Of a stretch of 48,083 nucleotides of DNA, positions 1 to 48,083 are shown piece after piece. The stretch spans positions 1 through 48,083 of the forward strand of contig CAZNUU010000006.1 in NCBI GenBank assembly GCA_964576615.1. The letters are read 5' to 3'. How positions within the stretch are numbered: the first letter of the stretch is position 1; each line of letters opens with the position of its first letter. Source of the DNA: an uncultured Candidatus Saccharibacteria bacterium. Its GTDB lineage: Bacteria; Patescibacteriota; Minisyncoccia; Phycocordibacterales; DATDWN01. The notes beneath the pieces were generated by a model, which saw only the letters and a list, made by a program, of their open reading frames with translations, did no database searches and was not told the origin of the DNA. The position numbers and the translations under genes are program-made.

Positions 1-3000
1 ATGTTGCTTGAGCTGAAATGTTTAGACCTCGAACTGTGGTAGTTCCAAAACCAGAACCTGAGATCGTAAGCGCTGAAATAGAAGTTGTTGCTGTACCAGC
101 TATTGTTGTAGTCGACAGGAAGAGATCCCCTCCTGCATTTCGAAGCACCCACTGAGCTACACCAGAACTAGCTGATAAAGAAAGCTGAGGAGCGGTCGAG
201 GAAGCGAGAGTTAATAGATATTGCGGAGTACTTGTGCCAAAACCAGTCCAGTTGTTAAGTGAGTAGGAGTTGAGTATTGATGAGGTTGAAATGAAAGACG
301 AAACCGTGAAGTAATTTGATGTTGTCGCAACAAGCGTTGTGCCATTGGCATCAGAAGTGATGATGGAATTAGCAGCAAAGCTTGTTGCATTTGTTCCACC
401 CTTCGCTACGCTCAGAGTTCCAGTGATTGTTGAGAGAGTTGTAGTACTTTGCCAGGTTGGTACTCCGTTTACTAGGGCAAGGACTTGGCCGTCGGTGCCG
501 GCGGAAGTTGTTGCAATTTTTCCAGCACCATTTCCAAGAAGGACAGTGTTGGATTGGAGATTGGCCCAGCCTGTACCACCTGAACCAACAGCAAGAGCAG
601 AAGCTAAAGTTAAGACTCCTGCATTATCAAAAGTTGATGTTGCAGTTCCACCAAAGTAAGCTCTGTATGCAGAGAGCATGGTGGTAGAAGCATTGCCTCT
701 GAAAAGAGAATTACCTAAAACTTCAAAAATATTTCCGGTTGTGGATGTGGCATTTGTACCAAATAATATAACATTGGCGGTATTGGTAGGATAAATAGCT
801 AAACTATCTGAAGTAGTCGACCATGCAGTTGAACCCCCTCCGCCACCAGTAGTTAAATCAGTTTGCCAAGACGGCACACCACTTTGTAATTTCAAAACCA
901 AACCATCAACTGAGGCAGGAAGTTTCGCAAGTACATTATTTGCAGATGCATACAAAATATCTCCTTTGGTGTATGTTGTCTGATTTGTTCCACCAGAACT
1001 TTCTGGGAGGGCCAGTCCAAGAGAGATAATGCCATTTGAATTTATTGTAAGTGCAGTTATGGTTGAAGTTGAGTAAGTATCAGATGAAGTTGCAATGTAT
1101 AAACTTCCTCCTTGGGACGAGATGGTCCAATGTTTTAGATTTGCTCCGGCTGAAAAATCAGAAAGTGCTAACTGGGGTTTAAATGTTGCTGAAGCCGTGG
1201 TGGAAGAAATTTGTAGGAAAGTAAATGGTGTAGTTGTACCAATTCCTAAGTTACCTGAGAAGTAGGAACTACTGGTTGTTGTTGAAATTAATGAACCTAC
1301 TGTTAATTGAGAACCTGTGGCGACTAGTGCTGTACCCGCAGAGTTTGAAACAACAATTGAGTTTCCTGCAAAAGATGTTGCATTTGTTCCACCTTTAGAT
1401 ACTGCGAGTGTTCCAGAAATAGTTGATAGGGTTGTAGTTGCTTGCCAAGTTGGTACTCCGTTAACTAGTGCTAGGACTTGGCCGTCGGTACCGGCAGATG
1501 TTGTGGAGATTGCACCTGTACCATTTCCAAGAAGAACTGTGTTGGATTGAATTGTTGACCAACCTGTACCACCTCCCGCAACCGTTAGCAATCCAGATAT
1601 TGTTGGGGTGAATGTTAGAGCACTAGCTGTTGGAACAATTGTTTGACCAAATGTTAATCCGTTGAATGATGTAGTTGTAGTTGAGAATGTGATAGCACTA
1701 CCGGTTGTAGTTGCGTAGCCGGAACCTAGAGCAGTTAGTGTTCCTGCACCAGAACCTATACAAGTTCCTCCAACCGCAAAACAACCACCAGTTAGATTAA
1801 ACCCAACGTTGGAGGTCGAAGTTGCTTGGCCTGAAATGTTCAACCCTCTAACTGTCGTTGTACCAAAACCTGAAAGTGCAATTTCGAAAGCTGAGATAGA
1901 TGTGGTAGATGTTCCAGCAACAGTTGTTGTTGAGATGTAAAAATTTGTACCATCATTTCTAAATGTAACTTGACCGAAACCTGCGCCAGCAGAGAGGGAG
2001 AGCTGAGGCCGAATATTAGCGGAAGATGAGGCAATCGTCAAAGCATAAAATGGAGTTGTCGTACCGATGCCTACGTAAGCATTACCGGTTGTATCTGTCG
2101 CTCTGATTGTAATGTCTTCATAAAAAGTCCCTGATCTGTCATGGCCAAGCCTCCAATCACTGTTATTTGTGGCCAGGACCGAGTTAGAATTTCCGTCTGT
2201 CCCGAGATACCATGCGGCGACATTATTATTCTCACGTCCGATTCCGACAACATAATTTTGGTTACTACCGCTTGTAGTGAAGTCATCTCTAAAAAGAGCA
2301 AGTGGAGTAGCTACAGCTCCGCTATTACCCTCAACTGCAAATTTATTTGAAAGTGTAGCTAACCCAACCCCTACACTTCCGTTTTTATCCACCAAGAAAC
2401 TAGTACCGCTTGATGATCCTACTGCAAAACCAGTATCGCCTGCACTTTGATTTACGGAAAGATTTGCCCATGGAGTTGTCGTACCAACCCCAAGTTTACC
2501 AAGGAAATAAGATGTGTTTGTCGACGTGGAAATAAGTGAACCAACTGTTAGCTGTGACCCGGTTGCAATAAGCGTTGTGCCATTGGCATCTGAAGTGATG
2601 ATGGAATTTGCGGCAAAAGAAGTTGCATTTGTTCCACCCTTCGCTACGCTCAGGGTACCAGTGATTGTGGAGAGAGTTGTAGTACTTTGCCAAGTTGGAA
2701 CTCCATTTACTAGTGCTAGGACTTGGCCATCTGTGCCGGCGGAGGTAGTGGATAATCTTTGTGTTCCGTTTCCAAGCAAAACTGCATTGGCTTGAATGTT
2801 AGACCAACCGGTACCACCTACATTTGCAGCAAGTGTCGAAGAAGCACTGACCAGTCCATTAACAGCCTGAAGTGGACCGTTAAGGGATCCGCCCAAAGTA
2901 AGGGTGCCAGCAAATTCATTTGTAGATGAGGCGCTGGCAAAAGACGAATACACTGTTGATGAAGAATACGCAAATGTGATTCTTCCCGTTTGATCAATTG

Positions 3001-6000
3001 TAGTTGTGCCTGTTCCTCCGAAGTATCCGTAGTTTGCAGAGATTCCAGTTGTAGAAGCATTTCCATTTAGAAGAACGAGAGACGTTGTTGCTGACTGGCC
3101 TGCGGCTGGATGAGTAAATGGATCAGTGATAAAAGCTCGATCATTGTTAAACCATGAAAGTTGAATTGAGGATGATGCAATTGTATTAACTTGACCTGTT
3201 GAACCTGTGTAAGCAAAGCCTTGAGATAGTGATGAGAGATAAAGTGATGAGGAGAATGTAGATGATGCTGTAGAGAAGAGACCGTTGAAGCCGATGACTG
3301 TTGAGGTTGAGTTGTAACCTGTGTTAACAGTAAATGGAAATCCGAAGTTAGAGTAATCAGATCCAGCTGTTGCCGGCAAAATATTGCCATTGGAATCCGT
3401 CTTAAGAAGTGATCCAGTAATTCCTGTAATAGCTAGCCTGGATGTTGTCGCATTTGTTGCAAGAAGTGTTGGGAAAGTGGATGTTGCTGTTGTAGTCGCA
3501 GTAAAATATGAACTTACAATCTGTCCGACCACAGAGAGTGGAGCGTATGGTGATGTAGTTCCGATTCCCAAATTACCCAGGAAGTAGGAGTTGTTTGTTG
3601 TGGTAGAAATTAATGACCCAACCGTAAGCTGGGAACCGGTGGCAATGAGTTGAGTACCCGCTGAATTTGAAACAACAATCGAATTCCCTGCAAAGGAAGT
3701 TGCATTCGTTCCACCCTTAGCTACGCTCAGGGTACCAGTGATAGTGGAAAGGGTTGTAGTACTTTGCCAGGTTGGTACTCCGTTAACTAGTGCTAAGACT
3801 TGGCCGTCGGTACCGGCAGATGTTGTGGAGATTGCACCTATACCATTTCCAAGAAGAACTGTGTTGGATTGAAGGGATGCCCAACCTGTGCCACCATAAA
3901 CAACTCCGATTGTCGTAGTAGCAGATACAACTCCGTTGTTTGCTTGGAGCGGACCGTTGAGAGATCCTACCGTTAGACCACCATTAAACGTATTTGAATT
4001 TGTAAATGTATTAGATGAGTATGTTTTTGGAATTGTGGAACTTCCGTTTACAAAAGACTGAACTCTGGCATCTGTGTAGTAAAGATTTGAACCTTCAGCA
4101 ACATTTGTTGTAAGTAAACCCAAAGATGAAGTTGCGATTTGCTGATACCCTGTGCCGGCGTAATTTCCCAAAAGAACTCCTGCAGCTGTTGGGGAAGAAA
4201 TATTTGTTCCACCTCTAGCGACAGAAAGTACTCCCGTCCAGCCAGGTGCAAATGTGTGAACATCACCTGACGATGTGATTGTGAGTTGAATGTTTGCATC
4301 CGATGTTGTTGCAAATGTTTGAGATGACCCGTTTTGGAAAGAAGAGTACTGTGCACCTAAAGCAGTGATACCTCCGCCAGCTCCTGCATCTGCTCCACAA
4401 CCAAATTTCCCAGTTGCAGAATTCCAGATCAATTTATCCGAAGAACTAGAACAAGATGTTAGACCTGCACCAAAAATATATCCTGAATTCAGATCAAGAC
4501 CCCGAACAATACTTAGTCCGCCGTTAAATGTAGATGTTGCTGTTGTTGTAGTGGCTGTGATGTACGAAGATACAATTTGACCAGAGACAGAAAGTGGAGC
4601 ATACGGCGATGTCGTTCCGATGCCCAATCTAGAGTTTGTACTATCCCAAATAAAATTATCCGAACCAGCTAAAGTTCCACCATTGTTAAACTGTACATCT
4701 CCATTTGAACCTCCAGGTGTACCGCTGCCACCGCCGGTACCTAAACATGTTCCGTTAACAGAAACACAACCACTGGTTATGTTAATTCCCCCCGCAAAAG
4801 TTGAGGTAGAGTTGTTTGTGACATTTAGAGTAGTAGCGGTAATAGCGCTGTTACTAACTGAACCGCCACTTATTGATGGATTATTTATAACCGTATTGTT
4901 TAACTGATCGATTCTTTGGCTTCCTGCAATCTCTTGGTAAATATTGGTGACAGAGCCCCCACTTCCAGTCGAAAGTGAGTAGAATTTCGACATTATGTTG
5001 TTGTTGAATTCTTGAAGTCTTGCCTCTAGTTCTGTTTTTGTAACTGCATAATTAGCCGGTCTCTCAATTATTCTTTCAATTACATTCGTTGTATTTATTA
5101 TTGTTGGCTGAGAAGAAATTGTGTTTTGAGCCACAACTTTTGTCGGTGTGGAAGTTGGAGATTTGGGAATATTTTTTGTTTGATTCTCAGTGGTAGCAAC
5201 ATAAGTCGTGTTAATAATATTTGGAGTTGAATTAAATAGTCCAGCAATCGGAAGATAGATTGCTCTTTCAAACCAATTATTTACAGTTCGATAAACTACG
5301 AGTCCAGAATGATCGATTGCATTCAAATCATCACCCGCACCAGTTGCAACTGCTGCAGTTAAGTTTCTTGATTTATTTTGAAAATAATTATTTGCATAAG
5401 AGGCACCACCGAGTGAATCCGATACAAAAGCTAAAAATCTAGTACTACCGTTTGAAAGGGAAGTGCTCAAATTAATTCTGCTCCCATCTACAAATTTTTT
5501 GTCTTGAAGCGATAATTTATCTAGAGTCCCTAAAATATATGCGGGTGGATTTTTTAATGCAGCGACTCCCTGGTTAACAAAAGCAAAACTGACTTCGTTT
5601 AACCTGTCTCCAAAACTTATGTAACCATTTTTTAGCCTATCTGAATAAAAACCAATGAGACCATCTGCTGCACTGTAAAGGTCATGTGGAGAATTGCTTA
5701 TACTCTCTGAGACATTTGAAAGACTGAGGTTCTTAGGACTAAAATCACTCGAAACTTTAGCAAATGAACTTTTAACTTCTGAGAGACCTTGGGGGAACGA
5801 CGTTAAGCTGTCTTTTATGGAAATAGCTCCTATAGCCAAGATAAGACCTATGGTTAGGGGTAAAAATTTACTAGAAAGACTATAGTCAAAACCAAACAGT
5901 GACTCGTGAATTACTTGCGATGCCCTAGGTAGGATCTTCTTTTCAGGTAATTCAACTTTTACTGACTGTGTAATTTGCTTACCACTTTCCTGTACTGGAG

Positions 6001-6232
6001 CCTGTGTACTGGATCTGCCGTAAAAATTCTGAGAAAAATCGAATGTGGTTGGGGAATTCTTATACTCTCGGATCGATTCCTCATTTACGTACCATGTGTG
6101 GCCTACCCTTCTAGCTAAAATCTTTTTACTTCTGCATAGTTGACCGATGTAATCTTTTGAGTAGCCCGTAAGAGAGCTAGCTTCCTTAGCTGGAATATAT
6201 TTTTTGTTGTCAAAAAATAGATCAGAACCCAT
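1..6232 (-). CDS. Giant surface/fibre-like repeat protein with N-terminal HTH (MerR/excisionase-like) and TM anchor; 3' end lies outside the window (>=2077 aa)
   Basis: ATG at 6232 gives MGSDLFFDNKKYIPAKEASSLTGYSKDYIGQLCRSKKILARRVGHTWYVNEESI; hydrophobic FLPLTIGLILAIGAISI near 5815-5870; the same frame reads sensibly at ~1800 and at 2-60 (GFGTTTVRGLNISAQAT). The ORF track has no call in this frame, consistent with no stop inside the window. Confidence 0.9.
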   Translation of the reverse strand, partial: MGSDLFFDNKKYIPAKEASSLTGYSKDYIGQLCRSKKILARRVGHTWYVNEESIREYKNSPTTFDFSQNFYGRSSTQAPVQESGKQITQSVKVELPEKKILPRASQVIHESLFGFDYSLSSKFLPLTIGLILAIGAISIKDSLTSFPQGLSEVKSSFAKVSSDFSPKNLSLSNVSESISNSPHDLYSAADGLIGFYSDRLKNGYISFGDRLNEVSFAFVNQGVAALKNPPAYILGTLDKLSLQDKKFVDGSRINLSTSLSNGSTRFLAFVSDSLGGASYANNYFQNKSRNLTAAVATGAGDDLNAIDHSGLVVYRTVNNWFERAIYLPIAGLFNSTPNIINTTYVATTENQTKNIPKSPTSTPTKVVAQNTISSQPTIINTTNVIERIIERPANYAVTKTELEARLQEFNNNIMSKFYSLSTGSGGSVTNIYQEIAGSQRIDQLNNTVINNPSISGGSVSNSAITATTLNVTNNSTSTFAGGINITSGCVSVNGTCLGTGGGSGTPGGSNGDVQFNNGGTLAGSDNFIWDSTNSRLGIGTTSPYAPLSVSGQIVSSYITATTTTATSTFNGGLSIVRGLDLNSGYIFGAGLTSCSSSSDKLIWNSATGKFGCGADAGAGGGITALGAQYSSFQNGSSQTFATTSDANIQLTITSSGDVHTFAPGWTGVLSVARGGTNISSPTAAGVLLGNYAGTGYQQIATSSLGLLTTNVAEGSNLYYTDARVQSFVNGSSTIPKTYSSNTFTNSNTFNGGLTVGSLNGPLQANNGVVSATTTIGVVYGGTGWASLQSNTVLLGNGIGAISTTSAGTDGQVLALVNGVPTWQSTTTLSTITGTLSVAKGGTNATSFAGNSIVVSNSAGTQLIATGSQLTVGSLISTTTNNSYFLGNLGIGTTSPYAPLSVVGQIVSSYFTATTTATSTFPTLLATNATTSRLAITGITGSLLKTDSNGNILPATAGSDYSNFGFPFTVNTGYNSTSTVIGFNGLFSTASSTFSSSLYLSSLSQGFAYTGSTGQVNTIASSSIQLSWFNNDRAFITDPFTHPAAGQSATTSLVLLNGNASTTGISANYGYFGGTGTTTIDQTGRITFAYSSSTVYSSFASASSTNEFAGTLTLGGSLNGPLQAVNGLVSASSTLAANVGGTGWSNIQANAVLLGNGTQRLSTTSAGTDGQVLALVNGVPTWQSTTTLSTITGTLSVAKGGTNATSFAANSIITSDANGTTLIATGSQLTVGSLISTSTNTSYFLGKLGVGTTTPWANLSVNQSAGDTGFAVGSSSGTSFLVDKNGSVGVGLATLSNKFAVEGNSGAVATPLALFRDDFTTSGSNQNYVVGIGRENNNVAAWYLGTDGNSNSVLATNNSDWRLGHDRSGTFYEDITIRATDTTGNAYVGIGTTTPFYALTIASSSANIRPQLSLSAGAGFGQVTFRNDGTNFYISTTTVAGTSTTSISAFEIALSGFGTTTVRGLNISGQATSTSNVGFNLTGGCFAVGGTCIGSGAGTLTALGSGYATTTGSAITFSTTTTSFNGLTFGQTIVPTASALTFTPTISGLLTVAGGGTGWSTIQSNTVLLGNGTGAISTTSAGTDGQVLALVNGVPTWQATTTLSTISGTLAVSKGGTNATSFAGNSIVVSNSAGTALVATGSQLTVGSLISTTTSSSYFSGNLGIGTTTPFTFLQISSTTASATFKPQLALSDFSAGANLKHWTISSQGGSLYIATSSDTYSTSTITALTINSNGIISLGLALPESSGGTNQTTYTKGDILYASANNVLAKLPASVDGLVLKLQSGVPSWQTDLTTGGGGGSTAWSTTSDSLAIYPTNTANVILFGTNATSTTGNIFEVLGNSLFRGNASTTMLSAYRAYFGGTATSTFDNAGVLTLASALAVGSGGTGWANLQSNTVLLGNGAGKIATTSAGTDGQVLALVNGVPTWQSTTTLSTITGTLSVAKGGTNATSFAANSIITSDANGTTLVATTSNYFTVSSFISTSSILNSYSLNNWTGFGTSTPQYLLTLASSTAPQLSLSASSGVAQWVLRNAGGDLFLSTTTIAGTATTSISALTISGSGFGTTTVRGLNISAQAT
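300..3900 (-). repeat. Four ~270-290 nt intragenic repeats (~300-590, ~1290-1580, ~2530-2820, ~3610-3900)
   Basis: Each encodes GGTGW...GNG...SAGTDGQVLALVNGVPTWQ.TTTLSTI.GTL.V.KGGTNATSFA.NSI; ACTTGGCCGTCGGTACCGGCAGATGTTGTGGAGATTGCACCT is identical at ~1476 and ~3798. Confidence 0.9.
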
Positions 6233-6287
6233 TACACTAATTATATATGTTTTACATGGTGTCAGAATATAAAAAAACGAAAAAAAC

Positions 6288-6296
6288 TGTGGATAA
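6288..6296 (-). promoter_or_regulatory. Perfect DnaA box upstream of the giant protein gene
   Basis: TGTGGATAA is the reverse complement of TTATCCACA. Confidence 0.5.
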
Positions 6297-6672
6297 ATCT
6301 CAATTTCTTGGCGATCCAAGAATTTGGAATCAAACCAAGATTTTGCCGAAATTTGAAATAAATTTTTTAGTAAAAATAGGACTAAAAATATAGTCAGATC
6401 TGGACCAGATACTCAATCATTAGAAATTAAAGAAAAAAGAGTGAGGAAATAGTCGTAAACAGTCTAAAAACAATGACTATAAACAAGAACTAAATGGAAA
6501 ATTACCTGAAAACAAACAATCTCAAACTAAAAATATGTAAAAAATAAATTTTACGCAAAAAACAATAGGATGTTAAAAAATCAAATACTTAATTAAAAAA
6601 GATTAATAATAAATACTACTATTTAGTATTAATTAATAAACAATACATAGTTGTTTATTAATGTTTATCAAC

Positions 6673-7050
6673 CTATTTACTTATCTTTATATAGTTCCTA
6701 ATCACTTTGGCACTTACTTTCAATAGATCACTTTGTTCTTTCAACTTCTTAGCTACAACTTCGGGTGAAAGTCCTTCTTCTAACTGTGAATTAATGAAAA
6801 TTTGTAGCCGTTTATTGGATAGTACCCTATTTGATTCTCGTTTCTTATTCCTCTGTTTTAATGTTGAAATATTGTTGGCTTTCTTTGCCTCATATAGGCT
6901 CTTCCCCCCGCCCATACTTATCTCCTCACTTATAGTGGAACGACCCCTATTGAGAACCTGAGCTATGAAGCCTGAGCTACAACCGGCCTTAAGTAACTTT
7001 TCGATACAGTATCTTTCCTCAAAGGTAAGATGTGATGATTTATTTCCCAT
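6673..7050 (-). CDS. Stand-alone HTH protein resembling the IS30 transposase N-terminal region (no DDE domain)
   Basis: SHLTFEERYCIEKLLKAGCSSGFIAQVLNRGRSTISEEI and LEEGLSPEVVA match the IS30 HTH_38 pattern; probable start ATG 7050 (MGNKSS), 125 aa. Confidence 0.75.
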   Translation of the reverse strand: MGNKSSHLTFEERYCIEKLLKAGCSSGFIAQVLNRGRSTISEEISMGGGKSLYEAKKANNISTLKQRNKKRESNRVLSNKRLQIFINSQLEEGLSPEVVAKKLKEQSDLLKVSAKVIRNYIKISK

Positions 7051-7487
7051 TAACATTATTATATAGTAATTCGTATTTAAAGGTAAATATTGAAATAGTA
7101 TGCATTTAGAAAATAGTTGAATATGTGTTGATAAATAGCAAATTATCGGAGATACCAGAAGTGATTTTGACATATTTTTTTAAAGCCCCACTTCAGCATC
7201 TGATGAATTTTCGTCTGCAAAATCTTCGATTACATGGACTAGTGATATACCCCCATACATTCATATTTATAGCTTATAAAGCTAGTTGATACCCTATATT
7301 ATTAGCCATGTTATAGAAAACAAATAACAAATCCTCTCGCTAAGTCCAATTTGCATATTGATCTAGCCAGGAAAAAGCTATCCACAAAGTCACAATTAAA
7401 TCATTGATAGATCTCATAAAGCTATATATAATAGTATAAATGGTATAGATCGAAATGTATTAACCTTTAACAAGCTTCTAGAAAATA

Positions 7488-7739
7488 ATGGCAAATTTAT
7501 ACATAACAATTAAGCAGGCTTCTAAGATTCTTGGGGTCTCTCCCCTAACACTCCGAAACTGGGACAATAATGGCAAGCTCAAGGCCCACAGGCATCCCAT
7601 GAACAATTACAGGGTTTATAAGATTGAGGATCTCGAGACAGTAATCCAGGAGATTGAAACAAATGCTGGATTAAGAAGAAGCCCTAAAAAGGATATAAGA
7701 AAACTGATTGTTAAACACTTAGAAGAAGATGAGAAATAA
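7488..7739 (+). CDS. MerR-family HTH DNA-binding protein
   Basis: YITIKQASKILGVSPLTLRNWDNNGKLKAHRHPMNNYRVY, 83 aa. Confidence 0.9.
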   Translation: MANLYITIKQASKILGVSPLTLRNWDNNGKLKAHRHPMNNYRVYKIEDLETVIQEIETNAGLRRSPKKDIRKLIVKHLEEDEK

Positions 7740-7765
7740 AAAATGCTCCCTAGGGAGCATTTTTT
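7738..7765. terminator. Bidirectional intrinsic terminator
   Basis: Perfect 28 bp palindrome A6-TGCTCCC-TA-GGGAGCA-T6 between convergent genes. Confidence 0.85.
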
Positions 7766-9179
7766 ATTTTAGTAGTTCTTTAATAATTACTTTGAGTGAT
7801 TCCGGATTCCCCTGACCCTTAGTCTCTTTCATTGCTTGACCAACAAAAAACTGAAGAACAGACTCTTTACCTGATTTATATTCTTCTACAACTTTTGGAT
7901 TATCTTCAATAATTTTTCTTATTATCCTTTTAAATTCTTCTGGATCGTTTTTTTGGATAAGATTTTTTTCCTTAGCAATTGCTTCTGGATCACCACCATC
8001 TTCGAAAATAATTTTAAGTAAATCTTTTGCGCCCCTGGAGGATAGGTCACCTCGACTTATCATCTTTATAATTTTTGAAAATGAAGCATTCTCTAATTTG
8101 CCACTATCAAACTCTAGTCCTTTTGTTTTGGATAAACCTATTAGGTCGGATACGATGTAGTTGGAGGCAAGTTGCATTTCATCCTGCGACAATACAGAAG
8201 AAACTGAAGTGAAATAGTCCCCTGCCCCGGTATTTGATATATAGGTCTCAATATCTGCGTCCTTCAAACCAAAGCTGCTTTTTAACCTAATTCTCTTTTG
8301 TTGTGGTGTTTCTTTAAGTTCCTTCTTTAGTTTGCTTAGGTCAAACTCCGGGATTTCACCTATCTTAAGTTTAGGTAAATCTGGCTCTGGAAAATACCTG
8401 TAATCGTGAGCATCCTCTTTAGACCTCTGGGATACGGTTAGACACTTATTTTCGTCAAACCCTCTGGTTTCCTGTAAAACCCTCTCTCCCCTCTCCAGGA
8501 CTTCCGTCTGTCTTTTAAATTCGTATTCGATTGCCCTACCGGCTGCTTTAAAAGAGTTTATATTTTTAACTTCTACTTTCGTTCCGAAATTTTCATCTTT
8601 AGAAACAGAGATATTTACTTCGACCCTCATTTCTCCTTTTTCCATGTTTGCATCCGATGCTTCAAGATACTGAAGAAGGAGTTGTAACTCTTTTGCAAAA
8701 TTCATAGCTTCTTCGGCTGAATGCATGACAGGTTCTGTCACCAATTCCATAAGCGGCAGCCCTGCGCGATTGAAGTCAACTAAACTAGCTTCTTTTCCTT
8801 CGTGTGTTGACCTAGCCGTATCTTCTTCTAAGTGAACCCTGGTTATAGCAACCCCGGAAAGTAGACCACCGGAGATTAACGGGTTTTTGTACTGACTTAT
8901 CTGATAGCCCTTTGGTATATCTGGGTAAAAGTAGTTTTTTCTATCAAAATATGTGAGATCTGCAATTTTTCCCTCCAAAGCAAGCCCGACCATTATTACT
9001 TTTTTTACAGCTTCTTTGTTTATTGTCGGCAGCGTCCCAGGGTGGCCCATACATATAGGACAGACATTTAAATTTGGCTTTTTCTCAAGTGGCGCGTTCC
9101 TGCAGCCACAAAACATCTTGCTTTTTGTTTTTAGTTCGGCGTGAATTTCCAGGCCGATTGTCATCTTATATTGAGACAT
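7764..9179 (-). CDS. gatB: Asp/Glu-tRNA amidotransferase subunit B
   Basis: IGLEIHAELKTKSKMF, FDRKNYFYPD, HLEED, DFNRAG.PL.E.VTEP, DYRYFPEPDLP motifs. Confidence 0.98.
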   Translation of the reverse strand: MSQYKMTIGLEIHAELKTKSKMFCGCRNAPLEKKPNLNVCPICMGHPGTLPTINKEAVKKVIMVGLALEGKIADLTYFDRKNYFYPDIPKGYQISQYKNPLISGGLLSGVAITRVHLEEDTARSTHEGKEASLVDFNRAGLPLMELVTEPVMHSAEEAMNFAKELQLLLQYLEASDANMEKGEMRVEVNISVSKDENFGTKVEVKNINSFKAAGRAIEYEFKRQTEVLERGERVLQETRGFDENKCLTVSQRSKEDAHDYRYFPEPDLPKLKIGEIPEFDLSKLKKELKETPQQKRIRLKSSFGLKDADIETYISNTGAGDYFTSVSSVLSQDEMQLASNYIVSDLIGLSKTKGLEFDSGKLENASFSKIIKMISRGDLSSRGAKDLLKIIFEDGGDPEAIAKEKNLIQKNDPEEFKRIIRKIIEDNPKVVEEYKSGKESVLQFFVGQAMKETKGQGNPESLKVIIKELLK

Positions 9180-9194
9180 GGACTTGGGTTAATA

Positions 9195-10160
9195 TTACAA
9201 GCTTCGTAGAAGATTTACCAATTTCTGTGTAATTTCGTCCTTTTTTGCTGGGTCGTAAGAAGAAAAAGTCATAACTTCTGTCCTGTTTCCCTTAAATAGA
9301 GAGGTTATTTTTTTAAGCTCTGTCTCACTTATTAAGTCTGTTTTAGTTAAAATTATTGCCTCAGGTTTATTTAACAGTTCCTTATCGTATTTTTTTAACT
9401 CCTTCCTTATCACATCGTATGCCTCCTTTGGATTTTTGTGTTCGCAAGAAATACAATGAAGAAGCATTTTTGTTCTGGAAATATGCCTTAGGAATTTATG
9501 CCCCAAACCCTTGCCCTCACCAGCACCCTCGATAAGTCCTGGAATATCTGCCAAAATAAATCCGTAAAGCTCTCCTAAATTTGGAGAAAGAGTAGTAAAC
9601 TCATAGTTCCCAACTTTGGCATGAGCTCTGGTTAGAAAGTTTAGTAAGGTTGATTTACCAGCATTTGGCAGCCCAATTAAACCCAGATCAACTACTAATT
9701 TTAATTCCACAAAAAAATCTCCGCTTTGTCCTAGTTTACCTTCTGTTTTTTCTTGTGGTCTTCTGTTTTTAGGACCTTTAAAATGAGCATTGCCATATCC
9801 CCCAAAACCACCCTTCAAAAATAAAAAAGTTTTTTCATTTAAAATTTCCGTCTCTTCATCAGTTTTATCATTCTTTATGATACTTCCGACTGGAAAATCA
9901 ATCACCAGGTCTTTGCCTGATTTACCGTGCATTGATTTTTTTAATCCATCATGTCCGTCTTCAGCCTTAAAATTTTTAACAAAACGGTATTTAGACAAAA
10001 GACCCAGGTCCTTTACACCCTTAAGATAGATACTCCCCCCATTACCCCCATCTCCCCCACCTGGGCCAGCCTTATCTTTGCCTTTCTCATGTATCCAGGA
10101 GACTATACCAGAGCCTCCCTTGCCGGCCTCAAAATGAAGACTAATTTCATCAATAAACAT
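9195..10160 (-). CDS. obg: Obg/CgtA GTPase
   Basis: Gly-rich Obg fold (GPGGGDGGNGG), GLPNAGKSTL, YEFTTL, DIPGLIEGA..GKGLG..FLRH, TKTD; probable start MFIDE at 10160. Confidence 0.97.
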   Translation of the reverse strand: MFIDEISLHFEAGKGGSGIVSWIHEKGKDKAGPGGGDGGNGGSIYLKGVKDLGLLSKYRFVKNFKAEDGHDGLKKSMHGKSGKDLVIDFPVGSIIKNDKTDEETEILNEKTFLFLKGGFGGYGNAHFKGPKNRRPQEKTEGKLGQSGDFFVELKLVVDLGLIGLPNAGKSTLLNFLTRAHAKVGNYEFTTLSPNLGELYGFILADIPGLIEGAGEGKGLGHKFLRHISRTKMLLHCISCEHKNPKEAYDVIRKELKKYDKELLNKPEAIILTKTDLISETELKKITSLFKGNRTEVMTFSSYDPAKKDEITQKLVNLLRSL

Positions 10161-10256
10161 AAGGTCATTTAAGCATAATATAAGCATCAAAACAAAAAGC
10201 TTAAGGGTTTATTAATGTTTTTATGCTCAAATGCTTAAATACTTACATATTTACAG

Positions 10257-10265
10257 TTATCCACA
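10257..10265 (+). promoter_or_regulatory. Perfect DnaA box in the divergent intergenic region upstream of obg
   Basis: TTATCCACA. Confidence 0.5.
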
Positions 10266-10387
10266 TTAACGGCTCCTGATTCTATTTGCAAAAAATAAAC
10301 AATTTGATACAAATATTGAAATCGACCATGAGAGTCTGGAACATCTAAGCTCAAGTGGTAAACATTAGCAGGTATTAAAACAAAAAT

Positions 10388-10588
10388 ATGGATGATGATG
10401 GCCTAGATCCAAAAGATATCGAAGATGAGGAGGAGGACGGGGATGGTGGAGAAGAACTCGACGATCTTAGTGGAAAGAAGAAATCAAAAAAACAAGACGA
10501 TGACTCATTGGAAGCTTTAGCCGACGAAGAAGACGAAAGCACCCCAGAGGATTCATTCGATGATACTGAACCAGAAGATATGTGGTAA
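10388..10588 (+). CDS. Small highly acidic low-complexity protein
   Basis: 66 aa, about half Asp/Glu with a central KKKSKK tract; directly followed by a terminator hairpin. Confidence 0.8.
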   Translation: MDDDGLDPKDIEDEEEDGDGGEELDDLSGKKKSKKQDDDSLEALADEEDESTPEDSFDDTEPEDMW

Positions 10589-10591
10589 ATC

Positions 10592-10615
10592 TAAAAACCC
10601 CGTTAGGGGTTTTTA
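10592..10615. terminator. Bidirectional intrinsic terminator
   Basis: TAAAAACCCC-GTTA-GGGGTTTTTA between convergent genes. Confidence 0.8.
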
Positions 10616-11803
10616 GATAATTTTTAGAAATCTTTTTTTCCCAACCCGATAGGCGGCAGATTCAGGCATAATATCTTCTGAAATTTTCTGCCCTGTTTCC
10701 ATATTTGTTATTGCACCTTCTTTCAAAAGTCTCCGAAACTCTGATTTAGATGCAATTATTTTCTCCCTTAAAAGAATTTCAGAAAATGAACTTCCTCCCT
10801 TAACTTCCGAAATATCCTTTGGTATCTCGCCTTTCCCAAAAGTTTTTTCAAAATTTAACTCAGCCTCCTGCGCCTCTTTATCTGTATTAAGAGAAGCAAC
10901 AATTATTTTGGCTACTTTCTTTTTAAGTTCAAAAGCATTTTTTTTCACATCAAACGACTTTACTTCATCTAGAGGAAAATCAGTAAGCAATGTAAACATT
11001 GGAATGATCGATTCATCCCCCAAAGACATTATCTTGCCATATAAGTCACTAGGTGAATCGGTAAGACCAATAACATTGCCCTCTGATTTACCGATCTTTA
11101 CACCTTTGGAGTCCGTAAGAAGTGGCACAGTCATCACAAATTTTTCCTTGCCTTTCATAGCCTGCATCAAAGTTCTGCCAGCTAGCATATTAAATGTCTG
11201 GTCAGTTGCCCCAAGCTCAAGATCTACATCCATTGCCACAGAGTCATATGCTTGAAGGATGGGATATAAGAATTCACGTAGATTTATTGACTCCCCCATT
11301 TTTATTCTTTCTTGAAACATATCCCTCTCGATTAGCTGTTGAACTGAAAAGTACTGGGTAATATCTAGTATTTCGGGGAGTGCTAGTTTATTTAGCCAAT
11401 CCCCATTATATAAAATCTTGATTGGATTGGGACCATCAAATCTTACGATTTTTGAAGCTTGTTTGATATAACCCTTGGCATTCTCACGTAATTCTTCTGT
11501 AGTAAAGAATTTTTCTCTAGTTTTTTTCTTACCGGTAGGGTCTCCAGCCTGACCAGTGCCATCCCCAATGAGAAATATTACTTCATGACCCAAGTCCTGC
11601 CACTGCCTGTGTTTTCTAATTCCAACCATGTGACCTATATGGAGCTTGTCACCGGTGGGATCGAAACCTTGATAAATCCTTAACTTTTTCCCAGAAAGTA
11701 GGACATCTTTTAACTTTTCTTTGGAAGGGTAAATCCGGTCTACGCCACGAGAAAGGAGTCTTTCTACCATCTCTTCTTCGGAATTTCCTTTAGTTTTAGC
11801 CAT
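10613..11803 (-). CDS. tyrS: Tyrosine--tRNA ligase
   Basis: GFDPT..LHIGH, YPILQAYD, G.TDQ.FN, KIGKS motifs and C-terminal S4-like region. Confidence 0.98.
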   Translation of the reverse strand: MAKTKGNSEEEMVERLLSRGVDRIYPSKEKLKDVLLSGKKLRIYQGFDPTGDKLHIGHMVGIRKHRQWQDLGHEVIFLIGDGTGQAGDPTGKKKTREKFFTTEELRENAKGYIKQASKIVRFDGPNPIKILYNGDWLNKLALPEILDITQYFSVQQLIERDMFQERIKMGESINLREFLYPILQAYDSVAMDVDLELGATDQTFNMLAGRTLMQAMKGKEKFVMTVPLLTDSKGVKIGKSEGNVIGLTDSPSDLYGKIMSLGDESIIPMFTLLTDFPLDEVKSFDVKKNAFELKKKVAKIIVASLNTDKEAQEAELNFEKTFGKGEIPKDISEVKGGSSFSEILLREKIIASKSEFRRLLKEGAITNMETGQKISEDIMPESAAYRVGKKRFLKII

Positions 11804-11842
11804 ATTATTACTTTAACACAAATATGATAAAATACGAATCTG

Positions 11843-14017
11843 ATGGATCAATTGAAATATTATTACGATTCCTTGAAGAAAGTAGTTGGTCGTCACGGTA
11901 TGCGTAATATTCTTGTCTTTGTTTTCTCCTGCCTTATTTTAATTGCCGGACTCCTCCTCATCTGGGTTTCAACCTTCAAAGTTCCATCCCTCGACACAAT
12001 TGAAGAGAGGAAGGTCAGCCAGTCAACAAAAATATACGATAATACTGGCAAAATACTCCTATACGACGTGTATAACAAAGCCAAAAGAACAGTCGTCCCG
12101 ATCGAAGATATTTCGCCCCTCATAAAAGAAGCCACAGTTTCAATCGAAGATAAGACATTTTATACCCATCATGGCGTAAGACCCTTGGCCATCCTGCGAG
12201 CAGTAATAATCGATCTTCTGACCCTAAATTTTACCCAGGGTGGATCGACCATAACACAGCAAGTGGTTAAAAAATCTATTTTAATCGATGATAAAACACC
12301 TGCCAGAAAACTAAAAGAGTTGGTCCTAGCTTTAAAATTAGAGAAGGTTTTAACTAAAGATCAGATACTTAGTATTTATTTAAATGAGAACCCTTATGGG
12401 GGTAGTGTGTACGGGGTAGAAGAAGCTAGTCAGAATTTTTTTGGCACAACTTCGGCTGCTGTAACCCTAGCTCAGGCCGCATACCTTGCCGCAATGCCTC
12501 AAGCTCCCACATTCTACTCCCCATATGGGCAACACAAGGACAAATTGGATGAGAGAAAAAACTTAGTTCTCAAGGAGTTGTTAAACGATGGCAAAATATC
12601 GAACGAAGATTACAACAAGGCAATAAACGAAAAAGTAGAATTTTTACCCAAAGCTTCTGGAGGAATCAGGGCACCTCATTTTGTTATGTTTGTTAAAGAT
12701 TATCTGGAGAAAAAATACGGTGCTGATGTTTTGGAGCAAGGGGGCTTGCGGGTCACCACAACTCTAAATTATGATCTGGAAGCCAAAGCAGAAGCAATTG
12801 CTAAACAATATGCCCTATCTAATGAGAAAAACTTCAATGGCTCGAATGATGCTTTTGTGGCAATAGATCCAAACACCGGAGGAATTTTGACCATGGTTGG
12901 ATCCAGAGATTATTTTGATACTGGAATTGATGGCAACTTCAATGTCACCACAGCACACAGGCAACCTGGCTCGACATTTAAACCATTTGTTTATGCAGAG
13001 GCATTTATAAAAGGCTATACCCCAGACACAGTTTTATTTGACCTGCCCACCCAATTCTCCACAAAATGTCCCAAGGAAGACATGACCAATGAAAAGGACT
13101 GCTATGCACCCCAAAACTACGACGACAAATTCCGGGGTCCTATGACAATGCGAGATGCTCTTGCTCAGTCAATCAACGTGCCATCTGTTAAAGTTCTTTA
13201 TCTAGCGGGAATTAAAGACTCAGTTGATTTGGCGGAAAGTATGGGTGTCCAATCCTTGGGAGATCCCAATACTTATGGCTTAACTTTAGTTTTGGGAGGT
13301 GGTGAAGTCTCACTTCTGGATATGACATCGGCCTATGGTGTATTTGCCACAGAAGGCATCCGCAACCCTTACACCCCTATTTTGAAAGTTGAAGATAAAA
13401 ACGGAAAAGTGCTGGAACAAATAAAAAGTAACCCGATTCAGGTTCTAGATCCCGAGATAACCAGAAAAATATCCGACATCCTATCTGACAATGTAGCTAG
13501 AACACCGCTTTATGGACCAAATTCAGTAATTTATTTTTCAGGACGTGACGTGGCGGTAAAAACAGGTACAACTAACGATTATCGCGATGCCTGGACCATA
13601 GGTTATACCCCAAATGTTGTGGTGGGTACTTGGGCAGGAAACAATGACAACAGTCCGATGGCTAAAAAAGTTTCTGGGCTTATAGTTGCTCCTATGTGGA
13701 GAGCTTTCATGGATGAAGTTCTAAAAACAGTACCAGGAGAGGGCTTCATTAAACCAGAAAAAGAGGATTCTTATGATCTGAAACCTGCTCTTAGGGGTAA
13801 GTGGCAGGGTGGTATTTCAAGTATCCCATCCGGAACTGTAGTCGACCCAAATAGTCCTCTGGTTGAAACACTCTCAGGAGGAGTTCACTCTATATTATTT
13901 TGGCTAGACAAAGATAACCCTCGTGGACCAGCCCCAAATAATCCAGCTGATGATCCTCAATTCGAAAGATGGGAGTACGGGGTAAGGCTATGGGCCCAAG
14001 GCCTTGGCCTGCCTTAA
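11843..14017 (+). CDS. Class A penicillin-binding protein (transglycosylase/transpeptidase, PBP1A family)
   Basis: N-terminal TM, EDKTFYTHHG, GGSTITQQ, RKLKE, STFK, SIN and KTG motifs. Confidence 0.96.
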   Translation: MDQLKYYYDSLKKVVGRHGMRNILVFVFSCLILIAGLLLIWVSTFKVPSLDTIEERKVSQSTKIYDNTGKILLYDVYNKAKRTVVPIEDISPLIKEATVSIEDKTFYTHHGVRPLAILRAVIIDLLTLNFTQGGSTITQQVVKKSILIDDKTPARKLKELVLALKLEKVLTKDQILSIYLNENPYGGSVYGVEEASQNFFGTTSAAVTLAQAAYLAAMPQAPTFYSPYGQHKDKLDERKNLVLKELLNDGKISNEDYNKAINEKVEFLPKASGGIRAPHFVMFVKDYLEKKYGADVLEQGGLRVTTTLNYDLEAKAEAIAKQYALSNEKNFNGSNDAFVAIDPNTGGILTMVGSRDYFDTGIDGNFNVTTAHRQPGSTFKPFVYAEAFIKGYTPDTVLFDLPTQFSTKCPKEDMTNEKDCYAPQNYDDKFRGPMTMRDALAQSINVPSVKVLYLAGIKDSVDLAESMGVQSLGDPNTYGLTLVLGGGEVSLLDMTSAYGVFATEGIRNPYTPILKVEDKNGKVLEQIKSNPIQVLDPEITRKISDILSDNVARTPLYGPNSVIYFSGRDVAVKTGTTNDYRDAWTIGYTPNVVVGTWAGNNDNSPMAKKVSGLIVAPMWRAFMDEVLKTVPGEGFIKPEKEDSYDLKPALRGKWQGGISSIPSGTVVDPNSPLVETLSGGVHSILFWLDKDNPRGPAPNNPADDPQFERWEYGVRLWAQGLGLP

Positions 14018-14274
14018 AATCTTATCTCGACAATAGGTAGTGTAGTTTCTTTGGCAATCTCTTCTATTATTTTTGATTTATTAATAAAAATTTGATTTCT
14101 TAATCCTGGGGAAACCCTTAAATAAATTGCTGAGTCTTTAATTTCAATGTTTTCTTTTGTCACCTCAAAGTTAACCTCTTTTTTTATTATCTCGATTATC
14201 TTGTCCTTATTCGAATCACTTAAATCTACTTTTTTTGAAAATTTCTCTAGGAATTTGGAAATATCGCTGAACAT
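14014..14274 (-). CDS. Small protein downstream of dnaN, probably DciA (DUF721)-like
   Basis: IYLRVSPGLRNQIFINKSKIIEEI...IVEIRF resembles the DciA core; starts 1 nt after the dnaN stop. Confidence 0.6.
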   Translation of the reverse strand: MFSDISKFLEKFSKKVDLSDSNKDKIIEIIKKEVNFEVTKENIEIKDSAIYLRVSPGLRNQIFINKSKIIEEIAKETTLPIVEIRF

Positions 14275-14275
14275 C

Positions 14276-15373
14276 TTACTTATTCATTGGCATCACCAAA
14301 TACAAGAAGGACTTATCTGAAACTCCCCTTATAAGCATTGGTTTGTTTTGATCCGAGAAAGAAAGTGAGACACTGTCTGAATCAATTGAGTTAAAACAAT
14401 CAATTATATATTTATAATTAAAGCTAATATTTAACTCTTCGCCTTTTATTACTGCATCCAGAGTATTGGTGTTTTCACCCACTTCCATATTTTTAGTGGT
14501 GATTTTGAATGTTTTTGACTTGGGGGAAACAGAAAAAACAACTTGGCTGAACTTGTCTGAGAAGATATTCGATATTCTTAAACTACTAACAAAATCTTGC
14601 TTTAACAGGACAATCTCTGTTTTGGTCTCTTTTGGAATAATTTGCTTGTAATCCGGAAAAACCCCATCAATCACTCGCGAGGTTAAATAAATATCTCCGA
14701 ATTTAAAAGAGATTTGATTATCACTCAAACTAACTTCAATTTCATCTTTAATATCTTCGAGTGTCCTTATAATTTCGTTGATATTTTTAAATGGAATGAG
14801 AATTTGGCTAAATTCCTTGTGTTTTTTAACTGGAATTCTCTTCTCAGCAAGTCTAAATGAGTCAGTCGCTACAAAAGTAACACTGTCATCTTCTGAAGAG
14901 ACCAGAATACTGGATAAAACTGGCCTTATAGTTGAGGTAGAAGAGCTATACATCACAGATTTTAAGCCTCTTAATAGAGCTGGAGTATTTAGGGTAAATG
15001 GTGTACCTGAGATCTTAGGGATATTCGGGAAATCATCGATTGGGAAGGTTTTTATGAGCGATTTTGAGTGTTTAGTTTCAACCTTTAGATTGTTGTCCAC
15101 AACCTCAAGAGTGATGTTTTTATCGTTGGTAATATTGGAGATAAAGTTATATAGAACTGAACCTGGTACTGCCACTTTCCCTGGTTTATTGACCTTAACC
15201 GGTAGACTAATCTCTACCCCAAGGTCTAGATTTGTTGCTTTAATAGTAAGGGTTGAGTTACTCGCTTCTAAAAGAAGACAGTTTAAAATTGGTAAGGTAA
15301 TGTTTTTACCTGTAATTTTTTCAGCTTTACTTATTGCGTAAACTAATTTTTCTTTGATGCATTCTATATTCAT
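14276..15373 (-). CDS. dnaN: DNA polymerase III beta clamp
   Basis: TLPIL, ATNLD, VATDSFRL, GVFPDY..IIP, YLVMPM motifs; downstream of dnaA. Confidence 0.98.
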   Translation of the reverse strand: MNIECIKEKLVYAISKAEKITGKNITLPILNCLLLEASNSTLTIKATNLDLGVEISLPVKVNKPGKVAVPGSVLYNFISNITNDKNITLEVVDNNLKVETKHSKSLIKTFPIDDFPNIPKISGTPFTLNTPALLRGLKSVMYSSSTSTIRPVLSSILVSSEDDSVTFVATDSFRLAEKRIPVKKHKEFSQILIPFKNINEIIRTLEDIKDEIEVSLSDNQISFKFGDIYLTSRVIDGVFPDYKQIIPKETKTEIVLLKQDFVSSLRISNIFSDKFSQVVFSVSPKSKTFKITTKNMEVGENTNTLDAVIKGEELNISFNYKYIIDCFNSIDSDSVSLSFSDQNKPMLIRGVSDKSFLYLVMPMNK

Positions 15374-15597
15374 AGTATTTATTTTTTATTTAAATACCTA
15401 ACTCTTATTAGGGGTGTGGATATGGGGATAAGTGTCCTTGTCTCTATATTTTTATTCATTTTTTGGATTAATGTTGTCATTTTTGGTGTTTATAACTTCA
15501 TAGTATCTTCACAATCTTTTTTTCTTATCCCCACCTTTATTTTTTTATCCCGTTTTTTTCCATACTAATTCACAAATAATTCACAGTCTTTTACACA
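15374..15597. other. Probable oriC (DnaA-box cluster plus AT-rich tract between dnaA and dnaN)
   Basis: One-mismatch boxes at 15415 (TGTGGATAT), 15423 (TGGGGATAA), 15487 (TGTTTATAA), 15525 (TTATCCCCA), 15566 and 15577 (TAATTCACA), 15589 (TTTTACACA); AT-rich 15374-15410. Confidence 0.75.
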
Positions 15598-16931
15598 AAA
15601 ACAGAACGCAACTGATTTATCTCCTGGATAAGAGATTCATCGGCTTTCATATCATTTTTTATTTTTTCACAAGAATGCATAACAGTCGTGTGGTCTCGAC
15701 CACCCAACTTTTCCCCAATCGCAGGATAGGAAATGTTAAAGTCTTCCCGCAAAATAAACATTATTATCTGTCTTGGTTTAATTATTTCCTTCTTGCGGGT
15801 TTTGTCGTATATAAGCTGCTCTTCTATATTATAAAAGTCAGCTACTGTTTTAACGACTTCTTTGGGCGAGACAAGTTTTTTAGGTCTAGCATTGTTTTTG
15901 ACATAGTTTTTTACTTCGGAGACCCCCACATCTCTATTTTTCAGCTGAGCTTGGGCGGTTATAAAGTTTATTATTCCTTCTAGCTCACGAATATTACCAA
16001 CGACTGAATAGGCCAGGTAATCAACCACCTCCTTGGAAAGTTGAAATGGAGAGTTTGCTGATTTGGCCTTAATTATAGCCGCCCTAGACTCATTATCGGG
16101 TGCGGGTATGTCTATTACCATGCCTGCACTAAATCTAGATTTCAGCCTTTCTTCTAGGTCCTGGATCAAACCAGGGTGTTTATCTGAAGAGAAGATGATT
16201 TGTTTGTTGTTGTCGTAGAGGTGATTAAAGAGATGAAAGAGTTCTTCTTGGATCTTAGCTTTGCCGGAGAAAAATTGGATATCGTCCATGATCAGGACAT
16301 CGTATTTTCGATATTTTTCTTTAAAAAGGTTAGGTTTGTTTATTTGGATTGCGTTAACTAACTCTTGGGCAAATTTTTCTGACGTAGTGTAGAAAACCTT
16401 TCGACCACTAGAGTTCTTAAGAAAATTTCCGACCGCTTGAATTAGGTGTGTTTTGCCATGTCCGGTACCACCATAAATAAAAAGTGGGTTGTAGACTATA
16501 CCAGGTTTGTTGATAACTGCCTGGCTTGCTGCGTAAGCGAATTCGTTAAAGGGTCCGACCACAAAGGATTCAAATGTATATCTTGGGTTTAGACCATCTT
16601 CTTTGTTTATGTAGGTATCTGCGATGGGCAGTTCCTTGGTAATTGGCAAAATTTTCACAATTTCGTGTTTCTCATCCCCATCTTCCCTGTGGATCACATA
16701 TTGTAGAGACTGGACGTTACCCGAGAGAGACCTAAGTGTTTTTAAAATTGAGTTATGGAATTTACTGGATAACCAATCCTGGACAAAAGTGTTTGGTACT
16801 CCCAAATAAACCGTAGTGCCGTCCAGTCTTACTATTGAGGTGTCCTTAAACCAAGTATTGAAGTTCGGCTTTGATAGAGAGAGTTCCATTTCGACCAGAA
16901 CGCTATCCCAGAGTTTTTTGTTATCCATCAT
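15591..16931 (-). CDS. dnaA: Chromosomal replication initiator DnaA
   Basis: LNPRYTFESFVVG..N, YNPLFIYGGTGHGKTHL, DDIQF, RLKSRF, GGRDHTTVMH; start probably ATG 16931 or 16928. Confidence 0.98.
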   Translation of the reverse strand: MMDNKKLWDSVLVEMELSLSKPNFNTWFKDTSIVRLDGTTVYLGVPNTFVQDWLSSKFHNSILKTLRSLSGNVQSLQYVIHREDGDEKHEIVKILPITKELPIADTYINKEDGLNPRYTFESFVVGPFNEFAYAASQAVINKPGIVYNPLFIYGGTGHGKTHLIQAVGNFLKNSSGRKVFYTTSEKFAQELVNAIQINKPNLFKEKYRKYDVLIMDDIQFFSGKAKIQEELFHLFNHLYDNNKQIIFSSDKHPGLIQDLEERLKSRFSAGMVIDIPAPDNESRAAIIKAKSANSPFQLSKEVVDYLAYSVVGNIRELEGIINFITAQAQLKNRDVGVSEVKNYVKNNARPKKLVSPKEVVKTVADFYNIEEQLIYDKTRKKEIIKPRQIIMFILREDFNISYPAIGEKLGGRDHTTVMHSCEKIKNDMKADESLIQEINQLRSVFV

Positions 16932-16999
16932 TTTTTTCAATTATATATATAATAAGGAAAGTTGGTACTTGCCGGGAAGCTTCGGCTGTGTTAATAATA

Positions 17000-17008
17000 T
17001 GTGTATAA
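17000..17008 (-). promoter_or_regulatory. DnaA box in the dnaA/rpmH promoter region
   Basis: TGTGTATAA is the reverse complement of TTATACACA. Confidence 0.6.
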
Positions 17009-17045
17009 ATTGTTTATAGTCGAAATTAGATAAATTTTTTAAAAT

Positions 17046-17189
17046 ATGTCAAAAACTTATAATCCTAAAAAAAGAAAGAGGGCAAGGACACACGGTTTTC
17101 TTAAGAGAAGTAGGTCAAAATACGGCCAAAACACTATTTTAAGGAGAAGGAGAAAGGGAAGAAAAAAGATTACGGTTCGAGCAAAGTAA
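17046..17189 (+). CDS. rpmH: 50S ribosomal protein L34 (below ORF-track cutoff)
   Basis: [47 protein letters not shown], 47 aa, divergent from dnaA and upstream of rnpA. Confidence 0.97.
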
Positions 17190-17200
17190 GGAATTAAAAC

Positions 17201-17551
17201 ATGCTTTCTAGAAAAAGAAAGATACCAAGGAAAACCTTTCCATATATTCTTTCCCACAATAAAAAATACAACTCAAAACACTTTTTGCTGTATTTGTCAG
17301 TTAAACCCGTAGAAGATAAAACAAGCTTAAGTCAATTCTCCTTTTCTGTCTCAAAAAAAGTTGCAAGTTTGTCAACGGAAAGAAATAGAATAAGAAGATG
17401 GGGGTATGAAGCGTTAAACAGTGAAATAAAAAAAATAAAACCAGGATATTTTCTTTTTTTTCTGTTTAAAAAAAATAAGGAGCCTCTTTCCTTTAATGTA
17501 ATTCTAAGAGAAATAAGAGGATTACTTTCGGACTCTGGTGTGATAATATAA
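17201..17551 (+). CDS. rnpA: Ribonuclease P protein component
   Basis: FSVSKKV...ERNRIRR motif; rpmH-rnpA-yidC synteny. Confidence 0.93.
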   Translation: MLSRKRKIPRKTFPYILSHNKKYNSKHFLLYLSVKPVEDKTSLSQFSFSVSKKVASLSTERNRIRRWGYEALNSEIKKIKPGYFLFFLFKKNKEPLSFNVILREIRGLLSDSGVII

Positions 17552-17555
17552 GCCA

Positions 17556-18272
17556 ATGTCCGCAGTTTTCACTTTTTTAATTTCTAAGCCGCTTTACAAC
17601 GGTTTCATTTTACTCATGAATGTTCTACCCTTCTTTGATGCAGGAGTAATCATTATAATTTTTACAATTGTTATTAAAGTTTTTCTTCTCCCCCTTTCTA
17701 TCAAGGCATCCAAGACTCAACTGGAGATGAAGACTACTGAAAAAGACTTAGCAAAGATAAAAGAGAAATATAAAGACAAAGAAGAGCAGGCTAGAAAAAC
17801 AATGGAATATTATAAAGAGAGGGGTATAAACCCTTTCGCGGGGTTTTTAATTCTTCTTATTCAACTTCCGATTCTCATAGGTTTGTATAGAGTTTTTATT
17901 AGATCGGGGTTACCCCAAATAAATTATAGTTTGTTATATGGTTTCGTTTCTCCTCCGGCTGCTATTAATATGGTATTTCTAAATCTAATAAATATCTCTC
18001 AAAAAAGTATTGTGTTAGCTCTTTTAGCCGCACTATCTACTTATATACAGATAAGTCTCGCTAGCGCATCCCAAAGTAATGAAGGAAGTCAGACTGATTT
18101 CGCTCGGGCCATGGCCTTGCAGACCAAATATTTCTTCCCAGTACTAATGGGTTTTATCGCTTATACCATTTCCTCAGCAGTCGCACTTTATCTAATAACT
18201 AGCAATGTTTTTGCTATTGGTCAGGAGTACTATATTAAAAGAAAATATCACAAATCAGTATTAGTTGAGTAG
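17556..18272 (+). CDS. yidC: Membrane protein insertase YidC/Oxa1 (short form)
   Basis: IIIFTIVIK..LLPL, GINPFAG.L.LLIQLPIL.GLY, ALYLITSN motifs. Confidence 0.95.
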   Translation: MSAVFTFLISKPLYNGFILLMNVLPFFDAGVIIIIFTIVIKVFLLPLSIKASKTQLEMKTTEKDLAKIKEKYKDKEEQARKTMEYYKERGINPFAGFLILLIQLPILIGLYRVFIRSGLPQINYSLLYGFVSPPAAINMVFLNLINISQKSIVLALLAALSTYIQISLASASQSNEGSQTDFARAMALQTKYFFPVLMGFIAYTISSAVALYLITSNVFAIGQEYYIKRKYHKSVLVE

Positions 18273-19496
18273 TTACTTTGTGAGATCCAAGCTCCAAAGA
18301 CTATTGTCAACTTTATTCATAAATATAAGGTATTGTTCATTCTCCGATAGAATTGGCTTTATAACGTCGATACTTTCTCCAGCATCGCTTGCCAGGTTTT
18401 CAATGATACTTGAAGTGTTGTCCTTCAAGTTGTATTTCCAGATATCATCGTCTTCTAATTCAAGTCCTTGATACCATCTTGTTTGGCTATCACTGCCAAT
18501 GTAATTTTTAGGTACTGCACAGTATACAGTGGAAGAATCTTTGCTACTCCAGACACATTTTTCTGGAAAGGTTGCTGGCGTAGCTTCTATACTAGTTTTA
18601 GCCTTACTGTTCCAAAGAATGAATCTTACGGTTTCACTTTGTGATAAATAAATTACCTGCGAACCGTCAGGGCTAACCAAAGATGATAAGCCTGGGATAT
18701 CTCCCAATATTCTTCTGGTATTACCTGTTGTTGTATCAACCAAATAAAGATAGCCTGAAATATCTGGGTAAGGTTTTGTATTTAAAGCCACTGTCTTTGT
18801 GTTAACAAATTGAGAATTTAGCTCGCGCAAGGGTGAGCTCCAGATTTGTTTTTTCTTTGTGCCATCGAAATTTGAAACAAAACCTGATGATGAATCGTCA
18901 GATAAAACCAAGTAAAAAACATTTGTCCCAAAAACCGAGACATCACCTATTCTCTGGGGAAATGCAACTCCCAATACCGATTGTTCTGTAGATGTGCCGG
19001 TTCCTTTAACTGTTATTCCGTATGTGTCCACAGTCTGGTTATCATCATCTAAGTATCTGGCGACCAAAGAGTTATTTTTATTTCCCCAGAGTGCATCATA
19101 CACAAGGGGGATTGTAGTGTTTGAAATTCTGTTTTTGTTTGGTGAAAAAAGCTCCACTTCAAATACGTGACCGGTTGCTTTTTCAATATACCTAACGACT
19201 GTTCCTGCTTTTAAGTCCAGGGTTCCAGCCCCCGAGACGGGTTCTGATGATAGTTCACGCAACTTTACTGTAAAGTTCTCTGATGGTTTGTTTTGCTGAG
19301 GCTCGTTTCTGGTTGTCGTAGCCGGAGCATTTTCGACGTTGTCGTTTCCACCAAAAGGAAAGAAGTTTTTAAAAACACTACCACTGGTACTTGTGTCTCC
19401 AGTATTATTTTGAATAATGAAATAGTATCCAATAAGGCTTAGTAGAAAAATAATCAATATAACAGATATTGTAATTATTATGGTTTTACGTGACAT
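18273..19496 (-). CDS. Membrane-anchored extracytoplasmic protein, probable beta-propeller
   Basis: N-terminal TM, SPDGSQVIY and CVWS TolB-like blades, 407 aa. Confidence 0.8.
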   Translation of the reverse strand: MSRKTIIITISVILIIFLLSLIGYYFIIQNNTGDTSTSGSVFKNFFPFGGNDNVENAPATTTRNEPQQNKPSENFTVKLRELSSEPVSGAGTLDLKAGTVVRYIEKATGHVFEVELFSPNKNRISNTTIPLVYDALWGNKNNSLVARYLDDDNQTVDTYGITVKGTGTSTEQSVLGVAFPQRIGDVSVFGTNVFYLVLSDDSSSGFVSNFDGTKKKQIWSSPLRELNSQFVNTKTVALNTKPYPDISGYLYLVDTTTGNTRRILGDIPGLSSLVSPDGSQVIYLSQSETVRFILWNSKAKTSIEATPATFPEKCVWSSKDSSTVYCAVPKNYIGSDSQTRWYQGLELEDDDIWKYNLKDNTSSIIENLASDAGESIDVIKPILSENEQYLIFMNKVDNSLWSLDLTK

Positions 19497-20335
19497 TATG
19501 GTCCAAAAGTTACATGCCAGTGGTTTCCAGTTGAACCGTCTTGGGCAGTTGTTTCATAGTAGAAATTAGCATGACCACCATCTTTAAACGCCACACTTCT
19601 ATTTGTTACGCCGTTAGTTGGGTTTGGGTATCCCAAGAATGTATTTAATGTGCTATTCGGTCTAATATCGACAACTGGACTACCTGGGCCATGAGATTTG
19701 TGCCCTGCCTCAGTTCCTCCGGTAACGGTTATAGCGCATTTACAATCCTTTCTTAAATGTTTAAGCCCGTAAATGGCATTATCTGGCAAGCCGTTCATAT
19801 TGACACAGTTTTTTGTCTGTCCTGTTGAACAAATTGCGGCATAAACATAAACATCATCAGGTGGGGTTGCCAATATTGCTCTAACTCTAGCATCATCTGC
19901 GATCTCTTCCGGGGTTAGGGCTGCACCTACATAAGCTGTACTTGTTGCAACAATCTCTGGTCCAGGCATTTTGTTTAGAAAGCTGAAGTCTAGCATTTTG
20001 GGATTAATAGTATTTATTATTAGCCAAGATGATATTACTAAAATGAGTCCCCAGATTGCATTCCAGATATAACCCTTACCTTGTTCTTTTTTGGTAATTG
20101 CATCCGATGTCGCATAAATTATTCCACCAAGCGTAATCATCACAAATGCTAGAACTGCGGCGATAGCTATAGTTAAGTTGAATGCTGCTGGTAAGTAGGT
20201 TTGAATATTGGTTGTACCCCCAGCGTCGCCAATTTTAGGTAGAGGGGCTAAGACGTTATAGTCTTTAATCTGGGCCAGAGCTGAGATTGGGACAAACAAG
20301 GCCAAATAAGCTATTCTTTTTAGATATTTTCTCAT
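19496..20335 (-). CDS. VirB2/TrbC-like pilin fused to a putative Zn-peptidase (M15-like) domain
   Basis: Signal peptide, two TMs with GGIIY...K..I.NAIWGL..VISSW.I..TINP pilin pattern; C-terminal TGGTEAGHKSHGPGSPVVD...HWHV. Confidence 0.75.
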   Translation of the reverse strand: MRKYLKRIAYLALFVPISALAQIKDYNVLAPLPKIGDAGGTTNIQTYLPAAFNLTIAIAAVLAFVMITLGGIIYATSDAITKKEQGKGYIWNAIWGLILVISSWLIINTINPKMLDFSFLNKMPGPEIVATSTAYVGAALTPEEIADDARVRAILATPPDDVYVYAAICSTGQTKNCVNMNGLPDNAIYGLKHLRKDCKCAITVTGGTEAGHKSHGPGSPVVDIRPNSTLNTFLGYPNPTNGVTNRSVAFKDGGHANFYYETTAQDGSTGNHWHVTFGP

Positions 20336-20336
20336 A

Positions 20337-21338
20337 CTAATTGTTCTTATTAAATTCTAGATTAAAATTTCCTGAAACATACTGAAGAATTTTTTCAGTA
20401 TTTGTTATTTTTACAGAAATATTTGAAACTCCAACCGTACCAACCTTTTGTCTAAAAGTCTCAATATTCGAGGTATTGTTATTATCTACTGGGGTACCGT
20501 TGATTGCCCATTTGAAATCCATGTAAGCTGTTGGAAGGCTTAGTATTCCGAAATAAAACGGTATTGCTATTACCGAAATTTCCTGTGAATCAAGACTTAC
20601 GTTTTCATTTAATGCTTTTTGAAACTGTATTCCATAGAGAGGGTCTTTGTTGTAAAAAATTATATTTGGATTACCTGGCTCTACCACAATGTGTCCAAGT
20701 CCACTTACGCCCCCACTTGGTGATGAAACTCCTACTGTAACATCAAGTGGCCTTGGGATTATTGAGCCAATAAGTGTATAAGAAGTTTTACCGTAGCCCG
20801 ATGCATCATCAACTACTTGGTTATTTAATTTCCAGGTATAAATCAAGTTCTTTGGAGAAATTTCCGCAGAGCCGTTGTTAATGTGGGGGGTTGCGACAAA
20901 AGTAATTTTATTTTGGGCGATAAACAAGGCTTTGCCTTTATAAAAAGGTGGGGTAAAACTTTCTGATTGCCACACCAGGTCAACTGTAGAAGGTCTGATC
21001 TCTACAGTTTTTTGGATGGTTTTTCCATCGTTGGTTACAGCAATAACAGCTAGTGTGGTAAGTGTGCCTATATCCCCTACACTAAATGAGAATGTTTTTA
21101 AGCCAGTGCCCGACTGTTTCTCTGTGCCATTTAGTCTCCATGATATTTTGGCAGCATTTAAGTCAGTAGTGAAACTTGTAATATTTACGTTAACAACTTG
21201 ATTGGGGTTTGGGTTTTCGGGTATTAGTTCTACATTTATATCTCCTGATTGGGAGCTATTCAATTGAGCCGACACATATAGCGGTATAGCTAAGACAGAG
21301 AAAAAAATTATGGCAACTAGAACATGCCTCATTGCCAT
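20337..21338 (-). CDS. Secreted beta-rich (Ig-like) hypothetical protein
   Basis: Signal peptide; repeated W.LNG-type strands; PPFYKGKAL motif. Confidence 0.8.
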   Translation of the reverse strand: MAMRHVLVAIIFFSVLAIPLYVSAQLNSSQSGDINVELIPENPNPNQVVNVNITSFTTDLNAAKISWRLNGTEKQSGTGLKTFSFSVGDIGTLTTLAVIAVTNDGKTIQKTVEIRPSTVDLVWQSESFTPPFYKGKALFIAQNKITFVATPHINNGSAEISPKNLIYTWKLNNQVVDDASGYGKTSYTLIGSIIPRPLDVTVGVSSPSGGVSGLGHIVVEPGNPNIIFYNKDPLYGIQFQKALNENVSLDSQEISVIAIPFYFGILSLPTAYMDFKWAINGTPVDNNNTSNIETFRQKVGTVGVSNISVKITNTEKILQYVSGNFNLEFNKNN

Positions 21339-21387
21339 AATTGTATCATGCTAATTGACAAAAAAACCTCATATTATGCACAACACA

Positions 21388-22197
21388 TTAAGCAGCTTTC
21401 TTCCCCTCCCAGTACAAAGTATCAACAGCATCACTTTCAGGATCCATACCTGATTTTCTTTTAACTACCCCTCTCACATTTCTTGAATTATTGTTCTCAG
21501 AATCTTCTATACCGCTATCCCCTCCTGCGCTTCTCATAGCCTCCAGTCTCTCACTTCTTAAGTTTGTTGCTTCATCCAGTCTCATGTCGTATCCCGTTCT
21601 CGATCTTCCTCCGGATTTTTTTTCCTCTTCCAGCCTCTCTCTAGCTTTTATGGCATTTTCTTTGCTTGTGAAATTGGCATTATTTGGGCCACCAGCACTT
21701 TGATTTTTACCAAAGTTTCCACCAATAACATTTTGAGGTAACCTCTGGGGTTGCTTTGCTTCTGGAGTTTTCAGTTCTTTTTTTTCCTCCCTTTTTTGAA
21801 GCTTTTCTAAGCCCTTCCCAATCCCTGCAATTAAAGGGCTTCCACCCGAGAACCTAACTAATAGGTCTGGTCTACAAAGTATCATGTTGTAAAAACCATC
21901 GAGGCACCAGAGCGGAAGCTCATCGACTATTGGTATAAATTCTCCCACAAAAGCAGTAATAAACCCGAACAATCTTTTTGGATCACTGAAACTAACCCCC
22001 CTCATCTTTAGGTACAATGGCAAACTCATCCCAACCACGATATCTATTCCCCAATTAATAAGTACGCCAACCCCGAGCCAGTCTAAAAACCACTCGACAC
22101 CTATTTGAATCAAGTCAATAAGACCTAAAATAGCAATAACTAAATACCATTCCGATATACTTATATTGCAACCCTCTGCTTTATTTTCCTCTTGCAC
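21388..22197 (-). CDS. Hypothetical membrane protein with charged disordered C-terminus
   Basis: 269 aa ORF (GTG start), hydrophobic N-terminal half, co-oriented within the cluster. Confidence 0.8.
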   Translation of the reverse strand: MQEENKAEGCNISISEWYLVIAILGLIDLIQIGVEWFLDWLGVGVLINWGIDIVVGMSLPLYLKMRGVSFSDPKRLFGFITAFVGEFIPIVDELPLWCLDGFYNMILCRPDLLVRFSGGSPLIAGIGKGLEKLQKREEKKELKTPEAKQPQRLPQNVIGGNFGKNQSAGGPNNANFTSKENAIKARERLEEEKKSGGRSRTGYDMRLDEATNLRSERLEAMRSAGGDSGIEDSENNNSRNVRGVVKRKSGMDPESDAVDTLYWEGKKAA

Positions 22198-22256
22198 AGT
22201 TAAAATTTAGTATAACACTATAATTATAACAGTATTGAAAATACACACTTACGAGC

Positions 22257-24068
22257 TTACTTTCCGGTGCTCTCCAGTTCTTTTTTTGCAGCTTTAATGG
22301 CCAAAATTTGAGATGGATCGGAGGTAATAATTTGCTCTTCGGTATAGGATGGAATAATTTTTATAGCCACATGTTTTAGACCTGCAAAGAATATTCCTTC
22401 ACCTACATCTGATTCCAGAAGGAGGTATTTTTCTTCATCGGTTAAATTAAATGTTTGTTGGAGCCTATCTATCACAGTTGGTGATTGCTTAAGCAGGATT
22501 TGGATGGAAGAGTTAGTAATAATTGGTGTCCCGTAGGATGATTTCATAAAGTCATCCACATCTTGGGTAATGGTAGCTAGTCCCAAGTAATATTTTCTAC
22601 CTCTTTTGGCAAGAGAGAGAAGAAAAGATGCTGTATCATCTGATTTCATCATCCACCAAGCTTCGTCTACCACCAAAAGTCTCTTTTTTAACTTCTTTCT
22701 AATCATGTTCCATATATAGTGCATGACTATATACATAGCGATTGGCTTCAGCTCATCTTCCATATCCCGCAGAGAAAAGACAATAAATTTTTTATTTATA
22801 TCGACATTAGATGGTTTGTTTATAAAACCTGCCCAAGTTCCCCGAGTATATTTAGACAGTCTTTGAGCTAGAGAATCACCCCCTTCCATACCGGATAGAA
22901 CCAATTCAAAGTCAGACATAAGTGGCGGCTCCAGATTTGAAAAGTTTGAATCGGCGGTAATATCTTTTAGGGCGTATGTTTCGGTTATGGCTCTGTCAAT
23001 AATAGCGTCCTCTTCTGGGCTTAATCCGCCCATCATGATCCTAAAAAGCCCCACCAAGTTTATAATGTTGGATCTTAGAACCGAGGAGAATGATTCATCC
23101 TCCGCTGGGGTTGGAAGCTCGAATGGGTTTATGTGGTGTTCGGAGTTAAGGGATATATTAAAGTATCTCCCCCCAGTTGCTTCAGCTAAGTATTCGTATT
23201 CCCTTTCTGGGTCAATAACTAAAACATCTGCGTCGAACATCAAAGTTCTTAGAATTTCCAGTTTTGTACAAAAAGATTTTCCGGCTCCGGATTTAGCAAA
23301 CATGATGGAGTTGTAGTTTTCAAGTGAAAATCTATCAAAAAGAACCAGAGAAGAATTGTGACGGTTAATGCCATAAAGAATTCCTTTATCTGAAGTTAAG
23401 TCAAAAGAAATAAATGGAAATAGGAGCGAAAGTGGTGAGGAATTTAGTTTACTGTAGACTCTAAGTTCGTCAGTTCCAAGAGGGATAGCTGTTCTAAACG
23501 ACTGTTCTTGCTGAAAGAGAGCGGGCTTTAGATAAACCAGCTTTGCTTCCAGAATTGATTTTATTTCCGATTCGATTTTATCCAGTTCGTCCATCGAATC
23601 AGCATAAATAGTTATATAAAGTCCTACATCAAAGAGTTTTTCCTGGGCCTGCTGGAGCTGATCGCGGAGATTCTCCAAATCTTGGTAAGCAGTATCGAGC
23701 ATGGGGTTTCTGACTAAGCCCTTTGCTTCCCTGGTGTTTATTTGGCTTTGAACTTCGGCCACTTTTTTCTGAAAGGTCTTGAGTGCCCCGGCAGAGTCAA
23801 TGGGTTCCACGAAGATAGAGACGTCAAAAATCTTGTCCAAGTTAATAATTGGGGCAAACCAATTCTCGGAGAGGAATCTCGGATAAGAGATAACAAAAAA
23901 ACCTCTCACAATTTTTTCACCCAGGTTTATTTCTTTAGGCGTAACTTTGAGTGCACTCGGAGCAATGACGTCTTTTAATTCAAGACTGGTGGAGTCGTAA
24001 ATTTCTCTCGGCAAAACAGTCGAAATTGGTTCTTCTTGTTTCTTTTTGAAAAAATCTAGTAGTGCCAT
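22257..24068 (-). CDS. VirB4/TraC-like ATPase
   Basis: Walker A AKSGAGKS, VIDPEREY, INPF, Walker B LVVDEAW, KRGRKY...ITQD. Confidence 0.93.
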   Translation of the reverse strand: MALLDFFKKKQEEPISTVLPREIYDSTSLELKDVIAPSALKVTPKEINLGEKIVRGFFVISYPRFLSENWFAPIINLDKIFDVSIFVEPIDSAGALKTFQKKVAEVQSQINTREAKGLVRNPMLDTAYQDLENLRDQLQQAQEKLFDVGLYITIYADSMDELDKIESEIKSILEAKLVYLKPALFQQEQSFRTAIPLGTDELRVYSKLNSSPLSLLFPFISFDLTSDKGILYGINRHNSSLVLFDRFSLENYNSIMFAKSGAGKSFCTKLEILRTLMFDADVLVIDPEREYEYLAEATGGRYFNISLNSEHHINPFELPTPAEDESFSSVLRSNIINLVGLFRIMMGGLSPEEDAIIDRAITETYALKDITADSNFSNLEPPLMSDFELVLSGMEGGDSLAQRLSKYTRGTWAGFINKPSNVDINKKFIVFSLRDMEDELKPIAMYIVMHYIWNMIRKKLKKRLLVVDEAWWMMKSDDTASFLLSLAKRGRKYYLGLATITQDVDDFMKSSYGTPIITNSSIQILLKQSPTVIDRLQQTFNLTDEEKYLLLESDVGEGIFFAGLKHVAIKIIPSYTEEQIITSDPSQILAIKAAKKELESTGK

Positions 24069-24707
24069 TTAAGTAATTTTAATTGGTTTTTCGGTGTCCC
24101 CTGGGTTAAATATCTTATAGAACAGCTCGATTACTTCTTCTGTTCCAAGTCTGATAACCCTAATACCACAGCGGGATAGTCCTTGTTCGACCACTGAGAC
24201 TCTTTGTTCCAGCTGGGTTCTGTTTTCTTCAAAATTTGCTGTTTTTTCTTGACTTTGTTGGGCAGAAGTCAGTTTTCTAAAAGGCAGTATGCTAGCTGGA
24301 CCCTTTATTTTTATCAGGGCTGGGTCATAAGGTACCACGATAAAGAAACTTTTAGTCATTATACTAGTTGTTTCAGTGAACTTTTTTATAAAATCTATAT
24401 ATTCTCTGGTTTGAATCTTCATAAGATCGTTAGTTTGTTCCTTGTAGCGGTTCTCCAGAAGAGCAATATAAGGTCTTATATCCAGACGTCTGGATTCAAT
24501 ACAAATTTCAACTGAAAAATCGAGTGAGTTTAGGAAATCTTGAAATTGTAAAATAATAGCGTTTCTTTCGTCGTCGGATTTTAGACTGAAGTTTACTGAG
24601 GAAGCCAAAACAACCGCCCTCATGGACTCATTTTTGAGGATTACTATGCCGTCCTTCACCTCTTTTATTGGAACGAACTCCTGGGTTGCTTTTGAACTTA
24701 CTGCCAT
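24069..24707 (-). CDS. VirB4/TraC N-terminal-like partner protein
   Basis: SSVNFSLKS..E..AII..FQDFLNSL pattern; abuts the VirB4-like gene. Confidence 0.8.
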   Translation of the reverse strand: MAVSSKATQEFVPIKEVKDGIVILKNESMRAVVLASSVNFSLKSDDERNAIILQFQDFLNSLDFSVEICIESRRLDIRPYIALLENRYKEQTNDLMKIQTREYIDFIKKFTETTSIMTKSFFIVVPYDPALIKIKGPASILPFRKLTSAQQSQEKTANFEENRTQLEQRVSVVEQGLSRCGIRVIRLGTEEVIELFYKIFNPGDTEKPIKIT

Positions 24708-24731
24708 AATTTAATTATACCAAAAAATACT

Positions 24732-25166
24732 CTATCTGGTGTTATTTCCGTCTTCGCCAGTTAAGGGGTTAAGATTTTCATTTATATCAAGTGACCAGGA
24801 AAGCTCTTTCAGTTTACTTTGGGATAGTCTTGGTACATAAACTTGATTTTGCTCTGCCGGCGTTTCCTTACGGGCCTCGATTTCCTTCGGTTTTTTTCTC
24901 CAGATGTATAAATTTCCTTTGGTGTAATAAAAAAAGGCTGACTCTATAAAGTCTATAAAAGGTTTATTGTTTATTTTGTAAAAGGCCAGCGCTAGGGAAA
25001 ACGGTATTATTGCGGCAATAAGAATAAGAGCAAGGTATATGTTTAGATAATTGTAGGCAATAAATGACATACCTAAACCTCCAACTAAATAGATAAATTG
25101 TCTTACGGTAAAAGGACCGATCACTTTATCTTCAATTTCAATAAATTGGGGGACCTGGTATCTCAT
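24732..25166 (-). CDS. PrgI-family (VirB3-like) membrane protein
   Basis: YQVPQFIEIEDKVIGPFTVRQF followed by two TMs. Confidence 0.9.
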   Translation of the reverse strand: MRYQVPQFIEIEDKVIGPFTVRQFIYLVGGLGMSFIAYNYLNIYLALILIAAIIPFSLALAFYKINNKPFIDFIESAFFYYTKGNLYIWRKKPKEIEARKETPAEQNQVYVPRLSQSKLKELSWSLDINENLNPLTGEDGNNTR

Positions 25167-25167
25167 T

Positions 25168-26166
25168 TTATTCTATCGGTTCTCTGTAGGGATCGACCGC
25201 ATACTTTTTAGGTTGTTCTGCCTGAGGCGGAGGGCTCATACTCGGTGTAACGGATTTTAATTTTGTTTCGACCACACTTCCTACGTTTGCCGGCGCCAGC
25301 GGAGCCTTCATTGGTTCTGGAGCAATTTTAATCTCTGGAACTTTAACCGGCTGCTGCACTGTTTCTAGATTTTTACTGCTATAAGTTACCCCCGAGACAT
25401 CTTTAGGAGTCTGTAATGAGCTAGGTGGTTTAATGCTGTCTGGAATTGAAATTGGTCTATATGCAGAGGATACCTTCTCAGTTTGCGGCAAGATATTTGG
25501 TGGTATTTCAGGGGGTTGTGGACTGTTGATTATTTGTTCCACTGCCTTTACTTGGGGTTGCGTTTTTGGTTCTTCTCGTTTTATATCTGGTGGAGCTGTC
25601 TTTTTTGTATCTGTCTCAGGATTTTTGGTTAAAGAGTCAAAGACTCGTTTTTTTAGTTCCAGAGCAATCTGTTCCGAAAGTAATCCGGAGACTCCCAAAT
25701 CAGAGATGATTTTTTTCTGTAAAGTCGTAGTCTCGGGTTGTTCCGGTTCTGACTCAACGATCTTTACCAATTTTTCTGTCTGTACGTCGTTTAGTGAATA
25801 TTTTTTTGAAACTTCCGTGGTCTTATCCCGGATTTCTTTCTTGCTTAGATTTAAACCTGGTTGTGTCCTTAGATTTTGTAGTTTATCAAATACATCTCGT
25901 TCCAGATTTAGGTTTAAATCTGAAAAATCTTCCACTTTCTTGTTACTTAATTTTACAATGTTAGATATTGCGTCCGACAGCTTTTGTAGTCCTAGCATTG
26001 AAAAAAATATTTCACTATCAGCCTTATCCAATTGATCATCTGTAAGACCGATTCTATTTAAATACCGTGAAATTATGTCGGTGGTATCTGGATCCATAAC
26101 AAAACTTTGTACTTTTTCTGGAAGTTTTTTATACGCTTCCTTTCTTTGTGTTAGTGTGAAACTCAT
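25168..26166 (-). CDS. Hypothetical protein, helical N-terminus and Pro-rich tail ending DPYREPIE
   Basis: Long ORF; probable start ATG 26166 overlapping the upstream TGA (ATGA). Confidence 0.8.
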   Translation of the reverse strand: MSFTLTQRKEAYKKLPEKVQSFVMDPDTTDIISRYLNRIGLTDDQLDKADSEIFFSMLGLQKLSDAISNIVKLSNKKVEDFSDLNLNLERDVFDKLQNLRTQPGLNLSKKEIRDKTTEVSKKYSLNDVQTEKLVKIVESEPEQPETTTLQKKIISDLGVSGLLSEQIALELKKRVFDSLTKNPETDTKKTAPPDIKREEPKTQPQVKAVEQIINSPQPPEIPPNILPQTEKVSSAYRPISIPDSIKPPSSLQTPKDVSGVTYSSKNLETVQQPVKVPEIKIAPEPMKAPLAPANVGSVVETKLKSVTPSMSPPPQAEQPKKYAVDPYREPIE

Positions 26167-28532
26167 ATTGCTGGGAAATCGATCATACCCTTGTCTGGGT
26201 TTGTAAGCCATGCTTGGGTAGCTGCACTTCCGTGGGCTAAGAGAGCTGTGCGTAGAGTATCGATATCGGTATCGGTCATATCATCATGGCTGGCCATTCG
26301 TTTCAAGGTTTGGGGTGTGTACAAAGGCAAGACGTCAAGATCGAGAGCGATATTTGTACCTGCTCTACCAGGGGTCTTCATATATCTAACCAATGCTTTG
26401 TAGTCAGCCTTTCTTATCTCCCGTTGTATATCTGGGGTACTTCCAGCAGCAAGGGCGTCTTTAAGTGGCCGCATTCTCTCATCCCTAATGTTATTCTTTT
26501 GGGTTGTGGTAAATTTGCCACTCTTGTTTGTAGTTATGGTTTCTACCTGGCTAGCCTTTAGTTGAGATATAAACTCTCTACCTTCAGGACGGCTTGGATC
26601 AAGATAATTTACATCAATCATTTCCAGTTCTGAATCTGAAAGACCCTTTACTCTGCTTCTGGCATCTTCCATGCGTTTTATGTCAGCAACTTGAGCTGGT
26701 GTCCTTGCTGCCACTGGTACAGCTGTAGCTGCTGTGTATGCAGCCATAGCTGCTGGATTGTAAATTGTTTTAATTTCTTCGAATCTCCTATTTTTAAGCT
26801 CATCTTTTTCTTGTTCTGAAAATTGATCACTTTTATTGATGGCTTCAAGCTGTTTAACACTAATCGTATTTGCGAACTCTTGACTCTTCAAAAGTTCTCG
26901 GTTGCTAGCCACCAGAGTCTCTGTCTCTTTGTCTGAAAGTTTGGATAAGGCTTTTTCCATAGCCTCAATTTCCGCTGTTGTTGCACCTGGTTTTGCCCCA
27001 TTTTTAATATCACTTTCGTTTTGAGCTTGCCTCAGTTCAGAAGCATCTGTTTTTTCACGTTCACGAATCCTCTTGGCTTTTTCTTCGGATAGTTCTCTGT
27101 AGCCTTTTTTACCACCTTCTCCGGTACCAGCTATTCCCGAAATACGCGACCCTACCGCAATACTAGGTATATTAACCTCATTGAGTCCTATACTCTTTCC
27201 AATCCTAGTTCTACCAAGCGTGCCTTCTATTACGCTCCCTAAAGCATTTGTTGGTATCGCAGCATTTCTAACATCAAATGTTGCATCTCTTGCAGTTCGG
27301 GCAGTGTAGAGTTTGGTTCTAGCCCATGCACCCCTAAGGCCGGTTTTTGTTGAGGCATCTTCTTGGAGTTGAGCACTACTTGCCCTACTTGCACCAAATC
27401 TTCCAATTGTATTTCTCCCCGCCCAGGCCGTCCCTCCCATTACTGCACCACCAGCAAAAGCAGTTAGATTTCCGGTTGCCTTGCCGATTAGTTGGTTGCC
27501 ATGACTCGAAGTATTTTTTGCAATAACAAGTGAAGCAATGAGTAAACCAATAATTACCCCGAAGTTTAAGACCAAATCCCAACCAGAAGGTGATTTACTG
27601 AAAACAGTTGTGTAGTTACTACCAGAAAGAAATCCTGGGCTGGCCATGAGCGTTAAAATTACCCAGGTGATCATCATGTAAATCGGAGCAAACAAGATCT
27701 GACTATTAAAAGCACTCCACCACTGCTTAGCGTAAGTTTGCATAAAAGGTAAACCTAATCCCATGTAAGCGATAGGTGAAAGCATAAGGAGAATTATCAA
27801 GACCAAGTATCTTATGACAAAAACAATTGAGATTGCAAAAAAAACAAATGTGGCGATAAGTATAACTAACGCACCACCAAGTGTATTTACTAAATAATCC
27901 GCAGAGCCTTGGGCAAAACTATCTGCTGCATCACCGTTATAAATTGATGTTAGCTTCAGTGCATTCATTATTGGGTCAGAAAGACCATAATTTGGATCAT
28001 TTTTTGTGTTGCCTTTCAAGATAGACTGGTAAAAACCTATAGTTACGACGTTCGATGCGTCGATGATGACTTTTGTGAAAAAAAGACTAAAATTCACAAG
28101 AAGTGACGCCAGGACAACTCCAGTAATGAATTTCTTTATATTGTCAGTACTACTTTGGTTAATTATCAGTTTTACCCCCTCATACACCAAAAGGAATATA
28201 AAGAAAATATTCATTATGTTTCTTACTACCTCCCAGGCTGTGTTTATTCCTTTCAGATCTCCGACATGAATTTTCATGTCAATTATCGTGTAACTGAGTA
28301 TCCAATTAAGAAATCTACCAGCAAAGCCTAAGAAGAAAGCAAGAATCGTTAGTATAATTTGAGCAATCTTGTCGAATGCTGATTTGATCCAGCAAGACAC
28401 CGACGCACACACTCCAGCTAAGGCCATTCCAATAGCAGCTCCTGGTCCCGCCTGGGCATGTGTAAACGATACTGGCGTGAGGAAGCACGCCAGAACCGCT
28501 ATTATTAAAATTAATGACAAACTTCTTTTCAT
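26163..28532 (-). CDS. Extended VirB6/TrbL-like polytopic membrane protein
   Basis: W.VVRNIMN.FF, LLVNFSLFFTKVIID, R...L..L..LSPIA...W pattern with several TMs and a long soluble C-terminus; probable start ATG 28532 (TGATG overlap). Confidence 0.8.
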   Translation of the reverse strand: MKRSLSLILIIAVLACFLTPVSFTHAQAGPGAAIGMALAGVCASVSCWIKSAFDKIAQIILTILAFFLGFAGRFLNWILSYTIIDMKIHVGDLKGINTAWEVVRNIMNIFFIFLLVYEGVKLIINQSSTDNIKKFITGVVLASLLVNFSLFFTKVIIDASNVVTIGFYQSILKGNTKNDPNYGLSDPIMNALKLTSIYNGDAADSFAQGSADYLVNTLGGALVILIATFVFFAISIVFVIRYLVLIILLMLSPIAYMGLGLPFMQTYAKQWWSAFNSQILFAPIYMMITWVILTLMASPGFLSGSNYTTVFSKSPSGWDLVLNFGVIIGLLIASLVIAKNTSSHGNQLIGKATGNLTAFAGGAVMGGTAWAGRNTIGRFGASRASSAQLQEDASTKTGLRGAWARTKLYTARTARDATFDVRNAAIPTNALGSVIEGTLGRTRIGKSIGLNEVNIPSIAVGSRISGIAGTGEGGKKGYRELSEEKAKRIREREKTDASELRQAQNESDIKNGAKPGATTAEIEAMEKALSKLSDKETETLVASNRELLKSQEFANTISVKQLEAINKSDQFSEQEKDELKNRRFEEIKTIYNPAAMAAYTAATAVPVAARTPAQVADIKRMEDARSRVKGLSDSELEMIDVNYLDPSRPEGREFISQLKASQVETITTNKSGKFTTTQKNNIRDERMRPLKDALAAGSTPDIQREIRKADYKALVRYMKTPGRAGTNIALDLDVLPLYTPQTLKRMASHDDMTDTDIDTLRTALLAHGSAATQAWLTNPDKGMIDFPAI

Positions 28533-30178
28533 CAAAATCTTCTTATCCAAACCCAACTACCACCACAGTCTTCACAGTTTGCACTGCTTATATCAACTGC
28601 CTTGGTACACGTCTCACCTATTGTTGCAACCGCAAGATAAACCCTGGAGCGTAACATTCCAGCAGTGTTTCGTTGAACGCTTCCACCCAATGCACTTACT
28701 GCGTCCTGCACGCATTGTAGACCCTGGCTGGTAACAAGTGGTGTACATTCAGCAGCTTCGATAACAGATCGCCATTGTGCCTCTGAGAAGTTAACCCCAG
28801 CTCCTCCCACATCGTTGCACTGTCCCCCGCCGCCCCCACCAATATTTCCCCCTCCATATGTAGATTCAGAATAATTAGGTGTTGTTCCGTTGCTGCCATT
28901 ACAAGAACCTTCCACCACGTTTCCGTTTGCTGTTTTCACTACTCTCGTAACACAAACATCCCTGGTAGCTGTAGCTGTCTTTCCTGCGGAATTGGTTACT
29001 TTGTAGGTGATAGTATATCTTGCAACAACATTTACATTAACACTTCCTGACTTCTGTATTTTACTGGTAATATCGCCATCTTTTGCATCCACTGCAATTG
29101 CACCGGGATCTCTGAATTGCTGACCTTGGAGTATATCCAAAGGATTGGGGTCTATAACTACAAGGTTAGGTAAGCTAGGGTCAACATCAGGAGGTATGGT
29201 TATAGTATTGCTTGTTCCCTTAAGACCAGTGTCTCCCAACCCCCCTATGAGTTTTTTAGTAAGTTGAGTAACTAGAGCAGAAATTATTTCATTAAACGAA
29301 TCAGCTAAATTAAGTTGGTCAATACCTGATCCCAAGACTTTTTCTAGCTGGTTGTTTATGACAGAACCAGGTGTAACATTTTCCATGTGGTCTCCATAAC
29401 AGTCTCCCACCTTGTATATTGCTTTAAGACCTGCGCCAAAATTATTCCATTGTGCTTGTGTAATAACATATTCCGGCTGACATTTTTGAAAGGATAAGAA
29501 GCCACTTCCATAACTAACATCACTATGTTTTGTTTCTTGGGCGGCTGTGACTTGTAGATCTAGTTGGTTCTCGGCATTGGTGTATGCTCCATATGGATTG
29601 TTTGCGTCAATTTGAGTCAGTTCAAACCATCCTGTCCAACCGCCACTGCTAAAATTGTTTATAAAAGAGTCGTAATTATTCCTTAGAACGGAAAGACTAC
29701 ATGAATAGTTCTGCTCAGACTGAAGGTAGTGCCTTACTAACGCTAACCTGATCTGGGCTTGGAAAGGACTACAAAGTTTATTTAACTGTGTTTCAGAGAG
29801 AAATTTTGAAGCGGTAGTGTCCCCGATATTAAGGAAAAAGTCACTAGGATTTGTTACATACGCAGGGTTCCCTTTAAATCCGGAGTTAATCCAGTTAACC
29901 GTTTGGGCTGTAATCCCTTGCACAATATTTTTAGCGATTACCCAGGCCAAGGGATCTAAGATAAAGTGTTTTACCTTCTCTATCACACTCATTCCTGCGG
30001 TTACCGCGGATGAGCCAGAAGTGAGTGCAGTTTCAACGTTGTTGGTAGGATCCCAGACAATGTCTTCAACTCCCCAAAAGGCAAAAGCTTTAATAGGAGA
30101 CAAGGACAAGACTAAGGATAGGACAAAGACAGATACTATTACTTTCTTCAAATAACTACGAGGCTTTAAATTAGGCAT
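28532..30178 (-). CDS. Secreted protein with DUF5011-like Ig domain and Cys-rich C-terminus
   Basis: Signal peptide; IVWDPTN motif; FRDPGAIAVDAKDGDITSKI...YTITYKVTNSAG Ig-like domain. Confidence 0.85.
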   Translation of the reverse strand: MPNLKPRSYLKKVIVSVFVLSLVLSLSPIKAFAFWGVEDIVWDPTNNVETALTSGSSAVTAGMSVIEKVKHFILDPLAWVIAKNIVQGITAQTVNWINSGFKGNPAYVTNPSDFFLNIGDTTASKFLSETQLNKLCSPFQAQIRLALVRHYLQSEQNYSCSLSVLRNNYDSFINNFSSGGWTGWFELTQIDANNPYGAYTNAENQLDLQVTAAQETKHSDVSYGSGFLSFQKCQPEYVITQAQWNNFGAGLKAIYKVGDCYGDHMENVTPGSVINNQLEKVLGSGIDQLNLADSFNEIISALVTQLTKKLIGGLGDTGLKGTSNTITIPPDVDPSLPNLVVIDPNPLDILQGQQFRDPGAIAVDAKDGDITSKIQKSGSVNVNVVARYTITYKVTNSAGKTATATRDVCVTRVVKTANGNVVEGSCNGSNGTTPNYSESTYGGGNIGGGGGGQCNDVGGAGVNFSEAQWRSVIEAAECTPLVTSQGLQCVQDAVSALGGSVQRNTAGMLRSRVYLAVATIGETCTKAVDISSANCEDCGGSWVWIRRF

Positions 30179-30237
30179 AATATATAGAAATTGTACTATT
30201 TCCGTAGCCTAATAACTAGATTAATCTGTTGAAAAGT

Positions 30238-31071
30238 TTATATGCCTTTATCCGCAAAAAAATTGATTAGATCAAGGTAAGATTGCTGAAAATCAGTAAG
30301 ATGCTGAGCATACATTGTTACACTGGAGAGGGCTTTGACTGGATCATTAATGCCATTTCTCATACCCTCTAAGTTTTCCAGTCCATTACTTACAGAATTG
30401 ACTATCTCTAAGTGAATCTTCACAACTGAACTGGGGGTTTGCATGTAGAGTAGGTCACTTAAGAGTCCTTTTGCGGCAACTACGAACGGGTCTATTTTTG
30501 ATAACTGACTTGGGTCGTTTTGAGTTATTGCGGTGTTTACAATTATAGACGGGTCGCCATCAAGTTTAGAAAGGTTTTTTTTCAAAACTGAGACCATTGT
30601 ATCCCTGTATCTTACTAAATTGTCACGGCTATTATTTTGGTCAATATGAAGGTTTGATTCTGAGTAGGTTGCTCCTGTTCCTTTGGTATAATTTGGAGAG
30701 GAAAGCACACTTTGAGCTATTTGGTCAGCAGTATTTGTATTTACCGGCTGGCCTCCCTTTGCTGAAAGTATGTATCTGGAGAAAATATCAATAGCCAGTT
30801 GACCGGTTAGGGTATTGTCCTGAAGAACTTTTGAATCAACTTCATTTTTTTTAGTTAAGTCAACTATCGGTTCATTTTTTGTATTGACGTTGACTAGCAG
30901 TTTCTTCCAATCATCATTTGTGTTCTTGCCTGAATCTGCGTAATTAATTGAAATAAGATTTTGAGTAGCTTTTTCTTTTGGAACGATCGTTTTTTGGTTA
31001 TTAAGTAGCCACACTGAAATTATAACAGCAGTTGATAAAACCAAAATTGATAGGACTTTATTACCAGGCAT
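30238..31071 (-). CDS. Membrane-anchored hypothetical protein
   Basis: N-terminal TM, helical remainder, 277 aa. Confidence 0.8.
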   Translation of the reverse strand: MPGNKVLSILVLSTAVIISVWLLNNQKTIVPKEKATQNLISINYADSGKNTNDDWKKLLVNVNTKNEPIVDLTKKNEVDSKVLQDNTLTGQLAIDIFSRYILSAKGGQPVNTNTADQIAQSVLSSPNYTKGTGATYSESNLHIDQNNSRDNLVRYRDTMVSVLKKNLSKLDGDPSIIVNTAITQNDPSQLSKIDPFVVAAKGLLSDLLYMQTPSSVVKIHLEIVNSVSNGLENLEGMRNGINDPVKALSSVTMYAQHLTDFQQSYLDLINFFADKGI

Positions 31072-31099
31072 TTTGTTAATTATATCATATTTTGAATTA

Positions 31100-32716
31100 C
31101 TACTTGAGAGTGTAAATAAATACGGAAAGTATCAAAAAACAAAAAGCTAATACGAATATATATTTTTCCCTGTAATTTTTTTTAACTACAAAATAGTATC
31201 CTAAAATTGCTGCCGGGATCGATGCGGCATAAAGCCTGTTTAAATTAAGTAGGGTAGGTATTAGGAGGAAACTTAAGGCCAGTAATACACCTACAATTTC
31301 CTTCCCCTTTTTTGTAAAAACCACAGGTAAGGTTTTTACGCCATCTTTTGTATCTCCTTCTATATCTTTTATATCCCGAATGTTAGTACCCAAAGTGAAA
31401 ATTAATATTATGAGAAAAGATAAATTAAGAGGAAAAGCTCTGATGTCTCTATTTGCGGAGATAAAAAAGAATCCGCCCATTACTGTGGCTAGACAGGCTA
31501 AACTAATGATAAATGAGGATAAAATCGTAACTCTTTTTAGTCGCAGTGGTTCCGAAGAGTAAATATAAGATAAGGCAACGAAAACTAAATTCATAAAAAA
31601 AGCATACAGGCTCACAAACCAGCTACTTAAAAGTGAAATAACTAAAAAAATAAAGGCGATTTTCCACATTTCGGCTTCGGTCAAGTCGCCATTTACCAAG
31701 GGTCGGTCTGGATTTGATACCTGGTCAGTACCAATATCAAAAATATCATTTATTTGGACTGCAAACAGCCATACACATGACCAGGAAAGCATTAAACATA
31801 TAAGAGTCAAAATATCTACCCAAGATAAAAAGTGGCCATAGCCCTTTTCCACTCCATAACCGACGCCCAAGAGAAGCAAAACAAGATAGAAAATAATTCT
31901 TTCTACCCTAGCGTTTTTTAATACAGCTTTAAACTTTTCTTTCTCTGTTTGCCAGAAGTAAAGTCCCAGAAATATAAATGAAAAAATAAAAAGTATCTGA
32001 GAGAGCAATTTATCGAAGGCAAGCTGGACATATTTTGTAAGTGAGTTAGAAACCACGCCTTCATTTAAGGTGTTGTGACTTAAGTTGGAGCGATATAGAA
32101 GCTGTGTAATATAGCCGATGGTGTAATCTGGGCTAGATCCGTGAAAATATTTCAGGGTATAAATTATTCCCGGCAATGAACCGATGATAAAAAGAAGAGC
32201 ATAACAAAGAATAACTGCTAAGAAGGTTTTTTTATAATTTTTACTACTCAAATACACAAGATATCCAACTCCGGCTAAAACGACTGCAATTTCAAAACGT
32301 ATACCCAAAGTTGCCCCAAACTCAAAATTTTTCCCGAAGAAAGTTATGAAGTTGTAGAGAATGGAAACTCCGGAATCAAAAAGATAAGCCAGGGTATTTC
32401 CTTTGCCACCGCTTAGGATCACATCTAAGCTGGGGCCGAGCCAGATTATTGGTAATCCGAAAAGAACGAGTTTGCTAGTGCCCCTATAATCTTTAGTTAG
32501 GGAACCAATGATGAGCATGAACCCAACTGCTATACAGAAAAAAAGTATCCAAAAATGAGATATCGCGTATAAGTCAAGGGATAAATCCCCTGGTCTGGAT
32601 GGACTAAATAAAGATTCGAGAAAAAACCTAATCAAAACTATTGCACTGAACGAAGAAAACCACGCAAAGAGACTTATATTTGTTCTTTTTATCTTCTCAA
32701 TAAGCTCTTCTATCAT
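31100..32716 (-). CDS. UbiA-family prenyltransferase with long N-terminal membrane extension
   Basis: NDIFDIGTD...RPL, YSSEPLRLKR, RDIKDIEGD...KTLP motifs in the C-terminal half. Confidence 0.9.
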   Translation of the reverse strand: MIEELIEKIKRTNISLFAWFSSFSAIVLIRFFLESLFSPSRPGDLSLDLYAISHFWILFFCIAVGFMLIIGSLTKDYRGTSKLVLFGLPIIWLGPSLDVILSGGKGNTLAYLFDSGVSILYNFITFFGKNFEFGATLGIRFEIAVVLAGVGYLVYLSSKNYKKTFLAVILCYALLFIIGSLPGIIYTLKYFHGSSPDYTIGYITQLLYRSNLSHNTLNEGVVSNSLTKYVQLAFDKLLSQILFIFSFIFLGLYFWQTEKEKFKAVLKNARVERIIFYLVLLLLGVGYGVEKGYGHFLSWVDILTLICLMLSWSCVWLFAVQINDIFDIGTDQVSNPDRPLVNGDLTEAEMWKIAFIFLVISLLSSWFVSLYAFFMNLVFVALSYIYSSEPLRLKRVTILSSFIISLACLATVMGGFFFISANRDIRAFPLNLSFLIILIFTLGTNIRDIKDIEGDTKDGVKTLPVVFTKKGKEIVGVLLALSFLLIPTLLNLNRLYAASIPAAILGYYFVVKKNYREKYIFVLAFCFLILSVFIYTLK

Positions 32717-33492
32717 TAATCTATTTTATTACAAAGGAGAAGCCATGTCTTAAGAGGCAAATCCTCCGCTCTTACCTGAGGGTCAATTCCAAGATCTTTA
32801 AAGCATTTTATAAGATAGTTTTTGTCATACACTCCTGAGAGATTCGACACAAGCTGTTTTCGTTTGTGACCAAATCCCGTGTGGAGAATTTTAAAAAACT
32901 TCTTTTCATCCAGACTACCCAGTTTTTTTCTAGAAATTTCTTCAATGTTTAATATGGTCGAATCAACTTTGGGCATTGGAGCAAACGATCCTCTCGGTAT
33001 TTTCTTTACAAATCTTGGGTTTCCGAAAATTTTTACTGAAATTGAAAGTATAGACTCTTTCCCGTCTCTAGCGATGATCCTATCGGTTACTTCTTTTTGA
33101 GTCAGTATGGTCATTTGTTCTGGTTGGTTATCACTTTCCAGAAAAAGTCTTAAAATTTTGCCTGTAATGTAATACGGAATATTTGCCACAACTTTGTAAG
33201 GTGTTCCAAGATTTTTTAGGTCGAATTTTAGTATATCTCCTTCGATTATTTTCAATTTTTTATCTTCAATTTCGCTTTTGAATTTTTCTTCAAGTATGGG
33301 AATTAGATTTCTATCTTTTTCTACTGCTATTACTTTTGCCTTGGCCGACAATAATTTTTGACTTAGGGCTCCATGTCCTGGGCCTATCTCCAAGACAGTC
33401 TCACCCGGTTTTATCTTGGCCGACTTCACCATATTCTCGAGTGCTGGCTCTGATTTAAGGAAGTGTTGCCCTAGGGATTTTTTAGCCTTCAT
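32716..33492 (-). CDS. rsmA: 16S rRNA m6(2)A dimethyltransferase
   Basis: KKSLGQHFL, LEIGPGHG, VANIPYYI, PKVDS. Confidence 0.97.
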   Translation of the reverse strand: MKAKKSLGQHFLKSEPALENMVKSAKIKPGETVLEIGPGHGALSQKLLSAKAKVIAVEKDRNLIPILEEKFKSEIEDKKLKIIEGDILKFDLKNLGTPYKVVANIPYYITGKILRLFLESDNQPEQMTILTQKEVTDRIIARDGKESILSISVKIFGNPRFVKKIPRGSFAPMPKVDSTILNIEEISRKKLGSLDEKKFFKILHTGFGHKRKQLVSNLSGVYDKNYLIKCFKDLGIDPQVRAEDLPLKTWLLLCNKID

Positions 33493-33493
33493 A

Positions 33494-35425
33494 CTAGAAA
33501 TCTATACTATAAGCTGATTCAACGCCAAATAGACTTTTCTCTTTATCTATATATTTTTCTGAAATATCTGCGATAAACTCCGAAGACAGATTTGCTCCAA
33601 GAGAACCGAATATGGTCCTAAATTCTGCCCAGGTGAGATAAAGTTTTTTTCTAGCTCTAGTTAGTGCTACATAAAACAACCTTCTTTCCTCCTCGCGATC
33701 TTCAGCTTTCTTTTTTTCGCGTTCACTTTTGCTGTGAGGGAAGAGTCCATCCTCCAGGCCCGAGATAAAAACATAATCGAACTCTAATCCTTTGGCAGAA
33801 TGGACTGTCATTAGTTTTACCCCCTTTTTTGTTCCATCTAAAACGTCCTGATCAGATGTAAGTGCTGTGTCAGTTAAGAATTTTTCCATCCCTTCCGGAA
33901 TTTCAAAAATATCGTATTCCTTTGCTAGACTCACTAACTCCCTAATATTTTCTAGTCGATCCGTGTCTTCTTCTGAGCCCGTGTCATAGATTTTTTCCAT
34001 ACCAGATTTTTGGATTATTTCTTTTATTGCTTCGCTAGGTCTCTTACTTTCTAGATTTTCCTTGAAGTTATCTAACATTTCTCGAAAAAAATTTATTTTG
34101 CTCTTTATGTTTTCCGGAAGCTCATTTTCTTTTCCTTCGATTATTTTTTTCAGGGTTACCTTGCCAATACCGCGAGGTGGAATGTTAATTATCCTGGTCA
34201 AATCAATAATATTTTCTCTGTTTAGCGAGGCTTTGATGAAGCTAATTACATCTTTTATCTCTTTTCTTTCAAAAAATTTTGTACCAAGCATTTGATATGG
34301 TATGGCATAGGACAGGAAAGCCTCTTCCAAAACCCTTGATTGAAAATTAGCCCTATAAAGTACAGCAATTTCTTCGTCTGGAACGGAAAGTGAGATAAGC
34401 TCCTTGGCTTTTAGGGCGATAAAATGAGCTTCCTCTGTCTCATTTCTGGCCTTAAAAAGGCTTATTTTTTCACCAACCTCATTTTCGGTGTAAAGTTTTT
34501 TTGGAATACGAAAGTTATTCTTTTCAATAATCTGGTTTGCTACGGATAGGATGTTTTGGGTGGAGCGATAGTTTTGCTCCAGGAAAAAAGTTTTAAGTTC
34601 AGGATAGATTTTTTCAAAATGAAGCATATTTTTAATTTCTGCACCTCTCCAGCTATAAATATTTTGATCAGTGTCACCCACCACACAGATATTTCTATAC
34701 TTCTTTGCTAAAAGTTCGGCGATTTTATGCTGAACGGTGTTTGTGTCTTGGTATTCATCGATATGAATATACAAAAATCTCTCATGGTATTTATCTAGAG
34801 TTTCTGGTTTTCGTAATATTTCCAGCGCTTTAAGTAATAGATCGTCAAAATCAAGTGATTTTTCTTTTTTTAGAATCTCTTCATACTTACTCCACCCTTT
34901 TTTTACTAAATCTCCGGTGAAATCATAACGGTCTCGCTCCAAGTAAGTTTCAAGACTTACCCCCGCTCCTTTTTCTTTAGAAATAATACTTCTTATTTTT
35001 TCTAGATGCTCTTTTGGATCGATACCAAGGGATACCAGTGCATCTTTTAGGATTTTTTTACTATCGGACTTATCCAGGATACCAAAATGTTTTGGTAAAT
35101 TTAAGACTTGTGCATTGTTTCTTATTATTTCTACACCCAAGGAGTGAAATGTGCTTACAAAAGGCAATTTATTAGAAAATTGACGGGAGTTGTGCTCATA
35201 ACCCAGCATTTTTAAAACCCTGTCGCGCATCTCCTTGGCTGCTTTGTTGGTAAATGTAATTGCCAATATTTTTTCGGCTGGAACTCCAGTTTGGATAAGG
35301 TGAAAAATGCGATGAGTAATAGTCTTTGTCTTCCCAGCGCCCGCTCCAGCTACAATTAAGACTGGTCCAACGGTCTCAGTTGCTGCGTTTCTTTGTTCCG
35401 GGTTTAGTGAATCGAGGTAGTTCAT
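33494..35425 (-). CDS. pcrA: UvrD/PcrA family DNA helicase
   Basis: AGAGAGKT, TFTNKAA, DEYQDTN, VGD.DQ.IY.WRGA, QNYRS, TVHSAKGLEF, EERRLFYVA.TRA. Confidence 0.95.
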   Translation of the reverse strand: MNYLDSLNPEQRNAATETVGPVLIVAGAGAGKTKTITHRIFHLIQTGVPAEKILAITFTNKAAKEMRDRVLKMLGYEHNSRQFSNKLPFVSTFHSLGVEIIRNNAQVLNLPKHFGILDKSDSKKILKDALVSLGIDPKEHLEKIRSIISKEKGAGVSLETYLERDRYDFTGDLVKKGWSKYEEILKKEKSLDFDDLLLKALEILRKPETLDKYHERFLYIHIDEYQDTNTVQHKIAELLAKKYRNICVVGDTDQNIYSWRGAEIKNMLHFEKIYPELKTFFLEQNYRSTQNILSVANQIIEKNNFRIPKKLYTENEVGEKISLFKARNETEEAHFIALKAKELISLSVPDEEIAVLYRANFQSRVLEEAFLSYAIPYQMLGTKFFERKEIKDVISFIKASLNRENIIDLTRIINIPPRGIGKVTLKKIIEGKENELPENIKSKINFFREMLDNFKENLESKRPSEAIKEIIQKSGMEKIYDTGSEEDTDRLENIRELVSLAKEYDIFEIPEGMEKFLTDTALTSDQDVLDGTKKGVKLMTVHSAKGLEFDYVFISGLEDGLFPHSKSEREKKKAEDREEERRLFYVALTRARKKLYLTWAEFRTIFGSLGANLSSEFIADISEKYIDKEKSLFGVESAYSIDF

Positions 35426-35432
35426 GGCTGGT

Positions 35433-36092
35433 TTAAATAACTACAGCAAAATTTACCAAAACAGATAAAATAAAGTGTAACAATGCCGATGGCAAAAAAG
35501 ATTTTGTTTTAATGGATACATAACCCATGACAATACTGTAAAAAAAGGCAAAAAATATCTCGGGCAAGGGTCTAGTTAAATGTAAAAGAGAAAAAATTAT
35601 TGCAGAAATTAGGATACTATTTAGCTTCACTTTCTCCCACAAGGAAAAAAGTAAGAAACCCCTAAATAGGAATTCCTCAGAAAGATAATACAAAAATGCA
35701 GTTAGGTTAAAAATTATTAATGAAGCTGACATTTTTTGCCAGTAAAGAGAATAGTAGTTCTGAATGGAGGCTTGTTTCAAGAGAAAGTATAGAGCCAATA
35801 GTATTGTAAGTGTAATTAAAAAAATCTCCGCTTTCTTGAGGCCGTTTTGAGGTAATTTGAATCCAAAATCAGATAAATTCTTTCCCCAGACTCTTTTTAT
35901 TATGAGTGCTGGGATAAGAAACATAAAAAGAAAGCCACTAAGGGATAACGTAACAAGAGGTGTTACCCCATTTGTGGGTAATTTCAGGCTTTGATATACA
36001 AGGACGAAGGGATAGGAGCTTAAAATTGCCAGTATTAAGCATACAGATATAACTCCAAATGGTTTATCAATGTATTTTCTTAGGTAATCCAC
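35433..36092 (-). CDS. CPBP (Abi/CAAX) intramembrane metalloprotease
   Basis: EEFLFRG, FSLLH and C-terminal His motif in a polytopic protein. Confidence 0.9.
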   Translation of the reverse strand: MDYLRKYIDKPFGVISVCLILAILSSYPFVLVYQSLKLPTNGVTPLVTLSLSGFLFMFLIPALIIKRVWGKNLSDFGFKLPQNGLKKAEIFLITLTILLALYFLLKQASIQNYYSLYWQKMSASLIIFNLTAFLYYLSEEFLFRGFLLFSLWEKVKLNSILISAIIFSLLHLTRPLPEIFFAFFYSIVMGYVSIKTKSFLPSALLHFILSVLVNFAVVI

Positions 36093-36377
36093 GTGGCGAT
36101 TATATCATGGCTTGTAACTGACTAATTTTTTCCTAATTTTTGACAAAATAACCTGTTTACAGCCTGTGTGTAATTTATGTTGACCACATGAAGTGAGAAT
36201 AGATATAATTTATACAATACTGAGATGTTGTAAATATATGGCTCTGTGAAGCCATTTATTTATTCTGAAATTCTGAATTGTCATAATTTTAGTTTTATCT
36301 TAGGTTTCAAAAATGATCCTAAGTCTGAGCCAGGTCTTAAAAGCATTCACTCCAGTTTCATAAGAAAAATAAGAGGA

Positions 36378-37403
36378 ATGGGATTTGGCAAGGCAGCGGT
36401 GAACATAGTTTCTCTTTTTCTAATAAATCCGCTTATCTTAAGCCTGTTTTTTACGCCTGTTTTAGTTGAGGCCTGTGGTTTTTTTGATATTCTTTCCTGT
36501 TTTTCGGGTTCTACCAGGGTTGAAGCTGAAGAAATCCAATCCAATTCCCAGACTATGGCTCTGCTTCAGGCTACGATTTCCCCAAATCAAAATGCCAGTA
36601 CATCGGGAGAGTCTTTGGCAATAGTGGGTGGTACCTCTCTTTCCCCCGAAGTTCAAATGCCTGCGGATAAATCTCTGGATGATGATCAAATTAGCATCTA
36701 TGTGGTAAGAGATGGGGATACTTTACCTGCGATTGCAAAAATGTTTGGGGTTTCAGTTAACACTATTCGTTGGAGTAACAATTTAAATGGCAACTCCATT
36801 ACTCCAGGTCAAAAATTAGTAATTTTACCTATCTCCGGAGTCCAGCATACGGTTAAATCAGGAGATACACTCCTAAGTATAGCTAAGTTATACAAAGGAG
36901 ATTTGGATGAAATTCTTCAATATAACAATCTTAGTAAAAATTCAAAGTTATCTGTGGGCGATATCATTATTATTCCAGACGGAGAAGTTAGTGTCTCTTC
37001 ATCTCCAAAATACAACGGTTCTGGTGTAGGTAAATCCGGTCCGTCTTACCCAGTTTATGAAGGTTATTACATGCGACCAATCATCGGGGGCATAAAAACT
37101 CAGGGAATTCATGGTCACAATGGTGTAGATCTTGCCTCCTCTTACGGAGCAAATATCCTTGCCTCAGCAGAAGGTGATGTAATTATTTCCAAAAATTATG
37201 GTTGGAACGGCGGTTACGGTTCTTACATAGTTATTAAGCACGGAAATGGGACTCAGACACTTTATGGCCACTTGAGTGCAACATTAGTTTCAGTGGGAGA
37301 TCACGTAAGTCAGGGGCAGGTCATTGGCCGAATGGGTGCAACGGGAAAAGCCACTGGCGTACATCTACACTTTGAAATCCGTGGCGCAAAAAATCCTTTT
37401 TAG
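36378..37403 (+). CDS. LysM-domain M23 peptidase
   Basis: Two LysM repeats (YVVRDGDTL, HTVKSGDTL), HNGVD and HLHFE M23 motifs; start uncertain (ATG 36378 after GAGGA). Confidence 0.93.
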   Translation: MGFGKAAVNIVSLFLINPLILSLFFTPVLVEACGFFDILSCFSGSTRVEAEEIQSNSQTMALLQATISPNQNASTSGESLAIVGGTSLSPEVQMPADKSLDDDQISIYVVRDGDTLPAIAKMFGVSVNTIRWSNNLNGNSITPGQKLVILPISGVQHTVKSGDTLLSIAKLYKGDLDEILQYNNLSKNSKLSVGDIIIIPDGEVSVSSSPKYNGSGVGKSGPSYPVYEGYYMRPIIGGIKTQGIHGHNGVDLASSYGANILASAEGDVIISKNYGWNGGYGSYIVIKHGNGTQTLYGHLSATLVSVGDHVSQGQVIGRMGATGKATGVHLHFEIRGAKNPF

Positions 37404-37416
37404 ATATAATTAATTT

Positions 37417-37563
37417 ATGAAAAAGATAGATGCAGTTTTGGATATCGTCTTGCCATTAGTAATCCTTTACTTTGGTTACAGTCAAGGAGGACTATACGGC
37501 AACGCGACAGCCATATTTGCTTTAGTTATTTTGGTTTACGAATTGGCCACTTTCAAGCGCTAA
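37417..37563 (+). CDS. Small two-TM membrane protein (48 aa, below ORF-track cutoff)
   Basis: MKKIDAVLDIVLPLVILYFGYSQGGLYGNATAIFALVILVYELATFKR fills the gap between the M23 gene and the comM stop. Confidence 0.65.
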   Translation: MKKIDAVLDIVLPLVILYFGYSQGGLYGNATAIFALVILVYELATFKR

Positions 37564-39138
37564 TCAAATTGCTTGATATTTTTTCGGTCTATATTGAAGA
37601 GCTTCTAAGATATGATTCTCTTCGATGTTTTCTTTTCTTTCCAAGTCAGCAATTGTTCGGGCAATCTTAATTATCCTGTGATAGGAGCGGGCAGAAAGGT
37701 CCAATTGTTTTGCCGATCTATTTAGAAGCTCCTTTACATTGTCACTGAGTACAATATTTTTTACTAAATCTCTAGCGCTAAGTTCTGCATTAGTTTTTAT
37801 CTTGAGTTTTTTCTTTTTATATCTTGTTTCTTGAATTTTTCTCGCATTCTCTACTCGAGGTCTGATTTTCTCTGTGCTTTCGTGAAGTTCTCTCGCGTCT
37901 ATTAATCTCTGGTGCTCAACTTTCGAGACTTCAACCCAAAGATCTATTCGATCCACGATCGGACCAGACAATTTTCTTTTGTATCTCTCTATATTTATGG
38001 CGGAACACGTGCATTCTTTACCTTTAACTCCATAATTTCCACAGGGACACGGGTTCATAGTTGCTATTAAAACAAAATGTGCAGGATATTTAACTGAACC
38101 TTTGGCTCGCGAGACGGTTACCTCCCTATCTTCTAGTGGCTGACGCAAACTCTCCAGAACTTTTTTATCAAATTCTGGAAATTCATCTAAAAATAGTACC
38201 CCTTTATGTGCCAAAGTTACTTCACCTGGTTTCAGGTTTGCTCCTCCCCCAACGATTGATACATAAGAGGCCGTATGATGGGGTGATCTAAATGGCGGAT
38301 ACTCCATAAGGGAGTCATTTAGTATTCCTCCAATCGAATAGATTCCGGTTACTTCCAATTTTTCATCAAAGGAAAGTGGTGGCAGAAGGTAGGTAAATGC
38401 TTTAGCTAGCATTGTCTTACCTGTGCCAGGTGGTCCATACATAATTATGTTGTGTCCGCCTGCGGCTGCAATTTCTAGTCCTCTTTTTGCTGCCTCCTGG
38501 CCCTTAACATCTGCAAAATCAAGTTCGACATCAAGTTTTTTTGTTTTTGTTTTTTTATTTACAAATGGTTTTAATTCGTTATACTCTAAAGTATTTTCAG
38601 CCTCCTTACCTGGAATATTTTTTGTATTTATATGCCTAATAACATCAAGTAATGTTTCTGCACCATAGACTTTTATCCCAGAGATGTTTGCTGCTTCGGA
38701 AGCGTTTTCCTTGGGTAAGAAAATTTCTTTAAATCCAAGTTTCTTTGCTTTCTGGGTAATTGGCAAGGCCCCTTTAATTGGTCTAAGTTTTCCATCCAAA
38801 GATAATTCTCCTACAAACAGTCTACTTTTAAAATCAGCTTCTATATCTTCCGAAGCGATTAAATAAGCTAAAGCAATTGGTAAGTCAAAAACTGGTCCTT
38901 CTTTTTTCAAATCTGCCGGCGCTAGGGAGACAACAACTTTTTGATTTTTATTTTTGGGTGACTTAAAGCCGGAGTTTTTAATAGCCGCAGAAACTCTGTC
39001 CTTTGATTCATCAACTGATTTGTCGGCTAATCCCACAATTGAAAAGGAATGCAGTCCTCGAGATAAATCGACCTCTATATCTATAATCTGGGCATTAAGG
39101 AGATTGGCTTGGGCTGAATATATTTTGGAGACAGCCAT
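37564..39138 (-). CDS. comM: YifB/ComM Mg-chelatase-like AAA+ ATPase
   Basis: LAPADLKKEG, GPPGTGKTMLA, PFRSPHH, PGEVTLAH.GVLFLDE, MNPCPCG. Confidence 0.95.
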   Translation of the reverse strand: MAVSKIYSAQANLLNAQIIDIEVDLSRGLHSFSIVGLADKSVDESKDRVSAAIKNSGFKSPKNKNQKVVVSLAPADLKKEGPVFDLPIALAYLIASEDIEADFKSRLFVGELSLDGKLRPIKGALPITQKAKKLGFKEIFLPKENASEAANISGIKVYGAETLLDVIRHINTKNIPGKEAENTLEYNELKPFVNKKTKTKKLDVELDFADVKGQEAAKRGLEIAAAGGHNIIMYGPPGTGKTMLAKAFTYLLPPLSFDEKLEVTGIYSIGGILNDSLMEYPPFRSPHHTASYVSIVGGGANLKPGEVTLAHKGVLFLDEFPEFDKKVLESLRQPLEDREVTVSRAKGSVKYPAHFVLIATMNPCPCGNYGVKGKECTCSAINIERYKRKLSGPIVDRIDLWVEVSKVEHQRLIDARELHESTEKIRPRVENARKIQETRYKKKKLKIKTNAELSARDLVKNIVLSDNVKELLNRSAKQLDLSARSYHRIIKIARTIADLERKENIEENHILEALQYRPKKYQAI

Positions 39139-39149
39139 AATGCCAAATT

Positions 39150-39506
39150 CTAGCTATTCATATGAGCTTTGCAAGTCTTGGCCGCAGGGTTTGCTTCTAG
39201 CCTATCTTCCTCGATTGTCTCTCCACCCACTTCACATTTCCCGTATGTTCCCTTTTCTATTTTATCAAGCGCGGATTTGACCTCTTGTAGTCTGGTCTCG
39301 AGCTGAGCGACAACTGCGCTGTTTTTCTCGTATTCTTCAATGCCCTCGGCTACATCACCTTCTTCTGCCGTGTCTGTTACCACGTTACCTTCAACTGCTT
39401 CCCAGTCAGAATTTCTTGGGTTTTTTCTACCAACGGTTGAAAGTTCATTCTCTAAAATGTTTTTTTCCTTGACCAAAAGTTCTTTAAAATGTTCCGTTTT
39501 TATCAT
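39150..39506 (-). CDS. DksA/TraR-family protein with degenerate zinc finger
   Basis: Coiled coil then AL.KI.KGTYGKCEVGGETIEEDRLEANPAAKTCKAH. Confidence 0.88.
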   Translation of the reverse strand: MIKTEHFKELLVKEKNILENELSTVGRKNPRNSDWEAVEGNVVTDTAEEGDVAEGIEEYEKNSAVVAQLETRLQEVKSALDKIEKGTYGKCEVGGETIEEDRLEANPAAKTCKAHMNS

Positions 39507-39542
39507 GCTGTCATTTTAGCAAAGGAGCGACTTTAGGCAAAT

Positions 39543-40409
39543 TTACTTAGCTTGTTTGCTTATCTGGTATTTCCCAACTATTGCTGAAAAAATATTTTCG
39601 TTTTTTGTTATTACCAAAGTTTTTCTGTTTATGAAAGAATAAAGGAGCTGTGTTTTTCTAGAATCATCTTGCAAAACTCGTAAATCGTAATTCTTTATTG
39701 ATTTATCTACAAAAGTGAGAGTACTCGAGGCGTTGCCAGTTATGGAAAATATCTTTCTAAGATCGTAAACAATACTTCCCTCCCACCTTAGCATGCCGGA
39801 GTAACTCAAGGCGTAATCATTAGTAGTTAAAATAACAAATGGTTCGTTGGTATCGTAGGAATAAATACCAAACATGTAACTACCCTCAAAGGATCTCTCT
39901 AGAGAAGGAGGCATGTTGGGAAAAAGTAAGTGCAATACATCTGAGATGTCAGCTTGCTTACCTAAATCTCCCACATAGTTTATATATAGTACTGAATTGA
40001 TCGGTAAATTGAACGATTTTTTCTCGGATACAATTTCGTCTACTAACGCTGCATTATTTTTTCCCGCGATAGGAATGTCAACATTTTTGGAATAAGCAAT
40101 AAGAGTTTGAGGTTTTTCAACCAGCTGCTTGTCTTGGTTTGAGCGCCAGAAATAAACTCCGGTAACAGTGCCTATCCCAAGTATAAAAAGTAAGATAGAA
40201 CCATAAATATAAATATTTTTGTGGCTTTTTTCCTCCGGTATTTTTACTAGTTCGGGTTTTTCCTCCCTTCTTTTTTGTTCTGCCAGGGCAATAGTGGAAG
40301 CCGAAAATTTTTGTTTTGCAATTGCTTCTTCAACGTCTCCGGCAAAGGTACGCAGAGACTTTATTGGTTTTCTTTCATCCTTGTTTTCTGGAGAGCTTTG
40401 TGGAGGCAT
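39543..40409 (-). CDS. Bitopic membrane hypothetical protein
   Basis: 288 aa, single TM at about residues 66-88. Confidence 0.85.
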   Translation of the reverse strand: MPPQSSPENKDERKPIKSLRTFAGDVEEAIAKQKFSASTIALAEQKRREEKPELVKIPEEKSHKNIYIYGSILLFILGIGTVTGVYFWRSNQDKQLVEKPQTLIAYSKNVDIPIAGKNNAALVDEIVSEKKSFNLPINSVLYINYVGDLGKQADISDVLHLLFPNMPPSLERSFEGSYMFGIYSYDTNEPFVILTTNDYALSYSGMLRWEGSIVYDLRKIFSITGNASSTLTFVDKSIKNYDLRVLQDDSRKTQLLYSFINRKTLVITKNENIFSAIVGKYQISKQAK

Positions 40410-40483
40410 CTAAAATATTTTAACAAAAAAAGCCATTCCCTACGAGATTGTAGGTATGACTCGCTTTTGCGAGCCATTTTATT

Positions 40484-41035
40484 TTATTTCTCCATCATTC
40501 TGGGAACCCTCCTCATTCTCTCATCCCTATAACCAAGCAGGTATTTTTTCGGATTATCATCCAGGTCTATAAAATCATCAACTGCTTCGATAAGTCTGCC
40601 AGAAGAAGCCTTACCAAAGGCCATAGCTTCAACCTGACAACCTTCATTTACCTTAAGATACTCCACCAGCGGTACGAAATCTCCGTCACCGGAAACAATG
40701 ATTACAGCGTCCAATTTTGGAGCTAATTTTATCGCATCCACTGCAAGTCCCACGTCCCAATCTGCCTTTTTTGCTCCGCCTGAAAAGATTTGAAGGTTTT
40801 TTGTCTTGGCCTCAATGCCCATCTTCTCCAACGCCTCAAAAAAGCTTTTTTCCTCACCCGACTCTGTGGTTATCACGTAAGCCACACACCTTATAATCTG
40901 TCTTCCGGCTAAACCATCTTTTACTACTTGTCCAAAATTTACTTTGCAACCATAAATGTTTTTTGCAGAGTGGTATAAGTTTTGGGTATCTATGAAAATT
41001 CCCACTCTCTGATTTTTGTGTTTAATTACTGCCAT
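40484..41035 (-). CDS. NYN domain (LabA/DUF88, PIN-like) protein
   Basis: IFIDTQNLY, KADWDVGLAVD, VSGDGDFVPL. Confidence 0.93.
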   Translation of the reverse strand: MAVIKHKNQRVGIFIDTQNLYHSAKNIYGCKVNFGQVVKDGLAGRQIIRCVAYVITTESGEEKSFFEALEKMGIEAKTKNLQIFSGGAKKADWDVGLAVDAIKLAPKLDAVIIVSGDGDFVPLVEYLKVNEGCQVEAMAFGKASSGRLIEAVDDFIDLDDNPKKYLLGYRDERMRRVPRMMEK

Positions 41036-41073
41036 AAATTATTAAAAACTAATAAATTTGCTTATAAAAATAA

Positions 41074-41139
41074 ATCCGCACACTAATTTTGCCATCGATT
41101 TTATCGTGCTCCGCACAATGGCAAATTTAGTGTGCGGAT
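41074..41139. other. Long inverted repeat with branched head upstream of the NYN gene
   Basis: ATCCGCACACTAATTTTGCCAT (41074-41095) pairs with 41118-41139 at 21/22 positions; the loop holds CGAT-TTT-ATCG and TGC-TCC-GCA hairpins. Confidence 0.75.
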
Positions 41140-41177
41140 AAAAAATTTCAATGATCGACCTCATACAAGCATATCAG

Positions 41178-41299
41178 AAAATCAATTAAATTGCTTTAGA
41201 TGCTAGGCGAAGGAGACTTTGCGAGTGAGCCTTACATTAGTAAGGTGAACGAGCAAAATTGAACTGCAACAACGCAGATGAAGTAATTTTATTGATTTT
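41178..41299. repeat. ~120 bp MITE/REP-like palindromic element at the rpsO stop
   Basis: Terminal inverted repeats 41178-41197 and 41280-41299 (17/20); central CCTTAC-ATTA-GTAAGG hairpin inside TTTGC...GCAAA. Confidence 0.55.
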
Positions 41300-41564
41300 A
41301 CTTCTTAAGACCTAGTTTTTTGACTAGTGCACCATATCTCTTAGGATTCTTCTTCTCCAAATACTTCATGTGAGTCTTTCTAGTAGCAACCATCTGTAAA
41401 AGTCCCCTTCTAGAGTGGTTATCCTTGGCATTTTTCTTTAAATGACTTGCTAGATCGTCAATTCTTTTAGTCAGAATAGCGATCTGGACTTCAGGAGAGC
41501 CAGTATCCTTGTCGTGTACTTGGACTTCTCTTACAATCTTTGATTTTTTATTCTTAGTAAGCAT
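41298..41564 (-). CDS. rpsO: 30S ribosomal protein S15
   Basis: DTGSPEVQIAILT.RI..L..HLK...KD.HSRRGLL; start ATG 41564. Confidence 0.98.
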   Translation of the reverse strand: MLTKNKKSKIVREVQVHDKDTGSPEVQIAILTKRIDDLASHLKKNAKDNHSRRGLLQMVATRKTHMKYLEKKNPKRYGALVKKLGLKK

Positions 41565-41629
41565 TGACTGCAAGATATCACAAATTTCCTTATTTTGCAA
41601 GGGTTTTCTAACTATAGTATTATTCTTTT

Positions 41630-42373
41630 ATGTTTGAAAAATATCTCAAAGATATTGGTCTAAGTGATAAAGAAGCAGCCGTCTATATTACCCTCCTTTC
41701 TTTCGATAAGGCACTTATTGCTGAAATTTCTACAAAAGCCAAGGTTAAACGTCCAACCACATACGTTATTTTGGAATCCCTTCAGAAAAAGGGTCTAGTT
41801 AGTGAAACAAATATCGGCAAAAAAACTTTTTATATGGCTGAACCCCCTGAGAAACTAGACATGTTTGTGGAAAGACAGATCCATTTGTTGGAAGAAAATA
41901 AAAAAAGCTTAGATGTAGTCATTCCCCAGCTTAAAGGAATGCAAAGAGAACAGGGGGAAAAACCTATGGTCCAATTCTATGATGGCAAAGAAGGTGTTTT
42001 AAGCTCTAATTATGATACGTTTGCCAAAAAATTTGATAGTGAGCCGGTTTATATTGTCTACTCTAGAGATTTAGTTAAAGACGTCTTTACTGAAAAAGAA
42101 TCTAAAGTTATGAGGGATAAACGAATATCTATGGGGATTAAATCTAAAGCCCTGTATAACTCCCATGAAGGTGAAAGGCCATCTGATGAAACTGGTTATA
42201 GATTAAAAATCGATGAAGCCAAGTATCCAATCAACAGTGATGTAACAATATATGGGGATCAAGTCAAAATTGCAGTTTTTGGTAAAAGAATTTCCGCAAT
42301 CTCAATTAAAAGTAAAGAATTCGCTGATACCCTCAAAAGTTTAATAAATTTTATCTTCGATAATAAAAAATAG
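41630..42373 (+). CDS. TrmB-family transcriptional regulator
   Basis: GLSDKEAAVYITLL...RPTTY.IL.SL..KGLV winged HTH plus C-terminal effector-like domain. Confidence 0.9.
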   Translation: MFEKYLKDIGLSDKEAAVYITLLSFDKALIAEISTKAKVKRPTTYVILESLQKKGLVSETNIGKKTFYMAEPPEKLDMFVERQIHLLEENKKSLDVVIPQLKGMQREQGEKPMVQFYDGKEGVLSSNYDTFAKKFDSEPVYIVYSRDLVKDVFTEKESKVMRDKRISMGIKSKALYNSHEGERPSDETGYRLKIDEAKYPINSDVTIYGDQVKIAVFGKRISAISIKSKEFADTLKSLINFIFDNKK

Positions 42374-42384
42374 AATAAATAATT

Positions 42385-42416
42385 TATGCCGTGGCGACTA
42401 TTGTCGCCACGGCATA
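42385..42416. terminator. Strong hairpin, probable terminator for convergent transcripts
   Basis: 14 bp perfect stem TATGCCGTGGCGAC-TATT-GTCGCCACGGCATA. Confidence 0.75.
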
Positions 42417-42672
42417 CGCCCACCGATCACTCTCGGATGGGTCAGAGCAGAGAAAACACTTCTTCTTGCGTCGGCGCACCACTACTGGTTCGTCGAAGTC
42501 CGAGATGATCCCTCTTTGCATCGCTTCCGGGCGGACGCAGCCCCTTTTTCAGTCGTGCATGACATTTTCTCCTCGACTCCTATCGACTGGACTGACCGCC
42601 AAGCCTTTACCCGGGGCACCAATTTCACCCCGGGCCAGCCCGCTACGCATCAGTCGTTCATAGAACCTCCTA
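42417..42672 (-). other. GC-rich short transcription unit (structured sRNA or micro-ORFs)
   Basis: Lies between a minus-strand promoter and the 42385 hairpin; GGAGG precedes ATG AAC GAC TGA; nested stems GACTGA/TCAGTC and CCCGGGG/CCCCGGG; no convincing long ORF. Confidence 0.45.
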
Positions 42673-42678
42673 CATATA

Positions 42679-42706
42679 AGTATATACCCTATCTTTTATT
42701 TGTCAA
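42679..42706 (-). promoter_or_regulatory. Sigma70-type promoter
   Basis: Minus strand TTGACA-16 nt-TATACT. Confidence 0.7.
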
Positions 42707-42848
42707 ATCCAAGTGACACAAGCATCATGGTTGTTTTAAAGAAGTCCGATTTTAATTTAAAAAGTCAGACTAAATTAATTTAATTAATCAAAATATGGCT
42801 TTAAATAAGGCCATATTTTTGTATATAATGAGAAAATGTCAAAACAAC

Positions 42849-42877
42849 TTGACAAAATAACGAAACGGGTATATACT
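42849..42877 (+). promoter_or_regulatory. Near-consensus sigma70 promoter of the large ncRNA
   Basis: TTGACA-17 nt-TATACT with AT-rich upstream sequence; predicted start about 42884. Confidence 0.85.
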
Positions 42878-42883
42878 GTCCGT

Positions 42884-44135
42884 GTAAGTTGATATGAGGT
42901 CGCTGATTCAACTGCGAGGCAACCGTCCAGATTATTATCACGGACCCGCAAATCAGTAAATTTCAGAGAACTTAAGGTTTTTTACAAGATGGAAGGGGCT
43001 AGCTAATAACTATCCTCTCCACTTAAGAAGATTTAAGAAGTCTTTTTAAGTGGGGGTGGGTAGGATGCCAAATATAACGCAGATGGGGATCTCCTAGCGT
43101 TGAGCGACGTTAGGAGTTCTGCGGGCCAGGGGCGTCGAGTACGCCAAGGCCAACCCAAAATGGGACCGGTTGGACGGAGTCCACCGTGGGCTGACGCCTC
43201 GGTTCGCTCCCGAGTGCTAGGTCCCAGTCCAATCCCATCCCCACGTTCTTTACAACATGGTGAATCCGCGAGGGCCACCATTGCTCCTAATCAGAGCCGG
43301 GATGTTATCGCAGTCCTGGGAACAGAAAATGCATACGCGGAGAGGCTAAATCCGAGAGAACAAAGAACTAGGCTAGCCACCTTAACGGCCTGTTGTGAAG
43401 TGTGTGCTTCACCTGATGAGATCAAAAGATCGAAACAGAAGTTTTTTGAAAAAAATTCCAACAATGCTCACAGAGCGTATTCGGAACTCAAATCAAACTT
43501 GAGAGTCGAATATGCTCTGGAGAGCATGACAGTCCAGCAATGGACGATTTGTCTCGGCCAGCACGTCCGAGGCAGGGTATGCCGAAAGGTAAATCCTAAT
43601 CTCCACGGAAGTGGTTATGAGTAGGGTCTACCAAACCCGAGGTCTCTTAGCCAATTTCGCTTTTCACGCTTGGCAGTGTGGAAGGAGTCAGAAGACAAGC
43701 AGATCCGAGGGAGTTGCATCCCGAAGGGTTTCTGCCGAAAGGCAGGAGCGTGCCAACGCCTGTAAGTTGGAAAGTCAGTGGCTAAGCTTAGGGGTCGCAA
43801 GCCTCTTTGTGAATGCCTCTCCCATTACTGACAAAGTGCTGCAGCAAACTTTCAAAGTTTGCCAAGGTAAAGATGGGGGAAAGTTGTGAGCGTAGGGCCA
43901 GGCCCCGTCAGGGGAAGTGAGGATTTGACCCCTCACATGCGAAAAGCCCCGGCCAGGGTGGATCGCAATAAGCTCACAATGGAGCCGCAAGGCAAATCGG
44001 GCAACCGGATACCTCATAAGGGTGCAGGTTGTGGTCAAAAGAGTGAACCGGTGGCAAACCGGTGGTAAAAGCGAGGGGTCACCCTTGCAAACTCACTCAC
44101 GGGGCGAACGTTGACCTTATGTCGCTCCACTTAGT
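42884..44135 (+). ncRNA. Large (~1.25 kb) ornate structured ncRNA with GOLLD-like 3' domain
   Basis: No credible ORF or RBS; dense helices (43646-43653/43779-43786, 43818-43825/43873-43880, 43884-43891/43972-43979, 44041-44046/44093-44098), many GNRA loops, 5'/3' end complementarity. The GOLLD assignment rests on remembered motif order and is unverified. Confidence 0.75.
43390..43438 (+). ncRNA. Type III hammerhead ribozyme, predicted cleavage after GUU (43394)
   Basis: CTGT-T, stem I GTGAAG/CTTCAC (loop TGTGTG), core CTGATGA (43413-43419), stem II GATC-AAAA-GATC, GAAA, and CAG closing stem III. Confidence 0.9.
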
Positions 44136-44174
44136 TCTTTGCTCTTCTTGAGCTACTCCCAACCAAGGTTGGGT

Positions 44175-44225
44175 TTCCGTAAAAATTTTTAACCAATCGA
44201 AGCTTGCTTGAAAATTTTTACGGGA
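44175..44225 (+). other. Long AU-rich hairpin between the ncRNA and the next gene
   Basis: TTCCGTAAAAATTTTTAA pairs with TTGAAAATTTTTACGGGA (18 bp, two GU pairs); no following U-tract. Confidence 0.6.
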
Positions 44226-44258
44226 ATAGTTCCCGGCAGTTCTTTCCAAGGAGACGTT

Positions 44259-44624
44259 ATGCGTATGAGTGTGATCGCGATTCTGTTCTTCCTTACCTTC
44301 GTCGTAACTCCGGTTCGATCGTCGGCGCAGGAACTCGCTTCGCCCGCCCCTGCCGCTTGCCACGACCCGGCGCCCATCGCCGGCCCCCGCGGCCCTGCCG
44401 GCCCCCGCGGCCCGATCGGGCTCGTGGGTCCCACCGGTCCCGCCGGTGAAGTGCCGGCCTGGTATCTGTGGGTCGTGCTCGGTGCGGCCGGTATCGCCAT
44501 TCTCGCACTCGGTCTTGCAATCGGTGCGTTGTCGAACCGGCCCGCTCCCGCGGCTCCGGCACCGGTGGTAGTCGTGAACTACCCGGGTGCCGCCCAGGCG
44601 CCTGTCGGTCCGCACGGACCGTAA
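44259..44624 (+). CDS. Small collagen-like membrane protein (signal peptide, 8 Gly-X-Y triplets, TM, Pro/Ala tail)
   Basis: RBS AAGGAG before ATG 44259; GPRGPAGPRGPIGLVGPTGPAGEV; TM WYLWVVLGAAGIAILALGLAIGAL; strongly GC-rich codons; 121 aa. Confidence 0.85.
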   Translation: MRMSVIAILFFLTFVVTPVRSSAQELASPAPAACHDPAPIAGPRGPAGPRGPIGLVGPTGPAGEVPAWYLWVVLGAAGIAILALGLAIGALSNRPAPAAPAPVVVVNYPGAAQAPVGPHGP

Positions 44625-44629
44625 GATCT

Positions 44630-45110
44630 TCCGGGAGTACCCGATCCTTGCGCGGGGAAACCGAGGCCTTCTGTGTTGGGCTTTAATACGAACACTCCTT
44701 AAACTTTGGTGGTCAAAAGTTCCGAATCTTTTGATTCGGTTTCCGTCAGAGATTTTTTAAAAAAGAAATTTCTGATGGGGAACGATGGATACACCAGGTC
44801 AAAGCAGGAGAAAGGCGTCGCGTAAGGGGTTCAAGGACCTGAGCTCGCAATGAGCCAGCGAGAAGCCCCGATACGCTGATTACCCGAGCCTCATTCCGGT
44901 AGTAATCGTTTCCCTTCAATTCGCGGTCCAGGCATGTGTGTGCAGATGCCAGAGGACTAGTAGAGTCGCCTTATAAATTCCTAAGGCGGATGATCCCGAG
45001 AGAGATCGAGGGATAACTGGATCGCTACGCGAGTGGCTAAGTCGAATTCCACAAGGAGGTGGCCCCGACTCGCAATGCCAAAGATCCAGACTGCACACGT
45101 TTTTCAGATG
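44630..45110 (+). ncRNA. Second structured non-coding region with predicted pseudoknot (family unknown)
   Basis: Helices 44722-44739, 44777-44786/44905-44914, 45017-45023/45083-45089; hairpin loop 44938-44945 is complementary to 45091-45098. Confidence 0.55.
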
Positions 45111-45118
45111 TTCTTCCA

Positions 45119-45140
45119 AAGCACCGCTCTTGCGGTGCTT
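45119..45140 (+). terminator. Hairpin ending the RNA island, overlapping the next -35
   Basis: AAGCACCGC-TCTT-GCGGTGCTT. Confidence 0.6.
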
Positions 45141-45167
45141 GACTTTATATATAATTCATGGTAGAGT
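45139..45167 (+). promoter_or_regulatory. Sigma70-type promoter
   Basis: TTGACT-17 nt-TAGAGT with extended TG. Confidence 0.6.
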
Positions 45168-45185
45168 TCGAGCAGGAGGTGCCAT

Positions 45186-45392
45186 ATGGCACAGTTTGTG
45201 ATGCTGCCGGGCATGGTTATCGTGCGGTCGTTCTCCGAGGGGGACAAAATCGTGCGGAACGTGCCGGCTCGTCGGGAAACGGAAGTCGATGCCCTGGCCC
45301 ACGCTCTCTGGCTGGATCGCCGGGGGTTTGCAGCCGAGGCCGACGCCTACCTCGACGACTACATCCGGCGCAGTGCCGGGTGCCGACACTGA
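45186..45392 (+). CDS. Small GC-rich hypothetical protein (68 aa)
   Basis: AGGAGG RBS, own promoter and terminator, GC-biased codons. Confidence 0.8.
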   Translation: MAQFVMLPGMVIVRSFSEGDKIVRNVPARRETEVDALAHALWLDRRGFAAEADAYLDDYIRRSAGCRH

Positions 45393-45408
45393 CTCGTTTC
45401 CTCAGGTT

Positions 45409-45445
45409 GACCGTCTCCCCTAAAAAAGGAGACGGTCTTTTGTTT
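45409..45445 (+). terminator. Intrinsic terminator
   Basis: GACCGTCTCC-N9-GGAGACGGTC followed by TTTTGTTT. Confidence 0.85.
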
Positions 45446-45511
45446 ATGTGAAAATATCGTGCGAGCTTTGCTTTGTATAATATTTATTGTGCGACATGCT
45501 AAAATACTTGC

Positions 45512-46420
45512 ATGTCCTCACTTAAAAATCTGAAAACTCAATTTCTGGAATACATTGAGATCGAAAAAGGACGTTCGCTCAAAACAGTTGAAAATTATGA
45601 TCACTATCTTTCTGTATTTCTGGAGTTTTTAAAAAGCGATTCCCCTTCTAGCATTACGGATGACTCGGTTAGAAATTTTAGACTTTGGCTTAACCGTAGA
45701 CCTGCTCACAAATCTGGGCAGACTGTTTCTAGGAAAACTCAAAATTATTATCTTATTGCCTTGCGAGCATTTTTGAAATATTTAGCTAGACAACAAATAA
45801 AAACATTACCAGCGGAAAGGATTGAATTGGCAAAGACATCTGAGCGGGCACTGGATTTGATTACACCCGAGGAATTAAATCGTCTACTTAACTCACCCAA
45901 GGGAAATGATTTGAGATCGCTTCGGGATAAAGCAATTCTTGAGCTTCTTTTTTCAACTGGCCTTCGCTTATCTGAACTTTGTTCCCTCACCAAAGACATC
46001 AACTTAAACTCAGATGAACTCTCTATTCGAGGTAAAGGGGGGAAAATACGAGTGGTTTTTCTTTCGGATAAGGCTAAAAAAATTATTAAAGAGTATTTGA
46101 AGGCACGCAAAGATATGGGCGAGGCACTTTTTATTCCACTTGGCTCAAAAAAGGATAAGGAATCAGAATATAAATTTTTAAACAAGAGATCTGTAGAAAG
46201 AATAGTAAAACACTATGCAGTCAAAGCTGGAATTTCCAAAAAAGTTACGCCCCACACCATGCGTCACATGTTTGCAACTGATTTGCTTTCAAATGGTGCA
46301 GATTTACGTTCAGTGCAGGCCCTGTTGGGTCATTCCAGCATTGTTACAACTCAAATTTATACTCACGTTACCGATAAACATCTTCGCGAAGTTCACAAAA
46401 AATTTCACAACAAGAATTAG
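45512..46420 (+). CDS. XerC/XerD-family tyrosine recombinase
   Basis: TGLRLSEL, GKGGK.R, TPHTMRH.FAT.LL.NGADLRSVQ.LLGH....TTQIYTH. Confidence 0.96.
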   Translation: MSSLKNLKTQFLEYIEIEKGRSLKTVENYDHYLSVFLEFLKSDSPSSITDDSVRNFRLWLNRRPAHKSGQTVSRKTQNYYLIALRAFLKYLARQQIKTLPAERIELAKTSERALDLITPEELNRLLNSPKGNDLRSLRDKAILELLFSTGLRLSELCSLTKDINLNSDELSIRGKGGKIRVVFLSDKAKKIIKEYLKARKDMGEALFIPLGSKKDKESEYKFLNKRSVERIVKHYAVKAGISKKVTPHTMRHMFATDLLSNGADLRSVQALLGHSSIVTTQIYTHVTDKHLREVHKKFHNKN

Positions 46421-46482
46421 TTGACATTTCGAAATTTTAAGATATGGTATTTTAAGATAAATCTTTAGCGAAAGGGCTAAAA

Positions 46483-47091
46483 ATGCTAAGAACTTTGTCA
46501 GAGCAGGAGAGGCAAGCAGTCGAGTATTACGACTATGAAATCAGAGAGCGAATTCTGTGGGATACCCAGATATGGCTCGATGATTTCATGCATTCCATCT
46601 TCTGGCGGCTCGCCGAGTCAGGCGGGACCGTAATCGACGTGGGCTGCAACATGGGCCGAGCAATTCCCCTCTTTGAACAGATGGGGGTGAAGGGGTACTT
46701 CGGCATCGATCCATCCGTGGAGTCGGTGAAGTACTGCCGGGAGAATTTTCCCAAGTACTCGTTTGAAGAGGACGAAATCCGAACCATTGGCGAGAACTAT
46801 CCCAACAGGTTCGGCGGTTTCTTTCTCGCTTGCGTCTTGATGCATCTTCCTCGAAAGGATATGGCAGTTGCTATCAAGTCGCTTCGGGTCTCTCTCAAGG
46901 CAGGTTCTCCCGGTATGTTCTCAACTCCCGCTGGGAAAACAGAAACAGATGAGGTTGAGAACAAGTCTGGCATGAAGCTCACACTTCTGACCCCGGAGGA
47001 GGTGTACGGATTCTTTGCACAGAATGGATTTGAGGTTAGTTCTCTGGAAGTCGTCGCGGGGATGCTTCTTGGCCATGTAGTTGCTGTTTAG
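46483..47091 (+). CDS. Class I SAM-dependent methyltransferase
   Basis: VIDVGCNMG, GIDPS and VLMHL motifs. Confidence 0.9.
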   Translation: MLRTLSEQERQAVEYYDYEIRERILWDTQIWLDDFMHSIFWRLAESGGTVIDVGCNMGRAIPLFEQMGVKGYFGIDPSVESVKYCRENFPKYSFEEDEIRTIGENYPNRFGGFFLACVLMHLPRKDMAVAIKSLRVSLKAGSPGMFSTPAGKTETDEVENKSGMKLTLLTPEEVYGFFAQNGFEVSSLEVVAGMLLGHVVAV

Positions 47092-47108
47092 CTTCTTTCG
47101 ACCGAGTG

Positions 47109-47140
47109 ATCCGCCCCAAAGTTGGGGCGGATTTCTTTTT
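47109..47140 (+). terminator. Intrinsic terminator
   Basis: ATCCGCCCC-AAAGTT-GGGGCGGAT followed by a T-rich tract. Confidence 0.85.
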
Positions 47141-47191
47141 ATTTCAATTATTGTATGCTTGATGTAAGAAGAATTTTACAATAAAAATTAG

Positions 47192-47219
47192 TTGACATTT
47201 TATAATTATGTGATATTCT
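47192..47219 (+). promoter_or_regulatory. Sigma70-type promoter
   Basis: TTGACA-16 nt-TATTCT. Confidence 0.6.
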
Positions 47220-47262
47220 GCGAATAGAAAGGATTCCGCGTCATGCGGAATTTGGTGATTTT

Positions 47263-47748
47263 ATGGGACTGATGTACTTGTTTCTCGCATGGGCGGCGTT
47301 GTTCATCGTTGTGGGAGTCTGGAGGAGAATTATGTCTCTCACAGTCTGTGGCGTGGCCCTCCTTCTCATCATCGGTGGTGGCAAGGCCTGGAAGGCGATG
47401 GCCGCCTCGAACGCAACATTCGCCGCGGCTCACGCCGGGCACGAGCAGATTCACGCCGAGTTCGCCAAGGTTCTCGGGACAGTCGAGCCCGGCGACCTGC
47501 TCATCTGGGATGACCAGGTCTACGTGTATCAGTACTCCGATTTCCGTTCGGGAGACGAAAGCGTTCTCCGCTACAGGCCACCGAATGCGTTGACAGCTGG
47601 TGGCGAGGCAGATGGCATGAAGCTCAAGTTCTTGGCCGAGCGTCATGTCAGGGTGGTGAAGGCGGGTACGCCCGAATACAACCAAGAACTCGGCACCTAC
47701 TTCACTCGTATCACCGGCCGCAACCGAGCTGCATCGTCGGCAAGGTAG
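47263..47748 (+). CDS. GC-rich hypothetical membrane protein
   Basis: Two N-terminal hydrophobic segments, GC-biased codons, flanking promoter and terminator; alternative in-frame start ATG 47332 after GGAGGAG. Confidence 0.8.
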   Translation: MGLMYLFLAWAALFIVVGVWRRIMSLTVCGVALLLIIGGGKAWKAMAASNATFAAAHAGHEQIHAEFAKVLGTVEPGDLLIWDDQVYVYQYSDFRSGDESVLRYRPPNALTAGGEADGMKLKFLAERHVRVVKAGTPEYNQELGTYFTRITGRNRAASSAR

Positions 47749-47756
47749 TTCCCTAC

Positions 47757-47792
47757 GTGGCTCGCATCCAACAGATGCGGGCCACTTCGTTT
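47757..47792 (+). terminator. Intrinsic terminator
   Basis: GTGGCTCGCATC-CAACA-GATGCGGGCCAC then TTCGTTT. Confidence 0.8.
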
Positions 47793-47808
47793 ATGCTAAT
47801 ATCTTTAT

Positions 47809-48083
47809 ATGAAAATTTTCTCTTGGAATGTAAATGGTATTAGAGCAGTCCATAAAAAAGGTTTACTTTTGCCTTTTGTTGAAAAATACAAGCCAGATAT
47901 TATTTGTTTCCAAGAAACTAAAGCTGAAAAACATCAAAGTGAAGTGGATTTGAAAGATTATGAGGAACATTGGAACTCGGCAGTACGCAAAGGTTATAGT
48001 GGAACGGCAATTTTTACCAAAGAAAAACCCATTTCAGTAGCAATGGATTTGCCTGAGGATTTATGTAAAAAAGGTTCTCTTTC
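47809..48083 (+). CDS. xth: Exodeoxyribonuclease III (partial, runs off the window)
   Basis: MKIFSWNVNGIRA...PDIICFQETK...KGYSGTAIF. Confidence 0.95.
   Translation, partial: MKIFSWNVNGIRAVHKKGLLLPFVEKYKPDIICFQETKAEKHQSEVDLKDYEEHWNSAVRKGYSGTAIFTKEKPISVAMDLPEDLCKKGSL

Follow-up and report, generated by a model that had tools for sequence, protein, structure and literature searches.

A candidate ribozyme-processed cassette carrying a large structured RNA in a Paceibacterota chromosome

Results

The window, the whole 48,083-nt stretch of contig CAZNUU010000006.1 that we analysed, belongs to a genome designated G000; other G-numbers denote the related genomes with which it was compared. Positions 42849-45140 form one GC-rich unit, here called the island, with 50–59% GC versus ~35–41% in the 2 kb upstream. 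The island and its upstream neighbour comprise the following features:

41630-42373, + strand: TrmB-family regulator gene (Pfam TrmB PF01978, E 5.9e-15), the conserved upstream neighbour of the island
42849-42877, + strand: sigma-70-type promoter (TTGACA, 17-nt spacer, TATACT; 11 of 12 consensus positions)
42884-43384, + strand: structured leader, the first cassette (MFE z -5.58, 0 of 100 shuffles as good)
43390-43438, + strand: type III hammerhead, predicted cut between U43394 and G43395
43464-43527, + strand: long hairpin of the cassette head, 25 pairs, after an A/U-rich linker
43528-44144, + strand: core of the large structured RNA, with a central domain at 43763-43983; no Rfam family
43950-43955, + strand: hairpin loop of 6 nt, self-complementary at its centre (GGCC, or GAUC in one variant)
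44158-44223, + strand: cassette boundary without hammerhead, a small hairpin followed by a long A/U-rich hairpin at 44177-44223
44259-44624, + strand: apparent gene for a 121-aa collagen-like membrane protein, ORF preceded by GGAG
44722-44782, + strand: two conserved boundary hairpins (block D)
45017-45089, + strand: conserved 3' element of ~75 nt (block E; 22 pairs, 7 compensatory, six sequences)
45119-45140, + strand: terminator-like hairpin closing the unit, a 9-pair stem followed by a T-rich tail

The promoter had been called near-consensus in a first-pass annotation of this DNA, and this reading was borne out, with both hexamers invariant in seven homologous loci; the closing hairpin proposed there corresponds to the terminator-like stem. 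The same annotation had seen no adjacent tRNA or phage structural gene, in agreement with the count of zero tRNAs in the 48 kb and with searches that gave no phage or plasmid match. PHROGs returned nothing for nine of the ten proteins scanned, and for the tenth, the collagen-like ORF, low-complexity tail-fibre matches only. Seven loci of the genus have a TrmB homologue upstream of the island, and of the 24 other genomes fetched, 11 (G111 among them) have one near hammerhead arrays; TrmB is present as two alleles that are ~50% identical. Between G000 and G021, flanking genes are 65–91% identical and the core RNAs 88%. The leader is shared in parts: its first ~190 nt are common to G000 and G017, and positions 43296-43384 are common to G007, G021, G044 and a variant from metagenomes, while a homologue search with 43070-43296 gave none.

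The hammerhead had been described as complete, and its catalytic core is indeed exact and in the right order (CUGAUGA at 43413-43419, GAAA at 43432-43435), with loops closing stems I and II and an open, short stem III of four pairs. When 12 copies were aligned, the core columns were invariant, 97.6% of cells were paired (versus 35–45% when slid), 10 of 14 pairs had compensatory changes, and 0 of 500 shuffles were as good; a further 45 copies from 14 arrays were 98.9% paired, with 12 of 14 pairs compensatory. Hammerheads cleave at an NUH triplet next to the A15.1-U16.1 pair, a rule satisfied by GUU in the window, and the 12 copies have GUC (nine), GUU (two) or UUC (one). The full catalytic core is retained on the transcribed strand in all hammerheads. 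Our hammerhead model R1 scored 78.6 bits in the window, the sole copy in the G000 genome. With the Rfam models, the window hammerhead gave no match to Hammerhead_3 (RF00008) at E ≤ 10 and matched Hammerhead_1 alone (15.3 bits); relatives yielded eight Hammerhead_3 matches of 24.9–44.9 bits, and no copy reached the RF00008 gathering score of 48.5 bits. Sequence analysis demonstrates the ribozyme fold, and cleavage at the predicted position would be expected from it.

Behind the hammerhead lies a non-coding RNA of ~650–700 nt (43444-44165), for which six aligned variants gave 218 pairs. These were 95.5% paired, versus 33–48% when the alignment was slid, and 72 pairs were compensatory, versus 7–16 in slid controls and with 0 of 500 shuffles as good; the central domain over seven variants was 97.2% paired with 25 of 58 pairs compensatory, and because the seven distinct sequences include six from one genus, these compensatory counts include inherited changes. 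The changes include G-U pairs, which are strand-specific, and helices 2 and 3 of the alignment, which form the cassette-head hairpin, also carry compensatory changes. Folding of 43444-44165 is stronger than in shuffled controls (MFE z -6.62, 0 of 20 as good), as it is for the leader. Thus the covarying homologues on which the initial proposal of a structured RNA depended were found, and the locus holds a large, covariation-backed structured RNA with a hammerhead on its 5' side in a CPR (Paceibacterota) chromosome.

The view that ~1.25 kb here hold no credible gene stands for 42884-44250. In 43444-44165 every frame in each of six homologues has at least four stops, indels among homologues of the core measure 1, 2, 4 or 9 nt, and substitutions lack codon periodicity (0.36/0.31/0.35 in the longest antisense ORF). 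At the level of comparative sequence analysis, the fold of the large RNA and its non-coding nature are thus established, as are the conserved promoter and the cassette architecture described below.

The core fold is not final in detail, because the upper part of the long-range helix 4 and helix 5, both predicted by RNAalifold, are contradicted by G111 and G007, which favour a local hairpin at 43532-43545 instead. This hairpin is one of four GNRA hairpins singled out at the outset, of which three have compensatory changes: the one at 43532-43545 in G007 and G111, the one at 43732-43745 within a helix in which six of seven pairs are compensatory, and the one at 43984-43993, found only in G000 and G021, in one pair. 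The fourth (43998-44007) is invariant, lacks such changes and competes with a long-range helix. At the loop 43950-43955, the one double change observed leaves the centre self-complementary, so that RNA-RNA kissing is no more than a hint here. Contigs assembled from relatives and labelled as RNA cover 43531-43578 and 43708-43898; they come from libraries of a kind that can hold DNA, include relatives from soil and rhizosphere, and lie outside the hammerhead cut sites. RNA-labelled contigs also match the low-complexity collagen codons and leave the remaining parts uncovered, and matches at 44362-44414 are unrelated GC-rich sequence.

Besides G000, the large RNA was detected in metagenomes, in four of the 40 further genomes available from the genus and in G111, which belongs to another family; it has so far been found only in one order of Paceibacterota. 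The distant copy in G111 (84.6 bits, E 1e-25) keeps the central fold. The core was found in none of 150 other genomes of a class sample, in no relative of G111 besides G111 itself, and nowhere in an nhmmer search of all fetched hammerhead arrays. A phage, plasmid or viral origin of the core was considered and rejected, with no match in phages, in plasmids or, by two patterns, in viral contigs, and the core model R2 gave no match in 80 hammerhead-bearing viral loci.

Hammerheads lie on both sides of the core in four of the seven variants (G019, G044, G007 and the metagenome variant), bounding units of 780–806 nt; G000 and G021 have the upstream copy only and G111 the downstream copy only. In G000, the boundary at 44158-44223, whose long hairpin coincides with a self inverted match at 44174-44226, aligns with the downstream-hammerhead site of those four variants. 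Beyond the core, 36 of the 151 genomes sampled from the order have hammerheads where cassettes meet, a distribution that fits the earlier idea of a self-processing locus and would be consistent with ribozyme processing there. Two or more same-strand hammerheads flank genes or blocks in relatives; G000 itself has one. A long hairpin of 20–28 bp follows 39 of 61 hammerheads, compared with 32 of 183 control windows, and 21 of 31 inter-hammerhead segments contain a same-strand ORF of at least 80 aa. The arrays often lie downstream of a TrmB-like gene and their content is mosaic, with one cassette protein family recurring across four genomes, of which two belong to the genus and two to other families. 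The same hammerhead subtype also forms arrays in viral contigs (158 model matches in 80 loci), and these 80 loci contained no TrmB-like or cassette proteins. Our literature search found no hammerheads in Patescibacteria in print.

The collagen-like ORF looks like a real gene: it encodes eight G-X-Y triplets without interruption, a hydrophobic N-terminus and one more hydrophobic stretch, and it is kept in G021 with an in-frame extra triplet. These features uphold its original description as a collagen-like membrane protein, apart from formal family membership, given a Pfam Collagen (PF01391) score of 16.9 bits against a cut-off of 27.2. The notion of a conserved three-part system in which this gene accompanies the RNA did not survive comparison, since the gene follows the RNA in only two of seven variants (G000 and G021); an unrelated lipoprotein-like ORF takes this place in G007, G044 and the metagenome variant, and other small ORFs do so in G019 and G111. 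Nor did a second ornate RNA of ~480 nt emerge, as 44625-45140 resolves into boundary hairpins, a small 3' element confined to the genus and the terminator-like hairpin. Block D, in a 221-column alignment of four sequences, has 36 predicted pairs, 11 of them compensatory; we also considered it as a decayed hammerhead (CUGAUGG after GUC) and rejected this reading, model R1 being silent at E ≤ 1. Block E was found by its model R3 as one copy per genome in eight of 63 genomes of the family including G000, all in the genus, two of the eight matches being weak (25–26.5 bits).

Discussion

We consider it probable that ribozymes process the island as a cassette and thereby deliver a new large, ornate RNA. 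A strongly promoted, GC-rich island of cassettes downstream of a TrmB-family gene would give a long transcript that is divided into modules, each typically headed by a type III hammerhead, an A/U-rich linker and a 20–28 bp hairpin. Most modules in relatives carry one small ORF, and one carries the large multi-domain RNA. In G000, the cut after U43394 would yield a 5'-hydroxyl RNA composed of the ribozyme body, the head hairpin and the ornate core, and in four of seven variants a 3' cut by the hammerhead that heads the following cassette would release the 780–806-nt unit. Given that G000 and G021 have no second ribozyme there and retain the long hairpin, the 3' end may be made in another way or the RNA may stay joined to the collagen-like mRNA; that the single hammerhead of G000 sets no 3' end counts against the reading. 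The large RNA would be transcribed, cleaved and active in trans as a stable structural or catalytic molecule, much like other ornate bacterial RNAs.

One alternative is that the flanking hammerheads excise a unit-length RNA that is then circularised, as a DNA-encoded bacterial counterpart of retrozymes or viroid-like RNAs, with the core as cargo or as a replication or packaging structure. In retrozymes and viroid-like circular RNAs, direct type III hammerheads, short in stem III, delimit several hundred nucleotides of rod-like RNA. Four of the seven variants have directly oriented hammerheads around a unit of comparable size, stem III has four pairs, and in G019 and G044 the 3' tail left after cleavage could re-pair with the 5' ribozyme body and restore stem III, because the stem III sequences are identical. 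However, the RNA described here differs in its bacterial chromosomal setting, its branched, ornate fold and the one-sided copies in G000, G021 and G111. The chimeric stem III of G007 would have a mismatch, the same heads precede ordinary ORF cassettes, and RtcB-mediated circularisation was rejected, RtcB ligase being found in none of five carrier genomes. In addition, Perreault et al. (2011; PMC3088659) report that circular products of clustered hammerheads were sought and none were seen. We regard circularisation as the main account of the island as unlikely.

A second alternative is that the large RNA acts in cis, as a giant 5' UTR or sensor controlling the gene for a small exported protein that comes next. 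In five of seven variants the RNA is followed by a small protein whose start resembles a signal peptide or a lipobox, and G000 has no ribozyme between RNA and ORF. A hammerhead does intervene in G007, G044 and the metagenome variant, however; the genes behind the RNA belong to unrelated families, and its size far exceeds that of known leaders. A leader function seems quite improbable.

Little probability likewise attaches to the idea that the hammerhead-plus-hairpin units work mainly at the DNA level, as integron-like recombination sites or relics of mobile elements, with the core as passenger DNA. The mosaic cassette content, the two TrmB alleles, the recurring cassette protein family, the long inverted repeats at boundaries and a tyrosine recombinase gene after the island in G000 would all suit such units. 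Yet this recombinase is of the Xer type (XerD 250.7 bits; integron integrase TIGR02249 148.3 bits against a cut-off of 265) and is absent beside the other loci, and an integron-like or phage-integrase context was rejected for these reasons. Sites serving DNA exchange also sit poorly with a full catalytic core kept in every hammerhead on the transcribed strand, and passenger DNA with the RNA-type compensatory changes of the core, strand-specific G-U pairs included.

The first-pass annotation had likened the RNA to the 3' domain of GOLLD, on the order of its motifs. Membership of, or close kinship with, GOLLD, ROOL, OLE or HEARO would suit the similar size class, the many GNRA loops and the atypical composition of the island; the covariance models for these families found no match, however, and we hold such an assignment to be very improbable. 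None of the 4227 models of Rfam 15, including OLE, HEARO and group I and II introns, reached its gathering score in the window. Over 42700-45300 the large-RNA families gave no match at E ≤ 10, and five homologous loci yielded none at E ≤ 1. GOLLD (RF02032) found nothing at E ≤ 10 in the whole G000 genome, nor did ROOL (RF03087), a weak negative for ROOL since control genomes were silent too. Weak Rfam matches (iscRS at 24.4 bits, Histone3 and several miRNA families) were below threshold and are read as chance. A divergent RNase P RNA was also considered, as the core has a GGAAAGUC-like stretch common to RNase P and G000 gave no match to RF00010; this was rejected because a normal RNase P RNA accompanies the island elements in G007, G019, G044 and G017. 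Finally, ORFs of 60–174 aa can be drawn in the 1.25 kb, which also departs in GC content from the remaining genome, but a protein-coding region or a misassembled foreign fragment can be dismissed, given the lack of a conserved frame and of codon periodicity, the frame-shifting indels, the same flanking genes in several independent assemblies and two DNA runs that contain 0.90–0.97 of the island's words.

Returning to the ribozyme-processed cassette, the lack of a known family together with the position just behind a hammerhead, in a variable cassette island, makes the RNA a candidate new class of large functional RNA. A fuller version of this reading, to which we give a fairly low probability, is that it founds a new class of ornate RNAs of ~650 nt in CPR bacteria, released as a 780–806-nt hammerhead-bounded unit, perhaps circular and self-assembling via its GGCC/GAUC loop, and one cargo of an unrecognised hammerhead-plus-hairpin cassette system under a TrmB-like regulator, whose ORF-poor cassettes may hold more large RNAs.

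GOLLD RNAs often neighbour tRNAs or prophage genes. The island RNA resembles GOLLD and ROOL (Weinberg et al. 2017; PMC5737381) in its length of hundreds of nucleotides, its many junctions and tetraloops, its patchy distribution and its accessory-looking genomic setting, and it differs in having no covariance-model similarity, no nearby tRNA and self-cleaving ribozymes at its bounds. The closest parallel to the hammerhead arrangement is found in prophages, where clustered hammerheads border individual genes and cleave polycistronic RNA both in vitro and in vivo (Perreault et al. 2011; PMC3088659). Relatives of G000 have in common with these prophages several hammerheads on one strand that divide a polycistronic unit, with genes or short blocks of varying identity between them. 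Unlike the prophage clusters, the island lies in a CPR chromosome behind a TrmB-like gene, and no phage gene was detected there; ribozymes of this kind are usually followed by a 20–28 bp hairpin, and one cassette has a ~650-nt structured RNA in place of a gene.

Only a very small number of large bacterial RNAs with intricate folds have been described, each of which raised new structural or biochemical questions. The candidate described here has defined ends accessible to experiment, is strongly supported by comparison across few genomes, and resides in the poorly understood CPR bacteria. As in engineered ribozyme-flanked guide RNAs, a functional RNA would be freed from a longer transcript by flanking ribozymes; those constructs are synthetic, whereas the island would be a natural example of such release for a large RNA. 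Our results also suggest that hammerheads serve as routine punctuation of accessory cassettes in one order, where roughly one genome in four of those sampled has them. Some of these cassettes appear to carry structured RNA rather than genes, and thus provide a concrete place to seek further new RNAs: other ORF-poor segments between hammerheads, in G029, G182 and G027, had folding z values of about -9 to -12.

A hammerhead-bounded RNA cassette in a TrmB-linked island

Both large ornate RNAs and hammerhead clusters are kinds already known; what is new here is an RNA family that comes as a hammerhead-bounded cassette, located in CPR bacteria in an island linked to a TrmB-family gene. The island (42849-45140) stands out in composition, with a G+C content of 50-59% across 43001-45500, compared with ~35-41% in the preceding two kilobases; over the two 500-nt intervals past 45500 it is 38% and then 35%. 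Islands were GC-rich in all genomes inspected (45-54% vs 30-40% in flanks).

Predicted features of the island and its surroundings
41630-42373: TrmB-family gene upstream of the island (PF01978, E 5.9e-15)
42706-42679, minus strand: promoter of a divergent unit (TTGACA, 16 nt, TATACT; 11/12)
42416-42385, minus strand: terminator of the divergent unit (14 pairs)
42849-42877, plus strand: sigma-70-like promoter site
43390-43438, plus strand: type III hammerhead, with core motifs and three stems
43464-43527, plus strand: head hairpin of the cassette, one of the long post-hammerhead hairpins
44158-44223, plus strand: small hairpin and long A/U-rich hairpin, without a ribozyme, where relatives have a downstream hammerhead
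44259-44624, plus strand: collagen-like gene (GGAG before ATG, eight G-X-Y triplets, two hydrophobic spans)
44722-44782, plus strand: two conserved hairpins past the collagen-like gene (11 of 36 predicted pairs compensatory, four sequences)
45017-45089, plus strand: conserved ~75-nt element (22 pairs, 7 compensatory, six sequences)
45119-45140, plus strand: terminator-like hairpin at the end of the island
45186-45392: 68-aa ORF past the terminator, having a GGAGG and a promoter-like site of its own, without known family
46483-47091: class I methyltransferase gene

The near-consensus promoter noted in the first-pass annotation matches 11 of 12 consensus positions, and its hexamers are invariant across seven homologous loci while neighbouring bases vary. 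ARAGORN detected no tRNA in the whole 48 kb window, in agreement with the earlier remark that none is adjacent. In seven loci of the genus the TrmB-family gene precedes the island, and in G111, a genome from another family of the order, it precedes the core, the ~650-nt structured RNA behind the hammerhead; it was found near hammerhead arrays in 11 of the 24 other genomes with fetched arrays.

Hammerhead ribozyme

The sequence at 43390-43438 folds into stem III of 4 pairs with cleavage site GUU, stem I of 6 pairs closed by a 6-nt loop, CUGAUGA, stem II of 4 pairs closed by AAAA, and GAAA followed by the stem III return strand; cleavage is predicted between U43394 and G43395. BLAST recovered the ~60-nt piece repeatedly in relatives, often in several copies per locus. 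With 12 copies in register, 97.6% of cells were paired (35-45% with the partner slid), 10 of 14 pairs showed both-sided compensatory change, and none of 500 shuffles reached the observed values. A further 45 copies from 14 fetched arrays were 98.9% paired, with 12 of 14 pairs compensatory. The complete hammerhead claimed earlier is thus real, given its full core and covariation in both sets. Rfam scored such copies low: Hammerhead_3 found eight in relatives at 24.9-44.9 bits, all under the 48.5 cut-off, and Hammerhead_1, the one relevant match among ten weak ones, gave 15.3 bits (E 6.9) over 42700-45300 (Rfam 15, permissive filters).

A covariance model built from the 12 aligned copies (R1) found exactly one copy in the window's own genome (G000); of 151 genomes sampled from the order, G000 among them, 36 had matches, frequently clustered. 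Among those 36 are arrays in which 3-6 type III hammerheads lie on the same strand at spacings of 250-1150 nt (for example loci L061, G029:C2:137000-149000; L062, G142:C54; and L063, G168:C12). Most cassettes of these arrays contain a single small orphan ORF, and each ribozyme is usually followed by a hairpin of 20-28 bp.

Large structured RNA

Of the 40 other genomes of the genus, four (G021, G019, G044, and G007) carry full-length relatives of 43296-44150. When 185,579 species genomes were scanned with an exact pattern, only three of these four came up, titled Candidatus Paceibacterota or Patescibacteria, and a metagenome scan gave five loci, of which three repeat G019 and G044, as judged by identical BLAST and nhmmer statistics, and two represent one new variant. 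R2, a model built on the central domain (43763-43983, 58 pairs), added one distant copy, in G111 (84.6 bits, E 1e-25), and none from a class-wide sample of 150 genomes. Likeness to GOLLD, proposed from motif order, was not borne out, as RF02032 had no match at E<=10 in the whole 677-kb G000 genome. ROOL (RF03087) was also unmatched there at E<=10, with a model likewise silent in its control genomes. Rfam 15 gave no match across the window at gathering score, and ten weak matches over 42700-45300 under permissive filters, none to a large RNA.

The earlier description of a large structured RNA without a credible gene is supported by comparison of homologues. Six distinct core sequences (67-88% pairwise identity, 785 alignment columns) were folded by RNAalifold into 218 pairs in 31 helices, 72 of the pairs with compensatory change. 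In an independent count, 95.5% of cells were paired vs 33-48% in six slid controls, in which 7-16 pairs were compensatory; no alignment among 500 shuffles equalled any of five measures. The G000 core alone folds at z -6.62 (20 shuffles). With G111 included, the central domain was 97.2% paired and 25 of its 58 pairs were compensatory; by nhmmer, the G111 core retains the 5' and 3' motifs and is without one branch. The core is not a gene: every homologue carries at least four stops in every frame, indels measure 1, 2, 4, or 9 nt, and codon periodicity is absent at variable sites.

We consider the predicted fold solid in outline, not in each helix: at 43532-43545, G111 and G007 favour a local GCAA hairpin over the long-range pairing chosen by RNAalifold. 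The 6-nt loop 43950-43955 has a self-complementary centre, and a double change in one variant keeps self-complementarity; this single event is only a lead towards possible RNA self-association.

Cassette architecture

Hammerheads flank the core on both sides, 780-806 nt apart, in G019, G044, G007, and the metagenome variant; a single one lies upstream in G000 and G021 and downstream in G111. The ribozyme is not specific to the large RNA, since in the related genome G017 three hammerheads separate small ORFs and the order-wide arrays place them around small ORFs as well. Across 14 of these arrays, 21 of 31 inter-hammerhead segments contain a same-strand ORF of >=80 aa, many beginning ~25-50 nt past the ribozyme. 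A hairpin of >=15 pairs, typically 20-28, follows ~10-30 nt behind 39 of 61 hammerheads vs 32 of 183 random windows from the same loci; therefore, the ribozyme, an A/U-rich linker, and the long hairpin seem to form the head with which a cassette begins.

Segments whose ORFs are all short (28-73 aa) reached z of about -10 to -12 (12 shuffles) in L061 (4120-4901, 5691-6439), L064 (oriented; 823-1325, 2330-2653), and L074 (oriented; 2704-3867). Values of z <= -8 occurred in 9 of 25 inter-hammerhead segments tested, with long head hairpins supplying part of the signal. Such ORF-poor segments may be further ribozyme-bounded structured RNAs.

The collagen-like gene is retained in G021 with one additional in-frame triplet, which argues that the ORF is coding; its product scored under threshold with Pfam Collagen and gave only low-complexity tail-fibre matches in PHROGs. 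It stands behind the core in two of seven variants, and an unrelated lipoprotein-like ORF takes this place in three others. A fixed RNA-protein pair is therefore unsupported, and an exported small protein tends only loosely to come behind the core (5/7 variants). What had been taken for a second ornate RNA breaks up into boundary and terminal elements, among them the two conserved hairpins past the collagen-like gene and the ~75-nt element. A model of the latter matched 8 of 63 genomes of the family, once in each; all eight belong to the genus, and two of the matches are weak. The element lies at the island 3' end wherever position was checked (six alignment members and G044).

Proposed processing

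We propose that the conserved promoter would drive one long transcript across the island, to be cleaved by the type III hammerheads that head the cassettes. Each downstream module would be left with a 5'-hydroxyl and a 5' end formed by the compact ribozyme body and the long hairpin, and the large RNA would be one such module, which we read as putatively stable and trans-acting. Processing is the supported part of this mechanism. Clustered hammerheads of this type have been demonstrated to cleave polycistronic transcripts, in vitro as well as in vivo (PMC3088659); in the island, cutting is predicted from sequence. On paper, the two-hammerhead variants could instead yield a circularised unit; however, one-sided variants exist (G000, G021, and G111), the chimeric stem III of G007 carries a mismatch, and five carrier genomes have no RtcB. 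The full-text literature searched (mostly outside subscription journals, main texts only) contained no such hammerheads or structured RNAs for Patescibacteria, Parcubacteria, or the candidate phyla radiation, and no natural large RNA flanked by ribozymes.

Occurrence in sequencing libraries and viral contigs

Two DNA runs contain 0.90-0.97 of sampled island words. Contigs of relatives occur in four libraries labelled metatranscriptomic (three studies): one of 368 nt is identical to 43770-43848 and has four differences over 43531-43578, and others align to 43708-43898, differing at 22-25 positions. Soil and rhizosphere samples thus contain additional core variants. As a sign of transcription the contigs are a weak hint at best; two of the libraries carry a flag as probable DNA, and RNA ends cannot be read from contigs.

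The hammerhead subtype is abundant in viral contigs, where an exact pattern for it occurs in at least 120 stretches. In 80 viral loci among the matches listed (L086-L165), R1 found 158 copies, often arrayed, with up to 6 per locus. Island and viral contigs have the same subtype, with a 4-pair stem II and RAAA loop. The core (model R2), TrmB-like proteins, and cassette proteins were absent from these 80 loci.

Mosaicism and neighbouring genes

Island content is mosaic. Between G000 and G021, flanking proteins are 65-91% identical and the core RNA 88%, the TrmB proteins just 50.8%. The TrmB-like gene falls into two allele groups, ~50% identical, whose distribution is out of step with neighbour-gene similarity. 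The G044 homologue of the 68-aa ORF lies ahead of the RNA cassette, not past the terminator, and the Xer-type recombinase gene behind the G000 island has no counterpart at other loci. A ~100-aa cassette protein family with a C-x2-C-x-T-C motif recurs in two genomes of the genus and in two from other families (L013:1781-2071, L015:4028-4363, L062:3064-3354, and L063:4608-4916; pairwise E 4e-6 to 3e-20), with no match in Pfam or PHROGs. Eight cassette proteins from other arrays and the window's 68-aa ORF were likewise unmatched in PHROGs.

RNase P RNA (RF00010), present in 31 of 41 genomes of the genus, was unmatched in G000 (93.6% complete) and G021, which could reflect an assembly gap or a divergent RNA. 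Past the recombinase gene, a second GC-rich block (46483-47800; 46-52%) holds the methyltransferase gene and a 161-aa ORF without family. The divergent minus-strand unit (42385-42706) comprises ~285 nt of GC-rich sequence with no minus-strand ORF >48 aa; it is partly conserved in the related genome G004 and could be another small RNA.

Follow-up and report, generated by a model that had tools for sequence, protein, structure and literature searches.

Type III hammerhead ribozymes were first described in viroids and plant satellites. In eukaryotic retrozymes, two of them enclose a non-coding unit of several hundred nucleotides. Hammerheads of bacteria and phages can be clustered, and such clusters cleave polycistronic transcripts both in vitro and in E. 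coli, according to the available part of Perreault et al. 2011 (PMC3088659). For the large RNAs GOLLD, ROOL and OLE, no mention of hammerhead-defined ends was found in the accessible parts of the literature retrieved. The open full-text literature held nothing relevant joining hammerheads with the candidate phyla radiation, Parcubacteria or Patescibacteria; an earlier description in subscription journals or supplements is possible.

Here we analyze a 48,083-nucleotide stretch of DNA from an uncultured Candidatus Saccharibacteria bacterium (assembly GCA_964576615.1, contig CAZNUU010000006.1), referred to as the window. We propose, with a probability of roughly 0.8, that it encodes an active type III hammerhead that would release the 5′ end of a conserved large RNA from a longer transcript.

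The window copy resembles the type III family RF00008 in its catalytic core, its three-helix junction with an open stem III, its A15.1-U16.1 pair and its non-G base at position 17. It differs from typical members in falling below the Rfam threshold, in having loops of its own (UGUGUR and RAAA) and in a stem III of the 4-5 bp type. Its subfamily occurs in small-genome bacteria and viral contigs rather than in viroids and plant satellites. As in the clusters flanking genes of prophages and bacteria in Perreault et al. (PMC3088659), as far as the available part of that article describes them, relatives of the window carry several same-strand hammerheads within a few kb as putative transcript processing sites. 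Unlike those clusters, the locus lies in conserved chromosomal synteny beside a TrmB-like regulator, the window holds a single hammerhead, and what is flanked is, in one unit or more, no gene but a covarying ~0.75 kb non-coding RNA.

The hammerhead and its parts, as read in the sequence, are as follows.

43390-43438, forward strand: type III hammerhead ribozyme (core and helices intact; homologues; covariance models)
43390-43393 (CUGU) with 43435-43438 (ACAG), forward strand: stem III, 4 bp
A43435 with U43393, forward strand: A15.1-U16.1 pair
U43394, forward strand: H17 of a GUU site, with the predicted cut at 43394/43395 (U43394/G43395)
43395-43400 (GUGAAG) with 43407-43412 (CUUCAC), forward strand: stem I, 6 bp
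43401-43406, forward strand: loop 1, UGUGUG
43413-43419, forward strand: core, CUGAUGA
43420-43423 (GAUC) with 43428-43431 (GAUC), forward strand: stem II, 4 bp
43424-43427, forward strand: loop 2, AAAA
43432-43434, forward strand: GAA

The conserved core (C3 U4 G5 A6 N7 G8 A9 and G12 A13 A14) is complete. H17 is not G, and the A15.1-U16.1 pair is present, this pair being U-A in 82/82 cells of the family. Stems I and II are closed by loops while stem III is open, with covariation support from a structure-aware sequence collection. All core nucleotides, the stems of 6, 4 and 4 bp and the GUU site had been listed in an earlier sequence-only reading, and each is found at its place. When the 61-nt hammerhead stretch is folded in isolation with ViennaRNA, the minimum-energy structure has stems I and II and lacks the 4-bp stem III, and the fold z-score is just −1.09.

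The chance level of the motif was estimated with our own type III descriptor (stem I of at least 4 bp, stems II and III of at least 3 bp each, core CUGANGA), which matches once in the entire 677-kb genome on both strands. Sixty Markov-simulated genomes with the same dinucleotide make-up gave 49 lax matches (0.82 per genome), and in these genomes together three matches were equally good as the window motif (0.05 per genome). The bare hammerhead motif is only moderately improbable on its own, and comparative evidence is therefore required.

BLAST of 42860-44160 against 61 related genomes matched nine, the window's own included, and the hammerhead was the most widely matched piece. With the descriptor, intact hammerheads were found at the homologous sites and at further sites of the same loci, their stems differing in sequence. 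An alignment of 11 copies from six genomes has 97.0% of its 165 cells paired and two-sided changes at 11 of 15 pairs, which none of 500 shuffles equaled. Model R1, built from these 11 copies, detects the hammerhead family in 8 of the 41 genus genomes and, at the level of the order, in 36 of 151 sampled genomes, usually as arrays on a single strand; both counts include the window's genome. In a phylum-wide sample, a second model, R3, described below, gives hammerheads in 17 of 151 genomes.

Over 44 sources, R1 gives 85 copies, 83 of them distinct. Compensatory changes occur in 13 of 15 pairs, and a covariation score of 0.763 compares with 0.214 in shuffles (0/500 reach it) and at most 0.120 with the partners slid. 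The proportion paired is 97.0% of 1233 cells, a figure that is inflated and in part built in because the copies were partly gathered by a descriptor and a model that reward pairing. The never-G rule at position 17 and the free position 7 were not imposed by the model structure. Across the 85 copies, G5, A6, G8, A9, G12, A13, A14 and A15.1 are present in all, and C3 and U4 in 84. Within the core, only position 7 is free (U 82, C 2, A 1), and H17 in the 84 relatives is C in 64, A in 11, U in 9 and G in none. An invariant core, a free position 7 and a non-G base at 17 are the known rules of active hammerheads.

Loop 1 of the 85 copies has the counts U80 G69 U58 G59 U58 R77, or UGUGUR, and loop 2 is RAAA. 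Thus the initial U of loop 1 and the final A of loop 2, singled out from the window copy alone, are conserved family-wide, and the two loops fit a putative loop-loop contact. A stem III of 4-5 bp is the norm in the family. The closest relative (85% identity) has stem II GUCC/GGAC where the window has GAUC/GAUC. Two pairs therefore differ on both strands with pairing intact, which indicates that pairing has been maintained in the window's lineage.

R3 was restricted to 46 hammerheads from other genera, with none from the window's genus, to remove circularity. With filters off, it scores 43390-43438 at 67.6 bits (E 7.4e-16), and the runner-up among 14 listed matches in the 48 kb has 13.1 bits. 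No second hammerhead, even a degraded one, is thereby seen in the window, and R1 has a single match in the window's whole genome, in agreement with the sequence-only reading, which had reported none. Together with the family's covariation and core conservation, the R3 score also bears out the description of the motif as an intact type III hammerhead. We consider that 43390-43438 is a true type III hammerhead and probably active.

The Rfam hammerhead models, which had been put forward as a check, failed to call the window copy. At gathering thresholds, Rfam has no match in the window; in E-value mode, the only hammerhead match is Hammerhead_1 (type I), with 15.3 bits and E 4.8. The RF00008 gathering threshold of 48.5 bits, an operational value rather than a defining one for a ribozyme, is not reached by the window copy. 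Among relatives, RF00008 gives 16 matches at 28-49.1 bits, one of which passes that curated score. Since 16 relatives are recognized by RF00008, the family is ordinary type III. The window copy has the less common U17 and a stem II unusual for the Rfam model, and it scores low with RF00008, as an outlier. Other weak Rfam matches (iscRS, Histone3, DnaX and several miRNAs) are far below gathering, are absent from the relatives and were discarded.

The family extends to viral contigs. In IMG/VR, a strict subtype pattern matches at least 120 stretches, and R1 finds 130 copies on 80 stretches among the matches listed, often several per stretch. By sequence comparison, the window copy is assigned to a large subfamily with UGUGUR in loop 1, RAAA in loop 2 and a short stem III; this subfamily is common among viral contigs and in the small-genome lineage of the window.

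At all 21 multi-copy loci of relatives, i.e. those with two or more hammerheads, every copy is on one strand, with spacings of 287-2692 nt; the single copy of the window fits this same-strand pattern only as a reduced form. The 40 inter-hammerhead units examined are mixed. Several consist largely of open frame, with small proteins as possible products, many have short open stretches only, and two have a long ORF of ~560-615 codons, read as a Ro60-like gene.

The predicted cut of the window hammerhead coincides with the start of a large conserved RNA.

43395-44150, forward strand: conserved large structured non-coding RNA, predicted 3′ cleavage product, beginning with the hammerhead fold (BLAST homologues; covariation; fold z-score)
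43790-43981, forward strand: most conserved core of the large RNA (comparison with relatives)

From 43395 to ~44150, BLAST homologues with 71-86% identity are present in four genomes of the genus. One metagenome locus has a further variant, and another member, L229, comes from a metagenome-assembled genome (MAG) labeled Candidatus Saccharibacteria; the named MAGs with the same RNA are labeled Candidatus Paceibacterota. A distant relative from another family of the order, 51% identical, was found solely through the core covariance model R2 (193 positions), with 74.7 bits. Eight distinct members were found in total.

The distribution is narrow. BLAST with the 3′ domain had no match in 400 other genomes of the order (two candidates per genome scored), and R2 finds the RNA in just one of 150 other genomes of the order. 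An nhmmer profile of seven members matched its training members alone among the related loci, so the profile gives no sign that the remaining non-coding units between hammerheads are this RNA. Several pattern matches were rejected. L207, a metagenome locus, has neither BLAST similarity to the RNA nor a hammerhead and was taken as a chance match, as were four of seven matches in genome contigs (L223, L225, L226 and L228), which R2 fails to match at E ≤ 1 and R3 at E ≤ 0.01.

RNAalifold on five aligned members predicts 248 pairs, 79 of them with compensatory changes. In these members, 94.9% of cells are paired and the 79 double-change pairs compare with 38.5 ± 4.0 in shuffles (0/500 as many), a count favored by the derivation of the structure from the same alignment; sliding the partners leaves 8-17 double-change pairs. 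The window's own RNA has a fold z-score of −8.2 against shuffles. No conserved long open frame is present in the large RNA.

The sequence-only reading had likened this RNA to GOLLD, a likeness that the searches do not bear out. No covariance model of GOLLD, ROOL or another Rfam large RNA is matched in 42600-44400 at E ≤ 10 or in the whole window at gathering thresholds, and no Rfam large-RNA family is matched in eight related loci at E ≤ 0.1. The RNA is like GOLLD, ROOL and OLE in its length of several hundred nucleotides, its many covarying helices and its narrow phylogenetic range, and unlike them in having no covariance-model match. No tRNA gene is found in the window. By these comparisons, it is a rare, strongly covarying structured RNA of ~750 nt with no match to a known family.

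The comparative data already contradict the explanation that the motif is a chance match to the hammerhead consensus in an unrelated structured RNA, or that the RNA is itself a GOLLD or ROOL member. Equally good motifs do arise at 0.05 per simulated genome, and Rfam leaves the site uncalled at gathering. Against this, other genomes hold dozens of homologous copies with which the site covaries, and GOLLD, ROOL, HEARO and OLE are unmatched (E ≤ 10 in the window, E ≤ 0.1 in the eight related loci), which makes this explanation extremely improbable.

The placement of hammerheads varies among the eight members. Four have same-strand hammerheads on both sides of the RNA; the two cuts are 780, 789 and 800 nt apart in three of them and ~793-806 nt apart in the metagenome variant. 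A 5′ hammerhead alone is found in the window and in its closest relative. In the distant relative, a promoter-like site directly precedes the RNA and the hammerhead is at the 3′ side only. L229 has no hammerhead at E ≤ 0.01 with R3 and no other Rfam ribozyme at E ≤ 1, and its RNA without a detectable hammerhead indicates that the ribozyme is dispensable for the RNA.

A hammerhead is thus at the edge of the conserved RNA in seven of eight members. Being present in some members and absent in others, it marks a boundary and is no internal part of the conserved fold. The window ribozyme had been described as lying inside the large RNA. This placement is imprecise, as the ribozyme is at the 5′ boundary of the ~750-nt conserved RNA; the 510 nt upstream form a structured leader that is mostly non-conserved.

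Two hairpins follow the RNA in the window, identified by sequence and by alignment with relatives.

44158-44176, forward strand: hairpin CCCAAC-CAAG-GUUGGG, then UUU
44177-44223, forward strand: 13-bp A/U hairpin

They occupy the position of the 3′ hammerhead of relatives, and the closest relative likewise has a GC hairpin, U's and an A/U hairpin there. A simple terminator scan did not call the hairpins at 44158-44223, its sole call being 44221-44235. They are a possible candidate for the 3′ end or terminator.

If the window's lineage has lost a 3′ partner, the remaining copy could be a decaying relic of a flanking pair, intact only because the loss is recent. The window and its closest relative do lack the 3′ hammerhead present in four of eight members, one member lacks any hammerhead, and the window copy has U17 and a poor Rfam score. 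Against this, every invariant core position is intact, and its R3 score of 67.6 bits is within the range of copies in other genomes. Moreover, the two compensatory stem II pairs set it apart from a closest relative that is likewise 5′-only, which means that pairing was kept after the loss. We therefore regard a relic as unlikely and favor a ribozyme that is still active.

Upstream of the ribozyme, the predicted transcript would include the following.

42849-42877, forward strand: sigma-70-like promoter, TTGACA-17 nt-TATACT (11/12 hexamer positions match)
42886-43294, forward strand: 5′ leader, main part of the predicted 5′ cleavage product (fold z-score −4.8)
43295-43389, forward strand: conserved non-coding element of ~95 nt, directly 5′ of the hammerhead (similarity in four relatives)

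From the promoter-like pattern, the transcript is predicted to start at ~42884-42886. For 42860-44230, a look through sequencing runs gave no RNA run and two DNA runs, both from one study, one of which may be the source. The distant relative has TTGACA-17-TATAAT immediately 5′ of its RNA copy. The promoter-like site gives a 5′ piece of ~510 nt and a 3′ piece of ~750-830 nt, consistent with the fragment sizes given in the sequence-only reading. The leader folds strongly (z −4.8; 0/100 shuffles equally stable) and is mostly non-conserved, with only short pieces matching relatives. The element at 43295-43389 has 71-85% nucleotide identity in four relatives, from query position 437 onwards. In one relative, the stretch matching it sits past the stop codon of a small ORF, and it is therefore non-coding.

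A 174-codon ORF at 43100-43624, running across the ribozyme, was rejected as probably spurious, having no Pfam family and a frame not kept in relatives. An apparent protein similarity 'VIAVLGTENAYA' of this ORF lies past a stop codon in one relative and in another frame in a second.

Three neighboring genes are relevant to the locus.

41630-42373, forward strand: TrmB-like winged-helix regulator gene, upstream (Pfam PF01978, E 5.9e-15)
44259-44624, forward strand: downstream ORF on the same strand (121 aa; N-terminus signal-like, Gly-Pro repeats, a single hydrophobic span)
45186-45392, forward strand: gene for a 68-aa small protein (homologues adjoin the hammerhead and RNA in three other genomes)

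The TrmB-like family is also upstream in two genus relatives, which share with the window the same-strand order of TrmB-like regulator, leader, hammerhead, RNA and small secreted protein. TrmB-like genes recur elsewhere too: among the ORFs closest to other hammerhead loci, 9 of 36 on the upstream side are TrmB-like, against 0 of 37 on the downstream side. At the position of the 121-aa ORF, the two-hammerhead relatives have an unrelated small lipoprotein. Two genus relatives have the 68-aa ORF at the leader position, followed by the ~95-nt non-coding stretch and the hammerhead. The window keeps only the stretch at 43295-43389 5′ of its ribozyme, and a copy of the small gene is at 45186-45392 instead. 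The 68-aa protein, which has no Pfam match and for which a word-index search returned the query alone, is partially linked to the hammerhead and RNA.

This arrangement allows that cleavage acts in cis, mainly controlling the stability or translation of a neighboring mRNA, be it for the small upstream ORF of relatives or for the secreted downstream protein, rather than maturing the large RNA. In relatives, the hammerhead separates the 67-68-aa ORF from the RNA, whichever of the two comes first, an ORF preceded by a ribosome-binding site lies 3′ of the RNA on the same strand, and some inter-hammerhead units elsewhere are mostly open frame, two of them with the Ro60-like gene. In the window, however, no intact ORF is left 5′ of the ribozyme, where the non-coding tail element alone remains, and conservation and covariation reside in the RNA. 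Cis-regulation is accordingly about as improbable as a relic, and maturation of the RNA is preferred.

Hammerhead cleavage leaves 5′-OH and 2′,3′-cyclic phosphate ends, which are suited to ligation and so count for a further alternative, a circular-RNA element of the retrozyme or viroid kind in which a unit of ~0.78 kb is excised by hammerheads and ligated. Two same-strand hammerheads 780-806 nt apart do flank the RNA in four of eight members, as the non-coding unit of retrozymes is flanked by two type III hammerheads. Such flanking pairs are found in four relatives and not in the window, which has one ribozyme only. The ligase RtcB (PF01139), which would be needed for a retrozyme-like cycle, was not found in the window's genome (94% complete); among the 41 genus genomes it was found in a single one, which lacks hammerheads. 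The hammerhead locus is single-copy in the window's genome, without repeats and within conserved chromosomal synteny. Perreault et al., in the available part of their article (PMC3088659), saw no circular products from bacterial clusters. A circular element is hence rated below both cis-regulation and a relic. With RtcB absent, end-trimming is a likelier role than circle formation, and the earlier statement that simple circularization is unsupported holds with the single hammerhead and the missing RtcB.

Release of the large RNA by the hammerhead could proceed as follows. The promoter at ~42850 would drive a precursor of ~1.3 kb. The hammerhead would fold during transcription and, given its conserved catalytic core, cut after U43394. 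Cleavage would free a leader of ~510 nt with a 2′,3′-cyclic phosphate end and a structured RNA of ~750-830 nt with 5′-OH at G43395, keeping the ribozyme fold at its 5′ end. The ribozyme would therefore act as a built-in processing site, setting the 5′ end of the RNA and splitting off variable upstream sequence, which in relatives includes the small ORF. A second hammerhead in four of eight members would likewise set the 3′ end, yielding units of 780-806 nt; in the window's genome, hairpins would have replaced it.

The window hammerhead adds a member to a well-known class of ribozymes. Its proposed use, in a bacterium with a small genome, to delimit a large structured RNA that matches no known family is a new variation on hammerhead processing. 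A wider reading, to which we give slightly less than even odds, is that the ~0.75 kb RNA represents a class of large, ornate non-coding RNAs, so far undescribed, in Candidatus Paceibacterota-like bacteria, self-maturing by flanking hammerheads and encoded beside a TrmB-like regulator, often also beside the 68-aa partner protein. Its two-hammerhead forms may persist precisely excised, possibly circular.

To our knowledge, long non-coding units between two type III hammerheads are otherwise known from eukaryotic retrozymes, and the relatives of the window add a bacterial, DNA-encoded case. For a large bacterial RNA, this provides a maturation step that is defined and can be tested, along with exact predictions of the ends, which are a prerequisite for making the RNA for structural and binding studies.

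The large RNA and its hammerhead are accompanied, at some loci, by a gene for a small protein of 67-68 aa without a Pfam family. Its occurrences beside the two RNAs are as follows (L-numbers denote loci from other sources, in local coordinates).

Window 45186-45392, + strand: 67-68-aa protein gene, 1 kb downstream of the hammerhead and large RNA
L070:1470-1673: 67-68-aa protein gene, directly adjoining hammerhead and large RNA
L002:1222-1425, - strand: 67-68-aa protein gene, directly adjoining hammerhead and large RNA
L212:2226-2426: 67-68-aa protein gene, directly adjoining hammerhead and large RNA

In the three other genomes (L070, L002 and L212), both gene orders relative to the hammerhead and large RNA occur. 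The protein is present in 8 of 41 genus genomes, namely 3 of the 5 with the large RNA and 5 of the 36 without it, and in 3 of 151 genomes of the order sample, including both carriers of the large RNA. The protein is tied to the hammerhead and large RNA in part only.

The large RNA itself can occur without a detectable ribozyme, as seen at one locus.

L229:1200-1800, - strand: large RNA, in a MAG titled Candidatus Saccharibacteria

This copy scores 189 bits with the covariance model of the conserved core and, across 600 nt, shares 70% identity with the large RNA of the window. Neither a hammerhead nor any other Rfam ribozyme is detectable at L229; a CUGUC-plus-hairpin remnant lies upstream of the large RNA, at ~1925.

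Other protein genes recur beside the hammerhead loci or lie close to the window's hammerhead.

Window 40484-41035, - strand: NYN-domain (RNase-like) gene, less than 2.5 kb from the hammerhead
L060:290-811, - strand: NYN-domain (RNase-like) gene, nearest downstream ORF of another hammerhead locus
Window 41630-42373, + strand: TrmB-like winged-helix protein gene, upstream of the hammerhead on the same strand
Window 45512-46420: tyrosine recombinase gene (Phage_integrase, E 2.6e-43)

A TrmB-like protein of ~245-270 aa is encoded by the nearest upstream ORF in 9 of 36 hammerhead-locus cases, always on the strand opposite to the hammerheads (L033, L052, L061, L065, L067, L068, L073, L074 and L080); of 37 nearest downstream ORFs, none encodes it. 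In the window, as in two relatives from its genus, the TrmB-like gene lies upstream on the same strand. The protein may be a regulator of hammerhead loci, or their partner. Genes resembling CCA-adding enzymes (HD + tRNA_NucTran2_2) lie downstream at L033 and L080. The recombinase gene follows a region (43000-45000) with a G+C content of 52-57%, versus ~39% elsewhere; this region spans the large RNA and the gene for a 121-aa Gly-Pro-repeat membrane protein; structure of the large RNA may account for part of the rise.

In two other genomes of the same order, two hammerheads of the window's family flank a Ro60-like gene.

L072:1902-3746, + strand: Ro60-like gene (TROVE and Ro60 vWA domains, 614 aa)
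L078:1836-3518, - strand: Ro60-like gene (TROVE and Ro60 vWA domains, 560 aa)

Further non-coding units flanked by hammerheads adjoin both genes. Because bacterial Ro60 genes usually neighbor Y RNAs, these units could be Y-RNA-like.

Six IMG/VR viral contigs (L150, L109, L121, L141, L099 and L140) carry 4-6 copies of the window's hammerhead subtype per stretch; the subtype is therefore common to phage-like contigs and small-genome bacteria. Among the 85 hammerheads compared, one (L070:1782-1830, the first, 5′ one of two at its locus) deviates at core position 3, where U replaces C (UUGAUGA); this copy may be inactive.

In the window, RNAalifold pairs CUGAU of the hammerhead core (43413-43417) with GUCAG (43774-43778) inside the large RNA, within its most conserved motif, GUUGGAAAGUCAGUGGCU (43766-43783). 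This predicted pairing may be due to chance, because none of its five pairs covaries (three are invariant and two vary on one side). If it is real, the hammerhead core would be sequestered after cleavage.

Follow-up and report, generated by a model that had tools for sequence, protein, structure and literature searches.

Positions 44777 to 45105 of the window (the whole stretch of DNA that was analysed, an entire 48-kb contig of 48,083 nucleotides) encode, on the plus strand, a structured non-coding RNA whose family is not catalogued, a conclusion that is well supported by comparison with homologues. The genome analysed here (G000; G numbers denote genomes and L numbers loci) is 0.68 Mb long and 93.6% complete. 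Folding of 44625–45145 gave -193.1 kcal/mol and a z-score of -5.3 for the plus strand, and a z-score of -3.5 for the minus strand. The RNA has a variable P1 domain, followed by hairpins P2/P3, P4, P5, and P6 with an inner domain, and this string of hairpins closes to a ring-like fold in which the P3 loop sequence GUGCAG pairs with CUGCAC directly 3' of P6.

The P1 domain (44777–44914) is closed by a helix of 44777–44786 (GGGGAACGAT) with 44905–44914 (ATCGTTTCCC); its size differs among the homologues, and by eye its closing helix, part of the original prediction, is retained in them with altered sequence. P2 (GTCC/GGAC) surrounds hairpin P3 (GGCAT/ATGCC) at 44926–44957, with -15 kcal/mol for the two, and in the final alignment described below all four P2 pairs and four of the five P3 pairs change on both sides. 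P4 (44966–44989) is variable, with both-sided changes in all seven pairs and 83% of its cells paired, and is missing from two short variants; P5 (44993–45014) changes on both sides in six pairs of six. P6, formed by CTGGATC (45017–45023) and GATCCAG (45083–45089), had been proposed from the sequence and is a real helix by the same measure (7/7 pairs). It encloses an inner domain that contains P7 (45029–45034 with 45068–45073; both-sided changes in three of six pairs), an invariant pairing of GGC (45035–45037) with GCC (45062–45064) and an SD-like AAGGAGGTG at 45053–45061. Three variants (G004b, G030b and G272) have other sequence in place of the whole inner domain, and the shortest variant of the RNA is 119 nt long.

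Support for these helices comes from an alignment (A4) of 19 distinct homologues with 785 pair cells, which was fitted to the model, and the fit favours the structure. Standard pairs occupy 93.1% of its cells, compared to 77.4% after shuffling and 24–40% in controls with slid partners; 32 of the 44 pairs show changes on both sides, and none of 500 shuffles reaches any of these measures. An earlier sequence set gave the same covariation picture, and RNAalifold, run on a 19-row predecessor (A3) that was likewise fitted to the model, independently returned the same helices (34 pairs, 27 with compensatory changes). Homologue search and covariation had been named as a check when the structured RNA was first proposed, and these 19 sequences bear the proposal out. 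Among them G-U cells (44) outnumber A-C cells (10), which indicates that the RNA is read from the plus strand. A protein-coding explanation is ruled out by stops in all six frames in 12 of the 19 sequences, by the lack of any frame open throughout all 19, and by the compensatory changes in the helices; one frame is open over the core in the seven other copies.

The P3 loop (44936–44945, GTGTGTGCAG) holds GTGCAG at 44940–44945, and the 3' strand of the pseudoknot lies on the plus strand at 45091–45100 (CTGCACACGT), with the core CTGCAC at 45091–45096. Ten pairs are possible in this genome, two of them G-U. The six core pairs are formed in all 19 sequences; in 18 of these, the variants G004b and G030b included, the complementary GUGCAG loop and 3' CUGCAC are themselves present, and in the most distant copy, from G272 in another family, they are GUGUAG and CUACAC, a double change from C-G to U-A. 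The covariation of the pseudoknot amounts to one independent event, support that is real but thin. The near invariance of the pseudoknot beside helices that vary suggests a role for its bases beyond pairing. At four loci, two of which are homologous (G007 (L010), G019 (L012), G030 (L185) and L073), other modules of the same island contain a second GTGCAGTC, which complements eight bases of the 3' tail of the RNA and might serve the tail as an alternative or trans partner; G000 does not conserve it.

The long-range pseudoknot, the central claim of the original prediction, stands in all 19 homologues, and all of the short sequences on which that prediction was built are in place (GGCAT at 44931–44935, ATGCC at 44946–44950, CTGGATC/GATCCAG, and the 3' strand at 45091–45100). 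Some of its smaller features are not shared by the family. The second ATGCC, at 45075, suggested as an alternative partner, could form all five pairs with the 5' strand of P3 in only 2 of 13 sequences, the hairpin with a GCGA loop is possible in 4 of 15, and the AGTCG/CGACT stem is confined to this genome (1 of 13); what the inner domain does conserve is the pairing of GCGAGT/ACTCGC plus GGC/GCC. The proposed extent, 44630–45110, holds for the RNA itself and not for its start, since 44630–44776 consists of separate elements: a 3'-UTR-like element, a GC hairpin at 44722–44739 and an AU-rich hairpin at 44740–44782.

When 61 related genomes were searched with the DNA, segments of the 3-kb region turned up in 16, G000 included, and five copies of its 3' part align with obvious compensatory changes. 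Pattern scans of genome and viral contigs returned 138 matches, of which four (L073, L076, L096 and L102) are real; the matches of a 16-base pattern on genome contigs are mostly chance sites. In DPANN archaea a 21-base pattern hit one stretch shared by 17 contigs (L023–L095) that is without the family's upstream block, and which we read, at the DNA level, as a coding gene unrelated to the RNA. Three pattern scans of viral contigs gave 18, 0 and 1 stretches and no real member: none of the 18 has the family's upstream conserved block, and the single stretch is GC-rich, has no family motifs and is not recognised by the model. The 14 loci from a metagenome scan comprise ten real members and four copies of one unrelated sequence.

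All model searches were made with one covariance model (R1), under strict filters and on samples of genomes. In the genus this model found ten matches, divergent copies included, in 8 of 41 genomes, with tandem pairs of the RNA in G004 and G030. In a sample of the order (151 genomes, counting G000) it found the RNA in G000 and in 0 of the 150 others, in a sample of the class (151 genomes) in G000 and G272 only, and in the family of G272 in 3 of 62 genomes (G272, G341 and G374). The distribution of the RNA is patchy, across two families of the class.

No match to a known family lies on the RNA. At gathering thresholds Rfam 15 matches nothing in the whole window, at E values up to 10 the region 43500–45600 gives eight chance matches far below threshold, and at E values up to 1 eight homologous loci (21,186 bases) give three matches, none on the RNA, two of which are Hammerhead_3 elsewhere in the islands. 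The permissive scans otherwise yield chance matches of microRNA type, one of them at an AU-rich hairpin (44729–44794), besides hammerheads elsewhere. The hammerhead core pattern CUGAUGA...GAAA occurs in the region only at 43413 and nowhere in 44630–45110, and no model of the Hammerhead clan (CL00010) matches over the RNA; the pistol model (RF02679) has no match in 43500–45600 at E≤10 or in the eight homologous loci at E≤1. The twister, twister-sister, hatchet, HDV-like and glmS models also find nothing, though large insertions could hide a small core from them, and there is no match to the riboswitch classes of Rfam 15, to the RAGATH entries in Rfam, or to the housekeeping RNAs (RNase P, tmRNA, SRP and 6S), with which the patchy, not near-universal, distribution also disagrees. 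The description of this stretch as a structured RNA of no recognised family thus agrees both with the Rfam scans and with the comparative support for its structure. Within the part of the literature that our search could reach, we found no description of a pseudoknotted non-coding RNA of this kind from CPR bacteria, nor of hammerhead-linked RNA operons in this CPR lineage.

The RNA lies in an island (42380–45450) with a GC content of 52–57%, compared to about 38% elsewhere, in which credible ORFs are scarce. A tRNA/tmRNA scan found no genes. Nothing similar to 42380–45450 was found in a phage collection, and the island is chromosomal, with no phage genes seen. Just upstream, at 41630–42373 (+), is a gene for a TrmB-like HTH regulator of 247 amino acids (Pfam TrmB, 5.9e-15; PDB TrmBL2, 2.8e-5). 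By tblastn, such a gene lies 1–5 kb upstream of the RNA and in the same orientation in 11 loci (G000, G004, G007, G017, G030, G062, G063, L073/G341, L157, G272 and G374), that is, in every locus with enough flank, and the linkage persists where protein identity is as low as 30%. Close orthologues, with 50% identity or more, are present in 10 of the 41 genomes of the genus, among them seven of the eight that carry the RNA; in the eighth, G019, the contig begins inside the island. The regulator gene is itself accessory. PADLOC and NCBIfam searches of the neighbouring proteins gave only HTH and Xer matches, and an Xer-type (tyrosine) recombinase gene lies 3' of the RNA in G000 and L161 only.

A sigma-70-like promoter, TTGACA-17-TATACT, with 11 of 12 consensus matches is found at 42849–42877 (+), in a region that is conserved in G007, G004, G021 and G017. 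There is no other strong plus-strand promoter between it and 45139, which makes it the likely transcript start for the RNA. The RNA is the final module of the stretch from this promoter to a terminator (about 42885–45140), which also holds a type III hammerhead and three AU-rich hairpins of about 20 bp. The unit is ended by a terminator-type hairpin at 45119–45140 (+), which the next promoter (45139–45167) overlaps; from the single promoter and this hairpin, we infer one transcript of about 2.25 kb. The promoter is one of a divergent pair at 42679–42877, and on the minus strand a GC-rich transcript of about 260 nt is predicted to run back to a bidirectional terminator at 42385–42416.

The hammerhead (43390–43438, +) is a type III ribozyme with a complete core and a 4-bp stem III, and its predicted cut is after 43394. 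It falls below the Rfam thresholds, the only match being to Hammerhead_1 at 15.3 bits; Hammerhead_3 scores in the G062 and G063 islands are 44.9 and 40.6 bits, against a gathering score of 48.5. Stems I and II covary among the copies of related loci, and related islands have one to three hammerhead copies each. Of the 15 loci whose upstream flank is 1 kb or longer, 8 have a hammerhead in the island (G000, G007, G017, G019, L161, L165, G062 and G063), and none is present in G004, G030, L073/G341, L076, L157, G272 and G374.

The AU-rich hairpins lie between modules on the plus strand, at about 43018–43058, 44173–44226 and 44740–44782, with 19–23 bp and z-scores from -4.9 to -6.7. The last of these (about 19–20 bp, -21.4 kcal/mol, z = -5.3) overlaps the first bases of P1 with its 3' arm. 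The arms differ between loci and stay complementary, with G-U pairs on the plus strand, and each hairpin has a GC hairpin before it and a GGGAA-type start after it; here the GC hairpin at 44722–44739 (+) is terminator-like and closes the preceding unit, and the same arrangement is seen in homologues. We take the AU-rich hairpins as candidate RNase III sites, an assumption based solely on their length; the genome does have a gene for RNase III. Weak promoters may also lie inside these AT-rich hairpins. A strict genome-wide scan for TTCC...GGAA hairpins did not recover even the three known ones.

Several other modules of the island deserve mention. The first structured module behind the promoter (43058–43255, +) ends in CCCACGTTCTTT and is probably the "first unassigned structured RNA" of the earlier predictions; in G374 a related module (L183, about 5555–6030, minus strand) directly abuts the pseudoknotted RNA behind a promoter, an arrangement that would reduce a minimal island to regulator, promoter, this module and the pseudoknotted RNA. 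A non-coding block of about 620 nt (43518–44140, +) is 71–82% identical in G007, G019 and G021. It is flanked by two hammerheads in G007 (L010) and G019 (L012), where it would be excised as one RNA; RtcB, a possible circularising ligase, was not found in the 93.6%-complete G000. The ORF at 44259–44624 (+) encodes 121 amino acids at 69% GC, with a signal-like start, a hydrophobic stretch and a short collagen-like Gly-Pro-X run (the Pfam Collagen match is weak and below the cut-off), and is partly conserved in G021. The 3'-UTR-like element 3' of it (44650–44740, +) has two small helices and is 84% identical in G007 and 72% in G010.

The RNA ends in a U-rich tail at 45099–45105 (+), GTTTTTC here and GTTCTTT in most copies. 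In 13 of the 19 copies a hairpin of terminator type comes no more than about 25 nt later, in three (L073, L165 and G374) the RNA leads directly into a U-rich stretch, then an SD and the ATG of an ORF, the three ORFs being unrelated to each other, and in the remaining three something else is found 3' of the RNA. The downstream genes vary by locus, and a general test for a leader, a consistent position before related genes, did not find one. The heptamer GTTCTTT occurs 163 times genome-wide on both strands, compared to about 83 expected, and its sites in the window include 43247, 44145, 44239 and 45099. It is also found 3' of hammerheads and other modules, and it directly precedes the SD in several ORF cassettes, at 44239 and at four further positions.

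The reading we prefer, at a probability of roughly 0.45, is that this is a processed, stand-alone structural RNA, which would fit its candidate processing hairpin on the 5' side, its usual 3' terminator and the lack of a constant downstream gene. The island would be transcribed from 42849–42877 as one RNA of about 2.25 kb ending at 45119–45140, and the hammerhead at 43390–43438, together with RNase III acting at the AU-rich hairpins, would cut this transcript into modules. In the released RNA, P1 would lock the 5' end and the pseudoknot would tie back the 3' end, making the molecule stable on its own. Its conserved single-stranded and junction bases would then serve to bind a partner, either a protein or, via the SD-like AAGGAGGUG, the ribosome; control of one particular gene is not apparent. 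It counts against this reading that some members have the SD-like stretch partly paired and that three variants lack it. Against a simple scaffold, the near-invariant bases of the pseudoknot and junctions are more typical of a catalytic or ligand-binding core, and the three copies that run into a U-rich stretch, SD and ATG fit a 5' leader.

In such a cis-acting leader the pseudoknot, which ends 3–4 nt before the U-rich/SD region, would respond to a ligand, a protein or temperature by controlling either termination or the access of ribosomes, and where a terminator comes next, the copy would have lost its ORF or act by attenuation. The AAGGAG or AGGAG and ATG behind the tails of L073, L165 and G374 are what this predicts, the tail heptamer is common to the SD sites of ORF cassettes, and a near-invariant core with a variable periphery is typical of aptamers. 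We nevertheless regard a leader as unlikely: an ORF comes immediately after only those 3 of 19 copies, the three ORFs being unrelated, terminators follow 13 copies, the next gene has its own promoter in G000 and G063, and by eye no consistent terminator/antiterminator pairing involves the 3' strand of the pseudoknot. On the side of a leader, the ORF cassette at 44221–44261 starts in the same way (a GGGAA hairpin, GTTCTTT and SD) without the RNA. A protective role for the 3' end, in which the pseudoknotted fold blocks 3'-to-5' exonucleases and so shields upstream RNAs or mRNAs, like the exonuclease-resistant pseudoknot rings from the other end, is suggested by the tying of the 3' tail onto the body and by the position of the RNA as the last module before the terminator in the 13 copies. 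It seems improbable, in that only the RNA itself could be protected once the upstream hairpin is cut, G004 and G030 carry the RNA in tandem, ORFs lie behind some copies, and the conserved inner domain would have no role. That the stretch has no function at all, being GC-rich filler or a decayed gene with chance folds, is scarcely credible. GC-rich sequence does fold well unaided and one frame is open over the core in 7 of 19 copies, but compensatory changes in 32 of 44 pairs that no shuffle matches, conservation across two families of the class and six-frame stops in the other 12 copies all argue otherwise.

The near invariance of the pseudoknot and junctions, with a periphery that is variable or replaced and a minimum of 119 nt, is also what a new class of self-cleaving ribozyme, cutting the transcript at its own 5' or 3' edge, might show. 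According to PMC6765202, bacterial self-cleaving ribozymes cluster with each other and with certain genes, a principle that led to twister-sister, hatchet and pistol, and hammerheads do accompany the RNA in 8 of 15 islands. GTTCTTT-like tails follow both hammerheads and this RNA, and a hairpin loop paired to the 3' tail is the layout of pistol. The majority of structured RNAs discovered beside ribozymes are not known to be catalytic. The RNA matches no ribozyme model, seven of the 15 loci lack a hammerhead nearby, no candidate cleavage site can be named, and the candidate RNase III hairpin on the 5' side and the terminator on the 3' side would make self-cleavage needless for producing its ends, so we consider this explanation quite doubtful. 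The stronger version, that the RNA is a new self-cleaving ribozyme class or a ligand-sensing core, with the nearly invariant pseudoknot and junction bases as its active site, which together with the hammerheads would cut a TrmB-controlled, mostly non-coding multi-RNA transcript into separate RNAs, is likewise quite doubtful.

Like processing hairpins for RNase III, which lie between the genes of long phage and rRNA transcripts, the hairpins on which the preferred stand-alone reading partly depends are near-perfect over 19–23 bp and lie exactly between modules, in a genome with an RNase III gene; they differ from the textbook cases in being AU-rich and in the overlap of a 3' arm with the 5' strand of P1, and cleavage here is only predicted. 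Pistol contains a hairpin whose loop pairs, over about 6 bp, with a more 3' strand to form a pseudoknot. The present RNA shares such a loop/3' pseudoknot, with its six pairs in 19 of 19 sequences, but pistol (RF02679) measures about 50 nt, whereas here 100–200 nt and three to five helices lie between the pseudoknot strands and the model does not match. Weinberg et al. in 2015 reportedly used a "RAGATH" approach that gave structured RNA candidates beside hammerhead and twister ribozymes. Our RNA resembles these as a conserved, covarying RNA in hammerhead loci, two of which have a tyrosine recombinase gene; it differs in having no Rfam model match, in its CPR host, in the 7 of 15 loci without a hammerhead, and in that its constant partner is the TrmB-like regulator gene rather than a phage gene. 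Hammerheads clustered around genes in prophage transcripts are described by Perreault et al. 2011 (PMC3088659). The islands share with those clusters several hammerheads within about 2–5 kb and a nearby integrase-type gene, which implies cutting of the transcript, and differ from the prophage case in that the units are mostly non-coding RNAs, the hammerheads are of type III and the locus is chromosomal in a CPR bacterium.

CPR genomes of about 0.7 Mb have little spare room, yet this lineage keeps 2–5 kb that is mostly non-coding, GC-rich and structured, that holds self-cutting ribozymes and that always adjoins one regulator gene. The RNA family within it is well defined: its 19 distinct sequences share a clear secondary structure, and one of them carries a natural compensatory change in its pseudoknot. 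Should the RNA self-cleave or bind a ligand, it would add a new class in this lineage; should it instead be a stable RNA that partners a protein or the ribosome, it would point to RNA-based regulation of accessory, SD-led genes.
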